Origin: a virus
Taxonomy: Duplodnaviria; Caudoviricetes
Reading direction: 5' to 3' (one strand)
Virus record (IMG/VR): IMGVR_UViG_3300014613_000623
Coordinates: 1 to 41,929 of that record
DNA length: 41,929 nt
In this document: piece after piece, positions 1 to 41,929 of the stretch
Position numbering within the stretch: the stretch's first letter is position 1
How the letters are laid out: every line of letters starts with the position of its first letter
Program-made: the position numbers and the translations under genes
The notes under the pieces: model-generated
What the model was told of the DNA's origin: nothing
What the model saw: the letters and a program-made list of their open reading frames with translations, nothing else
Database searches by the model: none

Positions 1-32
1 AAAAGCATCACCCCCGAAGAGATGACGCTTTT
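1..32. terminator. Imperfect hairpin with A and T tails, likely the host terminator downstream of the tRNA
   Basis: AAAAGCATCA...TGACGCTTTT, downstream of the tRNA fragment on the minus strand. Confidence 0.4.
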
Positions 33-78
33 AGAGAAACCTTTGTTGCTAAAGTTTTCTTACGGGTTCTAGACCCAA

Positions 79-123
79 TGATCCCGACTGGGCTCGAACC
101 AGCGACCTCCACCCTGTCAAGGT
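79..123 (-). pseudogene. 3' half of tRNA-Val(GAC); putative prophage att core (45 bp)
   Basis: Minus strand reads ACCTTGACAGGGTGGAGGTCGCTGGTTCGAGCCCAGTCGGGATCA: anticodon loop with GAC, T-arm GGTTCGAGCC and 3' acceptor strand; no D-arm or 5' acceptor strand upstream. Confidence 0.9.
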
Positions 124-188
124 TAAGTTCCGGTTTAATTCCGATAAAACCACGTTACGCAATGCGATGAGTAAACGTTTACTCGCGT

Positions 189-217
189 ATTATAGCAAGA
201 ATATTGACGAATGTAAA
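189..217 (-). promoter_or_regulatory. Outward-facing sigmaA-type promoter
   Basis: Minus strand TTTACA-17 bp-TATAAT with extended TG; perfect palindrome GAGTAAACGTTTACTC at 169-184 next to the predicted start. Confidence 0.6.
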
Positions 218-313
218 CGAAAGTACCGCTACCTATCAAGTACCCTCGTAATTATGGCGATTTGAAACCGTTTTAATTTACGTTCGTACTATATAAGTAG
301 GTAGCGGATTTAA

Positions 314-342
314 TTGAAAACGGAAGTTTCTACGTATATACT
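314..342 (+). promoter_or_regulatory. sigmaA-type promoter for the 368 gene
   Basis: TTGAAA-17 bp-TATACT followed by a GGAGG RBS. Confidence 0.6.
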
Positions 343-367
343 AAAATAAAACAACGGAGGTAATTAT

Positions 368-889
368 ATGAAAACGAAGTTACTTAAATCGGGCGGATAC
401 TTTATCGTAGGTTTACTCGTACTATCCGTAATCACGTATTTAGCAGGAGGCGAAGATAGTACCGCCGAAGAAAATGAAGCAGTAGCGGAAATGCAAGCGA
501 AGGGCGAAGCGATACAGGCGGAAAAGGATGCGGAGAAGAAAGCGAAGGCAGACGCTAAAGCCAATAAAGAAGCGAAAGCAGAAGCAGAAATCGCCGATAA
601 ACTCGCGGAATTCGAAACCGCTAAGACTGCGATGATCGATAATAGTAGCGGTGTTATTACGGAAGTGACTGCGGAACACACAGGCGTTATGTATCGAGCG
701 GTCGTATTCGTAGATGAAGCGACGTGGGCGGGCAGTAACGATAGCGAGAAAGAATCGTTCACTACGTCAATTGGTACGGCTATCGAGCAAGCCTTCGGAG
801 ATACAACTCTAGTCGACTTTAAATCCGCATTGAACGGCGACATAATTGCAAGCGAAAAAGTATTCGGTGGGTACGATATCAAACGATAA
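368..889 (+). CDS. Membrane-anchored exported protein (moron; possible superinfection exclusion)
   Basis: N-terminal hydrophobic helix, Ala/Lys/Glu-rich coiled coil, small C-terminal domain; own promoter and terminator at the prophage edge. Confidence 0.7.
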   Translation: MKTKLLKSGGYFIVGLLVLSVITYLAGGEDSTAEENEAVAEMQAKGEAIQAEKDAEKKAKADAKANKEAKAEAEIADKLAEFETAKTAMIDNSSGVITEVTAEHTGVMYRAVVFVDEATWAGSNDSEKESFTTSIGTAIEQAFGDTTLVDFKSALNGDIIASEKVFGGYDIKR

Positions 890-902
890 TAAGAAATAAC
901 GG

Positions 903-935
903 AAGAACCTCGTCAATAATAGCGGGGTTCTTTTT
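903..935 (+). terminator. Rho-independent terminator
   Basis: AAGAACCTCG...CGGGGTTCTT followed by a T run. Confidence 0.75.
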
Positions 936-953
936 GCGTTTATTTTAAATCCG

Positions 954-1136
954 ATGTCGCATAATACAGCAGATAACTCGCAGTAAGTAGTAAGAGCGGA
1001 AAATTTGGGGGAATTAAATTCCGATGTTGCACATTCTTAATACGTTTATACATACGTAGTAAGACCGTAGTTGAGCGGAATTCAAATTCAATCCTAATGT
1101 TGCAAAATTCGAATTGAATGGTGCATATCTAGTAAG
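954..1136 (+). repeat. Three tandem ~70-bp units carrying a bipartite motif ATGTYGCA-N18-RCA...TAGTAAG (putative phage-sigma promoters)
   Basis: Copies at 954-994, 1024-1063 and 1097-1136; a fourth copy at 11534-11573. Confidence 0.7.
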
Positions 1137-1158
1137 GACATAAAAACTTAATAAGGGA

Positions 1159-1953
1159 GTGTTGTTTTTGGGAGAAACGATTTTACGTGAAACTTTGTTG
1201 GCGCAAGGTTACGTAGAGATTTGGCATCGTTTAGGAAGTGTATTTTACGAAGATACAAAAGGGAATATAGTAGCGAAAGTCTGTAGGAAATGTTCTAAAT
1301 TAAAACTTATAGAATCTTTTAATAAGAAAGAAAGAGGTATCGGAGGTAAGCACTCGCAGTGTGGTGATTGCACTTCGAATAAAGCTAAAACGTGGAGAGA
1401 AACTCACGTAGAACACGTCGAAGAAAAGAATAAATTATACCGCGAAAATAGAATAATAACTAATAGAATGTGGCGTAAAAATAATCCTGAAAGAAAGAGA
1501 GAATACTTACAAAAGTGGCGAAGTGAAAACCCCGAAAAGAAACGTCTAGCAGATAACAAAAGACGCGCACGCTTATTAGGATTACCTTACGATATGACTC
1601 TAAAAGAGGAAGAAAAAGTAAAGCTCTTTTTCGGAGGATGTGCCTTAACCGAAAGTAACGATACCCAAAACGATCATGTCATACCGTTATTTGTAGGACA
1701 CGGCGGGACAACCCTTTCGAATATAGTTCCGCTAAGAAAGGACTTAAACTATAGTAAAAATAACGCTCATCTTTTCGAATGGTATTCATGGGCTAAGGAC
1801 TCTTTCGGCTTGTCACAAGCGAAATTCGACGCTTTAATCTCGTACTTAGCGGAAGTGAACGGAATGACACCGAAAGAATATCGCATGTACGTCGATTGGT
1901 GCTTCGATAATCCACGGACGATTGACGATTTAGAAACGGAGTTGACGGGATGA
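1159..1953 (+). CDS. HNH endonuclease with N-terminal Zn finger
   Basis: CRKC...CGDC, basic helix, DHVIPL..GG....NIVPL...LN..K; paralog of the 13387 gene. Confidence 0.8.
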   Translation: MLFLGETILRETLLAQGYVEIWHRLGSVFYEDTKGNIVAKVCRKCSKLKLIESFNKKERGIGGKHSQCGDCTSNKAKTWRETHVEHVEEKNKLYRENRIITNRMWRKNNPERKREYLQKWRSENPEKKRLADNKRRARLLGLPYDMTLKEEEKVKLFFGGCALTESNDTQNDHVIPLFVGHGGTTLSNIVPLRKDLNYSKNNAHLFEWYSWAKDSFGLSQAKFDALISYLAEVNGMTPKEYRMYVDWCFDNPRTIDDLETELTG

Positions 1954-2174
1954 CGAGATTAAGCAGAGATGAACGTGAGCGGTTACGCGAAAAAATGGAC
2001 GCATATAAACGATGGGAAGAAGAGATTGCGTTTGCGGTGAAAGGTGACGACATTGATTACGAGGTGATCGATTCAGCTAACGCTAAATTAGAGGAAGAGT
2101 TAGCCGTTATAAAAGCGCCGAAAGATACGTTAGAAGAAGCGGCATGGTTCGAGTCACTGCGATTTAAAAAATAG
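1950..2174 (+). CDS. Hypothetical phage protein
   Basis: ATGA overlap with the upstream stop; GGAG RBS. Confidence 0.7.
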   Translation: MTRLSRDERERLREKMDAYKRWEEEIAFAVKGDDIDYEVIDSANAKLEEELAVIKAPKDTLEEAAWFESLRFKK

Positions 2175-2193
2175 AAAACTAGGAGGAAATTAA

Positions 2194-2400
2194 ATGAATA
2201 ACAATAACCAGAGGTTAGGCGAATCAATCACGAAATTAAGCGAGGCATTAGCGGAATTAATCTATGCGATAAACGAAGAACGAGAGGAGCAAATAACGCG
2301 CACTACTACACTAAAAGTAACTTTAGAAGATATCGATATAGAAAGTATAAAACACGTTAAGGAAATAATCGAACGTATAAAATTGGAGGATTGTCGATGA
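2194..2400 (+). CDS. Hypothetical phage protein
   Basis: Strong AGGAGG RBS. Confidence 0.7.
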   Translation: MNNNNQRLGESITKLSEALAELIYAINEEREEQITRTTTLKVTLEDIDIESIKHVKEIIERIKLEDCR

Positions 2401-2588
2401 AAAGTTGTAGACGCAGGGCAATCGCCATTAGCGTAGGTGCTAGATATTACCGCAGGTCGGACGGATGTTACTCCCTTTCATACCGCGTTGATGAAATCGG
2501 AATAGTTCAGTATCCGTGGTATCCGGTATTTCCATTAACGAAATTTATCGAAAAGATTCGCGAAATAGAAACGGAGGAATCGGAATGA
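2397..2588 (+). CDS. Hypothetical phage protein
   Basis: GGAGG RBS, ATGA overlap; start moved to 2397. Confidence 0.6.
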   Translation: MKSCRRRAIAISVGARYYRRSDGCYSLSYRVDEIGIVQYPWYPVFPLTKFIEKIREIETEESE

Positions 2589-2905
2589 CGGAAACATACA
2601 ATCCGCAACAACTAAAGATTGCAGCGGTATCAAACGGTATTCACATATTCGAAGCTGACGGAGAGTGGCTAGGTGATGTTGTAGCGAAGCACGTTACGGA
2701 AGACGCGTGTAACTCAGTAGCGAGTTTCCTCGTAATGAACAACGGAAAGTCGTTGAAGGTTACGGTATCCGGTAAGACTTACGAATTAAGTATTAACGAG
2801 GAGGAAACGGTATTAGAGCGGTTAGCGGAAAAGTCTTGGCGAGAGTCGATGGAGTTCAGAAAGTGCGCTCAGACAGAAGAGTATGAAACGGAGGAAACGG
2901 AATGA
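2585..2905 (+). CDS. Hypothetical phage protein
   Basis: GGAGG RBS before MTETYNP; start moved downstream of the ORF-track start. Confidence 0.65.
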   Translation: MTETYNPQQLKIAAVSNGIHIFEADGEWLGDVVAKHVTEDACNSVASFLVMNNGKSLKVTVSGKTYELSINEEETVLERLAEKSWRESMEFRKCAQTEEYETEETE

Positions 2906-3042
2906 ACTTATTAAAACCGTTACAAGAATTCGGATTCACTGCGACCGGCGGAGTCGCGATATATTTTCTGATATGCTTCGCGTTAGTAACGGCAATCGGA
3001 ATAGCGTATATAATCATGGCTATCCTCGGGTGGTTGAAATGA
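2902..3042 (+). CDS. Small membrane protein (46 aa, not in the ORF track)
   Basis: GGAGG RBS; MNLLKPLQEFGFTATGGVAIYFLICFALVTAIGIAYIIMAILGWLK. Confidence 0.6.
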   Translation: MNLLKPLQEFGFTATGGVAIYFLICFALVTAIGIAYIIMAILGWLK

Positions 3043-3212
3043 CGGAAACAGAACGCAAACTACGCAAGGCTCTCGAATTCTACGCTGACCCTACGCACCA
3101 CGAACGCATTATCTACGCTAGGGAAGACGATACATTCGAGTCAGCCGTTGAGCGTGACGGAGGTTACTTAGCGCAGACGGTACTAAAGGAGGTCGTTCGT
3201 TATAACGGATAA
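3039..3212 (+). CDS. Hypothetical phage protein (57 aa)
   Basis: ATGA coupling; LRKALEFYAD motif of a kind common in small Bacillus phage proteins. Confidence 0.6.
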   Translation: MTETERKLRKALEFYADPTHHERIIYAREDDTFESAVERDGGYLAQTVLKEVVRYNG

Positions 3213-3537
3213 GCAACGCACGGTCATCGACTTCCGTAAACGCCGTTTCGTACAGGTGACGCGCGAAGTCATACACAACGAGGCGCTACTAACGAAGCCA
3301 GTCGAATTAGCGGTATACGCGGTCTTGTGCATGTACGCCGATAACGTAACGAAGGAAACACATCCGTCCGTTGCGACTATCGCGAAAAAGGCTCGGAGTA
3401 GCGAACGCGTTGTACACCGATCATTGAAGACGCTAGAAGCTGCGGGCTATATCGAAATTGTAAACCGCGTAGATAGGAACGGATTTAAAACATCGAACCA
3501 GTACGTATTGCTCGACGTTGAGGATAGCGCAAAATGA
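3202..3537 (+). CDS. Winged-HTH protein resembling the N-terminal domain of phage replication initiators
   Basis: VYAVLCMYAD...HPSVATIAKKA..SER.V.R.L..LE..GYI...SNQY; AAGGAGG RBS points to an in-frame ATA at 3202 (track start is GTG 3256). Confidence 0.75.
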   Translation: MTDKQRTVIDFRKRRFVQVTREVIHNEALLTKPVELAVYAVLCMYADNVTKETHPSVATIAKKARSSERVVHRSLKTLEAAGYIEIVNRVDRNGFKTSNQYVLLDVEDSAK

Positions 3538-3712
3538 CGCAACCGTACCCACCAAAATGGCAGAACGGTACCGTCGAAAATGGCAGAACGGTACCGTCGA
3601 AAATGGCAGATAAACTAAACGTCTATTAACTAAACGTTATGATAACTAAACTAAACATTGCGGATGTAGTTAAGTTCAAGCGATTGCGTCAGCTAAAGCT
3701 AACGCGGATATT
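3531..3712 (+). repeat. Iteron-like array, AT-rich repeats and conserved palindrome (putative origin 1)
   Basis: 23-bp unit AAAATGGCAGAACGGTACCGTCG at 3554 and 3577, degenerate at 3531, partial at 3600; AACTAAAC x4; GCGTCAGCTAAAGCTAACGC at 3686-3705. Confidence 0.7.
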
Positions 3713-3817
3713 TAAATAATTACGTAATCACCGTGTTAAAGTGAGTGCGATAAATACCTACTACAGTGTAATCATAATTACGAATCTTTCTATATAAGAG
3801 AAAAGAGGTGTTGATAA

Positions 3818-4072
3818 TTGGATGCTATCGAAAAGAAATTAAAGAACGACCAAAATAAAAATAAAAGAGAACGTTTACGTAAATTCCACAACTTACGCAA
3901 ACTTAGAAAAGCAAGAGATATCGCAAGCAGACATTTAACTAAAAGGTATACGACTAATTTTTTAATTAGAAATATCGGAAATACGAATGTAAATGAATTT
4001 TCGGAAAAACAAACCACTAACGCTTTATCTGTAACGATTTACAGTTGGGCGAAGAAATACATGGAAGATTGA
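3818..4072 (+). CDS. Basic, AT-rich hypothetical protein
   Basis: GAGGTG RBS, TTG start. Confidence 0.6.
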   Translation: MDAIEKKLKNDQNKNKRERLRKFHNLRKLRKARDIASRHLTKRYTTNFLIRNIGNTNVNEFSEKQTTNALSVTIYSWAKKYMED

Positions 4073-4102
4073 ACAAAATAAGCAAACGGAGGTCTCACCG
4101 AT

Positions 4103-4396
4103 ATGGCGTATTCACGCGAAGAACAAGAAACTATCCTTAATTTTGACGGACTCACTAACGAATGGCACGTTTACTCGACTGTACCGAAACACATGCGGAA
4201 ACTTAAAGAACTGACGGTACTTTCCGTACTAGAAACGGAAGTAGACGGAATCACTCCGAAAGCAGTCAGCGGAATACTCACGGAGAAGCAGGTGTCGATG
4301 AAGAAGATTCGCGTATATACGGACGAGCAGCGGAAGGAACTGGCGGAACGTGGACGCAAATTAGCCGAGAAACGTAAAGAAGAATCTACGGAATAG
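4103..4396 (+). CDS. Hypothetical phage protein
   Basis: GGAGG RBS; EEQETILNFD...W.VYSTVPKH. Confidence 0.75.
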   Translation: MAYSREEQETILNFDGLTNEWHVYSTVPKHMRKLKELTVLSVLETEVDGITPKAVSGILTEKQVSMKKIRVYTDEQRKELAERGRKLAEKRKEESTE

Positions 4397-4486
4397 TAGC
4401 GGAAATCTCTCGGAGGTATAAATACTTACGAAATAAAACGGAGTTAGTTTTGCCGTATATTCATTGGAGAAACGGAGGTCAACGGA

Positions 4487-4609
4487 ATGACGCATTTAAT
4501 CGCAATAGTATGGACTGGTGTAATCACATACGTAGCAATCTCGTATTTCGAACGCAAGTTTAAGTTAGCGCACGCAATCAACGAAGATTTAAGGGGGCAG
4601 GCGGAATGA
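4487..4609 (+). CDS. Small membrane protein (40 aa)
   Basis: GGAGG RBS, hydrophobic N-terminus, coupled to the next ORF. Confidence 0.5.
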   Translation: MTHLIAIVWTGVITYVAISYFERKFKLAHAINEDLRGQAE

Positions 4610-4755
4610 GCGAAGACACATCGGCACGCAACGCTGAACTCGGCGAGCCTTCACCGGAATGTAACTGCGAAGCATTAACGGACATTCGCGAGGAACTGAC
4701 GGATATTAAGGCGATGATCGGACGGTTATTAAGAAACGGAGGCGATGACGTATGA
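4606..4755 (+). CDS. Small hypothetical protein (49 aa)
   Basis: ATGA coupling on both sides. Confidence 0.5.
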   Translation: MSEDTSARNAELGEPSPECNCEALTDIREELTDIKAMIGRLLRNGGDDV

Positions 4756-4919
4756 TTAAACGATTATTATGCAACCATTCGTGGAAACACGTAAATACGT
4801 TAATGTTCCATAAGTCGACTTACGGATGTACTAGATGCGGTAAAACGAAGAAGCTATATTCTTATGATTATAACGAATGGAAATTCCGCCGTGAGTCGAA
4901 AGGAGATACGTTCGTATGA
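4752..4919 (+). CDS. Small Zn-ribbon-like protein (55 aa)
   Basis: GGAGG RBS; LLCNHSW...CTRCGK. Confidence 0.55.
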   Translation: MIKRLLCNHSWKHVNTLMFHKSTYGCTRCGKTKKLYSYDYNEWKFRRESKGDTFV

Positions 4920-5533
4920 AACTAAATCCGATTAAAGTAACCGCGTTCGTCATCGTAGTCCTCGCGCTAATCATCTGCGCAATGTCGCTAATCAGCGTAT
5001 TCCCGCATAAATCGACCATCGCGGAAATGTCAGCGGAATTATCGGTACCTACCGCTAATCTCGTAGATAAGGAAACGGTTATCACCGCGCTAAAAGAGAA
5101 CGCGCAAATCGTAGGCATGGACGGCGTTATCACGAAGGAATTCCGTTATACAGACGCTAAGTGGTTCGGTGACAAGACGTACGCTATGACGCTACACGGC
5201 ACGTTTAAGACGGGCTTTTCCGTATCGGCAATCACGGCAGACAACGTAATCGTCACGGAGAGCAACGAAGTCATTATCAGTACGCCAGCAACGGAATTGA
5301 TATCGTTGGAACTACCGTATGACCGTATTGAAATCGATAAAGACGTCGCTATATTACGGAAGGACTTTACGGAGGCGGATCGTCAGCTATTATACGCAAA
5401 AGCATCGGCTAGCATACGTAAGGAAATCGCAGAGGACGCAGAGGTTCAAAAGCAAGCGTTAGTAGCGAGTCAGCAGGCGTTGAGAGCGATACTGACGCTA
5501 GTGCCGGGCGTGAGGAAGGTTACGTTTAACTAA
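4916..5533 (+). CDS. Membrane-anchored protein, DUF4230-like
   Basis: N-terminal TM helix; G.FKTGF...IISTP..E pattern and C-terminal amphipathic helices. Confidence 0.6.
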   Translation: MKLNPIKVTAFVIVVLALIICAMSLISVFPHKSTIAEMSAELSVPTANLVDKETVITALKENAQIVGMDGVITKEFRYTDAKWFGDKTYAMTLHGTFKTGFSVSAITADNVIVTESNEVIISTPATELISLELPYDRIEIDKDVAILRKDFTEADRQLLYAKASASIRKEIAEDAEVQKQALVASQQALRAILTLVPGVRKVTFN

Positions 5534-5545
5534 GGAGGCGGAATT

Positions 5546-5818
5546 ATGACGGAAGAACAAATCGAAGCAATACGTAAACGAGCGGAGAAATCTCGCGGAA
5601 ATTGGTATACCGATTTTAATGCGATGCGAAACGCTAGTCACGTAATTAATGAAGATATTCCCGCGTTGCTTGCGGAGGTCGAGCGGTTACGCCGAGAAAT
5701 ATCGTTCATTGCTCACGTAGATTTACTCAAGAACGCGTATGATGAGGAACATATCGCGTTAAGCGTTCAGTCGTGGGCGCTAAACGTATTAGACGGGATT
5801 AATCACGATGGTAAGTAA
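5546..5818 (+). CDS. Hypothetical phage protein
   Basis: AAGGAGG RBS; IEAIRKRAE...DIPALLAEVERLR. Confidence 0.75.
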   Translation: MTEEQIEAIRKRAEKSRGNWYTDFNAMRNASHVINEDIPALLAEVERLRREISFIAHVDLLKNAYDEEHIALSVQSWALNVLDGINHDGK

Positions 5819-6203
5819 ACGTTACGATGAAATCGAAGTAACCGCGTGGAACACTCGCCACTTTGCGAATTACCTAGCGGATGAACACAAGCGGTTATAC
5901 CGAATCGACTACGTACCATTTCGCGGCTACCAAGCGGAGGCGGGCATACTCGGCAGATACATCGGCACGGCGAAGAAACCGGGGCTATACGATAAGGCGT
6001 TGGTAAAAGCGTTCATCGACGCATGCTTCGCGGAGTACAAGCCTAGCGCGCAATATCCGGGGCTATCGTTTGGCTTTATGTCAACGTATATGACGCGGAA
6101 TTTGCAACGTTTACAAGCGGAGGAAGCACGGAAGGAAACGTCAGCAAAAGCGGTAGCCGACAGTGATAACGGCAAATTAGACGAATTGGAGCGATGGTTA
6201 TGA
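5808..6203 (+). CDS. Hypothetical replication-associated protein
   Basis: Lies just upstream of the DnaC-like gene; function inferred from position only. Confidence 0.6.
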   Translation: MVSKRYDEIEVTAWNTRHFANYLADEHKRLYRIDYVPFRGYQAEAGILGRYIGTAKKPGLYDKALVKAFIDACFAEYKPSAQYPGLSFGFMSTYMTRNLQRLQAEEARKETSAKAVADSDNGKLDELERWL

Positions 6204-6370
6204 CGGAAGGTGAACGTAGTATTTGGATAGCGTACTGCGAGAAAATCGCAATTAACGAAGGACTCGAATACGGCGACTTTAGCGAGTTATCTGACGCAGA
6301 ACTAACGGAAATGTCCGATAAGTTATTCGCTATATCGATAGGATACACGGAGGAGGCGAACGCAGATTGA
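6200..6370 (+). CDS. Small hypothetical protein (56 aa)
   Basis: GGAG RBS; overlaps both neighbours by 4 bp. Confidence 0.5.
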   Translation: MTEGERSIWIAYCEKIAINEGLEYGDFSELSDAELTEMSDKLFAISIGYTEEANAD

Positions 6371-7101
6371 CGCAGAAATGTATCTTAAATGAACGGAAGA
6401 AAGGCGGATGCGCTACGTGCTTACCGAATTGCGCGCACTTCATTTCGCTGAACGGACTTAGCGGAACAGGCGGACGCATCGGCGCTGCAAATGTACCGCG
6501 TGATTATCGGCAACTCACGCTAAAGAACGCACCGGCACGGGAGGAACAAGCGAAGATTTACGCAAGCCTAGCGAAGTATGTAGCGACATTCGAGCGCCAG
6601 TTTGATACGGGTAATGAGCGTGTGAAATCGCTTTATCTCTATAGCGTATCGCCCGGCACCGGTAAAAGCACCACCGCATCAGCGCTAGTTAACGAATGGC
6701 TTATCGCACATTACCTCGGCAGTTTAAAACGTGGCATACAACCGCAGCAAGTACCGGCGTATTACCTCGACGTCAACGAATTACAAACACGCTATAACCT
6801 CGCGACGATGACGGATGACAAAGCGGAATTAGACGATATCAAACGGCTCATGCGGAAATGTATGGACGTGCCGTTCCTAGTCTGCGATGACATCGGATTG
6901 CGGTCGGCGACTGAATCGTTTAAGTCGATTGTGCATGCGATTATCAACGCGAGGACTACCGAGAGCGCACCGACGATTTATACGAGTAACGTAAGCATCG
7001 GAGAATTAGCGGGGATTTACGACGCACGACTGCAAGACAGAATCGCGGATCAATGCTTGAATCTAGCGTTCAGTGGCGAATCGAAACGGGGGAAACGCTA
7101 A
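6367..7101 (+). CDS. DnaC/IstB-like AAA+ helicase loader
   Basis: Walker A SPGTGKS, Walker B LVCDDIG, IYTSN, RLQDRI; N-terminal Cys cluster. Confidence 0.9.
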   Translation: MTQKCILNERKKGGCATCLPNCAHFISLNGLSGTGGRIGAANVPRDYRQLTLKNAPAREEQAKIYASLAKYVATFERQFDTGNERVKSLYLYSVSPGTGKSTTASALVNEWLIAHYLGSLKRGIQPQQVPAYYLDVNELQTRYNLATMTDDKAELDDIKRLMRKCMDVPFLVCDDIGLRSATESFKSIVHAIINARTTESAPTIYTSNVSIGELAGIYDARLQDRIADQCLNLAFSGESKRGKR

Positions 7102-7445
7102 TGCAAGTCGGCGACCGCTTATTAGGACGTAAGCACGGCTTAACCGGAATCCTCACGCTAAACGACGAAGGATACACGGTCGTAGGTAAATACCGCGACG
7201 GCACACACTTTAAAACGCTAGAGAAACCGCTAGACGAAGTTGCGCTTAATTGGCGTAGCCTAACCGAAGGCGAGAACGGAAATAAGCGCGTAGAAGGCTA
7301 CGCAATTAACGTAACATTCGAATCGACGGAGTTATCTGACGTAGCCCGCCACGGAATTATTGACGGACTAGAAACGCTATTTACGAAATACGAGGAACTG
7401 TATATCGAAGTAGCGCCAATCATAAACGAGGAGGAAACGAAATGA
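7101..7445 (+). CDS. Hypothetical phage protein
   Basis: TAATG coupling with the loader gene. Confidence 0.65.
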   Translation: MQVGDRLLGRKHGLTGILTLNDEGYTVVGKYRDGTHFKTLEKPLDEVALNWRSLTEGENGNKRVEGYAINVTFESTELSDVARHGIIDGLETLFTKYEELYIEVAPIINEEETK

Positions 7446-7930
7446 CACTCGGAAAACTACCGCGCAAAGCGGACTTCGGCGACATTGTAACGGTCAGCGG
7501 ATATGCAGGCGAATACTTCCACGTTGACGGATTCTCGGAATACTACAACTACGAGCCGGGCGTAATGTTCAGCGAAGTTGTCTACGATTTATCCGCAGCA
7601 CTCGATTATAAATCCGGCACGATTGCGGAAGATAGCGAAATTACGTTAGTAGCGAAGGCGAACGAAGCGAAGGCGTTTATTGATTCGCTACTGAAACCGC
7701 CGACTGATTTCGTAGATTTATCGGCTATTAACCTCGAAGTTCTTATGAAGACCGACGTAGCAAATTCGAAGCCGAAACGCAAGACGCAACGGCAGAAACA
7801 AGCGGAAGTCGACGTTCTTTTGGACGAGTTGATTACGTTGCAGACCGTGATTGACGTGTGTGGGACAGACGAAGATTATGCCGTGAGGATTGCGGATGTG
7901 AAGCGGAAATTAGGGGAGGCGACGAAGTGA
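7442..7930 (+). CDS. Hypothetical phage protein
   Basis: GAGGAGG RBS; FGDIV.V.GY and VDVLLDE motifs. Confidence 0.7.
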   Translation: MTLGKLPRKADFGDIVTVSGYAGEYFHVDGFSEYYNYEPGVMFSEVVYDLSAALDYKSGTIAEDSEITLVAKANEAKAFIDSLLKPPTDFVDLSAINLEVLMKTDVANSKPKRKTQRQKQAEVDVLLDELITLQTVIDVCGTDEDYAVRIADVKRKLGEATK

Positions 7931-8106
7931 TGGGTATTATATATCGACTATTTATCGGAGTAGTGGCTATAACGTTATGCCTCTCGTTTGTCGCGTTACT
8001 TGCGCATTATCCGATTGTATTAGTAATACCGGTAGTGGCGTTCTTTCTGTACGCATTATACCAACTAGGAGAAATCGTAATTTCTATAATTAACGGAGAT
8101 TTATAA
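7930..8106 (+). CDS. Small two-TM membrane protein
   Basis: GGAGG RBS; two hydrophobic segments. Confidence 0.6.
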   Translation: MGIIYRLFIGVVAITLCLSFVALLAHYPIVLVIPVVAFFLYALYQLGEIVISIINGDL

Positions 8107-8125
8107 CGGAAGGAGTGAACGCTAA

Positions 8126-9469
8126 TTGAGCAACTACGGAATCCTATTATTATCGAAGGTAATCGACACCAACGATCCGTCCGCACTCGCACGTCACAAC
8201 ATCGCGGAAGCCCATTTCGGTACTGACGCGGAGAAGAAGGCATACCGATTCATTAAGGAATACGCGGAACAAAACCGCGGGCAAGCGCCGTCATACGCTA
8301 CGGTCACCGAAGAAGTCAGCGGTTTCTTCTACGTGCCGGAAGTAGGCGATTCATACGAATATTTAACGCGTAAATTAATGAACGAATCGGCTGACGTAGC
8401 CTTTCAGAAATTCGTAAATGACGGTAAGCTAGCGAGCATGTTTGAGGCGAACAGAAACGATATGCAAACGTTCTTCTCCGACTTGCAAACGGAACTGGAA
8501 AGTATTAGAATGAGAACAGACGTTCGTAACAAAGTGGGAACGGATGTGAAGGCGGATAACGCGAAGTTCCTCGAAGAATACGACAGGCGCAAGGCAGGCG
8601 AATCATTTAAGACGTATCCATCGAAGTTTTCGAGCATAGGCGATTACGTCAGCGGAAATATGTACGTAGTTTACGGAAAGTCCGGACGAGGCAAGTCCGT
8701 AATCACACTCGAAGAAGTCGTAGAAATGGCGATTAACGGTGCGAACGTGCTTGTATGGGCGATGGAAATGCCGTGGTTTGAAGTCCTCGTAAGAATATAC
8801 GTAAGCGTATCGGCACGCAAACAGTTAACATCGCTAGATGTCGGAGGTCTTAATTTAAACGGAGGTTTCGACGCAAGCGACATCCGTAAAGGGAAACTGA
8901 CGGACGAATTCGACGTAGCGTTCCGATTCTTTATCGATACGATTAACGACGAAATCGCGGGTAACATTACGGTGCGTGGCGTAAGTGACGAGGATTTTAA
9001 CAATCGTACACTGGCGCAACTTGAATCGGATATTCTGCATACGAAGGCGGACGTAGTTATGATTGATCCGTTTTATTACTTAACGTACGAAAAGAACGAA
9101 TCGCGGACGGCTGGCGGTGACGCAGCGAATACATCCGAAAAGTTACGTAAGTTAATCGGACGTACGCAAGTCGTAGGCTTCGCTATTACGCAAGCTGACG
9201 AAACTGCCGAAGTAGAATCGGACGACGGCGTGCGTGAACTCGACTTACCGAAACGGAAAGACGTATCGAAAACGAAGCAACTTATGCAGGATGCCTCCGT
9301 ATTGATAGCGGTAGATACCGATTATAAGCAAGGGCGCGGAATTGTCGGCGTGAATAAAGGGCGCGACGGTGGCGAAGGGGATTTTACGGAGATTCTTTAT
9401 GTACCGCAGATTGGCGTAGTACGTGAGTTTGAAGTAGGGGAGTCAGCGGTAAGTGATTTCGATTTTTAA
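8126..9469 (+). CDS. DnaB-like (SF4) replicative helicase
   Basis: Walker A GKSGRGKS, AMEM, VMIDPFY, ITQ, QDA, KGRDG. Confidence 0.9.
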   Translation: MSNYGILLLSKVIDTNDPSALARHNIAEAHFGTDAEKKAYRFIKEYAEQNRGQAPSYATVTEEVSGFFYVPEVGDSYEYLTRKLMNESADVAFQKFVNDGKLASMFEANRNDMQTFFSDLQTELESIRMRTDVRNKVGTDVKADNAKFLEEYDRRKAGESFKTYPSKFSSIGDYVSGNMYVVYGKSGRGKSVITLEEVVEMAINGANVLVWAMEMPWFEVLVRIYVSVSARKQLTSLDVGGLNLNGGFDASDIRKGKLTDEFDVAFRFFIDTINDEIAGNITVRGVSDEDFNNRTLAQLESDILHTKADVVMIDPFYYLTYEKNESRTAGGDAANTSEKLRKLIGRTQVVGFAITQADETAEVESDDGVRELDLPKRKDVSKTKQLMQDASVLIAVDTDYKQGRGIVGVNKGRDGGEGDFTEILYVPQIGVVREFEVGESAVSDFDF

Positions 9470-9488
9470 ATACGGAGGAGGAAAAGGA

Positions 9489-9833
9489 ATGGCAAAAGCG
9501 GTTACGAGGTATCAATGCGAAATATGCGGAAAACTTTACGACGACGAAGTATCAGCGGTTTCTTGCGAAGACATCGGCAAAGAAACACCGCTAGCAACCG
9601 TTGGTGAATTAGTCGATTTCAGAATCGAAATGTCCGGCGGTTGGAACGATTGGTTCGTAGAAGTCCGCGTATCGGATATAGTAGATAACGGTCATTATCT
9701 AATTTACTACTTCGAGGAATACGATAGCGTAACGGATAGTTGGGACGATAACGCCCATTATTCAAACGTATGGGGCGCTGACCAATTCGCTAGGAAAATC
9801 GTCAAGAAGGAGTCGGCAAATGCCAACGGTTAG
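9489..9833 (+). CDS. Hypothetical protein with N-terminal CxxC
   Basis: GGAGGAGG RBS; YQCEICGK. Confidence 0.65.
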   Translation: MAKAVTRYQCEICGKLYDDEVSAVSCEDIGKETPLATVGELVDFRIEMSGGWNDWFVEVRVSDIVDNGHYLIYYFEEYDSVTDSWDDNAHYSNVWGADQFARKIVKKESANANG

Positions 9834-10785
9834 AATACGCAGTCAACCCGTAAACATCGACATCCGATCCGAGTTAGAAGCGTTCGAATTTACTTCTACG
9901 CGCTGGTCTTCCGATAAGCTAATCGCAGCAAGTCCGTTTCGCTACGATAAAACTCCGAGTTTCTACGTTAATCTCGAAGGTGAATATGCGGGAGTATTCG
10001 GAGATAGTGGCGCTTATGACGCGGACTACGCAAGCGGAGGTATCGTCAAACTCCTCGCTTTCCTACGTAATGAAACGTATGAGGAAACGGAGGACTATCT
10101 GCTTGAAGCGTACGGCTTCGGTGACGGCGTAGAGAAACAACGCCTAATCGTTCCGCGTTTAAGCGAGCGCAAGTCATTTACGGAATTGCCCGCGGACTTA
10201 ATAGAACCGCTGACCTCACCGTATTTAAATAAGCGAGGTATATCGGCGGAAGCACAGGCGCGTGCGGGAGTCGGACGTAGTAAACACGCAGGCTTCGTAG
10301 CGATTCCGTGGTACTTGCCGGACGGACGCCTTGCTAACGTAAAGTATCGAGCAACACGCGGCAAGACGTTCTTCTACGAGAAAGGCGCTGAGCCAATCCG
10401 TAATCTCGTATATGGCGCTAATCTAGCGACTGACGGAAAGCCTTGCGTAATCTGCGAAGCTGAAATCGATGCGCTATCGTGGATGACTGCGGGATACAAT
10501 GCGGTGGCAGTCGGAGGTGTAGCGTTCAACCGAAAACAGGCGGAAATCGTAAAAATGATACAAACGGACTACTTCGTAGTGGCGGGCGATAACGATAAAG
10601 CGGGTCAGCGATTCAATGATAGCGTAGTGTCAGCGTTGAAAGGCGCAAGCCTTCGAGTCATACGGTACACGGACGATAGGCATAAGGATGCTAACGACGT
10701 ATTACGAAATGAAGGGACGGAAGGCTTACGAAGGTTAATCGAAGGGGCGGTCGAAGTACCTAAAATTAGCGTGTGGTTACGATAA
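9820..10785 (+). CDS. DNA primase (TOPRIM)
   Basis: SPFR.D..PSF, YLNKRGI, VKYR, ICEAEIDALS, GDNDKAG, KDAND. Confidence 0.9.
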   Translation: MPTVRIRSQPVNIDIRSELEAFEFTSTRWSSDKLIAASPFRYDKTPSFYVNLEGEYAGVFGDSGAYDADYASGGIVKLLAFLRNETYEETEDYLLEAYGFGDGVEKQRLIVPRLSERKSFTELPADLIEPLTSPYLNKRGISAEAQARAGVGRSKHAGFVAIPWYLPDGRLANVKYRATRGKTFFYEKGAEPIRNLVYGANLATDGKPCVICEAEIDALSWMTAGYNAVAVGGVAFNRKQAEIVKMIQTDYFVVAGDNDKAGQRFNDSVVSALKGASLRVIRYTDDRHKDANDVLRNEGTEGLRRLIEGAVEVPKISVWLR

Positions 10786-10831
10786 CTACGTAATTGTCAT
10801 ACTTTTCCACGTTTAATTGTCAGATAATTCG

Positions 10832-10860
10832 TTTACATCGGTGGATAATAGTGGTAAAGT
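10832..10860 (+). promoter_or_regulatory. sigmaA-like promoter facing the 3' end of the XRE gene
   Basis: TTTACA-17 bp-TAAAGT with TG extension; no ORF downstream on this strand. Confidence 0.35.
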
Positions 10861-10938
10861 TAGCGAAAATAGACTCAAAGGTTACGTCGGAACATAACCA
10901 TTCGACAGACGGTCGTACAAAAAACCGCCTGTGACCGA

Positions 10939-11148
10939 CTAATAACGTCGATATTCGAACAATTCATCTAACGTACAATGAAGGACAAGCGCAAACTTAA
11001 CGGCAGTATCGACAGTCATTTCGACTTTATCGTTTTCGTATAGAGAGATACGCGAACGTGGTACTCCGGTAAGTAATTCTAACTGGCGTTGCGAAATGCC
11101 TTGTGCGTTACGTCGGTCACGGAGTAAAGAACGCAACTGAACGTCTAT
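10939..11148 (-). CDS. XRE-family HTH regulator
   Basis: LRDRR...GISQRQL....GV.RS.IS.YEN; GGAGG RBS suggests an ATA start at 11148 (track start TTG 11136). Confidence 0.85.
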   Translation of the reverse strand: MDVQLRSLLRDRRNAQGISQRQLELLTGVPRSRISLYENDKVEMTVDTAVKFALVLHCTLDELFEYRRY

Positions 11149-11206
11149 AGTCGCACACCTCCGCAGAATATTTTACCATAACGGAGGCAAACAAAAAAGA
11201 AGCCCG

Positions 11207-11410
11207 TTAAGGCTTCCGTTTAATTTCGATAACTTCTTCTATATTAACGTCAAGATATTCGCAGATTGTAACAATAACTTCTAATCTAACGGACTGATCG
11301 TTGTTTAGCGCGACGGTAGCGTTGGAAGTCAGGTTACAATCGCGTGCTAACTGGCGGAACGATATGCTACGAAGTTCCAGTAAATCCCTTAATGGCTCAA
11401 ATGTGAACAT
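11207..11410 (-). CDS. Cro/CI-type HTH regulator
   Basis: FEPL..LL..R.IS...L...V.LE....IC.YL.V.IEEVIE. Confidence 0.85.
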   Translation of the reverse strand: MFTFEPLRDLLELRSISFRQLARDCNLTSNATVALNNDQSVRLEVIVTICEYLDVNIEEVIEIKRKP

Positions 11411-11447
11411 AATTACCTACCCCTTTATGGAAAAACTTATTATAATT

Positions 11448-11491
11448 GTTTGACTTATTCAAACGGCTAGTTTATAGTAACGATTATACCA
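11448..11491. promoter_or_regulatory. Putative genetic switch: rightward sigmaA promoter with overlapping operator, and opposing extended -10 promoter
   Basis: TTGACT(11450)-17 bp-TATAGT(11473); inverted repeat GTTTGA-N5-TCAAAC at 11448-11464; minus-strand TGGTATAAT at 11483-11491. Confidence 0.6.
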
Positions 11492-11582
11492 TAAGAAATA
11501 GTTTCATAGTTTACCAATTTTTATTTAAAAGCTATGTTGCAGTTTTTAATTCTAGTGGTGAATATAGAGTAGGAGGGATAAA

Positions 11583-12122
11583 ATGATTGAATATCAGTTA
11601 ATTTGCTATCGTAACAAATGGATTGTTGAGGAAGTGTACAAGTACTCATCTAAAATATCGGATAGAGTCACAAACACTTCTATAGTAGAACACCGAATTA
11701 TGCAGGCGGTCGGCAAGTATCTAACCGAAGATGTATCGCGAATTAAAAACCGGTCGTACATCATCAAGTTAATTCAGCGTGAAGCATACGCAGCACTTAA
11801 ACGGAATCGCAAGGAATACGCAATACACTTCGCAGATATCGGGTACGAAGACGACACTGGCGAAATCATCGAGTACGAACCGTTAGACATTTTGGCGAAC
11901 GTCGAATCGGATTTTAGCGCAAAAGAAACGATCACCCTTTTGGCGAAGGATGACCGTAAACGAAGTTTGATTCTCAACGCATGGGCGAATGGATTTACGA
12001 ATGATAAGGCGTTATCCGAAACTTTGGCGAGTTTCTTTGGTGGACAAGCACGCAGTCACCGTATCTACATTCAACGTTTTAGAATCGAGTGTCGGACGAC
12101 TTTACGTCCAACGGCTATTTAA
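11583..12122 (+). CDS. Putative divergent sigma-factor-like transcription regulator
   Basis: Helical 179-aa protein with a region-2-like segment, an acidic linker and a C-terminal HTH-like segment; first gene right of the switch; weak similarity only. Confidence 0.45.
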   Translation: MIEYQLICYRNKWIVEEVYKYSSKISDRVTNTSIVEHRIMQAVGKYLTEDVSRIKNRSYIIKLIQREAYAALKRNRKEYAIHFADIGYEDDTGEIIEYEPLDILANVESDFSAKETITLLAKDDRKRSLILNAWANGFTNDKALSETLASFFGGQARSHRIYIQRFRIECRTTLRPTAI

Positions 12123-12170
12123 TTTGATGAAAAACGTAGGTGTCTTTACACCTTTCGTTCTTCGTCCGTT

Positions 12171-12199
12171 ATTATATCACGCTTCATATAAAAATACAA
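12171..12199 (-). promoter_or_regulatory. Antisense sigmaA promoter aimed at the sigma-like gene
   Basis: Minus strand TTGTAT-17 bp-TATAAT with TG extension; hairpin at 12126-12166. Confidence 0.55.
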
Positions 12200-12215
12200 A
12201 ACGGAGGTTTTAACG

Positions 12216-12380
12216 ATGTCCTACAAAGAGTATACGCAATTAAACGAAGAAAGATTCACTTTTCCGCAAAATAAATTATATGACCGCCATCAAGCGGATT
12301 ACGACTACAACGGTGACATCGATTCAGACGGCGATTCAGCGGACTATTACCGCCCGTTATACGCCGTGAGAGTAGGTTAA
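12216..12380 (+). CDS. Small acidic hypothetical protein (54 aa)
   Basis: GGAGG RBS; MSYKEYTQ...AVRVG. Confidence 0.6.
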   Translation: MSYKEYTQLNEERFTFPQNKLYDRHQADYDYNGDIDSDGDSADYYRPLYAVRVG

Positions 12381-12384
12381 CCGC

Positions 12385-12951
12385 ATGAAATATAATCCGT
12401 CAGTACACGCAGTAGAACGCACACGTCAGTATTTCGGAATCATGGAAGAACACGCGAAGAATTTCGTTAATCAATTAATGGCGTCCGCTATGTACGTCAC
12501 AACGCAGTCAGACGGTAAAGCCGTTTACAAACACGCAGGTAAAGACGTAATGCTCGTAGTTGATACGAAACACGACGTAATCGTCACGGTACTACCGCCA
12601 AACGGCGAAGGCAATAATACGAAAGCAGCCGTTAAAACTTCGGCACACAACGCAATTATCGATAAGGCACGCGAAACGATTAAACGTGAGTTAACGAAAG
12701 CAAGCCGTCAGTTTACGACGGACACACGGAAGTTAACGTTATTTGAAGCGGAACTCGGCTTAGATATCGCTCGGCTAACGGTGAACAAAGCGAAATGTAA
12801 AGCACCGCATACAAAGGCGTTATTACAGGAACGTATCAACGAATTAGAAATTGGTCGCCAAGCGGTAGCGAAACAGTTACAGTCGGTAGCCGACCGCTTT
12901 GAACAAGTGCGTAATGACGCGGAACAATACATCGGAGGTGTAGCGGAATGA
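12385..12951 (+). CDS. Hypothetical protein: small N-terminal domain plus coiled coil
   Basis: SVHAVER...IVTV motif, then heptad repeats. Confidence 0.75.
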   Translation: MKYNPSVHAVERTRQYFGIMEEHAKNFVNQLMASAMYVTTQSDGKAVYKHAGKDVMLVVDTKHDVIVTVLPPNGEGNNTKAAVKTSAHNAIIDKARETIKRELTKASRQFTTDTRKLTLFEAELGLDIARLTVNKAKCKAPHTKALLQERINELEIGRQAVAKQLQSVADRFEQVRNDAEQYIGGVAE

Positions 12952-13088
12952 GCGTAGAAATGACTGACGAAGATTACCGTAGTTTCGATTGCGTAGGATG
13001 CTTCGAATGGGTCACGGTCGAAATCGGAACATGGGCGGAAGAAAACGATATGTGCCCGAAGTGTTGGTGCGCGTATCAAGGAGGTTAA
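12948..13088 (+). CDS. Small Zn-ribbon protein (46 aa)
   Basis: GGAGG RBS; CVGC...CPKC. Confidence 0.55.
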   Translation: MSVEMTDEDYRSFDCVGCFEWVTVEIGTWAEENDMCPKCWCAYQGG

Positions 13089-13093
13089 CAGAA

Positions 13094-13183
13094 TTGCGAA
13101 TTTACACGGGAAACAAACGGAAACAAGAGCGCAGCTTGCGAGAGGAATTGCGGTACATGCTCGCTATGATACGCGGTTATTAA
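13094..13183 (+). CDS. 29-aa basic peptide
   Basis: AAGGAGG RBS with TTG start; C-terminal part of track ORF 12989..13183. Confidence 0.4.
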   Translation: MRIYTGNKRKQERSLREELRYMLAMIRGY

Positions 13184-13184
13184 A

Positions 13185-13350
13185 TGCCGATTCCACACGT
13201 CGGCAACGCGTTACGAACTAGTCGATAACGAACGAATCCGCGCCTTAAATTAGCGGTGGGAATGAATTATCGGCGTTCCGGAGGTTCGTAGCGTGTTGCG
13301 GACGTGGGGAAACCGTGAGGGTCGACACTCGCGAAAGCACAACGTCTGAC
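13185..13350 (+). ncRNA. Candidate structured RNA (long rod plus 3' hairpin)
   Basis: 13191-13218 pairs with 13284-13311 (26/28 incl. 2 G-U); inner stem 13221-13228/13267-13274; hairpin 13314-13333. Confidence 0.6.
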
Positions 13351-13386
13351 AAAAACAAACGATATCGAAAAGAAAGGAGCCTTCTA

Positions 13387-14175
13387 TTGAGGATCATTTA
13401 CAACAGGGTAGGCCTGCCATGCGTTGTAGACGAAAACGAAAACGTGGTTTCTAAAGTATGTAGTAATTGCAGAATCATGCAGCAAAAATCGGAGTTCGGT
13501 AAAAACCCAAAAGGATTTATGGGTCTTAAACCCAACTGCAACAAATGCGCGAAGGTGATTGCTTCCATTTCAAAGAGTAACCAGTCCGAAGAAAGTAGAC
13601 AAAGAAGACTTGCGTACAGTAGAAATTACAACTTAGAGTATTACAAAACTCACGCAGAGAAATTCAAGACTAATTCGTCGATGCAGTATTTCGAAAACAA
13701 ATCAGATTCACATTTTATCGAGAAGAGAAAGCGGTATAAACAAGCGTGGATGTCTAATAATCCCGATAAGGTGGCTGAATATAGTCACAAAAGACGCGCC
13801 AAAAAGTTGAAATTACCAAACGATTTAACTTCCGAAGTGGTAACAAGCATTATGGAACATTTCGACCACAGTTGTGTATTGACAGGTGATAAAGAAAATC
13901 TACACCTAGATCACGTCATCCCGCTAAATATCGAAGAAGGCGGACATGTCTACTGGAATGTAGTGCCATTAAGAGCAGATTTGAATATGTCTAAAGGGCA
14001 TAAGAATCTTTTCACATGGTTCTACGCTAATAAGGAAAGGTTCAATTTAGAACAAGAGAGGTTTGACGATTTGATTAAGTATCTCGCCTCACATTTCGAT
14101 GAAAGTCCTGAATACTATCACATGCTTACCGACGCATATTTCGGTAACTACAAAACCAAGGGGGCAACAAAATGA
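13387..14175 (+). CDS. HNH endonuclease with N-terminal Zn finger
   Basis: CSNC...CNKC, DHVIPL...GG....NVVPL...LN.SK; AAGGAG RBS before TTG 13387. Confidence 0.8.
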   Translation: MRIIYNRVGLPCVVDENENVVSKVCSNCRIMQQKSEFGKNPKGFMGLKPNCNKCAKVIASISKSNQSEESRQRRLAYSRNYNLEYYKTHAEKFKTNSSMQYFENKSDSHFIEKRKRYKQAWMSNNPDKVAEYSHKRRAKKLKLPNDLTSEVVTSIMEHFDHSCVLTGDKENLHLDHVIPLNIEEGGHVYWNVVPLRADLNMSKGHKNLFTWFYANKERFNLEQERFDDLIKYLASHFDESPEYYHMLTDAYFGNYKTKGATK

Positions 14176-14924
14176 CAAACTTCACAAGCGGCGTAGACGC
14201 ACTAAACTCATTGACAGCAATAAATGAAGGTACCACATCAAGCGAATTTACGTCACTAAAATCGGGTACATCTTTCAAAGTTAGAGCGTTAGGTATTGCG
14301 GACTTAATCGCCTTTAGATCGTATTCGGTTTACAAACAGGTAAACTCGTTCGTAGCGAAAGAGCCTTCCGTTTATTCAGCGAAAGGATTCCCGCAATCAA
14401 ACTTAACCGCGTGGGATAAGGCATCCGAATACTACAGTAAGCAAGCGTTCGAAACGGAAGACGAGAAGACTAAAACGGACTTACGTAATGAAGCGTATAA
14501 GTATCGCGGTAAAGAACGATTCGCACTCGGATTTATCGACCTCGATACAGGAACGCCAGTCATCGTTGACCTATCGAAGAAACAGGCGTTAGCGGTACAT
14601 GCGGTATTGAAAAAGAACGAAAGCAAACTCGATAAGAAAGCGTTCGAACTCGAGAAGTCCGGTAGCGGTACGTCAACGCAGGTTTTACTATCTCCGATTG
14701 ACCTCGACGAATTAAGCGATAAGCAATCCGCTAACTTCGAGAAGTTCGACGGTCAGCAATTCGATCATGCGCTATTCAACGGAATTCTATACGAAGCTGA
14801 CGAGGCGGAACAACTGAAATTCCTAACGCAAGCCGGATTCGATATCGCTTTAATCGGCGCAAGTAAGACGGAAGTCAACGAAGCTGCGGGCGACGATACT
14901 GATGCGGAAGAATTACCGTTTTAG
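14172..14924 (+). CDS. Putative single-stranded DNA-binding protein
   Basis: Acidic tail ending EELPF; K.GSGTST motif; located upstream of the polymerase. Confidence 0.7.
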   Translation: MTNFTSGVDALNSLTAINEGTTSSEFTSLKSGTSFKVRALGIADLIAFRSYSVYKQVNSFVAKEPSVYSAKGFPQSNLTAWDKASEYYSKQAFETEDEKTKTDLRNEAYKYRGKERFALGFIDLDTGTPVIVDLSKKQALAVHAVLKKNESKLDKKAFELEKSGSGTSTQVLLSPIDLDELSDKQSANFEKFDGQQFDHALFNGILYEADEAEQLKFLTQAGFDIALIGASKTEVNEAAGDDTDAEELPF

Positions 14925-14925
14925 A

Positions 14926-15321
14926 ATGACGCCAATGACAACGGCGGCAGTCGGTCGCCACTCGGAACTACTCGCAATAACGGCACTACTCGCAAACGGT
15001 TATACGGTTTTGGAACCCGCAGTTCCGGAGCCGTTCGACCTTGCGATAACTAGGCGTGGTGAGTCGAAGATAATTCGCGCACAAGTCAAGACGGCGTTAT
15101 ATCGCGATAAAGACGGCATTGAGTACTACGTCGTCAAAGGTAAGAAGAATAGCGGAGTTGTCTACGATTTAGACGATTGCGATATATTCCTCGGAGTTAT
15201 CGGTAACGACGTATACATGTTCGACAATACGGAAATTACGGAGTACTGGGTGCGAGCGGATGCAATCGAAAGCAAATGGACGCGTCTTACCACGAGGTTA
15301 GAACATACGCAAACGGCGTAG
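14926..15321 (+). CDS. PD-(D/E)XK endonuclease (homing-type)
   Basis: G..SE......L...GY, PFDL, QVKT; start uncertain. Confidence 0.7.
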   Translation: MTPMTTAAVGRHSELLAITALLANGYTVLEPAVPEPFDLAITRRGESKIIRAQVKTALYRDKDGIEYYVVKGKKNSGVVYDLDDCDIFLGVIGNDVYMFDNTEITEYWVRADAIESKWTRLTTRLEHTQTA

Positions 15322-15338
15322 CAGAAGGAGGGCGTAAT

Positions 15339-17615
15339 ATGAAACCGAAGTTAACGCTTAATATCACGGCTAAGACGGTTGAAGGCGGAAGCGATAACGC
15401 CCTCCAAGCCGCTGCCGAACGCAAGACGAAGGCGACTGAAACGCTGGCGGACGCTTGGTTACGCATACTCGCGATGAAGAATAGCGACACGGACGCGGTG
15501 AAACTACGTGAAGTCAAGCGTGCGATGGACGCAGGCGATATCGGTCGGGACGTGGCTAGCGCAGGCAAACGATTCAGCAAGGCGGAGGCGTTACGTTTAT
15601 ATGCCGTACTCGCCGAGAGCCAACGCGAACAGAAGCTAGCGGATTTAGTCGCTAATACTCCGTCAAACTACCGACTGCTAACCGACATCGACGAAGTGAG
15701 AGCCGTCGTAGCTGACGCATTTAACGAGTTGATCATCGCAGTAGATACGGAAACAACTGGCTTAGACGTATATGTCGACGTAATTGTCGGCGTATCGTTA
15801 ACGTTGCCTACGGCGGATATGCACTATTATATTCCGATTCAGCCTACGGAAGACGAGCGTGCGTTACCGAGTGAAGACGTGCTAAACGTATTGAAGCCGT
15901 TAATGGAATCGGAGGAAGTCGGCAAGGTGTTTCATAACGCTAACTACGATATTCAGATGTTCAAACGGCATGGCATCGATTTACGAGGGCTAGCGTGGGA
16001 CACACAAACCGCTATGCACGTATTAAACGAAAACGAAGATGCGCCAGTTAAAGGAAAGCAGCCGGGAACATACCGATTGAAAGATTTAGCGACGAAGTAT
16101 CTCGGCGAACCCTCCGATACATTCGCGGAACTATTCGGTAAAAACGCTAAGTTTGCCGAAGTACCACTCGATATCGCATTAGTATACGGTGCAAAAGATA
16201 CGGACTTGACGTGGAGATTATACGAGTTTCAATACGCTCATATGGCGAAAATGCCTACCGTATTAGAATACTACCAAACGGTCGAAGTTCCGTTGCTATA
16301 CGTAATAGTCGAACTAGAGCGAAATGGCTACGTACTCGACTTAGACTTTGCGAAGAAGTTCGGACACGAATTACAAACGCAGGCAAACGAATTACACGAT
16401 TACCTTATAACAGAATTATCAAAGTACCACGATAGCGACGAGCCTATGAACATTAATTCACCGCAACAATTACGCCCAGCGTTATCGAAGCACATTGGTA
16501 AGGAATTGCCTAACCTTGACGCTAAACGAACGCTAAAGCCATTACGTAGTAAGCACGAAATTATCGACAAGCTACTCGAATATCGACGCATCACAAAATT
16601 ATCAGGCACTTACATCGATACCCTACCTACGAAACAACATCCGGTAACTAAACGGTGGCACTCACGATTTAATCCGATGGGAACGGTGACAGGGCGGTTC
16701 AGTAGCGGAATGGATAAAGACAATAGCGACGATCAGTCGTTTAACGTACAGAATCAGCCTAAGAAAGCGCGGAAGATGTTCGTAGCACCTCCCGGAAAAG
16801 TGTTAGTAGGTGCGGATTTCAAAGCGCAAGAAATACGATGCGTAGCGTACTTATCGAAAGAGCCTGCGTTGATAAAAGCGTTCATCGAAAATAAAGACCC
16901 CTACGCTAATCTAGCGGTCGAGTTTACGGGGTTGCCTTACGAAGAAGTTTATAAAACGGCTGACGGTGGTGACACGGAATGGCGTAAGAAAATGAAAGTA
17001 GCATGGTTAGCTGCGCTATATGGTGCTAGCGGATTTACGTTAGGCGAGTGGTTAGGTGTTCCGAAGAAAGAGGCGGAAGATTTCATGGCGAAGTTATGGA
17101 AGTCACTTCCTGCGCTCGGTTCGTGGATAGAAGGAAATACGGAATTCGTTAAGCAACACGGTTTCGTATGGATGGATAAGGAGCAACGCAAACGCCGATT
17201 ACCCGAAGCGAAATGGAAACGTGAGTTTATTCCGTATGGAAAATACGATGATCCGAAATACGCGGATGCGAGAAAACATAACGGAAAGATAGGCGGCGCA
17301 ATTCGCCAAGCTACAAACGCGAGAGTTCAAGGCAGTTCCGCTATTCAAACGAAAGTCACGATGATTCGCGCACACGAAGAATGTTCGAAGCGTGACGGCT
17401 GGCAACTTTGGGCATCGGTTCACGACGAGCTACTATTCGAAATACCGTCGGATTTCACGCGTGAGGATATCGCAGTTATCGAAGACGTAATGCTGAACTC
17501 GTACCAATTCGGTGAAGTATCCAACGGAACGGATATCGAAGTAATGACGGTATGGGGCGAAGGCATGCCCGTAGAAGAATGGTTCGCCAATAAAGAAACG
17601 GAGGAACACGCATGA
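15339..17615 (+). CDS. polA: Family A DNA polymerase with 3'-5' exonuclease
   Basis: DTETTG, HNANYD, TGRFSS, ADFKAQEIR, K..WLAALYG, VQGSSA, VHDEL; AAGGAGG RBS before ATG 15339. Confidence 0.95.
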   Translation: MKPKLTLNITAKTVEGGSDNALQAAAERKTKATETLADAWLRILAMKNSDTDAVKLREVKRAMDAGDIGRDVASAGKRFSKAEALRLYAVLAESQREQKLADLVANTPSNYRLLTDIDEVRAVVADAFNELIIAVDTETTGLDVYVDVIVGVSLTLPTADMHYYIPIQPTEDERALPSEDVLNVLKPLMESEEVGKVFHNANYDIQMFKRHGIDLRGLAWDTQTAMHVLNENEDAPVKGKQPGTYRLKDLATKYLGEPSDTFAELFGKNAKFAEVPLDIALVYGAKDTDLTWRLYEFQYAHMAKMPTVLEYYQTVEVPLLYVIVELERNGYVLDLDFAKKFGHELQTQANELHDYLITELSKYHDSDEPMNINSPQQLRPALSKHIGKELPNLDAKRTLKPLRSKHEIIDKLLEYRRITKLSGTYIDTLPTKQHPVTKRWHSRFNPMGTVTGRFSSGMDKDNSDDQSFNVQNQPKKARKMFVAPPGKVLVGADFKAQEIRCVAYLSKEPALIKAFIENKDPYANLAVEFTGLPYEEVYKTADGGDTEWRKKMKVAWLAALYGASGFTLGEWLGVPKKEAEDFMAKLWKSLPALGSWIEGNTEFVKQHGFVWMDKEQRKRRLPEAKWKREFIPYGKYDDPKYADARKHNGKIGGAIRQATNARVQGSSAIQTKVTMIRAHEECSKRDGWQLWASVHDELLFEIPSDFTREDIAVIEDVMLNSYQFGEVSNGTDIEVMTVWGEGMPVEEWFANKETEEHA

Positions 17616-17911
17616 CAAACGAAACGAAACCAATCGCTATCATCATCCGCAAGTTAAGTAAACCGAATTGCCGTCCGTGCGCGGCGCTATCATACGCACT
17701 AGCCGATATTGACGCTCAATTAACGGAAGCCAACGCGTATGTCACGGAACACGACATCGAAGTTGAGAACGGACTGATACGTAAATACGGCATTACAAGC
17801 GTGCCGGTACTTATTTTCGAGCGCAGCGGTGCGGAAATCACGCGCTTAAACGGATTAGTCAGCACGGCGGAGATATTAGATGCCGTAGAATATGCGAAGG
17901 TTGCTCGATGA
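17612..17911 (+). CDS. Thioredoxin-like protein
   Basis: CRPC; YGITSVP. Confidence 0.85.
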   Translation: MTNETKPIAIIIRKLSKPNCRPCAALSYALADIDAQLTEANAYVTEHDIEVENGLIRKYGITSVPVLIFERSGAEITRLNGLVSTAEILDAVEYAKVAR

Positions 17912-18102
17912 TAGGCGCCTTCATACTCGCCTTCCCAGTAGCTGCTATCGTATGGTCGACCGCTAATCACTACGGTTATGAATTGCCGTACGCACAAGCG
18001 GTCGTCTACGTATTAGTAGCGAAAGTCACCGCGATGTACTTAAAGAACGATACGAACGTTAGCTTGACGGTTGTTAAAGCTGAGGAGGCGGAGGATGGTT
18101 AA
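17908..18102 (+). CDS. Small membrane protein
   Basis: Two hydrophobic segments; ATGA coupling. Confidence 0.55.
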   Translation: MIGAFILAFPVAAIVWSTANHYGYELPYAQAVVYVLVAKVTAMYLKNDTNVSLTVVKAEEAEDG

Positions 18103-18859
18103 ACAATTACTCGGAGAAATTGAGTTAAATCGTATTTACCAACGTGACTGCCTCGAAGGTATGCGGATGATCCCGGACGACACAATCGATATGATTTTAT
18201 GCGATTTACCTTACGGAACCACGCGTAATAAATGGGATACAGTTATACCGTTTGAACCTCTATGGGAACAGTACGCTCGCGTAATAAAAGATAACGGTGC
18301 AATCGTGTTATTTAGCCACGGTTTATTTTCAGCAAAGCTGCAGCTATCAAAAGAAAAATGGTGGCGTTACGATTTAGAGTGGGAAAAGGATAGACCAACG
18401 GGATTCCTTAATGCAAAAAAGATGCCACTTCGTTCACACGAAGATATACAAGTGTTCTATAAAAAACTTCCTGTTTACAACCCACAAATGAGTGTAGGTA
18501 AGCCGTTGCATAGCAAAGGTAGTTCTTATTTGATAAAACCTGCAGTTAATAATAATTACGGAAAATTTGAAGTAACTGATGATTCGCGTAAAGGAAATAC
18601 CGAAAAGTATCCGAGGAGCATTCTGAAGTTCAAGCGTCCTCACCCACCAATCCACCCAACACAAAAACCGGTAGAATTATTTGAGTATCTAATTAAAACA
18701 TATACAAATGAAGGTGATATAGTCCTTGATAATTGCATGGGCAGCGGAACGACCGCAATAGCTGCAGTTAGAAGTAACCGAAACTTTATCGGATTTGAAT
18801 TAGAACGCGAATATGTAGAAATCGCTAATCAACGGTTAGACAACGAAAAGGGGCGGTAA
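18095..18859 (+). CDS. N4-C/N6-A DNA methyltransferase, beta class (copy 1)
   Basis: DLPY, HPTQKP, DNCMGSGTT. Confidence 0.9.
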   Translation: MVKQLLGEIELNRIYQRDCLEGMRMIPDDTIDMILCDLPYGTTRNKWDTVIPFEPLWEQYARVIKDNGAIVLFSHGLFSAKLQLSKEKWWRYDLEWEKDRPTGFLNAKKMPLRSHEDIQVFYKKLPVYNPQMSVGKPLHSKGSSYLIKPAVNNNYGKFEVTDDSRKGNTEKYPRSILKFKRPHPPIHPTQKPVELFEYLIKTYTNEGDIVLDNCMGSGTTAIAAVRSNRNFIGFELEREYVEIANQRLDNEKGR

Positions 18860-18860
18860 T

Positions 18861-19889
18861 TTGACGGAATCAAAAAACGCAATCGACGCATTATACGGAA
18901 ACGAATCGGACTTATCCGCAGAAATCGAACGTAATCTAATCGCCATGTTAGAGGAGCATTACGCGTTACCCGAAACGTATGACAACGATCTTGATGCGCA
19001 AATACACGCATGGTACGCAAATCCTCCGAAAGTGTTTCCTAAGAAACCGTACTTCTCACCATCGTCATTAGGCGCTGATAACCGCGAATTGTACCTCAAG
19101 GCGAAAGGCGCTAAGAAAGACGGATTCAAACGTCCTCCGCATCAAGGACGCTGGCAGTCGATAGGTACGGCGATAGGTGACGTCATACAACGCGACATAC
19201 TGTTCATCGAACGCAACTTTCCGAAGCTAGTCGGCAAGCAACCGCGTTTTAAATTCCTACGTAATGATAACGGCTTACCGCTATTCGAGGACTTCGCTAA
19301 GACGAATAAACTCGTAGAATACGGAGGTGAGTCGTTCTACTTATTCGGAGCGCCGGACGGGATTATGTCGTATGTGACGGAAGATGGCGAAACGATACGC
19401 GTCGGACTCGAAGTAAAGTCGAAGCAAGGAACGCCCGCTAAGACGTCGCATTACTCGATGAAAGAGGCGGACGCTAAACACGTTAAACAGACGGTTGCAT
19501 ACGCGGAAATGTTCGACTGCGATTATTACGTAGTTCTTTACGTTAACGCTGCGAAACAATCGTGGGCTATGACGGACGAGCAATACGCTAAGACGCCGGA
19601 CATTCGAGCGTTCTGCCAGCGAATCACCGACGAAATGAAGGAGGAAGTATTCGAACAACCTGCGTATATTACGCGTTCTGTCCGTGAGAATACGCCACCA
19701 CCGCTAGACCTCGATAAATTCACGTTCAATAATTTTAAGACAGCGTGCGCACTATCTTTAACCGACGAAGAATATGCCGAATTGGAAACACAAGTTGACA
19801 CGGTAATAAAATCAAGTCTACCGGATAGGGTTAAGCGTGACTATCGCGATGCACTCGAATTCATAAAAGGTGTTCGATTAAATGCGTAG
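18861..19889 (+). CDS. PD-(D/E)XK exonuclease (recombination)
   Basis: FSPSS, GTAIGD, GAPDG, LEVKS, Q..AY. Confidence 0.75.
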   Translation: MTESKNAIDALYGNESDLSAEIERNLIAMLEEHYALPETYDNDLDAQIHAWYANPPKVFPKKPYFSPSSLGADNRELYLKAKGAKKDGFKRPPHQGRWQSIGTAIGDVIQRDILFIERNFPKLVGKQPRFKFLRNDNGLPLFEDFAKTNKLVEYGGESFYLFGAPDGIMSYVTEDGETIRVGLEVKSKQGTPAKTSHYSMKEADAKHVKQTVAYAEMFDCDYYVVLYVNAAKQSWAMTDEQYAKTPDIRAFCQRITDEMKEEVFEQPAYITRSVRENTPPPLDLDKFTFNNFKTACALSLTDEEYAELETQVDTVIKSSLPDRVKRDYRDALEFIKGVRLNA

Positions 19890-20319
19890 TGTCGAGGAAC
19901 GCTTTTGGGAAAAAGTCGATAAAGGCGTAGCCGACGGGTGTTGGAATTGGACTGGAGCATTAACTAGCAGCGGATACGGTAATTTCGGCATAAACCGTGT
20001 GAATTTCATCGCTCATAGACTCTCGTATGAGTGGTTAGTAGGTGAAATAAAAGAGAATTTAGACTTAGACCACTTATGTAGGAATCGCAGATGCGTTAAT
20101 CCAAATCACTTAGAACCTGTGACAAGAAGAGTAAATTTATTAAGGGGAAATACAATCCCAGCCGAACACTCCAAGAAAACACATTGTCCTCAAGGTCATG
20201 CGTACACGAAAGAAAACACATACATTTACCCCAAAACAAACTCAAGATATTGCCGTATTTGTAGAGCGAAATATTCCAATAGATCATACCACAAAAAGGC
20301 TAATGGAGGCGGTCATTAA
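19882..20319 (+). CDS. HNH homing endonuclease with C-terminal Zn finger
   Basis: RFWEKV...CWNWTG, AHR.SY, DHLCRNRRCVNPNHLE, KTHCPQGH...CRIC. Confidence 0.9.
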   Translation: MRSVEERFWEKVDKGVADGCWNWTGALTSSGYGNFGINRVNFIAHRLSYEWLVGEIKENLDLDHLCRNRRCVNPNHLEPVTRRVNLLRGNTIPAEHSKKTHCPQGHAYTKENTYIYPKTNSRYCRICRAKYSNRSYHKKANGGGH

Positions 20320-21122
20320 TGGCGAAGTATAAAACGGAGAAACGCAAGGCTAACGTAGGCGAACGTATTCTGATTACTAACGCAGGTACTACGATGGGCG
20401 ATTACGCTAACGGCGATATATTCACGGTTAAAGCCCGTAACAGTTCAAGCGTTCGCGCATTAGAAAAGTTAGCAAACGGACAATATCGCGTATACATCAA
20501 CGACGAAGAATACGAAGTCATCGTCGAGCAACCGAAGCCGACTAAAAACGCTCGTATCAGCGCACTCGAAACGGAAGTCGCCGAACTTAGATCGGAAGTC
20601 GAAGCGTTGAAGCAGGCGAAGAAGCCGAAGTATACGCTTGACGATTTATTAGCGAAGTATCCTACGTCTAACCAACGACGTGCTGACGTGATTAAGCGTG
20701 CGAAGGAGTTTGTTAACGCGAGAAGTTATATTCCTGAATACACGATATCATTCGTAGAAAACTCGGAGAAACGAACGGTAGTCGCGTTAATCCGCCCTGA
20801 CTTTGACGAGGTAGTTATCCGTAAAGGAATCGCCAAATGCGACCCGGACGACGTATTCAACGCTGACATCGGAAAGGCTATCGCATTAGCACGGGCGCTC
20901 GGCGTTGAGGTTCCGACTGAATTCGTTAAGGCGGTTCAGCCTACGGAGGTTGTCGTGGGGCATCGTTTTGAAATTACGAATAAACGGTGGAGAACGGGTG
21001 ATACCGGTAAAGTTACGAAACTAGCGAAACAATATAACGGATTTTTCCACGATATTATGAGCGGGTATATTCGTAATGACGAAGCGAAAATAACAGACGA
21101 CACCGACGCGGTATACGAATGA
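20319..21122 (+). CDS. Conserved multidomain phage hypothetical protein
   Basis: KRKANVGERI N-terminus, coiled coil, GIAKCDPDDVFN..IGKAIAL.RA. Confidence 0.75.
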   Translation: MAKYKTEKRKANVGERILITNAGTTMGDYANGDIFTVKARNSSSVRALEKLANGQYRVYINDEEYEVIVEQPKPTKNARISALETEVAELRSEVEALKQAKKPKYTLDDLLAKYPTSNQRRADVIKRAKEFVNARSYIPEYTISFVENSEKRTVVALIRPDFDEVVIRKGIAKCDPDDVFNADIGKAIALARALGVEVPTEFVKAVQPTEVVVGHRFEITNKRWRTGDTGKVTKLAKQYNGFFHDIMSGYIRNDEAKITDDTDAVYE

Positions 21123-21625
21123 GAATACTCGCGATAGACATATCGGCGTCACCGGGATTCGCGGTACTCGACGTTAAGACGTTAAAGACGGGCGTCCGCG
21201 TTAGCTTAGTCCACGTTGATAGCGTTAAGACTTCGACGGAAACAACCGATAGCCAACGTTACGCATATATCGAGGCGAAGACGGTGCAAGTCGTTCATGA
21301 ATACGGACCATTCGACGCAGTATGTCGCGAACACTTTACGAAGGGTAGGTCGAAGAGGGCGACGCAACTCGTATTCGGATCGTGGGCAGCGGTCGATAGC
21401 GCACTCGGACGTTACGGCTACGAAATTAAAGTAGATAACGAATTCAGTCCGTCAGCCGTGAAGAAGGCGGCTACTGGCAACGGGAAAGCCGATAAGACGG
21501 AAGTTGAGGCAGGCGTGAGGCAATGCTTGAAACTGGCGGACACATTTACGTTTAAGACGGACGACGAGAGCGATGCCGTGGCGGTGGCATTAGCGTATCT
21601 ATTAAAGGAAGGCGTGATTACGTAA
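21119..21625 (+). CDS. ruvC: RuvC-like Holliday junction resolvase
   Basis: ILAID, E, P..VKK..TGNGKADK, DDESDA. Confidence 0.85.
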   Translation: MRILAIDISASPGFAVLDVKTLKTGVRVSLVHVDSVKTSTETTDSQRYAYIEAKTVQVVHEYGPFDAVCREHFTKGRSKRATQLVFGSWAAVDSALGRYGYEIKVDNEFSPSAVKKAATGNGKADKTEVEAGVRQCLKLADTFTFKTDDESDAVAVALAYLLKEGVIT

Positions 21626-21804
21626 TGAACGAATACGACTACGATAAATTCCGCAATACCTTAACGGAACACAAGACGGAAATCAGACGCGATATCAAGC
21701 GTACTGAACGCAGGCTAGCGGAATTATACGAGGAATTAGAAAAGGCACAGACGGCGATTGATAACGTTGAGCGTGAGCATATGCGTAGTAACGATAAATA
21801 TTAA
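21625..21804 (+). CDS. Small coiled-coil protein (59 aa)
   Basis: TAATG coupling; fills the gap before the RNR gene. Confidence 0.55.
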   Translation: MNEYDYDKFRNTLTEHKTEIRRDIKRTERRLAELYEELEKAQTAIDNVEREHMRSNDKY

Positions 21805-21831
21805 CGTAGATAAACGAAGGGGAGCGATTAT

Positions 21832-24147
21832 TTGACGGCAACTAAAACGATGAAACTTAACGAGGACTTCTTAACGCAGTACCGCAACAAACAACCGAAA
21901 TGGGGATTCGGAGGACTCGGCTACATCGTGTACCTTCGCACATATTCACGTAAAAAAGCGGACGGCACTTTAGAACGATGGGACGAAACGGTGCAACGTA
22001 TTACCGAAGGTAACTTCGAAATTGAAGCGAAACGCCTCCGTGAAATCGGTAAGTTTACACCGCAAGCGCACGCTGATTTAACCGAAGAAATGGAACGCTT
22101 TTACCACCTCGTATTTAACCTCGTAATGACACCGCCGGGTCGCGGTCTTTGGATGTCCGGTACAGAATACGCCGAACGCGTAGGCGATGCGGAGAATAAC
22201 TGTTGGGGCGTTTCGATGCGACCACAATCGTATACAAGCGGTGAAGCACCTCGCGTCAGCTTTGCGCCCGTATTTACCTTCGATCAAGCGATGAAAGGCG
22301 GAGGCGTCGGAATCAACGTTCAGCGTAAATACGTGAACCAAGTACCGAAAGTTGAGAACGCGCTAGACTTAACGATTGTTTGCGACAGCGATCATAACGA
22401 CTATGAATCGGAACTAATCGAACTAGGAGTTTCAGACGAATTTAATCCGAAAGGAACACTTCACGTAGCAGACTCACGCGAAGGATGGGCGACTGCACTC
22501 GGTAAAGTACTCGACGCACATTACGAAGGTGTCACCGAATTAGTCATCGACATTAGCGATATCCGACCGCGTGGCGCTGCGATTAAAGGTTTCGGCGGAG
22601 AAGCGAGTGGTCCAGCACCGTTAGTTACGATGCTACAACGTGTCAATACGATTCTAAATAGACGCGTAAATGATTACGTAACGCCTACTGAATGGGGCGA
22701 CGTGGTTCAGCTAATCGGAACTTGCGTAGTAGCCGGAAATGTCCGACGTACAGCGTTAATTCTAATCGGCGACCAACACGACAAGGAATTCGTCGAGTCG
22801 AAGAATTACTCGCTACCGCAGAACTTAGAGGCGTCGCAATGGCGCTGGGCTTCGAATAATAGCGTAGACATCGGCGTCAAGACTGACCGCGATACGCTAC
22901 GTAATCTAGCCGTTAACATCTATTACAACGGTGAGCCGGGTTATGTATCGACGGAGTTAGCACGTAATTACGGACGGATCGTTGACGGATTCAGCGAAGA
23001 TATTGACGGCGAAGTCGAGGTATTTAACCCATGCGGAGAGATAACATTACCAAACGCTTCACCGTGTAACTTATTCGAAATTAACTTACCGCGTATTCAA
23101 CAGTTAATTGACGCAGGAGTCGAAGGCGAATCGCTTTATTTCGAAGCTGCGTACTTAGCGACTCGGTACGCATACCGCATAACGTTCAGACATTACGAAT
23201 GGGAAGCGACACGCGACGTAGTTAGCCGTCACAGACGTCTAGGCGTAGGCATTACGGGGATTACCGATTGGGTACTGTTGAAATTCGGTCAGAAAGCGAT
23301 AATTGGATTCGACGCGGAAGGCAACGCAGTATTTAACGATGAAGTCGGTCAAGCGTTAGACGAATTGTACGGAGAAGTACGAGCGACGAACGTTGAGCAA
23401 GCTGAGCAATTAGACGCTAATCCTTCGATTAAAGTAACAACGGTCAAGCCTAGTGGTACAGTATCGTTGCTCATGGGATCGTCGCCCGGTATGCACTATC
23501 ATTGGTCAGCGTATATGATTCGCAGAATACGAATGTCAGCGACGGCACCGCTAGTTCCGGTACTTATGGAGTGTGGTTATAAAATCGAGCCAGCGGTAAA
23601 AGGATTCAACGAAGACGGCTCGCATAAATACGATTACAATACGGTCGTTGTCGAGTTCCCTACGAAAGCACCGACGGCAGAACACGCGGAATTCCAATCG
23701 GCGGGCGACGTGCCATTACGCGAGCAAGCTGCTTTACAAGCGTTATTAGCTACGTATTGGTCGGACAATGCCGTAAGTGCTACGTTATCATTCCGCAAAG
23801 CACAGGCGAAGCAGACGTTCTTCGAAGACGGATCGGTGCTACTCGATAAATTCGGTAATCCGCAACTGACGGTAGATAAGCGTGAGGAAGACGATATCAT
23901 CGACGAAATTACCGACTTACTCGACCGTTATAAAGGCGTAATTAAATCGACATCGTTATTGCCGTATGCAACCGACACGTATCCGCAGATGCCATACGAA
24001 TCAATTACCGAAGAACGTTATCACGCGATGGTCGCAAAACTGACGGCTAAGCCGTGGGAACTAATCGACGGTGACGTTAAGGCGGAAGACGAAGATACGA
24101 CGGATTACAGTGGCGAATGTGTAGGCGGTTCATGTCCGCTGAAATAG
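21832..24147 (+). CDS. nrdJ: Class II (adenosylcobalamin-dependent) ribonucleotide reductase
   Basis: RTYSR, PPGRGLW, NNC, VVAGNVRR, NPCGE, TVKPSGT, C-terminal CVGGSCP; no beta-subunit gene nearby. Confidence 0.92.
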   Translation: MTATKTMKLNEDFLTQYRNKQPKWGFGGLGYIVYLRTYSRKKADGTLERWDETVQRITEGNFEIEAKRLREIGKFTPQAHADLTEEMERFYHLVFNLVMTPPGRGLWMSGTEYAERVGDAENNCWGVSMRPQSYTSGEAPRVSFAPVFTFDQAMKGGGVGINVQRKYVNQVPKVENALDLTIVCDSDHNDYESELIELGVSDEFNPKGTLHVADSREGWATALGKVLDAHYEGVTELVIDISDIRPRGAAIKGFGGEASGPAPLVTMLQRVNTILNRRVNDYVTPTEWGDVVQLIGTCVVAGNVRRTALILIGDQHDKEFVESKNYSLPQNLEASQWRWASNNSVDIGVKTDRDTLRNLAVNIYYNGEPGYVSTELARNYGRIVDGFSEDIDGEVEVFNPCGEITLPNASPCNLFEINLPRIQQLIDAGVEGESLYFEAAYLATRYAYRITFRHYEWEATRDVVSRHRRLGVGITGITDWVLLKFGQKAIIGFDAEGNAVFNDEVGQALDELYGEVRATNVEQAEQLDANPSIKVTTVKPSGTVSLLMGSSPGMHYHWSAYMIRRIRMSATAPLVPVLMECGYKIEPAVKGFNEDGSHKYDYNTVVVEFPTKAPTAEHAEFQSAGDVPLREQAALQALLATYWSDNAVSATLSFRKAQAKQTFFEDGSVLLDKFGNPQLTVDKREEDDIIDEITDLLDRYKGVIKSTSLLPYATDTYPQMPYESITEERYHAMVAKLTAKPWELIDGDVKAEDEDTTDYSGECVGGSCPLK

Positions 24148-24165
24148 AAACGGAGGTCAACGTAT

Positions 24166-24315
24166 ATGAACGTAGAACATCCCGATATAACCAACGCAAT
24201 CCTAACCGGATATCCTCGCGGAAATGAACCTCCGCGGGTTGTCCGTTGGTTAGCGCAGGAAGTACGACATGAGGACGCGTTTCCGTACGTAATTGACGAA
24301 AGGGAGGAAAACTAA
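24166..24315 (+). CDS. Small hypothetical protein (49 aa)
   Basis: GGAGG RBS; EHPDIT...TGYP. Confidence 0.55.
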   Translation: MNVEHPDITNAILTGYPRGNEPPRVVRWLAQEVRHEDAFPYVIDEREEN

Positions 24316-24968
24316 TGCCGTTACCAACGAATAACCTACTGTTCGGATTTGAGCCGAAACTTACGAGTGAGCAGCGTGTGTACGTCGATTCAATCTTCGA
24401 TAATCAGCTTACGATTGTCAACGCGAAGGCGGGATCGGGAAAAACTACGTTAGCAGTCGCAGTCGCACGTTTGATAGGAAAGCCGTTAGTCTATATCTTC
24501 TCGCCAGTCGAGGAAGGGCGTATGGGATTCCGACCGGGATCGCAACAAGATAAAGAAGGCGAATACTTGCAACCGCTAATTGACGCACTACTCGAAATTG
24601 GCGAAGTACCATCGAAGTCAATACTCGATAGCGAGAATATGGACGCCATGAAAAACGGTCACGTTTGGGTATATCCGAAATCACACATTTTCGCAAGAGG
24701 TACGAATATTAAAGGCTCGACCGTAATTATCGCGGAAGCACAGAATTACACACGTAACGAATTAAAGAAAGTGTTAACGCGTATTCACGACGATTGCACT
24801 GTTATTCTCGAAGGACACGTCGGTCAATGCGATTTACCTAATCCGAATAAGAGTGGATTCGCGCCGTATATTGAACACTTCCGCGATGAACCATACGCGC
24901 AAATCTGCGAGTTAAACGTAAACTTCCGAGGAAGACTCGCTACTCGAGCGGATGAACTATCTTGGTAA
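24315..24968 (+). CDS. phoH: PhoH-family ATPase
   Basis: AKAGSGKT, GFRPG, RGT, EAQN, LTR, Q.D. Confidence 0.9.
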   Translation: MPLPTNNLLFGFEPKLTSEQRVYVDSIFDNQLTIVNAKAGSGKTTLAVAVARLIGKPLVYIFSPVEEGRMGFRPGSQQDKEGEYLQPLIDALLEIGEVPSKSILDSENMDAMKNGHVWVYPKSHIFARGTNIKGSTVIIAEAQNYTRNELKKVLTRIHDDCTVILEGHVGQCDLPNPNKSGFAPYIEHFRDEPYAQICELNVNFRGRLATRADELSW

Positions 24969-25468
24969 AATACATCACTTTATCGAATGGACGCGAATGC
25001 CTAGTCGATGATGACGATTTTGAATATCTATCTAAAACTAAATGGCACGATGATTCCCGCGGGTACGCAATAAGAGGTGCCGTACGTGAAGACGGTGTTC
25101 GTACAACTGAAAAGATGCACCGTATAATCATTAATGCTGAAAAAGGTAAGCTAGTCGATCATATTAACGGATTACCATGGGACAACAGAAAAGAGAATCT
25201 GCGGATAGTAACTGACACGCAGAACGCTAGAAATACGAAAATGTATAACACAAATAAATCAGGCTATAAAGGTGTGGCGGTTTATAACGGTAAGAAGTGG
25301 ACAGCGCAAATAACGGTTAATTATCGGAAACTTCACCTCGGCGTATTCGAAGATGCGAAGGTGGCTGCGGAAGTATATAACGATGCCGCGGTCGAACATT
25401 TCGGAGAATACGCGAAGCTAAACTTATTGAGCGATATTGCAAGACACGCGGATAAATTACCGGATTAA
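24962..25468 (+). CDS. HNH/AP2 homing endonuclease
   Basis: LVDDDD, MHR, VDHING...DNRKENLR, SGYKGV, W.AQI, LG.F. Confidence 0.9.
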   Translation: MVKYITLSNGRECLVDDDDFEYLSKTKWHDDSRGYAIRGAVREDGVRTTEKMHRIIINAEKGKLVDHINGLPWDNRKENLRIVTDTQNARNTKMYNTNKSGYKGVAVYNGKKWTAQITVNYRKLHLGVFEDAKVAAEVYNDAAVEHFGEYAKLNLLSDIARHADKLPD

Positions 25469-25484
25469 GAAAGGGGCGCTATCC

Positions 25485-25730
25485 ATGCGTAAATACACCG
25501 TAGGCATCAACGTTAACCATATCGACGAACTCACGGGAATGGGCGCTAAAGTCACGGCATTCCTCGCGGACATTGGCGACGGCGACCTCGATTTACAGCT
25601 GATGGTCAATCCGCATGGTAACGAATTTATAGAAACGAATGTTATCGGATTTAACTACGAGCCGGACGTTGAGGACGACGAGGAATATTACGAAGATTAC
25701 GATGATGAAACGGAGGACGACGAAGTATGA
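25485..25730 (+). CDS. Hypothetical protein with acidic tail
   Basis: AAGGGG RBS before ATG 25485. Confidence 0.6.
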   Translation: MRKYTVGINVNHIDELTGMGAKVTAFLADIGDGDLDLQLMVNPHGNEFIETNVIGFNYEPDVEDDEEYYEDYDDETEDDEV

Positions 25731-25885
25731 AAGTCAGCGAATTAATAGCGGAGTTAAAGGAATATGACAAGGATTCCGTAGTAATGGTCACGGTTGACGG
25801 TTCGGACTATAACAACGTTAGTAAAACGGAACTGAACGAAGTAACCCACGGATTTAAAATCGTTTCAATAAACGGCTACTACTAG
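25727..25885 (+). CDS. Small hypothetical protein (52 aa)
   Basis: GGAGG RBS; MKVSELIAELKEYD. Confidence 0.6.
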   Translation: MKVSELIAELKEYDKDSVVMVTVDGSDYNNVSKTELNEVTHGFKIVSINGYY

Positions 25886-25896
25886 GAGGACGACGA

Positions 25897-26340
25897 ATGA
25901 ATAACGTAAACGAACGGGACATCGAATTGAAACGCTTCTTTAAGGAAATGCCGAAGGGGGTTCCGTCGACACAGGCGGATATCCTCACGGAAATGTACGA
26001 AATGCAGCGCGACCTTGACTATCGGATTATTAACGAAAGACGCGTCGATAAGACGGTCGACGAATGGGTCATCGGATTAACTATCGCAATGGAATCGGAG
26101 ATAGACGAAATCAGACGCGAGGTTAATTGGAAATGGTGGAAGAATCCGAAGCCAGTCGATAAGCCAGCGCTACAAGGCGAGGTCATCGACATGTGGCACT
26201 TCTTACTAGCGTTGTCACGCGAAGTCGGCTTGTCACCTACGGATATTCACCGCTTATATATGGGTAAGAACGCGGAGAATCACGCTAGGCAGAACGGTGA
26301 GAGCGATAAGGAAGGATACGAGGTGACTACGAATGAATAA
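25897..26340 (+). CDS. Dimeric (all-alpha) dUTPase
   Basis: EIDE, WKWWK, EVIDMWHF, Y..KN.EN..RQ. Confidence 0.88.
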   Translation: MNNVNERDIELKRFFKEMPKGVPSTQADILTEMYEMQRDLDYRIINERRVDKTVDEWVIGLTIAMESEIDEIRREVNWKWWKNPKPVDKPALQGEVIDMWHFLLALSREVGLSPTDIHRLYMGKNAENHARQNGESDKEGYEVTTNE

Positions 26341-26470
26341 ATACAGCGCAATGGTTACGCATAACGCTCTAATAATTACGTTAACGTTTTTCGCTCTACT
26401 AATTACCGGTAGTTTATGGTCGGTATTAATACTATTTTTCAACGTAAAAGTATCGAAGGAGGACGACTAA
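26333..26470 (+). CDS. Small membrane protein (45 aa)
   Basis: GAGGTG RBS; hydrophobic core. Confidence 0.5.
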   Translation: MNKYSAMVTHNALIITLTFFALLITGSLWSVLILFFNVKVSKEDD

Positions 26471-26658
26471 TGGAAACGTTATTCTGCGTATTGATAGACG
26501 GGAATGTATATAACGGACAATGCGGTGTGAGGACGTACAAGACGTATGACTCAGCGTATAAGAATACACGGCGCTATGCTCGAAATAGCAGGACGGTTGA
26601 AATCGTAGAAATGGCGGTTATTAACGTAACAGACGCAAGTCATAAGGAGGACGAATAA
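26470..26658 (+). CDS. Hypothetical protein
   Basis: AAGGAGG RBS before ATG 26470. Confidence 0.6.
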   Translation: METLFCVLIDGNVYNGQCGVRTYKTYDSAYKNTRRYARNSRTVEIVEMAVINVTDASHKEDE

Positions 26659-27381
26659 TTGACGGAAAAGATAACGGTATTAAATAACGGATATGTACGA
26701 TTAGTCGATAAATTAGGCGGAGATATTACCACGGTGAACTCCGCCCGTGTATCGATGGATAAGGCGACTGACGTAATGCGACCGCAAGACGAGCGCCTAG
26801 TCGGATACCTCGCTAAACACGATCATACGTCGCCGAGTCGTCATGGCGTAATGCAATTCGAAATACTCGCGCCTTTGATGATAGCGCGTCAGTGGATGAA
26901 ATACGTAGTTGGCAGCGTTCATCAAGACCCGTTATTCGCGTGGAATGAATCGTCTAGGCGTTATGTTACGGAAGAACCGCAATTCTACTTACCGAAACCG
27001 GAAGAATGGCGTAGCAAGTCGGCGGACGTTAAGCAAGGCAGCGGAGAGCCTGCCGATAATCTAATCGGAATTAAACATACGAAACGACTACGCGAAACTA
27101 TCCATCGTGGCGTTATCAACTACGAGCAAGCGATGGAAGACGGCATTTGCGCCGAGCAAGCGCGTCTATACTTACCGGCATACGGATTAATGGTGCGTTG
27201 GTATTGGACGGCGAGCGTTCAGTCGGTATCACACATGATTAACCAACGTGTCGCACCTGAGTCACAATACGAATTTCAGTTATACGCAAAGGCGGTTCAC
27301 ACGTTAGCAACCGAACATTTTCCGTTAAGCGTATCGGCACTAACGAAGGGAGCGATTACATCCGAAATCAACGAAAACTAA
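26659..27381 (+). CDS. thyX: FAD-dependent thymidylate synthase
   Basis: NSARVS, H.SP, NESSRRY, EQAR..LP, Q.E...YA. Confidence 0.9.
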   Translation: MTEKITVLNNGYVRLVDKLGGDITTVNSARVSMDKATDVMRPQDERLVGYLAKHDHTSPSRHGVMQFEILAPLMIARQWMKYVVGSVHQDPLFAWNESSRRYVTEEPQFYLPKPEEWRSKSADVKQGSGEPADNLIGIKHTKRLRETIHRGVINYEQAMEDGICAEQARLYLPAYGLMVRWYWTASVQSVSHMINQRVAPESQYEFQLYAKAVHTLATEHFPLSVSALTKGAITSEINEN

Positions 27382-27977
27382 CGGTAATATACGCGTTTCT
27401 TATTGCACTAGGATTATGGCTCGGAATGAAAACGGATCAGCTACTATTCACGGAAGTAACAACGAACTCAACGCCATACGTCGAAATGATACCGATTGCC
27501 TTCGACGATGAGCCTACGTTTAATCAGAACGCTAGGCAGACGGCATTGAAGGGATACGCAGGCAAGCGTAAGCAATTGGCGGAATTGAAGCGTAAGCAGG
27601 CGTTAAAGGCGAAGCAGGCAAAACGGAAGAGAACGGTAGTCAGCCGGTCGAATAGCGCTGAATCAACGGAATACATTTACGAAGTGACTGCGTACACAGC
27701 CGGTTATGAATCGACTGGCAAACGTCCGGGCGACGCAGGTTACGGTGTCACTTCAAGCGGTGAATACGTAAAGGAAGGCGTTACCGTTGCATGTCCGAAG
27801 TCACTAGCGTTCGGCACTCGGCTACACATTAAAGGCGTTGGATATCGTATTTGCTACGATCGTGGCGGAGATATCGTTAACGGGCGTTTAGACGTGTATA
27901 TAGCGGACTTGGCAAAGGCGCAGAATTTCGGAAGGCAGACGTTGAAAGTACGGATATTACGAAAAGGGGCGGATTGA
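27360..27977 (+). CDS. Membrane-anchored 3D-domain (MltA-like) cell-wall protein
   Basis: VTAY...TSSG...VAC...FGT, DRGG.I...RLDVY; in-frame upstream TM segment implies an ATC start at 27360. Confidence 0.8.
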   Translation: MRNQRKLTVIYAFLIALGLWLGMKTDQLLFTEVTTNSTPYVEMIPIAFDDEPTFNQNARQTALKGYAGKRKQLAELKRKQALKAKQAKRKRTVVSRSNSAESTEYIYEVTAYTAGYESTGKRPGDAGYGVTSSGEYVKEGVTVACPKSLAFGTRLHIKGVGYRICYDRGGDIVNGRLDVYIADLAKAQNFGRQTLKVRILRKGAD

Positions 27978-28403
27978 ATGACGGTTAAAGCGGAGAAGGG
28001 CGATTTGATACGGATTACGGTAGACGTAAATGAACGGATTAAGATAGGTGATATATACGAAGTGGTAAACGTCAATTCAGACGAAACTGCTATTTACGAT
28101 ATGTCCGGGACAATCGCGTATGTATTTGATAATGAATACGTAATACACCGCAAGGCAGGCGAAGAGGACACGGAAGACAACGCAGACAACGTAAATCACC
28201 CGTCGCATTATACGCAAGGTGGCGTTGAGGTTATCGATATTATTGCGCAGATTACACGCGGTTACACCGACGGATTCCATGCGTATTGCGTAGGTAATGC
28301 GCTGAAATACCTCGCTAGAGCGCCGTATAAGCACGCGACTATCGACGAGGACGTGCGAAAGGCAGCGAAGTATATCGAGTTTATTACGGATGATCTAAAC
28401 TAA
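27978..28403 (+). CDS. DUF3310-type protein
   Basis: VNHPSHY, GNALKY..RA..K, ED..KA..Y. Confidence 0.8.
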   Translation: MTVKAEKGDLIRITVDVNERIKIGDIYEVVNVNSDETAIYDMSGTIAYVFDNEYVIHRKAGEEDTEDNADNVNHPSHYTQGGVEVIDIIAQITRGYTDGFHAYCVGNALKYLARAPYKHATIDEDVRKAAKYIEFITDDLN

Positions 28404-28805
28404 CTGCGCCAACCTAAACCCGTCCCAACGCGTGCCATCGTGGTCAATCGGTCCTAAATATTCGAAGCGATACGGTCCATTCGCGCGCTCTAACGCTAGT
28501 TTCGCAAATACCGCTCGTCCATATACGTAGCCGTCGCGGTTAACACGTAAGGAAGCAGCGTTAGCGACCGTGCGTGTGACGTCTTGCTTGACGATGGCGA
28601 TAACCATTTGCGCAGGGTCGACCGCTATATAAACGGGTATGCCTCCGATTCCTTTGATTCCGAGCCGTTGACGGTATTCAGCGGACAGCGCGAGGCGTCC
28701 TTGCTTGTCTAGCGTTAGCCATTCGCCACCACGGCGACCCTGTCCGTTCATGTCGCGCGGTGATATCGGTTGTAGCGTGAATTGTGATGCGGGTTTTTTA
28801 GGCAT
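28395..28805 (-). CDS. Possible AbrB/MraZ-like DNA-binding protein, antisense to the operon
   Basis: LTLDKQGRL.L...YR..LGI; own GGAGG RBS and TTGCAT-18 bp-TATAAT promoter. Confidence 0.55.
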   Translation of the reverse strand: MPKKPASQFTLQPISPRDMNGQGRRGGEWLTLDKQGRLALSAEYRQRLGIKGIGGIPVYIAVDPAQMVIAIVKQDVTRTVANAASLRVNRDGYVYGRAVFAKLALERANGPYRFEYLGPIDHDGTRWDGFRLAQLV

Positions 28806-28953
28806 AGCGGTTGACCTCCGTGAAATAGTTTATAAACGTATTATATCCGAAACCAACGGAATTATGCAAGTGTAACGTAAATTAAACGGAAGTGGGCGTA
28901 GCAACCGGAGGATGCGCGAGTATTTCGGCGTTTGAACGCGAAAAAGACGCCGG

Positions 28954-29187
28954 TTAAGGCGCCTCCGTGTTATCGAATCCGAACATACTGCCGTATTTCA
29001 TGGCCGACACTTGCGTTTTGGTGACGCCTAGCCGTTCGTTTAGGGTATCGCAGTTTTCCGCGTCCCACGGCGAGTTTTCCGGGTGTTGCGTGAAGTAGCC
29101 ACTTTCTCCGCGTTTTAACATTACGAGTTCATTTGTAGCGGTTAATACTGACCAACAATATTCGGGTAACGTTTCGGTGGTTGCCAT
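28954..29187 (-). CDS. Moron: 77-aa hypothetical protein
   Basis: GGAGAG RBS before ATG 29187; LPEYC...KRGESGY...GSMFGF; own promoter and terminator. Confidence 0.7.
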   Translation of the reverse strand: MATTETLPEYCWSVLTATNELVMLKRGESGYFTQHPENSPWDAENCDTLNERLGVTKTQVSAMKYGSMFGFDNTEAP

Positions 29188-29221
29188 AAAAGTATCTCTC
29201 CTTTTTCTTATTTGTAACCAT

Positions 29222-29250
29222 AATATAACACGGTGTAAAACGGAAGTCAA
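29222..29250 (-). promoter_or_regulatory. sigmaA promoter of moron 1
   Basis: Minus strand TTGACT-17 bp-TATATT. Confidence 0.65.
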
Positions 29251-29272
29251 CGGCTAATTAAAAAAAACGGAA

Positions 29273-30055
29273 GTGGGCGATTGTGTGACGAGTTTAGCGA
29301 TTAACGAAATACACGAAGGCGACTGTCTTGAATTGATGAAAGATATTCCGACGGGATCGGTTGATATGATATTATGCGATTTGCCTTATGGGACTACGGA
29401 TATTAAAGGTTGGGATAAATTGATACCTGCCGAAAAGTTATGGGAACAATACAACAGGATTATTAAGGATGATGGGAATATTGTTCTTTTCGGTAGTCAA
29501 CCGTTTACTAGTTATCTGATAGTCAGTAATCCGAAAATGTTCAGATACGAATGGATATGGGATAAAACAAAAGGCGCTAACTTCCTAAACGCAAATCACC
29601 AACCTTTAAAGACGCACGAAAATGTTTTAGTGTTTGCGAAGTTACCGACTAGCCCAAATAGAAAAGGAACGGCAGTTTATAACCCACAAAAAACTGATTT
29701 AGAGAAAAGTTATATATATTCAGATAGCAAAAAAACTAGAAGCCATGCTAACGGAGGTGTTACTAAGGGAGTCGAAAACAAAGAGTTAGTCGGCAAACAC
29801 CCTAAGTCTATCCAGACATTCAAAAAAGACGGTAAGGTGCACCCAACACAAAAACCGGTTAATTTATGCGAATTTCTAATCCGGACTTACACTAAAGAAA
29901 ACGAAGTGGTCCTTGATAACTGCATCGGGTCAGGCACTACGGCCATAGCCGCAATTAACACTAATCGTAACTATATCGGAATAGAACAGGACGTAGGTTA
30001 CGTAGCCATCGCCCGCCAACGTATCGCCGATGCACGCGGAGGTGAACGTACTTGA
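29273..30055 (+). CDS. N4-C/N6-A DNA methyltransferase, beta class (copy 2)
   Basis: DLPY, HPTQKP, DNCIGSGTT; start may be GTG 29285. Confidence 0.9.
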   Translation: MGDCVTSLAINEIHEGDCLELMKDIPTGSVDMILCDLPYGTTDIKGWDKLIPAEKLWEQYNRIIKDDGNIVLFGSQPFTSYLIVSNPKMFRYEWIWDKTKGANFLNANHQPLKTHENVLVFAKLPTSPNRKGTAVYNPQKTDLEKSYIYSDSKKTRSHANGGVTKGVENKELVGKHPKSIQTFKKDGKVHPTQKPVNLCEFLIRTYTKENEVVLDNCIGSGTTAIAAINTNRNYIGIEQDVGYVAIARQRIADARGGERT

Positions 30056-30369
30056 CGCAATTATCCGAAGCTAAAGCAATACTGCGCAACTACCACGCAT
30101 TAAAAGAACGGCGCTACGTCGGCGACACGAACGCCAGTGATACGTTAGTCGACTTTGCTATAGCGGTTGAAAAGGCGTCACTGACGGCTAGGCAGGCGGA
30201 AGCATTACGGCTCGTATACGTAGAGGACTTGACGCAGAAAAGCGCAGGCGAACGGTTAAACGTATCACGCGAAGCCGTGTCACTGATAACGGAGTTTGCG
30301 GTAACGAAGATACAAGCGGTTTACGATAAATGGACGGAGGTCGACGTATATGATACTCAAAGGCGATAA
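30052..30369 (+). CDS. Sigma70 region-4-like HTH protein (late transcription regulator candidate)
   Basis: LT.RQ...L.LVY..DLTQ.....RLNVSREAVS. Confidence 0.7.
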   Translation: MTQLSEAKAILRNYHALKERRYVGDTNASDTLVDFAIAVEKASLTARQAEALRLVYVEDLTQKSAGERLNVSREAVSLITEFAVTKIQAVYDKWTEVDVYDTQRR

Positions 30370-30490
30370 GGTACGCAGTTTAACGACAGGCAAGACGTAT
30401 GTAGTTGCGGATTTTAACGATATATACCGCCACATCGACGCGAGTTATGTAGAAAAGTACCGCCAAAACTTCGAAAAGGTAGGCGATTGA
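30350..30490 (+). CDS. Small hypothetical protein (46 aa)
   Basis: GGAGG RBS; MILKGDKVRSL. Confidence 0.5.
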   Translation: MILKGDKVRSLTTGKTYVVADFNDIYRHIDASYVEKYRQNFEKVGD

Positions 30491-31237
30491 ATGACGAAGA
30501 AACTACTAGGCGAATTAGAATTAAACCGTATATATCAGCGTGATGGGATCGAGGGAATGAAGTTAATACCGGATAAGTCAATTGATATGATTTTATGCGA
30601 CTTACCGTATGGGACTACACGTAATAAGTGGGATTCAATAATCCCGTTCGACGAGTTATGGACGCAATATGAGCGCGTAATAAAAGATAACGGCGCAATT
30701 GTTTTAACCTGCAGTCAACCGTTTACGACCGCGTTAAATCAATCTAATCCGTCATTATACCGATATGAATGGATATGGATTAAAAATAACACTACCGGAT
30801 TCCAATTGGCGAATAAACGTCCGTTAAAGAAACACGAAAATATAAGCGTTTTCTATAAGAAACAACCTACGTATAATCCGCAAGGACTCAAGGAATACGG
30901 AAAAGAGAATCGTCGAGGTTCGACGGGAGAGAATTGGTCGGAAATGAAGTCGGATAGCTACGTTCAAAAGTTTACGAATTACCCTACGCAAATTCTTGAG
31001 TTCGCTTATGATTCCGACAAGTACCACCCAACTCAAAAGCCCGTCGACTTATTCGCGTACTTAATCAAGACATATACGAACGAAGGCGAAACGGTACTCG
31101 ACAACTGCATGGGTAGCGGAACAACAGCGGTAGCAGCCGTTCGCAATAACCGTAATTTCATCGGATTTGAACTCGAAAGGGAATACGTAGAAATCGCTAA
31201 TAAACGCTTGGATAACGAAACGGAGGTCAACGAATGA
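30491..31237 (+). CDS. N4-C/N6-A DNA methyltransferase, beta class (copy 3)
   Basis: DLPY, HPTQKP, DNCMGSGTT. Confidence 0.9.
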   Translation: MTKKLLGELELNRIYQRDGIEGMKLIPDKSIDMILCDLPYGTTRNKWDSIIPFDELWTQYERVIKDNGAIVLTCSQPFTTALNQSNPSLYRYEWIWIKNNTTGFQLANKRPLKKHENISVFYKKQPTYNPQGLKEYGKENRRGSTGENWSEMKSDSYVQKFTNYPTQILEFAYDSDKYHPTQKPVDLFAYLIKTYTNEGETVLDNCMGSGTTAVAAVRNNRNFIGFELEREYVEIANKRLDNETEVNE

Positions 31238-31653
31238 CAACATACGTATTTACAGACGATTACAAGGCGGACTTACACGACCACATAACGCAATTGTTCA
31301 CGTCAGCCAAGACGTTAAATACATCGCGTGCCGAACGCCTACGAGCGTCTGACGATTTAATCGAAGCGTACTTTGAACATACGGAAACAACGCCGGACGG
31401 CAACGCATTAGAACGGTTGGCTACGCTGATATTACGCGATGAGTTAACGGACACCAACCGCATGAAATCGCGTAATACTGAATATCCGATATTAAGCGAC
31501 GATCAATTAGAACGACGCGAGGACGGCGAGGTTAAAGTTGACGACGTATATACGAACAATAACCGCGCTACCGGTAAGAAATCTACGTGGTGGGTCGACG
31601 ATAACGGCGGAATGAGAGGCGGAAAACAGGTTATTCGGGATTATCCGCGCTAA
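31234..31653 (+). CDS. Hypothetical phage protein
   Basis: GGAGG RBS; LERLA.LIL.DELTD...EYPILS..QL.RR. Confidence 0.75.
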   Translation: MTTYVFTDDYKADLHDHITQLFTSAKTLNTSRAERLRASDDLIEAYFEHTETTPDGNALERLATLILRDELTDTNRMKSRNTEYPILSDDQLERREDGEVKVDDVYTNNNRATGKKSTWWVDDNGGMRGGKQVIRDYPR

Positions 31654-31656
31654 TAA

Positions 31657-31694
31657 CTTACGTTTTTCAACGTTTTGTACCTATATAAGTAGGG
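31657..31694 (+). promoter_or_regulatory. Putative phage late promoter (STTAC-N18-CYTATATA)
   Basis: Same motif and spacing recur at 32807-32842. Confidence 0.4.
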
Positions 31695-31728
31695 ACTGGC
31701 GGTAATATTCCGCTATAACAACATAAAC

Positions 31729-31778
31729 AAGCGCGCAAACTCCGTTGTCATGACGGCAAGGCGCGCTTTTATTATTTT
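31729..31778 (+). terminator. Terminator-like hairpin in the leader of the 31800 gene
   Basis: AAGCGCGC...GCGCGCTT plus a T-rich tail; inner stem CCGT/ACGG. Confidence 0.5.
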
Positions 31779-31799
31779 AAATTGACGGAGGCGAAACGA

Positions 31800-31976
31800 A
31801 TGAATAACGATTTCTTTTACTGCTATTCACCGCAACTTAAAGCGCGTTTATTAGACGAAGGCGAACGGTTTATATGCGCTGGATTAAACGAGAGTACCAT
31901 GCGTAAGTTTTGGTTATTTAAGCAGAACGATAAACTTTCCGAGGTACTAGCGGAATGGAGCGCACGACGTAAATAG
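31800..31976 (+). CDS. Small phage protein, DUF5659-like
   Basis: GGAGG RBS; FFYCYS..L...L...G..FI......T...FWLF. Confidence 0.6.
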   Translation: MNNDFFYCYSPQLKARLLDEGERFICAGLNESTMRKFWLFKQNDKLSEVLAEWSARRK

Positions 31977-32017
31977 AACGACTTTAAACAGACAACAGTA
32001 TAAACGGAGGTTTTTAT

Positions 32018-32503
32018 ATGAACGGACAAACGAAAAAAGGCGCGTTACCATTCGAAGTCGAGCGTGGATTTACGCAAGTACCTAATGCAGTTATGCGCCA
32101 TTATCAATATTATCCGAAGTTTAACGGAAGTACGACGAATGTATATGCGTTTCTATTATCGCAGTTTAATAGCGCGTTCGGCTACGCATTTCCTACGCAT
32201 GTTCACGTTGCACAGGCGGTTAACATGACGGAGAAAACGGCGCGAGGACATATACGGTTACTTGAGGAAGTCGGCTTGATAACGGTAGTGGAAAACGGTC
32301 GATTCGGAAACCATACGTATACATTTAATACGCCGATTGAAGTAGCGGAGGAATTCTACGCTAAGTTTCCGCAGGCTGGCGAATGTAAGCGTAAGTCAGA
32401 CGAAACATGGGCGAAGATATTACCGGATAAAATCGCTAGGAAAGCGGAGTTATTAGCGAGTGAGAATACGGAATTAGACGAAGATACGCTTAACTGGCTA
32501 TAA
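32018..32503 (+). CDS. Winged-HTH replication-initiator-like protein
   Basis: FTQVPN, VYAFL, YAFPT, T...HI..LEE.GLI; followed by iteron-like repeats. Confidence 0.75.
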   Translation: MNGQTKKGALPFEVERGFTQVPNAVMRHYQYYPKFNGSTTNVYAFLLSQFNSAFGYAFPTHVHVAQAVNMTEKTARGHIRLLEEVGLITVVENGRFGNHTYTFNTPIEVAEEFYAKFPQAGECKRKSDETWAKILPDKIARKAELLASENTELDEDTLNWL

Positions 32504-32718
32504 CGTCCGGTAATTATTACCGTCACGTCCGGTAGTTTTTACCGTTCGTACCGGTAATTATTACTCCGTATATATACTTACTTACTAATACTTACGTATA
32601 AAGACTTACAATATAGCGTCAGCTAAAGCTAACGCAGATATTATCGTATATATCTGAACGATAGAACTTAAGTGAATACGACAAAGAGATACAACGTCCG
32701 GTAATTATTACCGTTCGT
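32503..32718 (+). repeat. Iteron-like array, AT-rich repeats and conserved palindrome (putative origin 2)
   Basis: 22-bp unit ACGTCCGGTAATTATTACCGTY at 32503, 32525, 32547 (variants) and 32694; ACTTAC x4; GCGTCAGCTAAAGCTAACGC at 32616-32635. Confidence 0.7.
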
Positions 32719-32771
32719 TAATTAATAACCGCTACCATTGCGGAATACTATACGGAGGTGAATAACGGACA

Positions 32772-32867
32772 ATGGCGAAGTTAAACGATAAGCAATACGC
32801 AGCAACGTTACATTACGTTTGTTATCGCTCTTATATAGAAGGAACGCATAATATATCGAGTGCATAG
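32772..32867 (+). pseudogene. 31-codon ORF, possibly the remnant of a small-terminase-type HTH gene
   Basis: GGAGGTG RBS and MAKLNDKQYAA start, then an early stop. Confidence 0.35.
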
Positions 32868-33121
32868 CGTAACGGAACGGTGGACAGCGGTAGTATCGTT
32901 TAATTAGGCGAGCCGTTCACCGCGGACAGCCCGATGAAAACCGGCTACTCTCGTCAAATAGCGTATGCATAGCGTATACATTACGTATGCTCGTGTGTGT
33001 TCGCTTACTAAACGTAAGTGTACGGTATGACTGCGTTGAAGGCGTGTGCATAAACGATGTATATTCGTTAAATTAGTGGCAGTTGCGAAACGTTGATACG
33101 GATAGGGTTCGAGATTAATCT

Positions 33122-33149
33122 AGTTGACATAATGTTAATTATGGGAAGC
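33122..33149 (-). other. dif-like Xer recombination core site
   Basis: Minus strand GCTTCCCATAA-TTAACA-TTATGTCAACT; arms match 8/11 and 10/11 to B. subtilis dif as recalled (ACTTCCTAGAA-TATATA-TTATGTAAACT). Confidence 0.75.
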
Positions 33150-33153
33150 TACG

Positions 33154-33171
33154 ATTGCATAGATATGCAGA
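33154..33171. promoter_or_regulatory. ARG-box-like (ArgR/AhrC) palindrome
   Basis: ATTGCATAGATATGCAGA = TGCAT-N4-ATGCA. Confidence 0.5.
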
Positions 33172-33298
33172 CGGTATTCAAGCGGTCATGTCTGCGAAAA
33201 TGGGGGCGCCATCGGAATTTCAGAGCCGCGTCACCTTACGTCAGCGTTTTTCTTGCAGAAATTTAAACCCGGACACTCAACGGAATACATACGGAATC

Positions 33299-33330
33299 AA
33301 AGCGCTACCCCTTCGGTAGTGCTTTTTATT
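33299..33330 (+). terminator. Rho-independent terminator upstream of terS
   Basis: AAAGCGCTACC-CCTTC-GGTAGTGCTTT-TTATT. Confidence 0.7.
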
Positions 33331-33393
33331 ATGCGCTACTGCCGGACACCAAGCGGTAGCATAACGAATTAAAACGGAACAGGAGGCGATAAC

Positions 33394-33828
33394 ATGGCGA
33401 AATCAAGACGCGATAAACTATCGGAGTCACTTACGGTAGCACAGCAGAAAGCAGCGTATCTTCTATTAGAAAACGAAATGCTTCCGACGGCTGAACAACG
33501 TACGCAGGAACAGATAGCGAAGGAAGTCGGAGTTGACCGTATTTCTTTGTACCGTTGGCGCAAGGAGAATCAAGCGTTCATCGAATTCAAGAAGGAAATC
33601 GCGAAGGATTACCTTTCGGATGCAGTCGGTATATTTGCGAAACAGTTAATACGCTCTATCGAAGGTACTAACGGAGTTCCTTCATCGAAAGCGCTCGATC
33701 TTTACGCGAAGATGATGGGCTTCATCAAGTCGGAACACAGCGTAGAAATTACGCAAGGTGGCGCGAAATCAAACGAACAAATCACGGAAGAACTAGCGGA
33801 ATTAGACGAATTATTAAAAGACGAATAA
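33394..33828 (+). CDS. terS: Terminase small subunit (HTH type)
   Basis: LT..Q.KAA.LL, TQEQIAKEVGV.R.SLYRW; directly upstream of terL. Confidence 0.8.
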   Translation: MAKSRRDKLSESLTVAQQKAAYLLLENEMLPTAEQRTQEQIAKEVGVDRISLYRWRKENQAFIEFKKEIAKDYLSDAVGIFAKQLIRSIEGTNGVPSSKALDLYAKMMGFIKSEHSVEITQGGAKSNEQITEELAELDELLKDE

Positions 33829-33843
33829 GGAGGTGCGCGCTAA

Positions 33844-35553
33844 ATGGCGTATGTAGATGGCGAATGGCTTGCGTTTGAAGCGCGCGCTGAACGTATTGAG
33901 TTACTGACGGAGAAATTCGATAAGCTACGAAAAGGTTTCGAAAAGGGCGTTTTAACTGACGGTCTAAAAGCGGAAATGCTCGATACGGGACGTGAGTTAA
34001 AACGTCTGAAACGTGTGCATCGCGGAGAATATGACGTACTTTACTTTACTTACGAATATTTCAGCGGTGAACGCAATGACGCCAACGTATCGAATTTAAT
34101 ACCGTCGCCTCAAACATTAGAAGGCGCTGCGGACTTCCATAAGGAATTATGCGGACTTCTCGACGAGGTAACGAAGGGGAATATCGATACGCATATCGGT
34201 TGGTCGGTAGGACGTAAGCATGCGAAGACGGCGTATTTAAGTAACGCTTATTTATGTCATCAAATCGTATACCGTCTTCAGCGCTACATTATTGAAGTGT
34301 CGGAAACGACGGACGTAGCGGGCGACTTTATCAAGTGGACGGTTAATCAATTAAAATTTAACGATAAGCTACGTGAGGACTTCGGTTCTTTATTGCATCC
34401 GAAGCCATCTATGAACGAAATCGATAATAAATACGAATTCATAACGTCAACAGGTACGAAGGTAGAAGCGAAGGGTATCGGTACGCAGATGCGCGGACTA
34501 CGCCATCTATCCGACCGCCCCGGACTTTTCATTCTCGACGATTTAGAATCCGGCGACAATACGAATACACCGGAACTACGTGCAAAGAACTTACGGTGGT
34601 TCCGTTCGGAAATGTTAGAGGCATTAGATTTCGGCGGGCGTTGTATCTATATGGGGACGATAGTCCACTACGACAGTCTTTTAAATCACGTTATTACGAA
34701 GCGTAAGGATTTCACGTCGCGTAAGTTTCCGGCTATATTGTCGTGGTCTGAACGCGAAGACTTATGGGACGAATGGCGGAAGTTATATAACGCGGATGAT
34801 CCGAACGCAGTCATTAACGCAGAGGCGTTTTTTAAAACGAATGAAGATGCTATGCTGCGAGGCTCGTCCGTATTATGGGCGGAAAAGTATTCGTATAAGT
34901 ATTTCATGGAAAAACTCGAAGCAATGGGCGCTAGAGCGTTCAATCAAGAGTACCTCGGTAATCCGGTCGACGAGGAATCGCAAGTGTTCAAAGCGGAAGA
35001 CTTCGTTTACTACACGGATAGCGATATTGAAAACGGTGAATTCACATATTACGCTGCCGTCGATTTAGCGATGGGAAAAACACGCGGAGATTACTCGGCA
35101 ATCATTACGCTGGCGAAACGGAACTCAACGGATATTTGCTACGTAGTAGACGCTCATATCGTTAAAGCGAAGCCGGACGAATTCATGAAAGATATCGTAA
35201 GTCGAACTCTTCATTATCAATACGAAGCATTAGCGGTAGAATCGCAGGCTTTCCAAGAATACTTCGCAGACGAATTAGGTAAAGCGTTACAACGCGTAGG
35301 ATATCCCGCAAATACACGCTTAAAGCAAGTTAAACAAAAGATACGCAAGCAATTACGTATTGAATCGTTAGAACCGGACATTAAAGCCGGTCGCATACGT
35401 TTTAAAAAGGATCAACGCTTATTACTCGAAATGCTCGAACTTTATCCGAATCATAATAACGACGATGGACCGGATGCGTTATCAGACGCGTTTAAAATAG
35501 CGAAGTCAAATAACGTTGTTGTTCGGACAGTTAATCGAGGTTCACGATGGTAA
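33844..35553 (+). CDS. terL: Terminase large subunit
   Basis: GRKHAKT, RG, ILDDLE, MGT, F.QEY, AVDLA, ESQAFQ, DDGPDA. Confidence 0.93.
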   Translation: MAYVDGEWLAFEARAERIELLTEKFDKLRKGFEKGVLTDGLKAEMLDTGRELKRLKRVHRGEYDVLYFTYEYFSGERNDANVSNLIPSPQTLEGAADFHKELCGLLDEVTKGNIDTHIGWSVGRKHAKTAYLSNAYLCHQIVYRLQRYIIEVSETTDVAGDFIKWTVNQLKFNDKLREDFGSLLHPKPSMNEIDNKYEFITSTGTKVEAKGIGTQMRGLRHLSDRPGLFILDDLESGDNTNTPELRAKNLRWFRSEMLEALDFGGRCIYMGTIVHYDSLLNHVITKRKDFTSRKFPAILSWSEREDLWDEWRKLYNADDPNAVINAEAFFKTNEDAMLRGSSVLWAEKYSYKYFMEKLEAMGARAFNQEYLGNPVDEESQVFKAEDFVYYTDSDIENGEFTYYAAVDLAMGKTRGDYSAIITLAKRNSTDICYVVDAHIVKAKPDEFMKDIVSRTLHYQYEALAVESQAFQEYFADELGKALQRVGYPANTRLKQVKQKIRKQLRIESLEPDIKAGRIRFKKDQRLLLEMLELYPNHNNDDGPDALSDAFKIAKSNNVVVRTVNRGSRW

Positions 35554-35578
35554 CTAAGAAAACGAAAGGAGGCGCACG

Positions 35579-37084
35579 ATGGCAGATTTCAACATATTAG
35601 CACCGGAGTCACTAGACGACTTATTATTCGCTCCATTCTCGCAAGCAATCGGAGCAACCGAACATCAACGCTTGCAAGCGCAATACCGCAATTACCTGTA
35701 CTACGACGGCTATCAGCATAAAGGCGCGTCAGACGAATTAGTACGCGCGGAAGACGTACCGCGACCACCCGGACTTGACTACGACCCAACGCGCTTTGTC
35801 AGTAACTACGCTCGCCTACTCGTTAGCAAAAAGGCGAAGTGGCAAATGTCGGGCGCACACGGAATCGACGCAAAGGCGCGCAGGTTAGGCGCAGAGGATT
35901 CGCCCGCACAACAAGCGGAGTACAGACGTGCGGAAGCGTTAGAGGCGATTATTACGCAGTTGCGCCGAGAGAACAACGCTAAGGCTCGCTTAATACAAGC
36001 GGCGCGCGACCGTTTAATTGCCGGACGTGTAGCGGTGAAGATCCTATTCAATCCGACGAACGGTCGCCTTAAATGGGTATGGCACCCGGATACCGAAACG
36101 TTTCCGATTTATTCCGAAGATGACTTCGAAGATTTAATCGCATGCCACTTCGTAAGAGAGCGGATGATTGACGGTGAAACGTTTTATCAGAAGCAAACGT
36201 TCGAAATGATCGACGGAGAATGTTGGTTATCGGAAGGTCTTTACAACGCAGAGTTAAAACGCGTAAAAGTAATCACGGAGAAGGCTTCGATGGGCTTACC
36301 GTTCCTACCCGTTGTATTAGTGCCGATTGAAGACTTAGCGGGAGAGCCGGCAATGTCGAAAGAATTCGACGATATCAAAGCGCTATCCGCGATTCTGAAT
36401 CAGATGAACGAAGACGCGATTGACTCGCTGAAATTCGAAATGTTCGGAGTCATGGCGTTAATCAACGCAGCACCCGGAACAGCGGATAAACTAGAAATCG
36501 CAGCAGGCGCATTAGTCGCTATCAACGGTAGTGGTGACAGTCAACCGGACTTAAAGAAAGTCGAAGGCGGATTCCGTTGGAATGAAGCACATAAGGCGGT
36601 TATCGAGCGCACGAAAGCGACGATGTACGAATTAACTTCGCTACCTCAATCGGCAATCGGCGACTTGAATTTCGGTGGTATGAATAACGATGCCATGCGT
36701 ATTGTATTTCACGATATCATCCAAGACACCGAGGAGCATTGGTTAACGTGGGGTCCGCGTCTTACGGAGTTACACGAAAAGTCCGTACGATATTTACAGG
36801 AGCGTGCGAAGACGGCTAAGACGTTCGCATACGACAAAGCCGCGCTATCGTTAATAGGCGACAACTACGACCACGAAATTAAATTCGCGTTACCACTACC
36901 GGATAACCGCGCAGACTTAATCGATTTGCTCACGCTCGAAATGACGGCGGGCTTGGAATCACAAGCAGGTGCATTATCGCGAGCAGGCGTTGAAAACACG
37001 GCGGCTAAACGTGAGGAAATTGCGGGCGACTTGAAGCGTATGCAAGCGCAACAAGATCCGTATAGCGAAGGCGACACGGAATAG
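35579..37084 (+). CDS. Portal protein (SPP1 gp6-like)
   Basis: 501 aa after terL; YYDG.Q, V.NY...LV, I.F..PLP. Confidence 0.85.
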   Translation: MADFNILAPESLDDLLFAPFSQAIGATEHQRLQAQYRNYLYYDGYQHKGASDELVRAEDVPRPPGLDYDPTRFVSNYARLLVSKKAKWQMSGAHGIDAKARRLGAEDSPAQQAEYRRAEALEAIITQLRRENNAKARLIQAARDRLIAGRVAVKILFNPTNGRLKWVWHPDTETFPIYSEDDFEDLIACHFVRERMIDGETFYQKQTFEMIDGECWLSEGLYNAELKRVKVITEKASMGLPFLPVVLVPIEDLAGEPAMSKEFDDIKALSAILNQMNEDAIDSLKFEMFGVMALINAAPGTADKLEIAAGALVAINGSGDSQPDLKKVEGGFRWNEAHKAVIERTKATMYELTSLPQSAIGDLNFGGMNNDAMRIVFHDIIQDTEEHWLTWGPRLTELHEKSVRYLQERAKTAKTFAYDKAALSLIGDNYDHEIKFALPLPDNRADLIDLLTLEMTAGLESQAGALSRAGVENTAAKREEIAGDLKRMQAQQDPYSEGDTE

Positions 37085-37112
37085 AAAAAGACGCCTTTAA
37101 TCGACGTCTTTT
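37085..37112. terminator. Bidirectional terminator
   Basis: AAAAAGACG...CGTCTTTT between the converging portal and moron genes. Confidence 0.7.
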
Positions 37113-37121
37113 CTCTTAAAC

Positions 37122-37277
37122 TTATTTATATAAAGCGTTTTTCAATTCAACCATAATGGTTTTTAATACTACGTCACTTTCATTTTCTTCTAAAAAATCA
37201 GCAAGTAATTCGGCTTCTTCTTTAGATAAAAGTAACTCTATTTTAGTTATTTCTTTTTGCGTATACGCTTTCGCCAT
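37122..37277 (-). CDS. Moron: 51-aa AT-rich hypothetical protein (not in the ORF track)
   Basis: AGGTGG RBS; MAKAYTQKEITKIELLLSKEEAELLADFLEE...; own promoter. Confidence 0.65.
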   Translation of the reverse strand: MAKAYTQKEITKIELLLSKEEAELLADFLEENESDVVLKTIMVELKNALYK

Positions 37278-37310
37278 GTTGCCACCACCTTTTCTTATTA
37301 TCTTATAAGA

Positions 37311-37339
37311 ATAGTAGCACGGTTAGAAACGGAAGTCAA
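37311..37339 (-). promoter_or_regulatory. sigmaA promoter of moron 2
   Basis: Minus strand TTGACT-17 bp-TACTAT. Confidence 0.65.
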
Positions 37340-37369
37340 CGGTAAGGTTTAAATATTTTAATTTATACA

Positions 37370-37399
37370 CGACCGATGCGTAACGTCGTTAAACTTCCG
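37370..37399 (+). repeat. 30-bp direct repeat, copy 1 (CGAC...GTCG-TWAAAC stem-loop)
   Basis: 28/30 identical to 38343-38372. Confidence 0.8.
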
Positions 37400-37424
37400 A
37401 CACAAACGAAATGAGGCGTTGAGT

Positions 37425-37583
37425 ATGGCGGGCAATAAGTCGCGCGAAGTAGGCAAGTTAAACGTAAAAGTCGAGGTAGACGTATCGGAGGCACTAACGG
37501 GATTAAAGGCGTTACAACGTGAGGCACGAGAAGCTACGAAGGCATTGCGCGAGTTAGAGGCGGTGCAACGTAATGCTGAATAA
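37425..37583 (+). CDS. Small phage protein (52 aa)
   Basis: GAGG RBS; VDVSEALTGLKALQREAREATKALRELE. Confidence 0.6.
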   Translation: MAGNKSREVGKLNVKVEVDVSEALTGLKALQREAREATKALRELEAVQRNAE

Positions 37584-38331
37584 AATTACGCAAGGTGACG
37601 CTATTGAAGAAATGCGGAAGTTATCGGATAAGTCGGTCGATATGATTCTTTGCGATTTGCCGTATGGCACTACGGAATGTAAATGGGATACGATAATCCC
37701 GTTCGAGCCGTTGTGGGCGGAATATGAAAGAATAATAAAAGATAACGGCGCTATTGTATTAACCGCAAGTCAGCCGTTTACTACCGCATTAATATCGTCT
37801 AAAATGGCTTTATTTCGGTACGAATTAATTTGGGATAAAACATTCGGCAGGCAACCGCAGTTAGCGAATGTACAGCCTATGAAGCGTCATGAGAATATAC
37901 TCATATTTGCGAAAAAGGGATTCGGAAAGATAACGTACAACCCACAAAAAGAGCCGTTAGAAAAACCGTATAAGGGTGGTGGGGCAAGTAACAAAACGAG
38001 CGGTGTAAATGACCACGGGATAAGACTAAAGAAGTTGCCTAAGACGTATACGCACAAAACACCGACGTCAGTATTATCCTTCAAGCCTCCGAGTAATGGC
38101 GTATCCTTACACCCAACACAGAAACCAACGGAATTATTTGAGTACCTAATACGGACGTATTCAAACGAAGGTGACGTAATTCTCGATAATTGCATAGGAA
38201 GCGGAACCACCGCAGTCGCCGCAATTAATACCGGTCGCCAATTCATCGGAATAGAACGCGAAGCGGAATACTGCCAAATCGCAAGACAACGTATCGCCGA
38301 CGCTTTACAGACGGAAGTCGGCGGTAACTAA
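37573..38331 (+). CDS. N4-C/N6-A DNA methyltransferase, beta class (copy 4)
   Basis: DLPY, HPTQKP, DNCIGSGTT. Confidence 0.9.
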   Translation: MLNKITQGDAIEEMRKLSDKSVDMILCDLPYGTTECKWDTIIPFEPLWAEYERIIKDNGAIVLTASQPFTTALISSKMALFRYELIWDKTFGRQPQLANVQPMKRHENILIFAKKGFGKITYNPQKEPLEKPYKGGGASNKTSGVNDHGIRLKKLPKTYTHKTPTSVLSFKPPSNGVSLHPTQKPTELFEYLIRTYSNEGDVILDNCIGSGTTAVAAINTGRQFIGIEREAEYCQIARQRIADALQTEVGGN

Positions 38332-38342
38332 CGTAACACAAT

Positions 38343-38403
38343 CGACCGATACGTAACGTCGTAAAACTTCCGCACTATCAATCGACTACACGTCGTTAAA
38401 CGG
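38343..38403 (+). repeat. 30-bp repeat copy 2 plus a shorter third stem-loop abutting the scaffold RBS
   Basis: CGACCGATACGTAACGTCGTAAAACTTCCG; CGACTACACGTCGTTAAAC. Confidence 0.75.
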
Positions 38404-38414
38404 AGGTAAACGTT

Positions 38415-38945
38415 ATGAGCGAAGTAAACGAAGAAGTAAACGGTACTGAATCGGAGGAACAAACGCAGACAGATGCGCAGCAACCCGAGCAGAAAATACC
38501 GTATGAGCGTTTCAAGCAGAAAGTTGCGGAGGCGAACGCGCTGAAAGAGAAACTAGCGGAGTTCGAACGTCAACAAGCGGAAGCAGAAACGAAACGACTC
38601 GAAGAAGCAAACGAATTCAAGGCGTTATACGAGGCGGAGAAATCAGCGCGTGAACGTATCGAGGCTGAACGTCAGTCCGAGAAACTAACGCAAATCAAAT
38701 TAAACGCATTACGTGAAGCGGGATATGACGCTGATAAAGTCGAACGCCTAGCGAAGTATATTAGCGGTGACGACGAAGCGTCCGTATTAGTAAGCGTAGA
38801 GGAATTCGCGCAAGACAATCCGGCTAAACCACAACCGGCAGACCCGGCGGTTAACGGCGGAACAAGGCAACAAGCAACGCAGGAAACGTTGAAGGAAAAA
38901 GGGCGCAAGCGATTCGAAGAATTGCGAGCAAAAGGTTTACTTTAA
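38415..38945 (+). CDS. Capsid scaffolding protein
   Basis: IPYERF, long acidic coiled coil, position upstream of the capsid genes. Confidence 0.8.
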   Translation: MSEVNEEVNGTESEEQTQTDAQQPEQKIPYERFKQKVAEANALKEKLAEFERQQAEAETKRLEEANEFKALYEAEKSARERIEAERQSEKLTQIKLNALREAGYDADKVERLAKYISGDDEASVLVSVEEFAQDNPAKPQPADPAVNGGTRQQATQETLKEKGRKRFEELRAKGLL

Positions 38946-38972
38946 AAAACAACTACTAGGAGGATTTTAAAA

Positions 38973-39362
38973 ATGGCAGGTTACTCACTTAATACATCAC
39001 GCGACGCTTTCAAAGGTGGCAAAAACATTCTAGCTTCTGAACACTTCCAATTCGTACACGGTGGCGCAACGCTAGACGCATCAGTTATCGGAAACAAAAC
39101 GTTACCGGTAGGTACGGCTATTATGCGCAATACTACAAGCGGTTTCTACGAAGAATACGCAGACGCAACGGGTGCAATTCCGACTGGATACGATTCATTC
39201 AGCATTCTTAATGTAGACGTAGACGTTGACGGCACAAACGACGTTGTAGTCGGAGAAGTTCTTATTCGCGGATCAGTTTACGAAGCAAAACTAGAAGATA
39301 ACGTTACAGCGGCTTTCAAAACAGAAACTAAAGATAAGTTTTTCTACGTAAGCCATATCTGA
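38973..39362 (+). CDS. Head decoration protein
   Basis: 129 aa between scaffold and capsid; LPVGT, G.VYEAKL. Confidence 0.7.
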   Translation: MAGYSLNTSRDAFKGGKNILASEHFQFVHGGATLDASVIGNKTLPVGTAIMRNTTSGFYEEYADATGAIPTGYDSFSILNVDVDVDGTNDVVVGEVLIRGSVYEAKLEDNVTAAFKTETKDKFFYVSHI

Positions 39363-39434
39363 TTTAGGCGCACTCATACGAGGCGTCTTTTTTAATTCAC
39401 AAAAACTAAAACAACTACTAGGAGGATTTTAAAA

Positions 39435-40451
39435 ATGGCAGGTTTATCTCATTTAGATTCATTCAATCAAGAAACATTATTAGGTTTGGTGGACGAGTCG
39501 GTTCGTAACGCAACACCAACGCTAGGCGACCAATTCTTACCGAACCGTAACGTATATTCTACGAATTTCGCTTACGACGTTATTAAGAACTCGCAACATA
39601 TCGCAGCTATGATCGGATACGGTGCAGAACCGCCAGTAGTAGACCGTGACGCAGTAGCTAAAATGCACGGTGAAATCGCTAAGATGGGTCTTAAATACAT
39701 CGCTACGGAAGAAGAATTGTTAGCGTTAAATCAAGCGCGTAACAACTCGGAACAATCTGCGATGGTTGACCGCTTAACGGTTAAAGGACTTGACTTAGTT
39801 AACGCTATTCAACGTCGTATCGCAGTAGCGAAAATGGAAGCAATCGCTAAAGGCGCTTTCTCGTATAACAAGAACGGCGTAAAAGTTAACGTAGACTTCG
39901 GAGTACCTGCGGGACATAAAGTCGCTTTAACGTCGCCTAACGACTGGGCTAACGCAGACCACGATATCATGGGCGACCTAATAACGTGGGCTTCTACGTA
40001 TGAAACGAACACAGGACGCGCTCCACAAGCGATTCTAGTATCACGCGAAGTATTCGCTTTGATTGCTAAAAACAACGGAATCATCGTTGACGCAGGACGT
40101 CCGGTAGGTGCTTCACGCGCAAGTCAAGCGGATGTACAAGCGGTATTATCTGACAACGGATTGCCAGCGATCACAGTCGTATCTGAACGCAAAGTTACGG
40201 TTAAAGATATCTATACGGGCTTAGACGAAACTATCGAGTACATGCCGGTTAACCGCGTAGTATTCGTATCAGAAGGCGTAGGTAACTTCTTACTAGGACC
40301 GACGGTAGAAAACAACTTCCAACCGGGTATTTTCTTAGACGCTTACGATAACAAAGAGCCGATTCAATCAATCTTCCGTGCAGTAGCGGCTGGATTCCCT
40401 GCAATCGAAGCACCGGAGTTACTATTCCACGCTGACGTTTACACGGTTTAA
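39435..40451 (+). CDS. Major capsid protein (lambda gpE-like)
   Basis: 338 aa; LG.QFLP, VDFGVP..HK, final PAI. Confidence 0.88.
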   Translation: MAGLSHLDSFNQETLLGLVDESVRNATPTLGDQFLPNRNVYSTNFAYDVIKNSQHIAAMIGYGAEPPVVDRDAVAKMHGEIAKMGLKYIATEEELLALNQARNNSEQSAMVDRLTVKGLDLVNAIQRRIAVAKMEAIAKGAFSYNKNGVKVNVDFGVPAGHKVALTSPNDWANADHDIMGDLITWASTYETNTGRAPQAILVSREVFALIAKNNGIIVDAGRPVGASRASQADVQAVLSDNGLPAITVVSERKVTVKDIYTGLDETIEYMPVNRVVFVSEGVGNFLLGPTVENNFQPGIFLDAYDNKEPIQSIFRAVAAGFPAIEAPELLFHADVYTV

Positions 40452-40457
40452 TAACGA

Positions 40458-40691
40458 ATGGCTAACGTAAAAGTACGAGTTTTAAACGCGGTTGTCAACG
40501 GCAATCGCGAAGGCTCGGAAATCTCTATCGACGCTAAATCCGCAAAGCACCTCGCTTCAATCGGATACGTCGAATTAATAGCGGAGGAATCAAAGCCGGT
40601 AGCGAAGGCGGAGTCAGCGCCGACCAACGCGGAAAAGCCAGCGGAGAAACCAACGCAATCAAAACGTAAGTCAACGAAGGATACGAAATAG
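40458..40691 (+). CDS. Small head-associated hypothetical protein
   Basis: Follows the capsid gene; A.HL...GYVE and a Lys/Pro-rich tail. Confidence 0.65.
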   Translation: MANVKVRVLNAVVNGNREGSEISIDAKSAKHLASIGYVELIAEESKPVAKAESAPTNAEKPAEKPTQSKRKSTKDTK

Positions 40692-40703
40692 GAGGTACGC
40701 TAA

Positions 40704-41090
40704 ATGGCGACGCTAACACAGATGACCGAACGTTTAACGAAACGGTTTGCCGCCGTAACTGCGCAACCTGCGTTACAAACGGCAGCTATTGACGTCATGG
40801 CGGACACGTTCGAGTTATTCGGATATTCAGCGTCTGCCGACGTACCTGTCACGGATATTAACCGTTTATTAGCGTATAGTTCCTCGGAACTTGCGTTACA
40901 AATAGCGTTAGATGCTGCGCGGTTCTTTAAATATACGGACGGCGAAGAGTCGGTCGATAAGACGATGATATCGAAGGAGTACCGCGAGTTTGCGGGGTTA
41001 TTCCAAACGGCTTATCTAGCGGAGGAAGCGAAGTTAATCGACTATGACGGTTCATCTTTCCGCGTTATGCGAAGGCTTGACCGCGCATGA
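40704..41090 (+). CDS. Putative head-tail connector
   Basis: Position; YTDGEESVDK. Confidence 0.6.
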   Translation: MATLTQMTERLTKRFAAVTAQPALQTAAIDVMADTFELFGYSASADVPVTDINRLLAYSSSELALQIALDAARFFKYTDGEESVDKTMISKEYREFAGLFQTAYLAEEAKLIDYDGSSFRVMRRLDRA

Positions 41091-41929
41091 AACATGTAGC
41101 GGAATTACACGATAATTTCGACAAGCTAGCGCGAGGATACGGAAAGTTAAACGATAAGCAAGTAGCGTACGCAATTAAGGAAGTCGGACGTGTCCGTGGC
41201 GACATAGCGGAATTACTATCAGAGTTTGCCGCAGAAGACGGCACGGTCAAACGTCAACGACTTTCGCGCTTGCTACGCGAACTTGATACCGTAGAGAAAT
41301 CGCTACGTGCTAACGGAACAGTTGCGTTAGAGAAAGTCGTAAGTGATTCGACTGACTACGCAATTAGCGGACTTAATAAAGTAACGGAATCAGCGCTAGG
41401 CGTTCCGATGGTTACGGCAAGTATCGAAAAGTTAAATAAAGGTACGGTCGACTACGTAATCCGCAGATTCGGCGAAGACGGTCTAATCCTTTCGGATCGT
41501 GTATGGGGAACTAGCGGAGAAATCCGTGACTCTATCGCGTCTGTAATACGTAGTGGAATTATCCGAGGCGATAACGTAGGTTCGATGGTTCGCGATGTGC
41601 GGAAAGCATATGACGCGGAAACGTGGAAGATAAAGCGTTTAGTTGTGACGGAAGGTAATACGGCTTATCGAGTAGCAAGCGCTAATAGCGTAAAGCAATC
41701 GGAAGTCGCTAAGTACGTCCGCATTAACGAAAACGGCAGTCGCCACGGTAATCATACGAATCACAAATGCTATAAATTAGCGCAAGTCGATAAGTACGGA
41801 GAAGGGCGCGGTATTTATTTACCGACTGACACCGAAATCTACATGCCACATCCGCAATGCAGTTCGTTTATTACTCCGGTAATACTCGATAAATACTTAA
41901 CGGGCGACTTCGGTGGCTCGATAACTTAG
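41087..41929 (+). CDS. Head morphogenesis protein (SPP1 gp7 / Mu F-like)
   Basis: LSDRVW, RLVVTE...AY, PHPQC. Confidence 0.75.
   Translation: MKHVAELHDNFDKLARGYGKLNDKQVAYAIKEVGRVRGDIAELLSEFAAEDGTVKRQRLSRLLRELDTVEKSLRANGTVALEKVVSDSTDYAISGLNKVTESALGVPMVTASIEKLNKGTVDYVIRRFGEDGLILSDRVWGTSGEIRDSIASVIRSGIIRGDNVGSMVRDVRKAYDAETWKIKRLVVTEGNTAYRVASANSVKQSEVAKYVRINENGSRHGNHTNHKCYKLAQVDKYGEGRGIYLPTDTEIYMPHPQCSSFITPVILDKYLTGDFGGSIT

Follow-up and report, generated by a model that had tools for sequence, protein, structure and literature searches.

The locus and its genes

The DNA considered here, called the window throughout, is the whole 41,929-base stretch of the virus record IMGVR_UViG_3300014613_000623. 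It corresponds to the left two thirds of a prophage of the phBC6A51/Mgbh1-like family from the Bacillus group. Named hosts of this family belong to the Bacillaceae and the Paenibacillaceae. The window carries replication genes, a DNA polymerase A, four DNA methylases, the small and large terminase subunits (terS and terL), a portal and a capsid gene. Its TerL is 56% identical to that of phBC6A51, 50% to that of Mgbh1 and 40% to that of Halcyone. The four methylase genes (18071-18859, 29273-30055, 30491-31237 and 37573-38331) are related to one another and are of the N6/N4 type.

Between the end of a helix-turn-helix (HTH) gene at 32503 and the start of terS at 33394 lies a gap of 890 bp. It holds a site resembling dif, the site at which the host Xer recombinases CodV and RipX act on the chromosome. 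This site and the elements around it are listed in Table 1.

Table 1. Coordinates of the features discussed in the text
Feature	Position	Strand	Basis and remarks
3' part of tRNA-Val(GAC), prophage attachment junction	79..121	-	2 mismatches to the Bacillus halotolerans site, where ARAGORN reports tRNA-Val(gac)
HTH / replication-initiator-like gene	32018..32503	+	PHROG matches; borders the gap on its left; Sporosarcina phage Lietuvens is arranged alike
Predicted direct terminal repeat, ~326 bp	32908..33233		Held-out landmark model and alignment to the phi18-2 repeat; right end uncertain by ~7 bp
Left-end landmark	32908..32949	+	Lines up with the first base of the phi18-2 record, in which the initial 309 bp recur at the end
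TGYATA-type hexamer pair, upstream	33047..33063	+	N5 spacing, not ARG geometry; same offset in most relatives; 6-8 mismatches to ARG consensus sequences
Conserved accessory motif AAACG.TG.TATG.CAAGGGTT	33086..33111	+	10 bp before the core
dif-like Xer core, 11-6-11, 28 bp	33122..33149	-	CodV/XerC arm 33139-33149; spacer 33133-33138; RipX/XerD arm 33122-33132
Three ATGCAT-like hexamers ~10 bp apart (33156, 33165, 33176)	33156..33180	+	The 'ARG box' is elements 1 and 2
G-tract and C-AAAAT-type landmark bracketing the right end	33202..33263	+	Spaced as they are at the ends of the Lietuvens, 268TH002, phi18-2 and Halcyone repeats
Terminase small subunit (terS), phBC6A51 type	33394..33828	+	phrog_7344, PF13022
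Terminase large subunit (terL), phBC6A51/Mgbh1/Halcyone family	33844..35553	+	phrog_38

Apart from these elements, the gap has few recognizable features. BLASTN against cultured phages returns a single match, to Lietuvens, at 32507-32619. Four CCGGTAATTATTAC-type repeats, three of them at 22-bp spacing, stand just 3' of the HTH gene (32499-32714) and are common to Lietuvens; they are iteron-like and possibly mark a candidate replication origin. No RNA gene was found in the gap by Rfam at E values up to 1, a search that missed the tRNA fragment too. A promoter reading of the gap was rejected, with one sigma-70-like site found where 2.4 are expected.

The original prediction placed prophage integration at a tRNA, apart from the Xer site, and this is borne out by the junction near the left end of the window, which differs from the 3' part of a tRNA-Val(GAC) at two positions. 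ARAGORN finds no whole tRNA in the window. Genes for an integrase or for any other tyrosine or serine recombinase are likewise absent from the window, which ends within the head genes; an integrase (PF00589) stands at the record end in two of three complete dif-bearing relatives.

The dif-like core

As had been proposed, the gap before terS contains an 11-6-11 site close to Bacillus dif. Compared with the published B. subtilis dif (PMC3025954), it matches 8/11 positions in the CodV arm, 3/6 in the spacer and 10/11 in the RipX arm. For five dif-like sites from host genomes that have the published spacer, TATATA, the corresponding matches are 8-9, 3 and 9-10. When a pattern taken from one host dif-like site is searched with three mismatches allowed, this core is the sole match in the window, with 0 expected from 100 shuffles. 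Judged by its arms, the core is likely to be a site of the host CodV/RipX type, to which these proteins would bind.

Conservation of the core among relatives was examined through TerL searches, which gave 66 genome loci and 80 viral loci. Six distant non-Bacillota loci and two short viral ones were left out. The remaining 138 loci were scanned together with the window; 136 of these showed a TerL frame of more than 300 aa, and for 121 the upstream DNA sufficed for scoring. The dif profile was built from 37 sites that partly come from family members, so the scores of those members are partly circular.

A dif-like core is present in 42 of the 121 scorable loci. It lies upstream of terL in every one of them, at distances of 212 to 3395 bp, and no locus reaches 13 bits or more downstream of terL. 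Both phBC6A51 and Mgbh1 have one core each, upstream of terS. The proposed tie between the site and the packaging region stands; the arginine status to which it had also been tied is taken up below.

Among 31 distinct cores, most arm positions are conserved at 0.8-1.0, and the RipX arm is the best conserved part. The spacer is always 6 bp long, with 27 different sequences. Conserved arms with free spacers are what self-to-self recombination between identical copies allows. The core is also free to turn, as 13 of the 31 are flipped relative to terS.

A non-host spacer would be expected to prevent recombination of the site with chromosomal dif. None of the 31 family cores has the host TATATA, and the tRNA-Val junction lies elsewhere, which supports the earlier view that the core is not an integration site.

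Flanking elements

The elements of the gap follow a fixed order towards terS: the left landmark, the TGYATA pair, a 26-bp accessory motif, the core, three ATGCAT-like hexamers, a tract of G or C, and the C-AAAAT landmark. One locus (L002:3146-3290) has the core and hexamer array tandemly duplicated, with N in the second copy, and this is probably an assembly artefact.

Of 38 distinct dif loci, 33 have the accessory motif at more than 8 bits, and in 30 of those 33 the core is 10-11 or 22-23 bp away. These distances suggest helical phasing. The motif is found at none of six host-genome dif loci and near 13 of 46 distinct viral pattern hits, against a background of 11 of 300. An identity as an IHF site was considered and dropped, since the strict IHF consensus occurs in only one of the 38 loci and is absent from the window.

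On the terS side of the core, TGCAT-N4-ATGCA occurs at 33156-33169. The 18-mer around it (33154-33171) begins 4 bp from the CodV arm, where the original prediction had placed it, and is the sole exact copy in the window. With one mismatch allowed, two places are found where 0.57 are expected; 10 of 100 shuffles also reach two, so the count is not clearly above chance. Related boxes had been listed at 32966, 33047 and 33166. These are present, but the relaxed pattern that finds them matches 11 places in the window, four of them in the gap, and the boxes differ at 6 to 11 of 18 positions from every published ARG consensus. The consensus sequences for B. subtilis, E. coli and Streptomyces used in this scoring are from PMC5291005 and PMC4865122.

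The scan of relatives for core, box and spacing gave a mixed answer. The core is kept, as described above, and the array is present, but its spacing varies from N4 to N6 and its side does not depend on the XerC arm. Where the XerC arm faces the array, 20 loci were scored, of which 12 have N4 as the first gap and 7 have N5; all 12 flipped loci that were scored have N5 or N6. The array remains on the terS side in both orientations of the core. Patterns searched across the whole collection place the box on the XerD side in nine contigs and on the XerC side in four. The same array also follows tyrosine-recombinase cores that are not of the Xer type, in 6 of 13 loci by the strict pattern and also in phi18-2, 268TH002 and Lietuvens. 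The motif and the array are probably sites for an accessory protein, for bending or loading, that is common to the non-Xer versions.

Host dif loci can have flanking elements of another kind. The palindrome GTCTCA-N7-AGTATACT-N7-TGAGAC lies 15-60 bp from the XerC arm at three Bacillus host dif loci (L240, L241 and L247). It also stands beside a dif-like site on a B. velezensis plasmid (L263) and is absent beside the window core.

Location within a predicted terminal repeat

Several phages of the family have mapped direct terminal repeats (DTRs), of 310 bp in 268TH002, 309 bp in phi18-2 and 437 bp in Lietuvens; a repeat of 377 bp is given for Halcyone (PMC6256684). Landmark profiles were seeded on the ends of these four genomes, and each 90% TerL cluster was held out in turn. 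In this leave-one-cluster-out test the core falls inside the predicted repeat at 35 of 38 distinct dif loci, in 19 of 22 clusters. A model trained without any dif locus has 30 of 38 cores inside the repeat, where 3.5 would be expected. With an initial right-end profile that had no subfamily seeds, 28 of the 38 cores were inside and the right end of the window repeat was misplaced at 33210. A partly circular run, since superseded, gave 36 of 38 and a window repeat at 32907-33232.

For the window itself the held-out prediction (32908-33233), obtained by searching up to 5 kb from terL, scores weakly (7 and 6 bits). The dif-free model missed the repeat of the window, for which a search of the whole window chose another place. 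Alignment provides a second line of evidence. Base 1 of phi18-2 aligns at about 32908, and the core of the phi18-2 recombinase occupies the same columns as the dif core. The window core is thus predicted to lie inside a DTR, and virion DNA would carry two copies of it.

Assembled reads are neutral on this point. Logan contigs of four runs have no pile-up of ends, and contigs cannot show ends. One contig (run X2) matches 32801-33242, continues with 970 other letters and rejoins at 33333; its departure is near the predicted right end, again with the reservation that contigs cannot show ends. In one relative (L153) the inner module is inverted within the predicted repeat, with the core 79 bp from the left end and the motif on the terS side.

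Exchange with phage-encoded recombinases

Some sister phages encode an enzyme of their own at this place. Lietuvens, phi18-2, 268TH002, KLEB27-1 and PK2 have a small tyrosine recombinase beside terL or terS, and PHBA67-T has a Hin-like resolvase there. None of these six has a dif core by the profile. The 121 loci divide into 42 with the dif core alone, 13 with a small tyrosine recombinase, 20 with a serine resolvase and 46 with none of these; 0 combine a core with an enzyme within 2.6 kb of terL. Counted by 90% TerL clusters, the figures for core, enzyme, none and both are 22/21/32/0 (Fisher p=1.8e-4, in a test that ignores kinship beyond the 90% clustering). The recombinase families of the swap loci were confirmed. 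At the dif locus L201 a tyrosine recombinase is encoded 2.9-3.3 kb upstream, beyond the 2.6-kb cut-off.

The states alternate between sister taxa, with 17 changes among 21 dif rows on a quick TerL tree, and dif and resolvase members occur together in two 90% TerL clusters. Of 16 distinct serine-resolvase loci, 12 have their resolvase gene enclosed by the best-scoring landmarks, and in 10 of these both scores are at least 10. A slot in this family is filled by an Xer core or, in sister phages, by a site-specific recombinase system.

Many of the loci scored as having none belong to Paenibacillaceae; judged by eye, their slot contains either a diverged dif or a third type of 11-6-11 core. The third core has the form TGTRCAAAA-N6-TTTTGTRCA. 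It lies about 75-160 bp before the predicted right end in L100, L112, L126, L128, L132, L138 and other Paenibacillaceae prophages.

Similar cores outside the family

The unrelated phage Blastoid carries a core at 739-766 and again at 50263-50290, within both of its annotated 830-bp repeats. This site (L088:739-766) is identical to a dif-like site in the B. paralicheniformis genome, including the TATATA spacer. Being a host-type dif, it could in principle recombine with host dif. The B. pumilus phages Eoghan, Taylor, Finn, Riggi and Novomoskovsk have the core at two places each, near 740, and MVC_VPHSA1 has two copies near the ends of its record.

Of 52 IMG/VR pattern hits, 14 apparent near-copies were left out and the neighbours of the other 38 were scanned. 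A terminase lies within 2 kb in 13 of the 38, a portal in 10 and neither in 15. On contigs of about 4-22 kb, an SPP1-type portal is followed immediately by a dif-like core (L026, L058, L030, L031, L032, L037, L051, L068, L070, L071 and look-alikes); these portal-plus-core elements look like satellites.

As exceptions, Listeria P70, Enterococcus 9181 and PJN02 have dif-like cores without an annotated terminase nearby. In PJN02, a 166-kb phage, a reverse-transcriptase-like gene is followed immediately by the core, where the coding strand changes (L094:1916-3028). Some Bacillota plasmids also have dif-like cores; two of the four plasmid matches (L262 and L264) are without a profile score. A BLAST match in the jumbo phage MarsHill was discarded at a profile score of just 6 bits.

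Proposed function and alternatives

The most probable use of the site, at a rough probability of 55%, is the circularisation of injected DNA by CodV and RipX through recombination of the two end copies. Virion DNA would carry the core twice, in direct repeat, within the DTR of about 326 bp. Host CodV and RipX would recombine both copies to give a circle with one repeat. The circle would then be used for integration at tRNA-Val and for replication, and its dimers could afterwards be resolved at this site as well. Because the two end copies are identical, the spacer and the orientation of the core would both be free. In B. subtilis, native Xer is known to excise cassettes flanked by directly repeated dif sites at ectopic positions (PMC4030025), and direct activation of CodV/RipX by SftA or SpoIIIE is not known (PMC5357621).

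The original prediction assigned the site to the resolution of multimers of the excised circle. This remains a fair second job. With the core probably inside a DTR, the main job shifts towards the joining of virion ends.

Resolution may also be the only job, a possibility that carries distinctly less weight than end joining. The site would act on a supercoiled circle, after excision or theta replication, the flanks would be a topological filter bound by host proteins, and circularisation would be left to homologous recombination. A repeat of 326 bp can indeed be joined by homologous recombination too. Small serine resolvases normally need supercoiled DNA, and a resolvase gene inside the predicted repeat may therefore mean that the slot serves dimer resolution rather than the joining of linear ends. 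Resolvases with res-like upstream DNA in the same slot, the helical phasing of the flanking motif to the core (10-11 or 22-23 bp) and the similar cores on Bacillota plasmids all agree with resolution, as does the finding that cer-type synapses are favoured by negative supercoiling (PMC5357621). What resolution alone leaves unexplained is the location in end repeats of 300-450 bp, predicted at 35 of 38 loci and matched by Blastoid, since any position on a circle would serve.

Alternatively, Xer could join daughter genomes via their repeats into concatemers for packaging, or aid the processing of the repeats during packaging. The chemistry and the site inside the repeat would be the same, and the link with terminase and portal genes is strong. 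Resolvases favour intramolecular reactions, and the resolvases that substitute for the core speak against such joining. It is an improbable account of the site.

Slightly less probable still is a cer-like site with AhrC on the adjacent box and arginine-dependent resolution, as the original prediction had it. The window box differs at three of 18 positions from both the E. coli and the Streptomyces consensus, terS-side flanks fit the ARG consensus better than shuffles do (for E. coli, 5.05 against 5.74 +/- 0.13 mismatches), and the N4 spacing prevails where the XerC arm faces the box, including all four XerC-side matches in the collection. Against AhrC, the box has six mismatches to the B. subtilis consensus, and none of the 38 dif loci has a terS-side box within three. 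The N5 and N6 gaps of the flipped loci, and N5 in 7 of the 20 unflipped ones, do not fit either. With 13 of 31 cores flipped, the array tracks terS and not the XerC arm, and it follows non-Xer cores as well. The cer-like identity and the link to arginine find little support, and the accessory protein is probably not AhrC. The spacer of 6 bp also differs from the 8 bp of cer (PMC5357621).

Least probable is a non-catalytic dock for RipX and CodV (for SMC unloading or end protection, for example) or a spare integration site for host dif in the manner of IMEX (mobile elements that exploit Xer to integrate): the RipX arm is indeed the best conserved, and the Blastoid site with its TATATA would allow dif integration in that phage, but the two arms and their 6-bp distance are preserved, sister phages have catalytic systems in place of the site, no family core has the host spacer and the window has its own tRNA-Val junction.

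Circularisation by Xer at the terminal repeats can be extended to a wider and more tentative proposal, to which we give less than even odds. In short-DTR tailed phages of Bacillota, an exchangeable slot (dif core, mini tyrosine-recombinase core or serine resolvase) together with a phased accessory module may let Xer close linear DNA without FtsK or SpoIIIE. RipX and CodV would then be host factors in the infection by both temperate phages and Andromedaviruses.

Comparison with known systems

Chromosomal dif. The window core shares with the CodV/RipX site of B. subtilis the 28-bp 11-6-11 design and most of its arm positions (8/11 and 10/11). It differs in being located on a phage by the terminase genes, in a spacer that is not TATATA (3/6) and in a flanking motif that is absent from all six host dif loci.

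Plasmid sites. Like ColE1 cer and pSC101 psi, which use XerCD with PepA and either ArgR or ArcA, the window site is on a mobile element, would rely on host Xer and is flanked by accessory-like DNA. Unlike in these sites, its spacer is 6 bp, its flanks ignore the orientation of the core and the match to the host ARG consensus is poor. The accessory DNA of cer is on the XerC side. The central region of psi is itself 6 bp, so the mismatch in spacer length excludes cer only. In cer the central region is 8 bp and the accessory DNA about 180 bp (PMC5357621).

IMEX. The CTX, VGJ and TLC phages and gokushoviruses also have a phage-borne dif-like site and borrow host Xer. They integrate at dif, often with a degenerate XerD arm and a longer spacer (PMC3025954). 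In the present case, by contrast, conservation is highest in the XerD arm, the spacer measures 6 bp, and the prophage integrates at tRNA-Val.

Phage-encoded modules. The tyrosine-recombinase and serine-resolvase modules of Lietuvens, phi18-2, 268TH002, KLEB27-1, PK2 and PHBA67-T occupy the same slot by the terminase genes, and the tyrosine type has the same flanking motif and array as the window. These modules differ in encoding their own enzyme, and the tyrosine type has a GTAAC-N13-GTTAC core.

P1 Cre/lox. The Cre/loxP system of P1 cyclises terminally redundant DNA and also resolves dimers; its site lies near the packaging origin and is present twice in virion DNA. In the proposed role, the window site would be alike in all of these respects: a site near the packaging origin, two virion copies, and use in both circularisation and dimer resolution. 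Two direct copies at the ends, as for lox in P1, are seen in Blastoid and are predicted from landmarks for the window. The differences are that a host pair of two Xer proteins would replace the phage enzyme, and that a fixed short repeat takes the place of the headful redundancy of P1. The window site is therefore best described by analogy, as neither cer nor IMEX nor chromosomal dif, and in its proposed role as Cre/lox-like with a borrowed enzyme.

No description of dif sites in the terminal repeats of tailed phages was found in the literature, as covered by titles, the openings of abstracts and few subscription papers. Xer is not mentioned in the available part of the T5 preprint by Davison (bioRxiv 10.1101/866236). 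Further background can be found in PMC8026635, PMC9703825, PMC5135824 and PMC11769102. What is new here is the exclusive swap across the family, the landmark test of the core in the repeat and the case against AhrC.

Implications

The closing or joining of ends after injection is usually left to homologous recombination in short-DTR phages. If the proposed role of the core is true, a large group of Bacillota phages closes its DNA with the chromosome-dimer resolvase of the host. Mobile DNA would then be using Xer in a third way, in addition to resolving plasmids and integrating IMEX. The role would also explain what the small recombinases beside terL do in Lietuvens, phi18-2 and 268TH002, and the sequence could serve to mark genome ends in prophages that are unassembled. 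Finally, the role would point to an additional accessory protein for Xer in Gram-positive bacteria.
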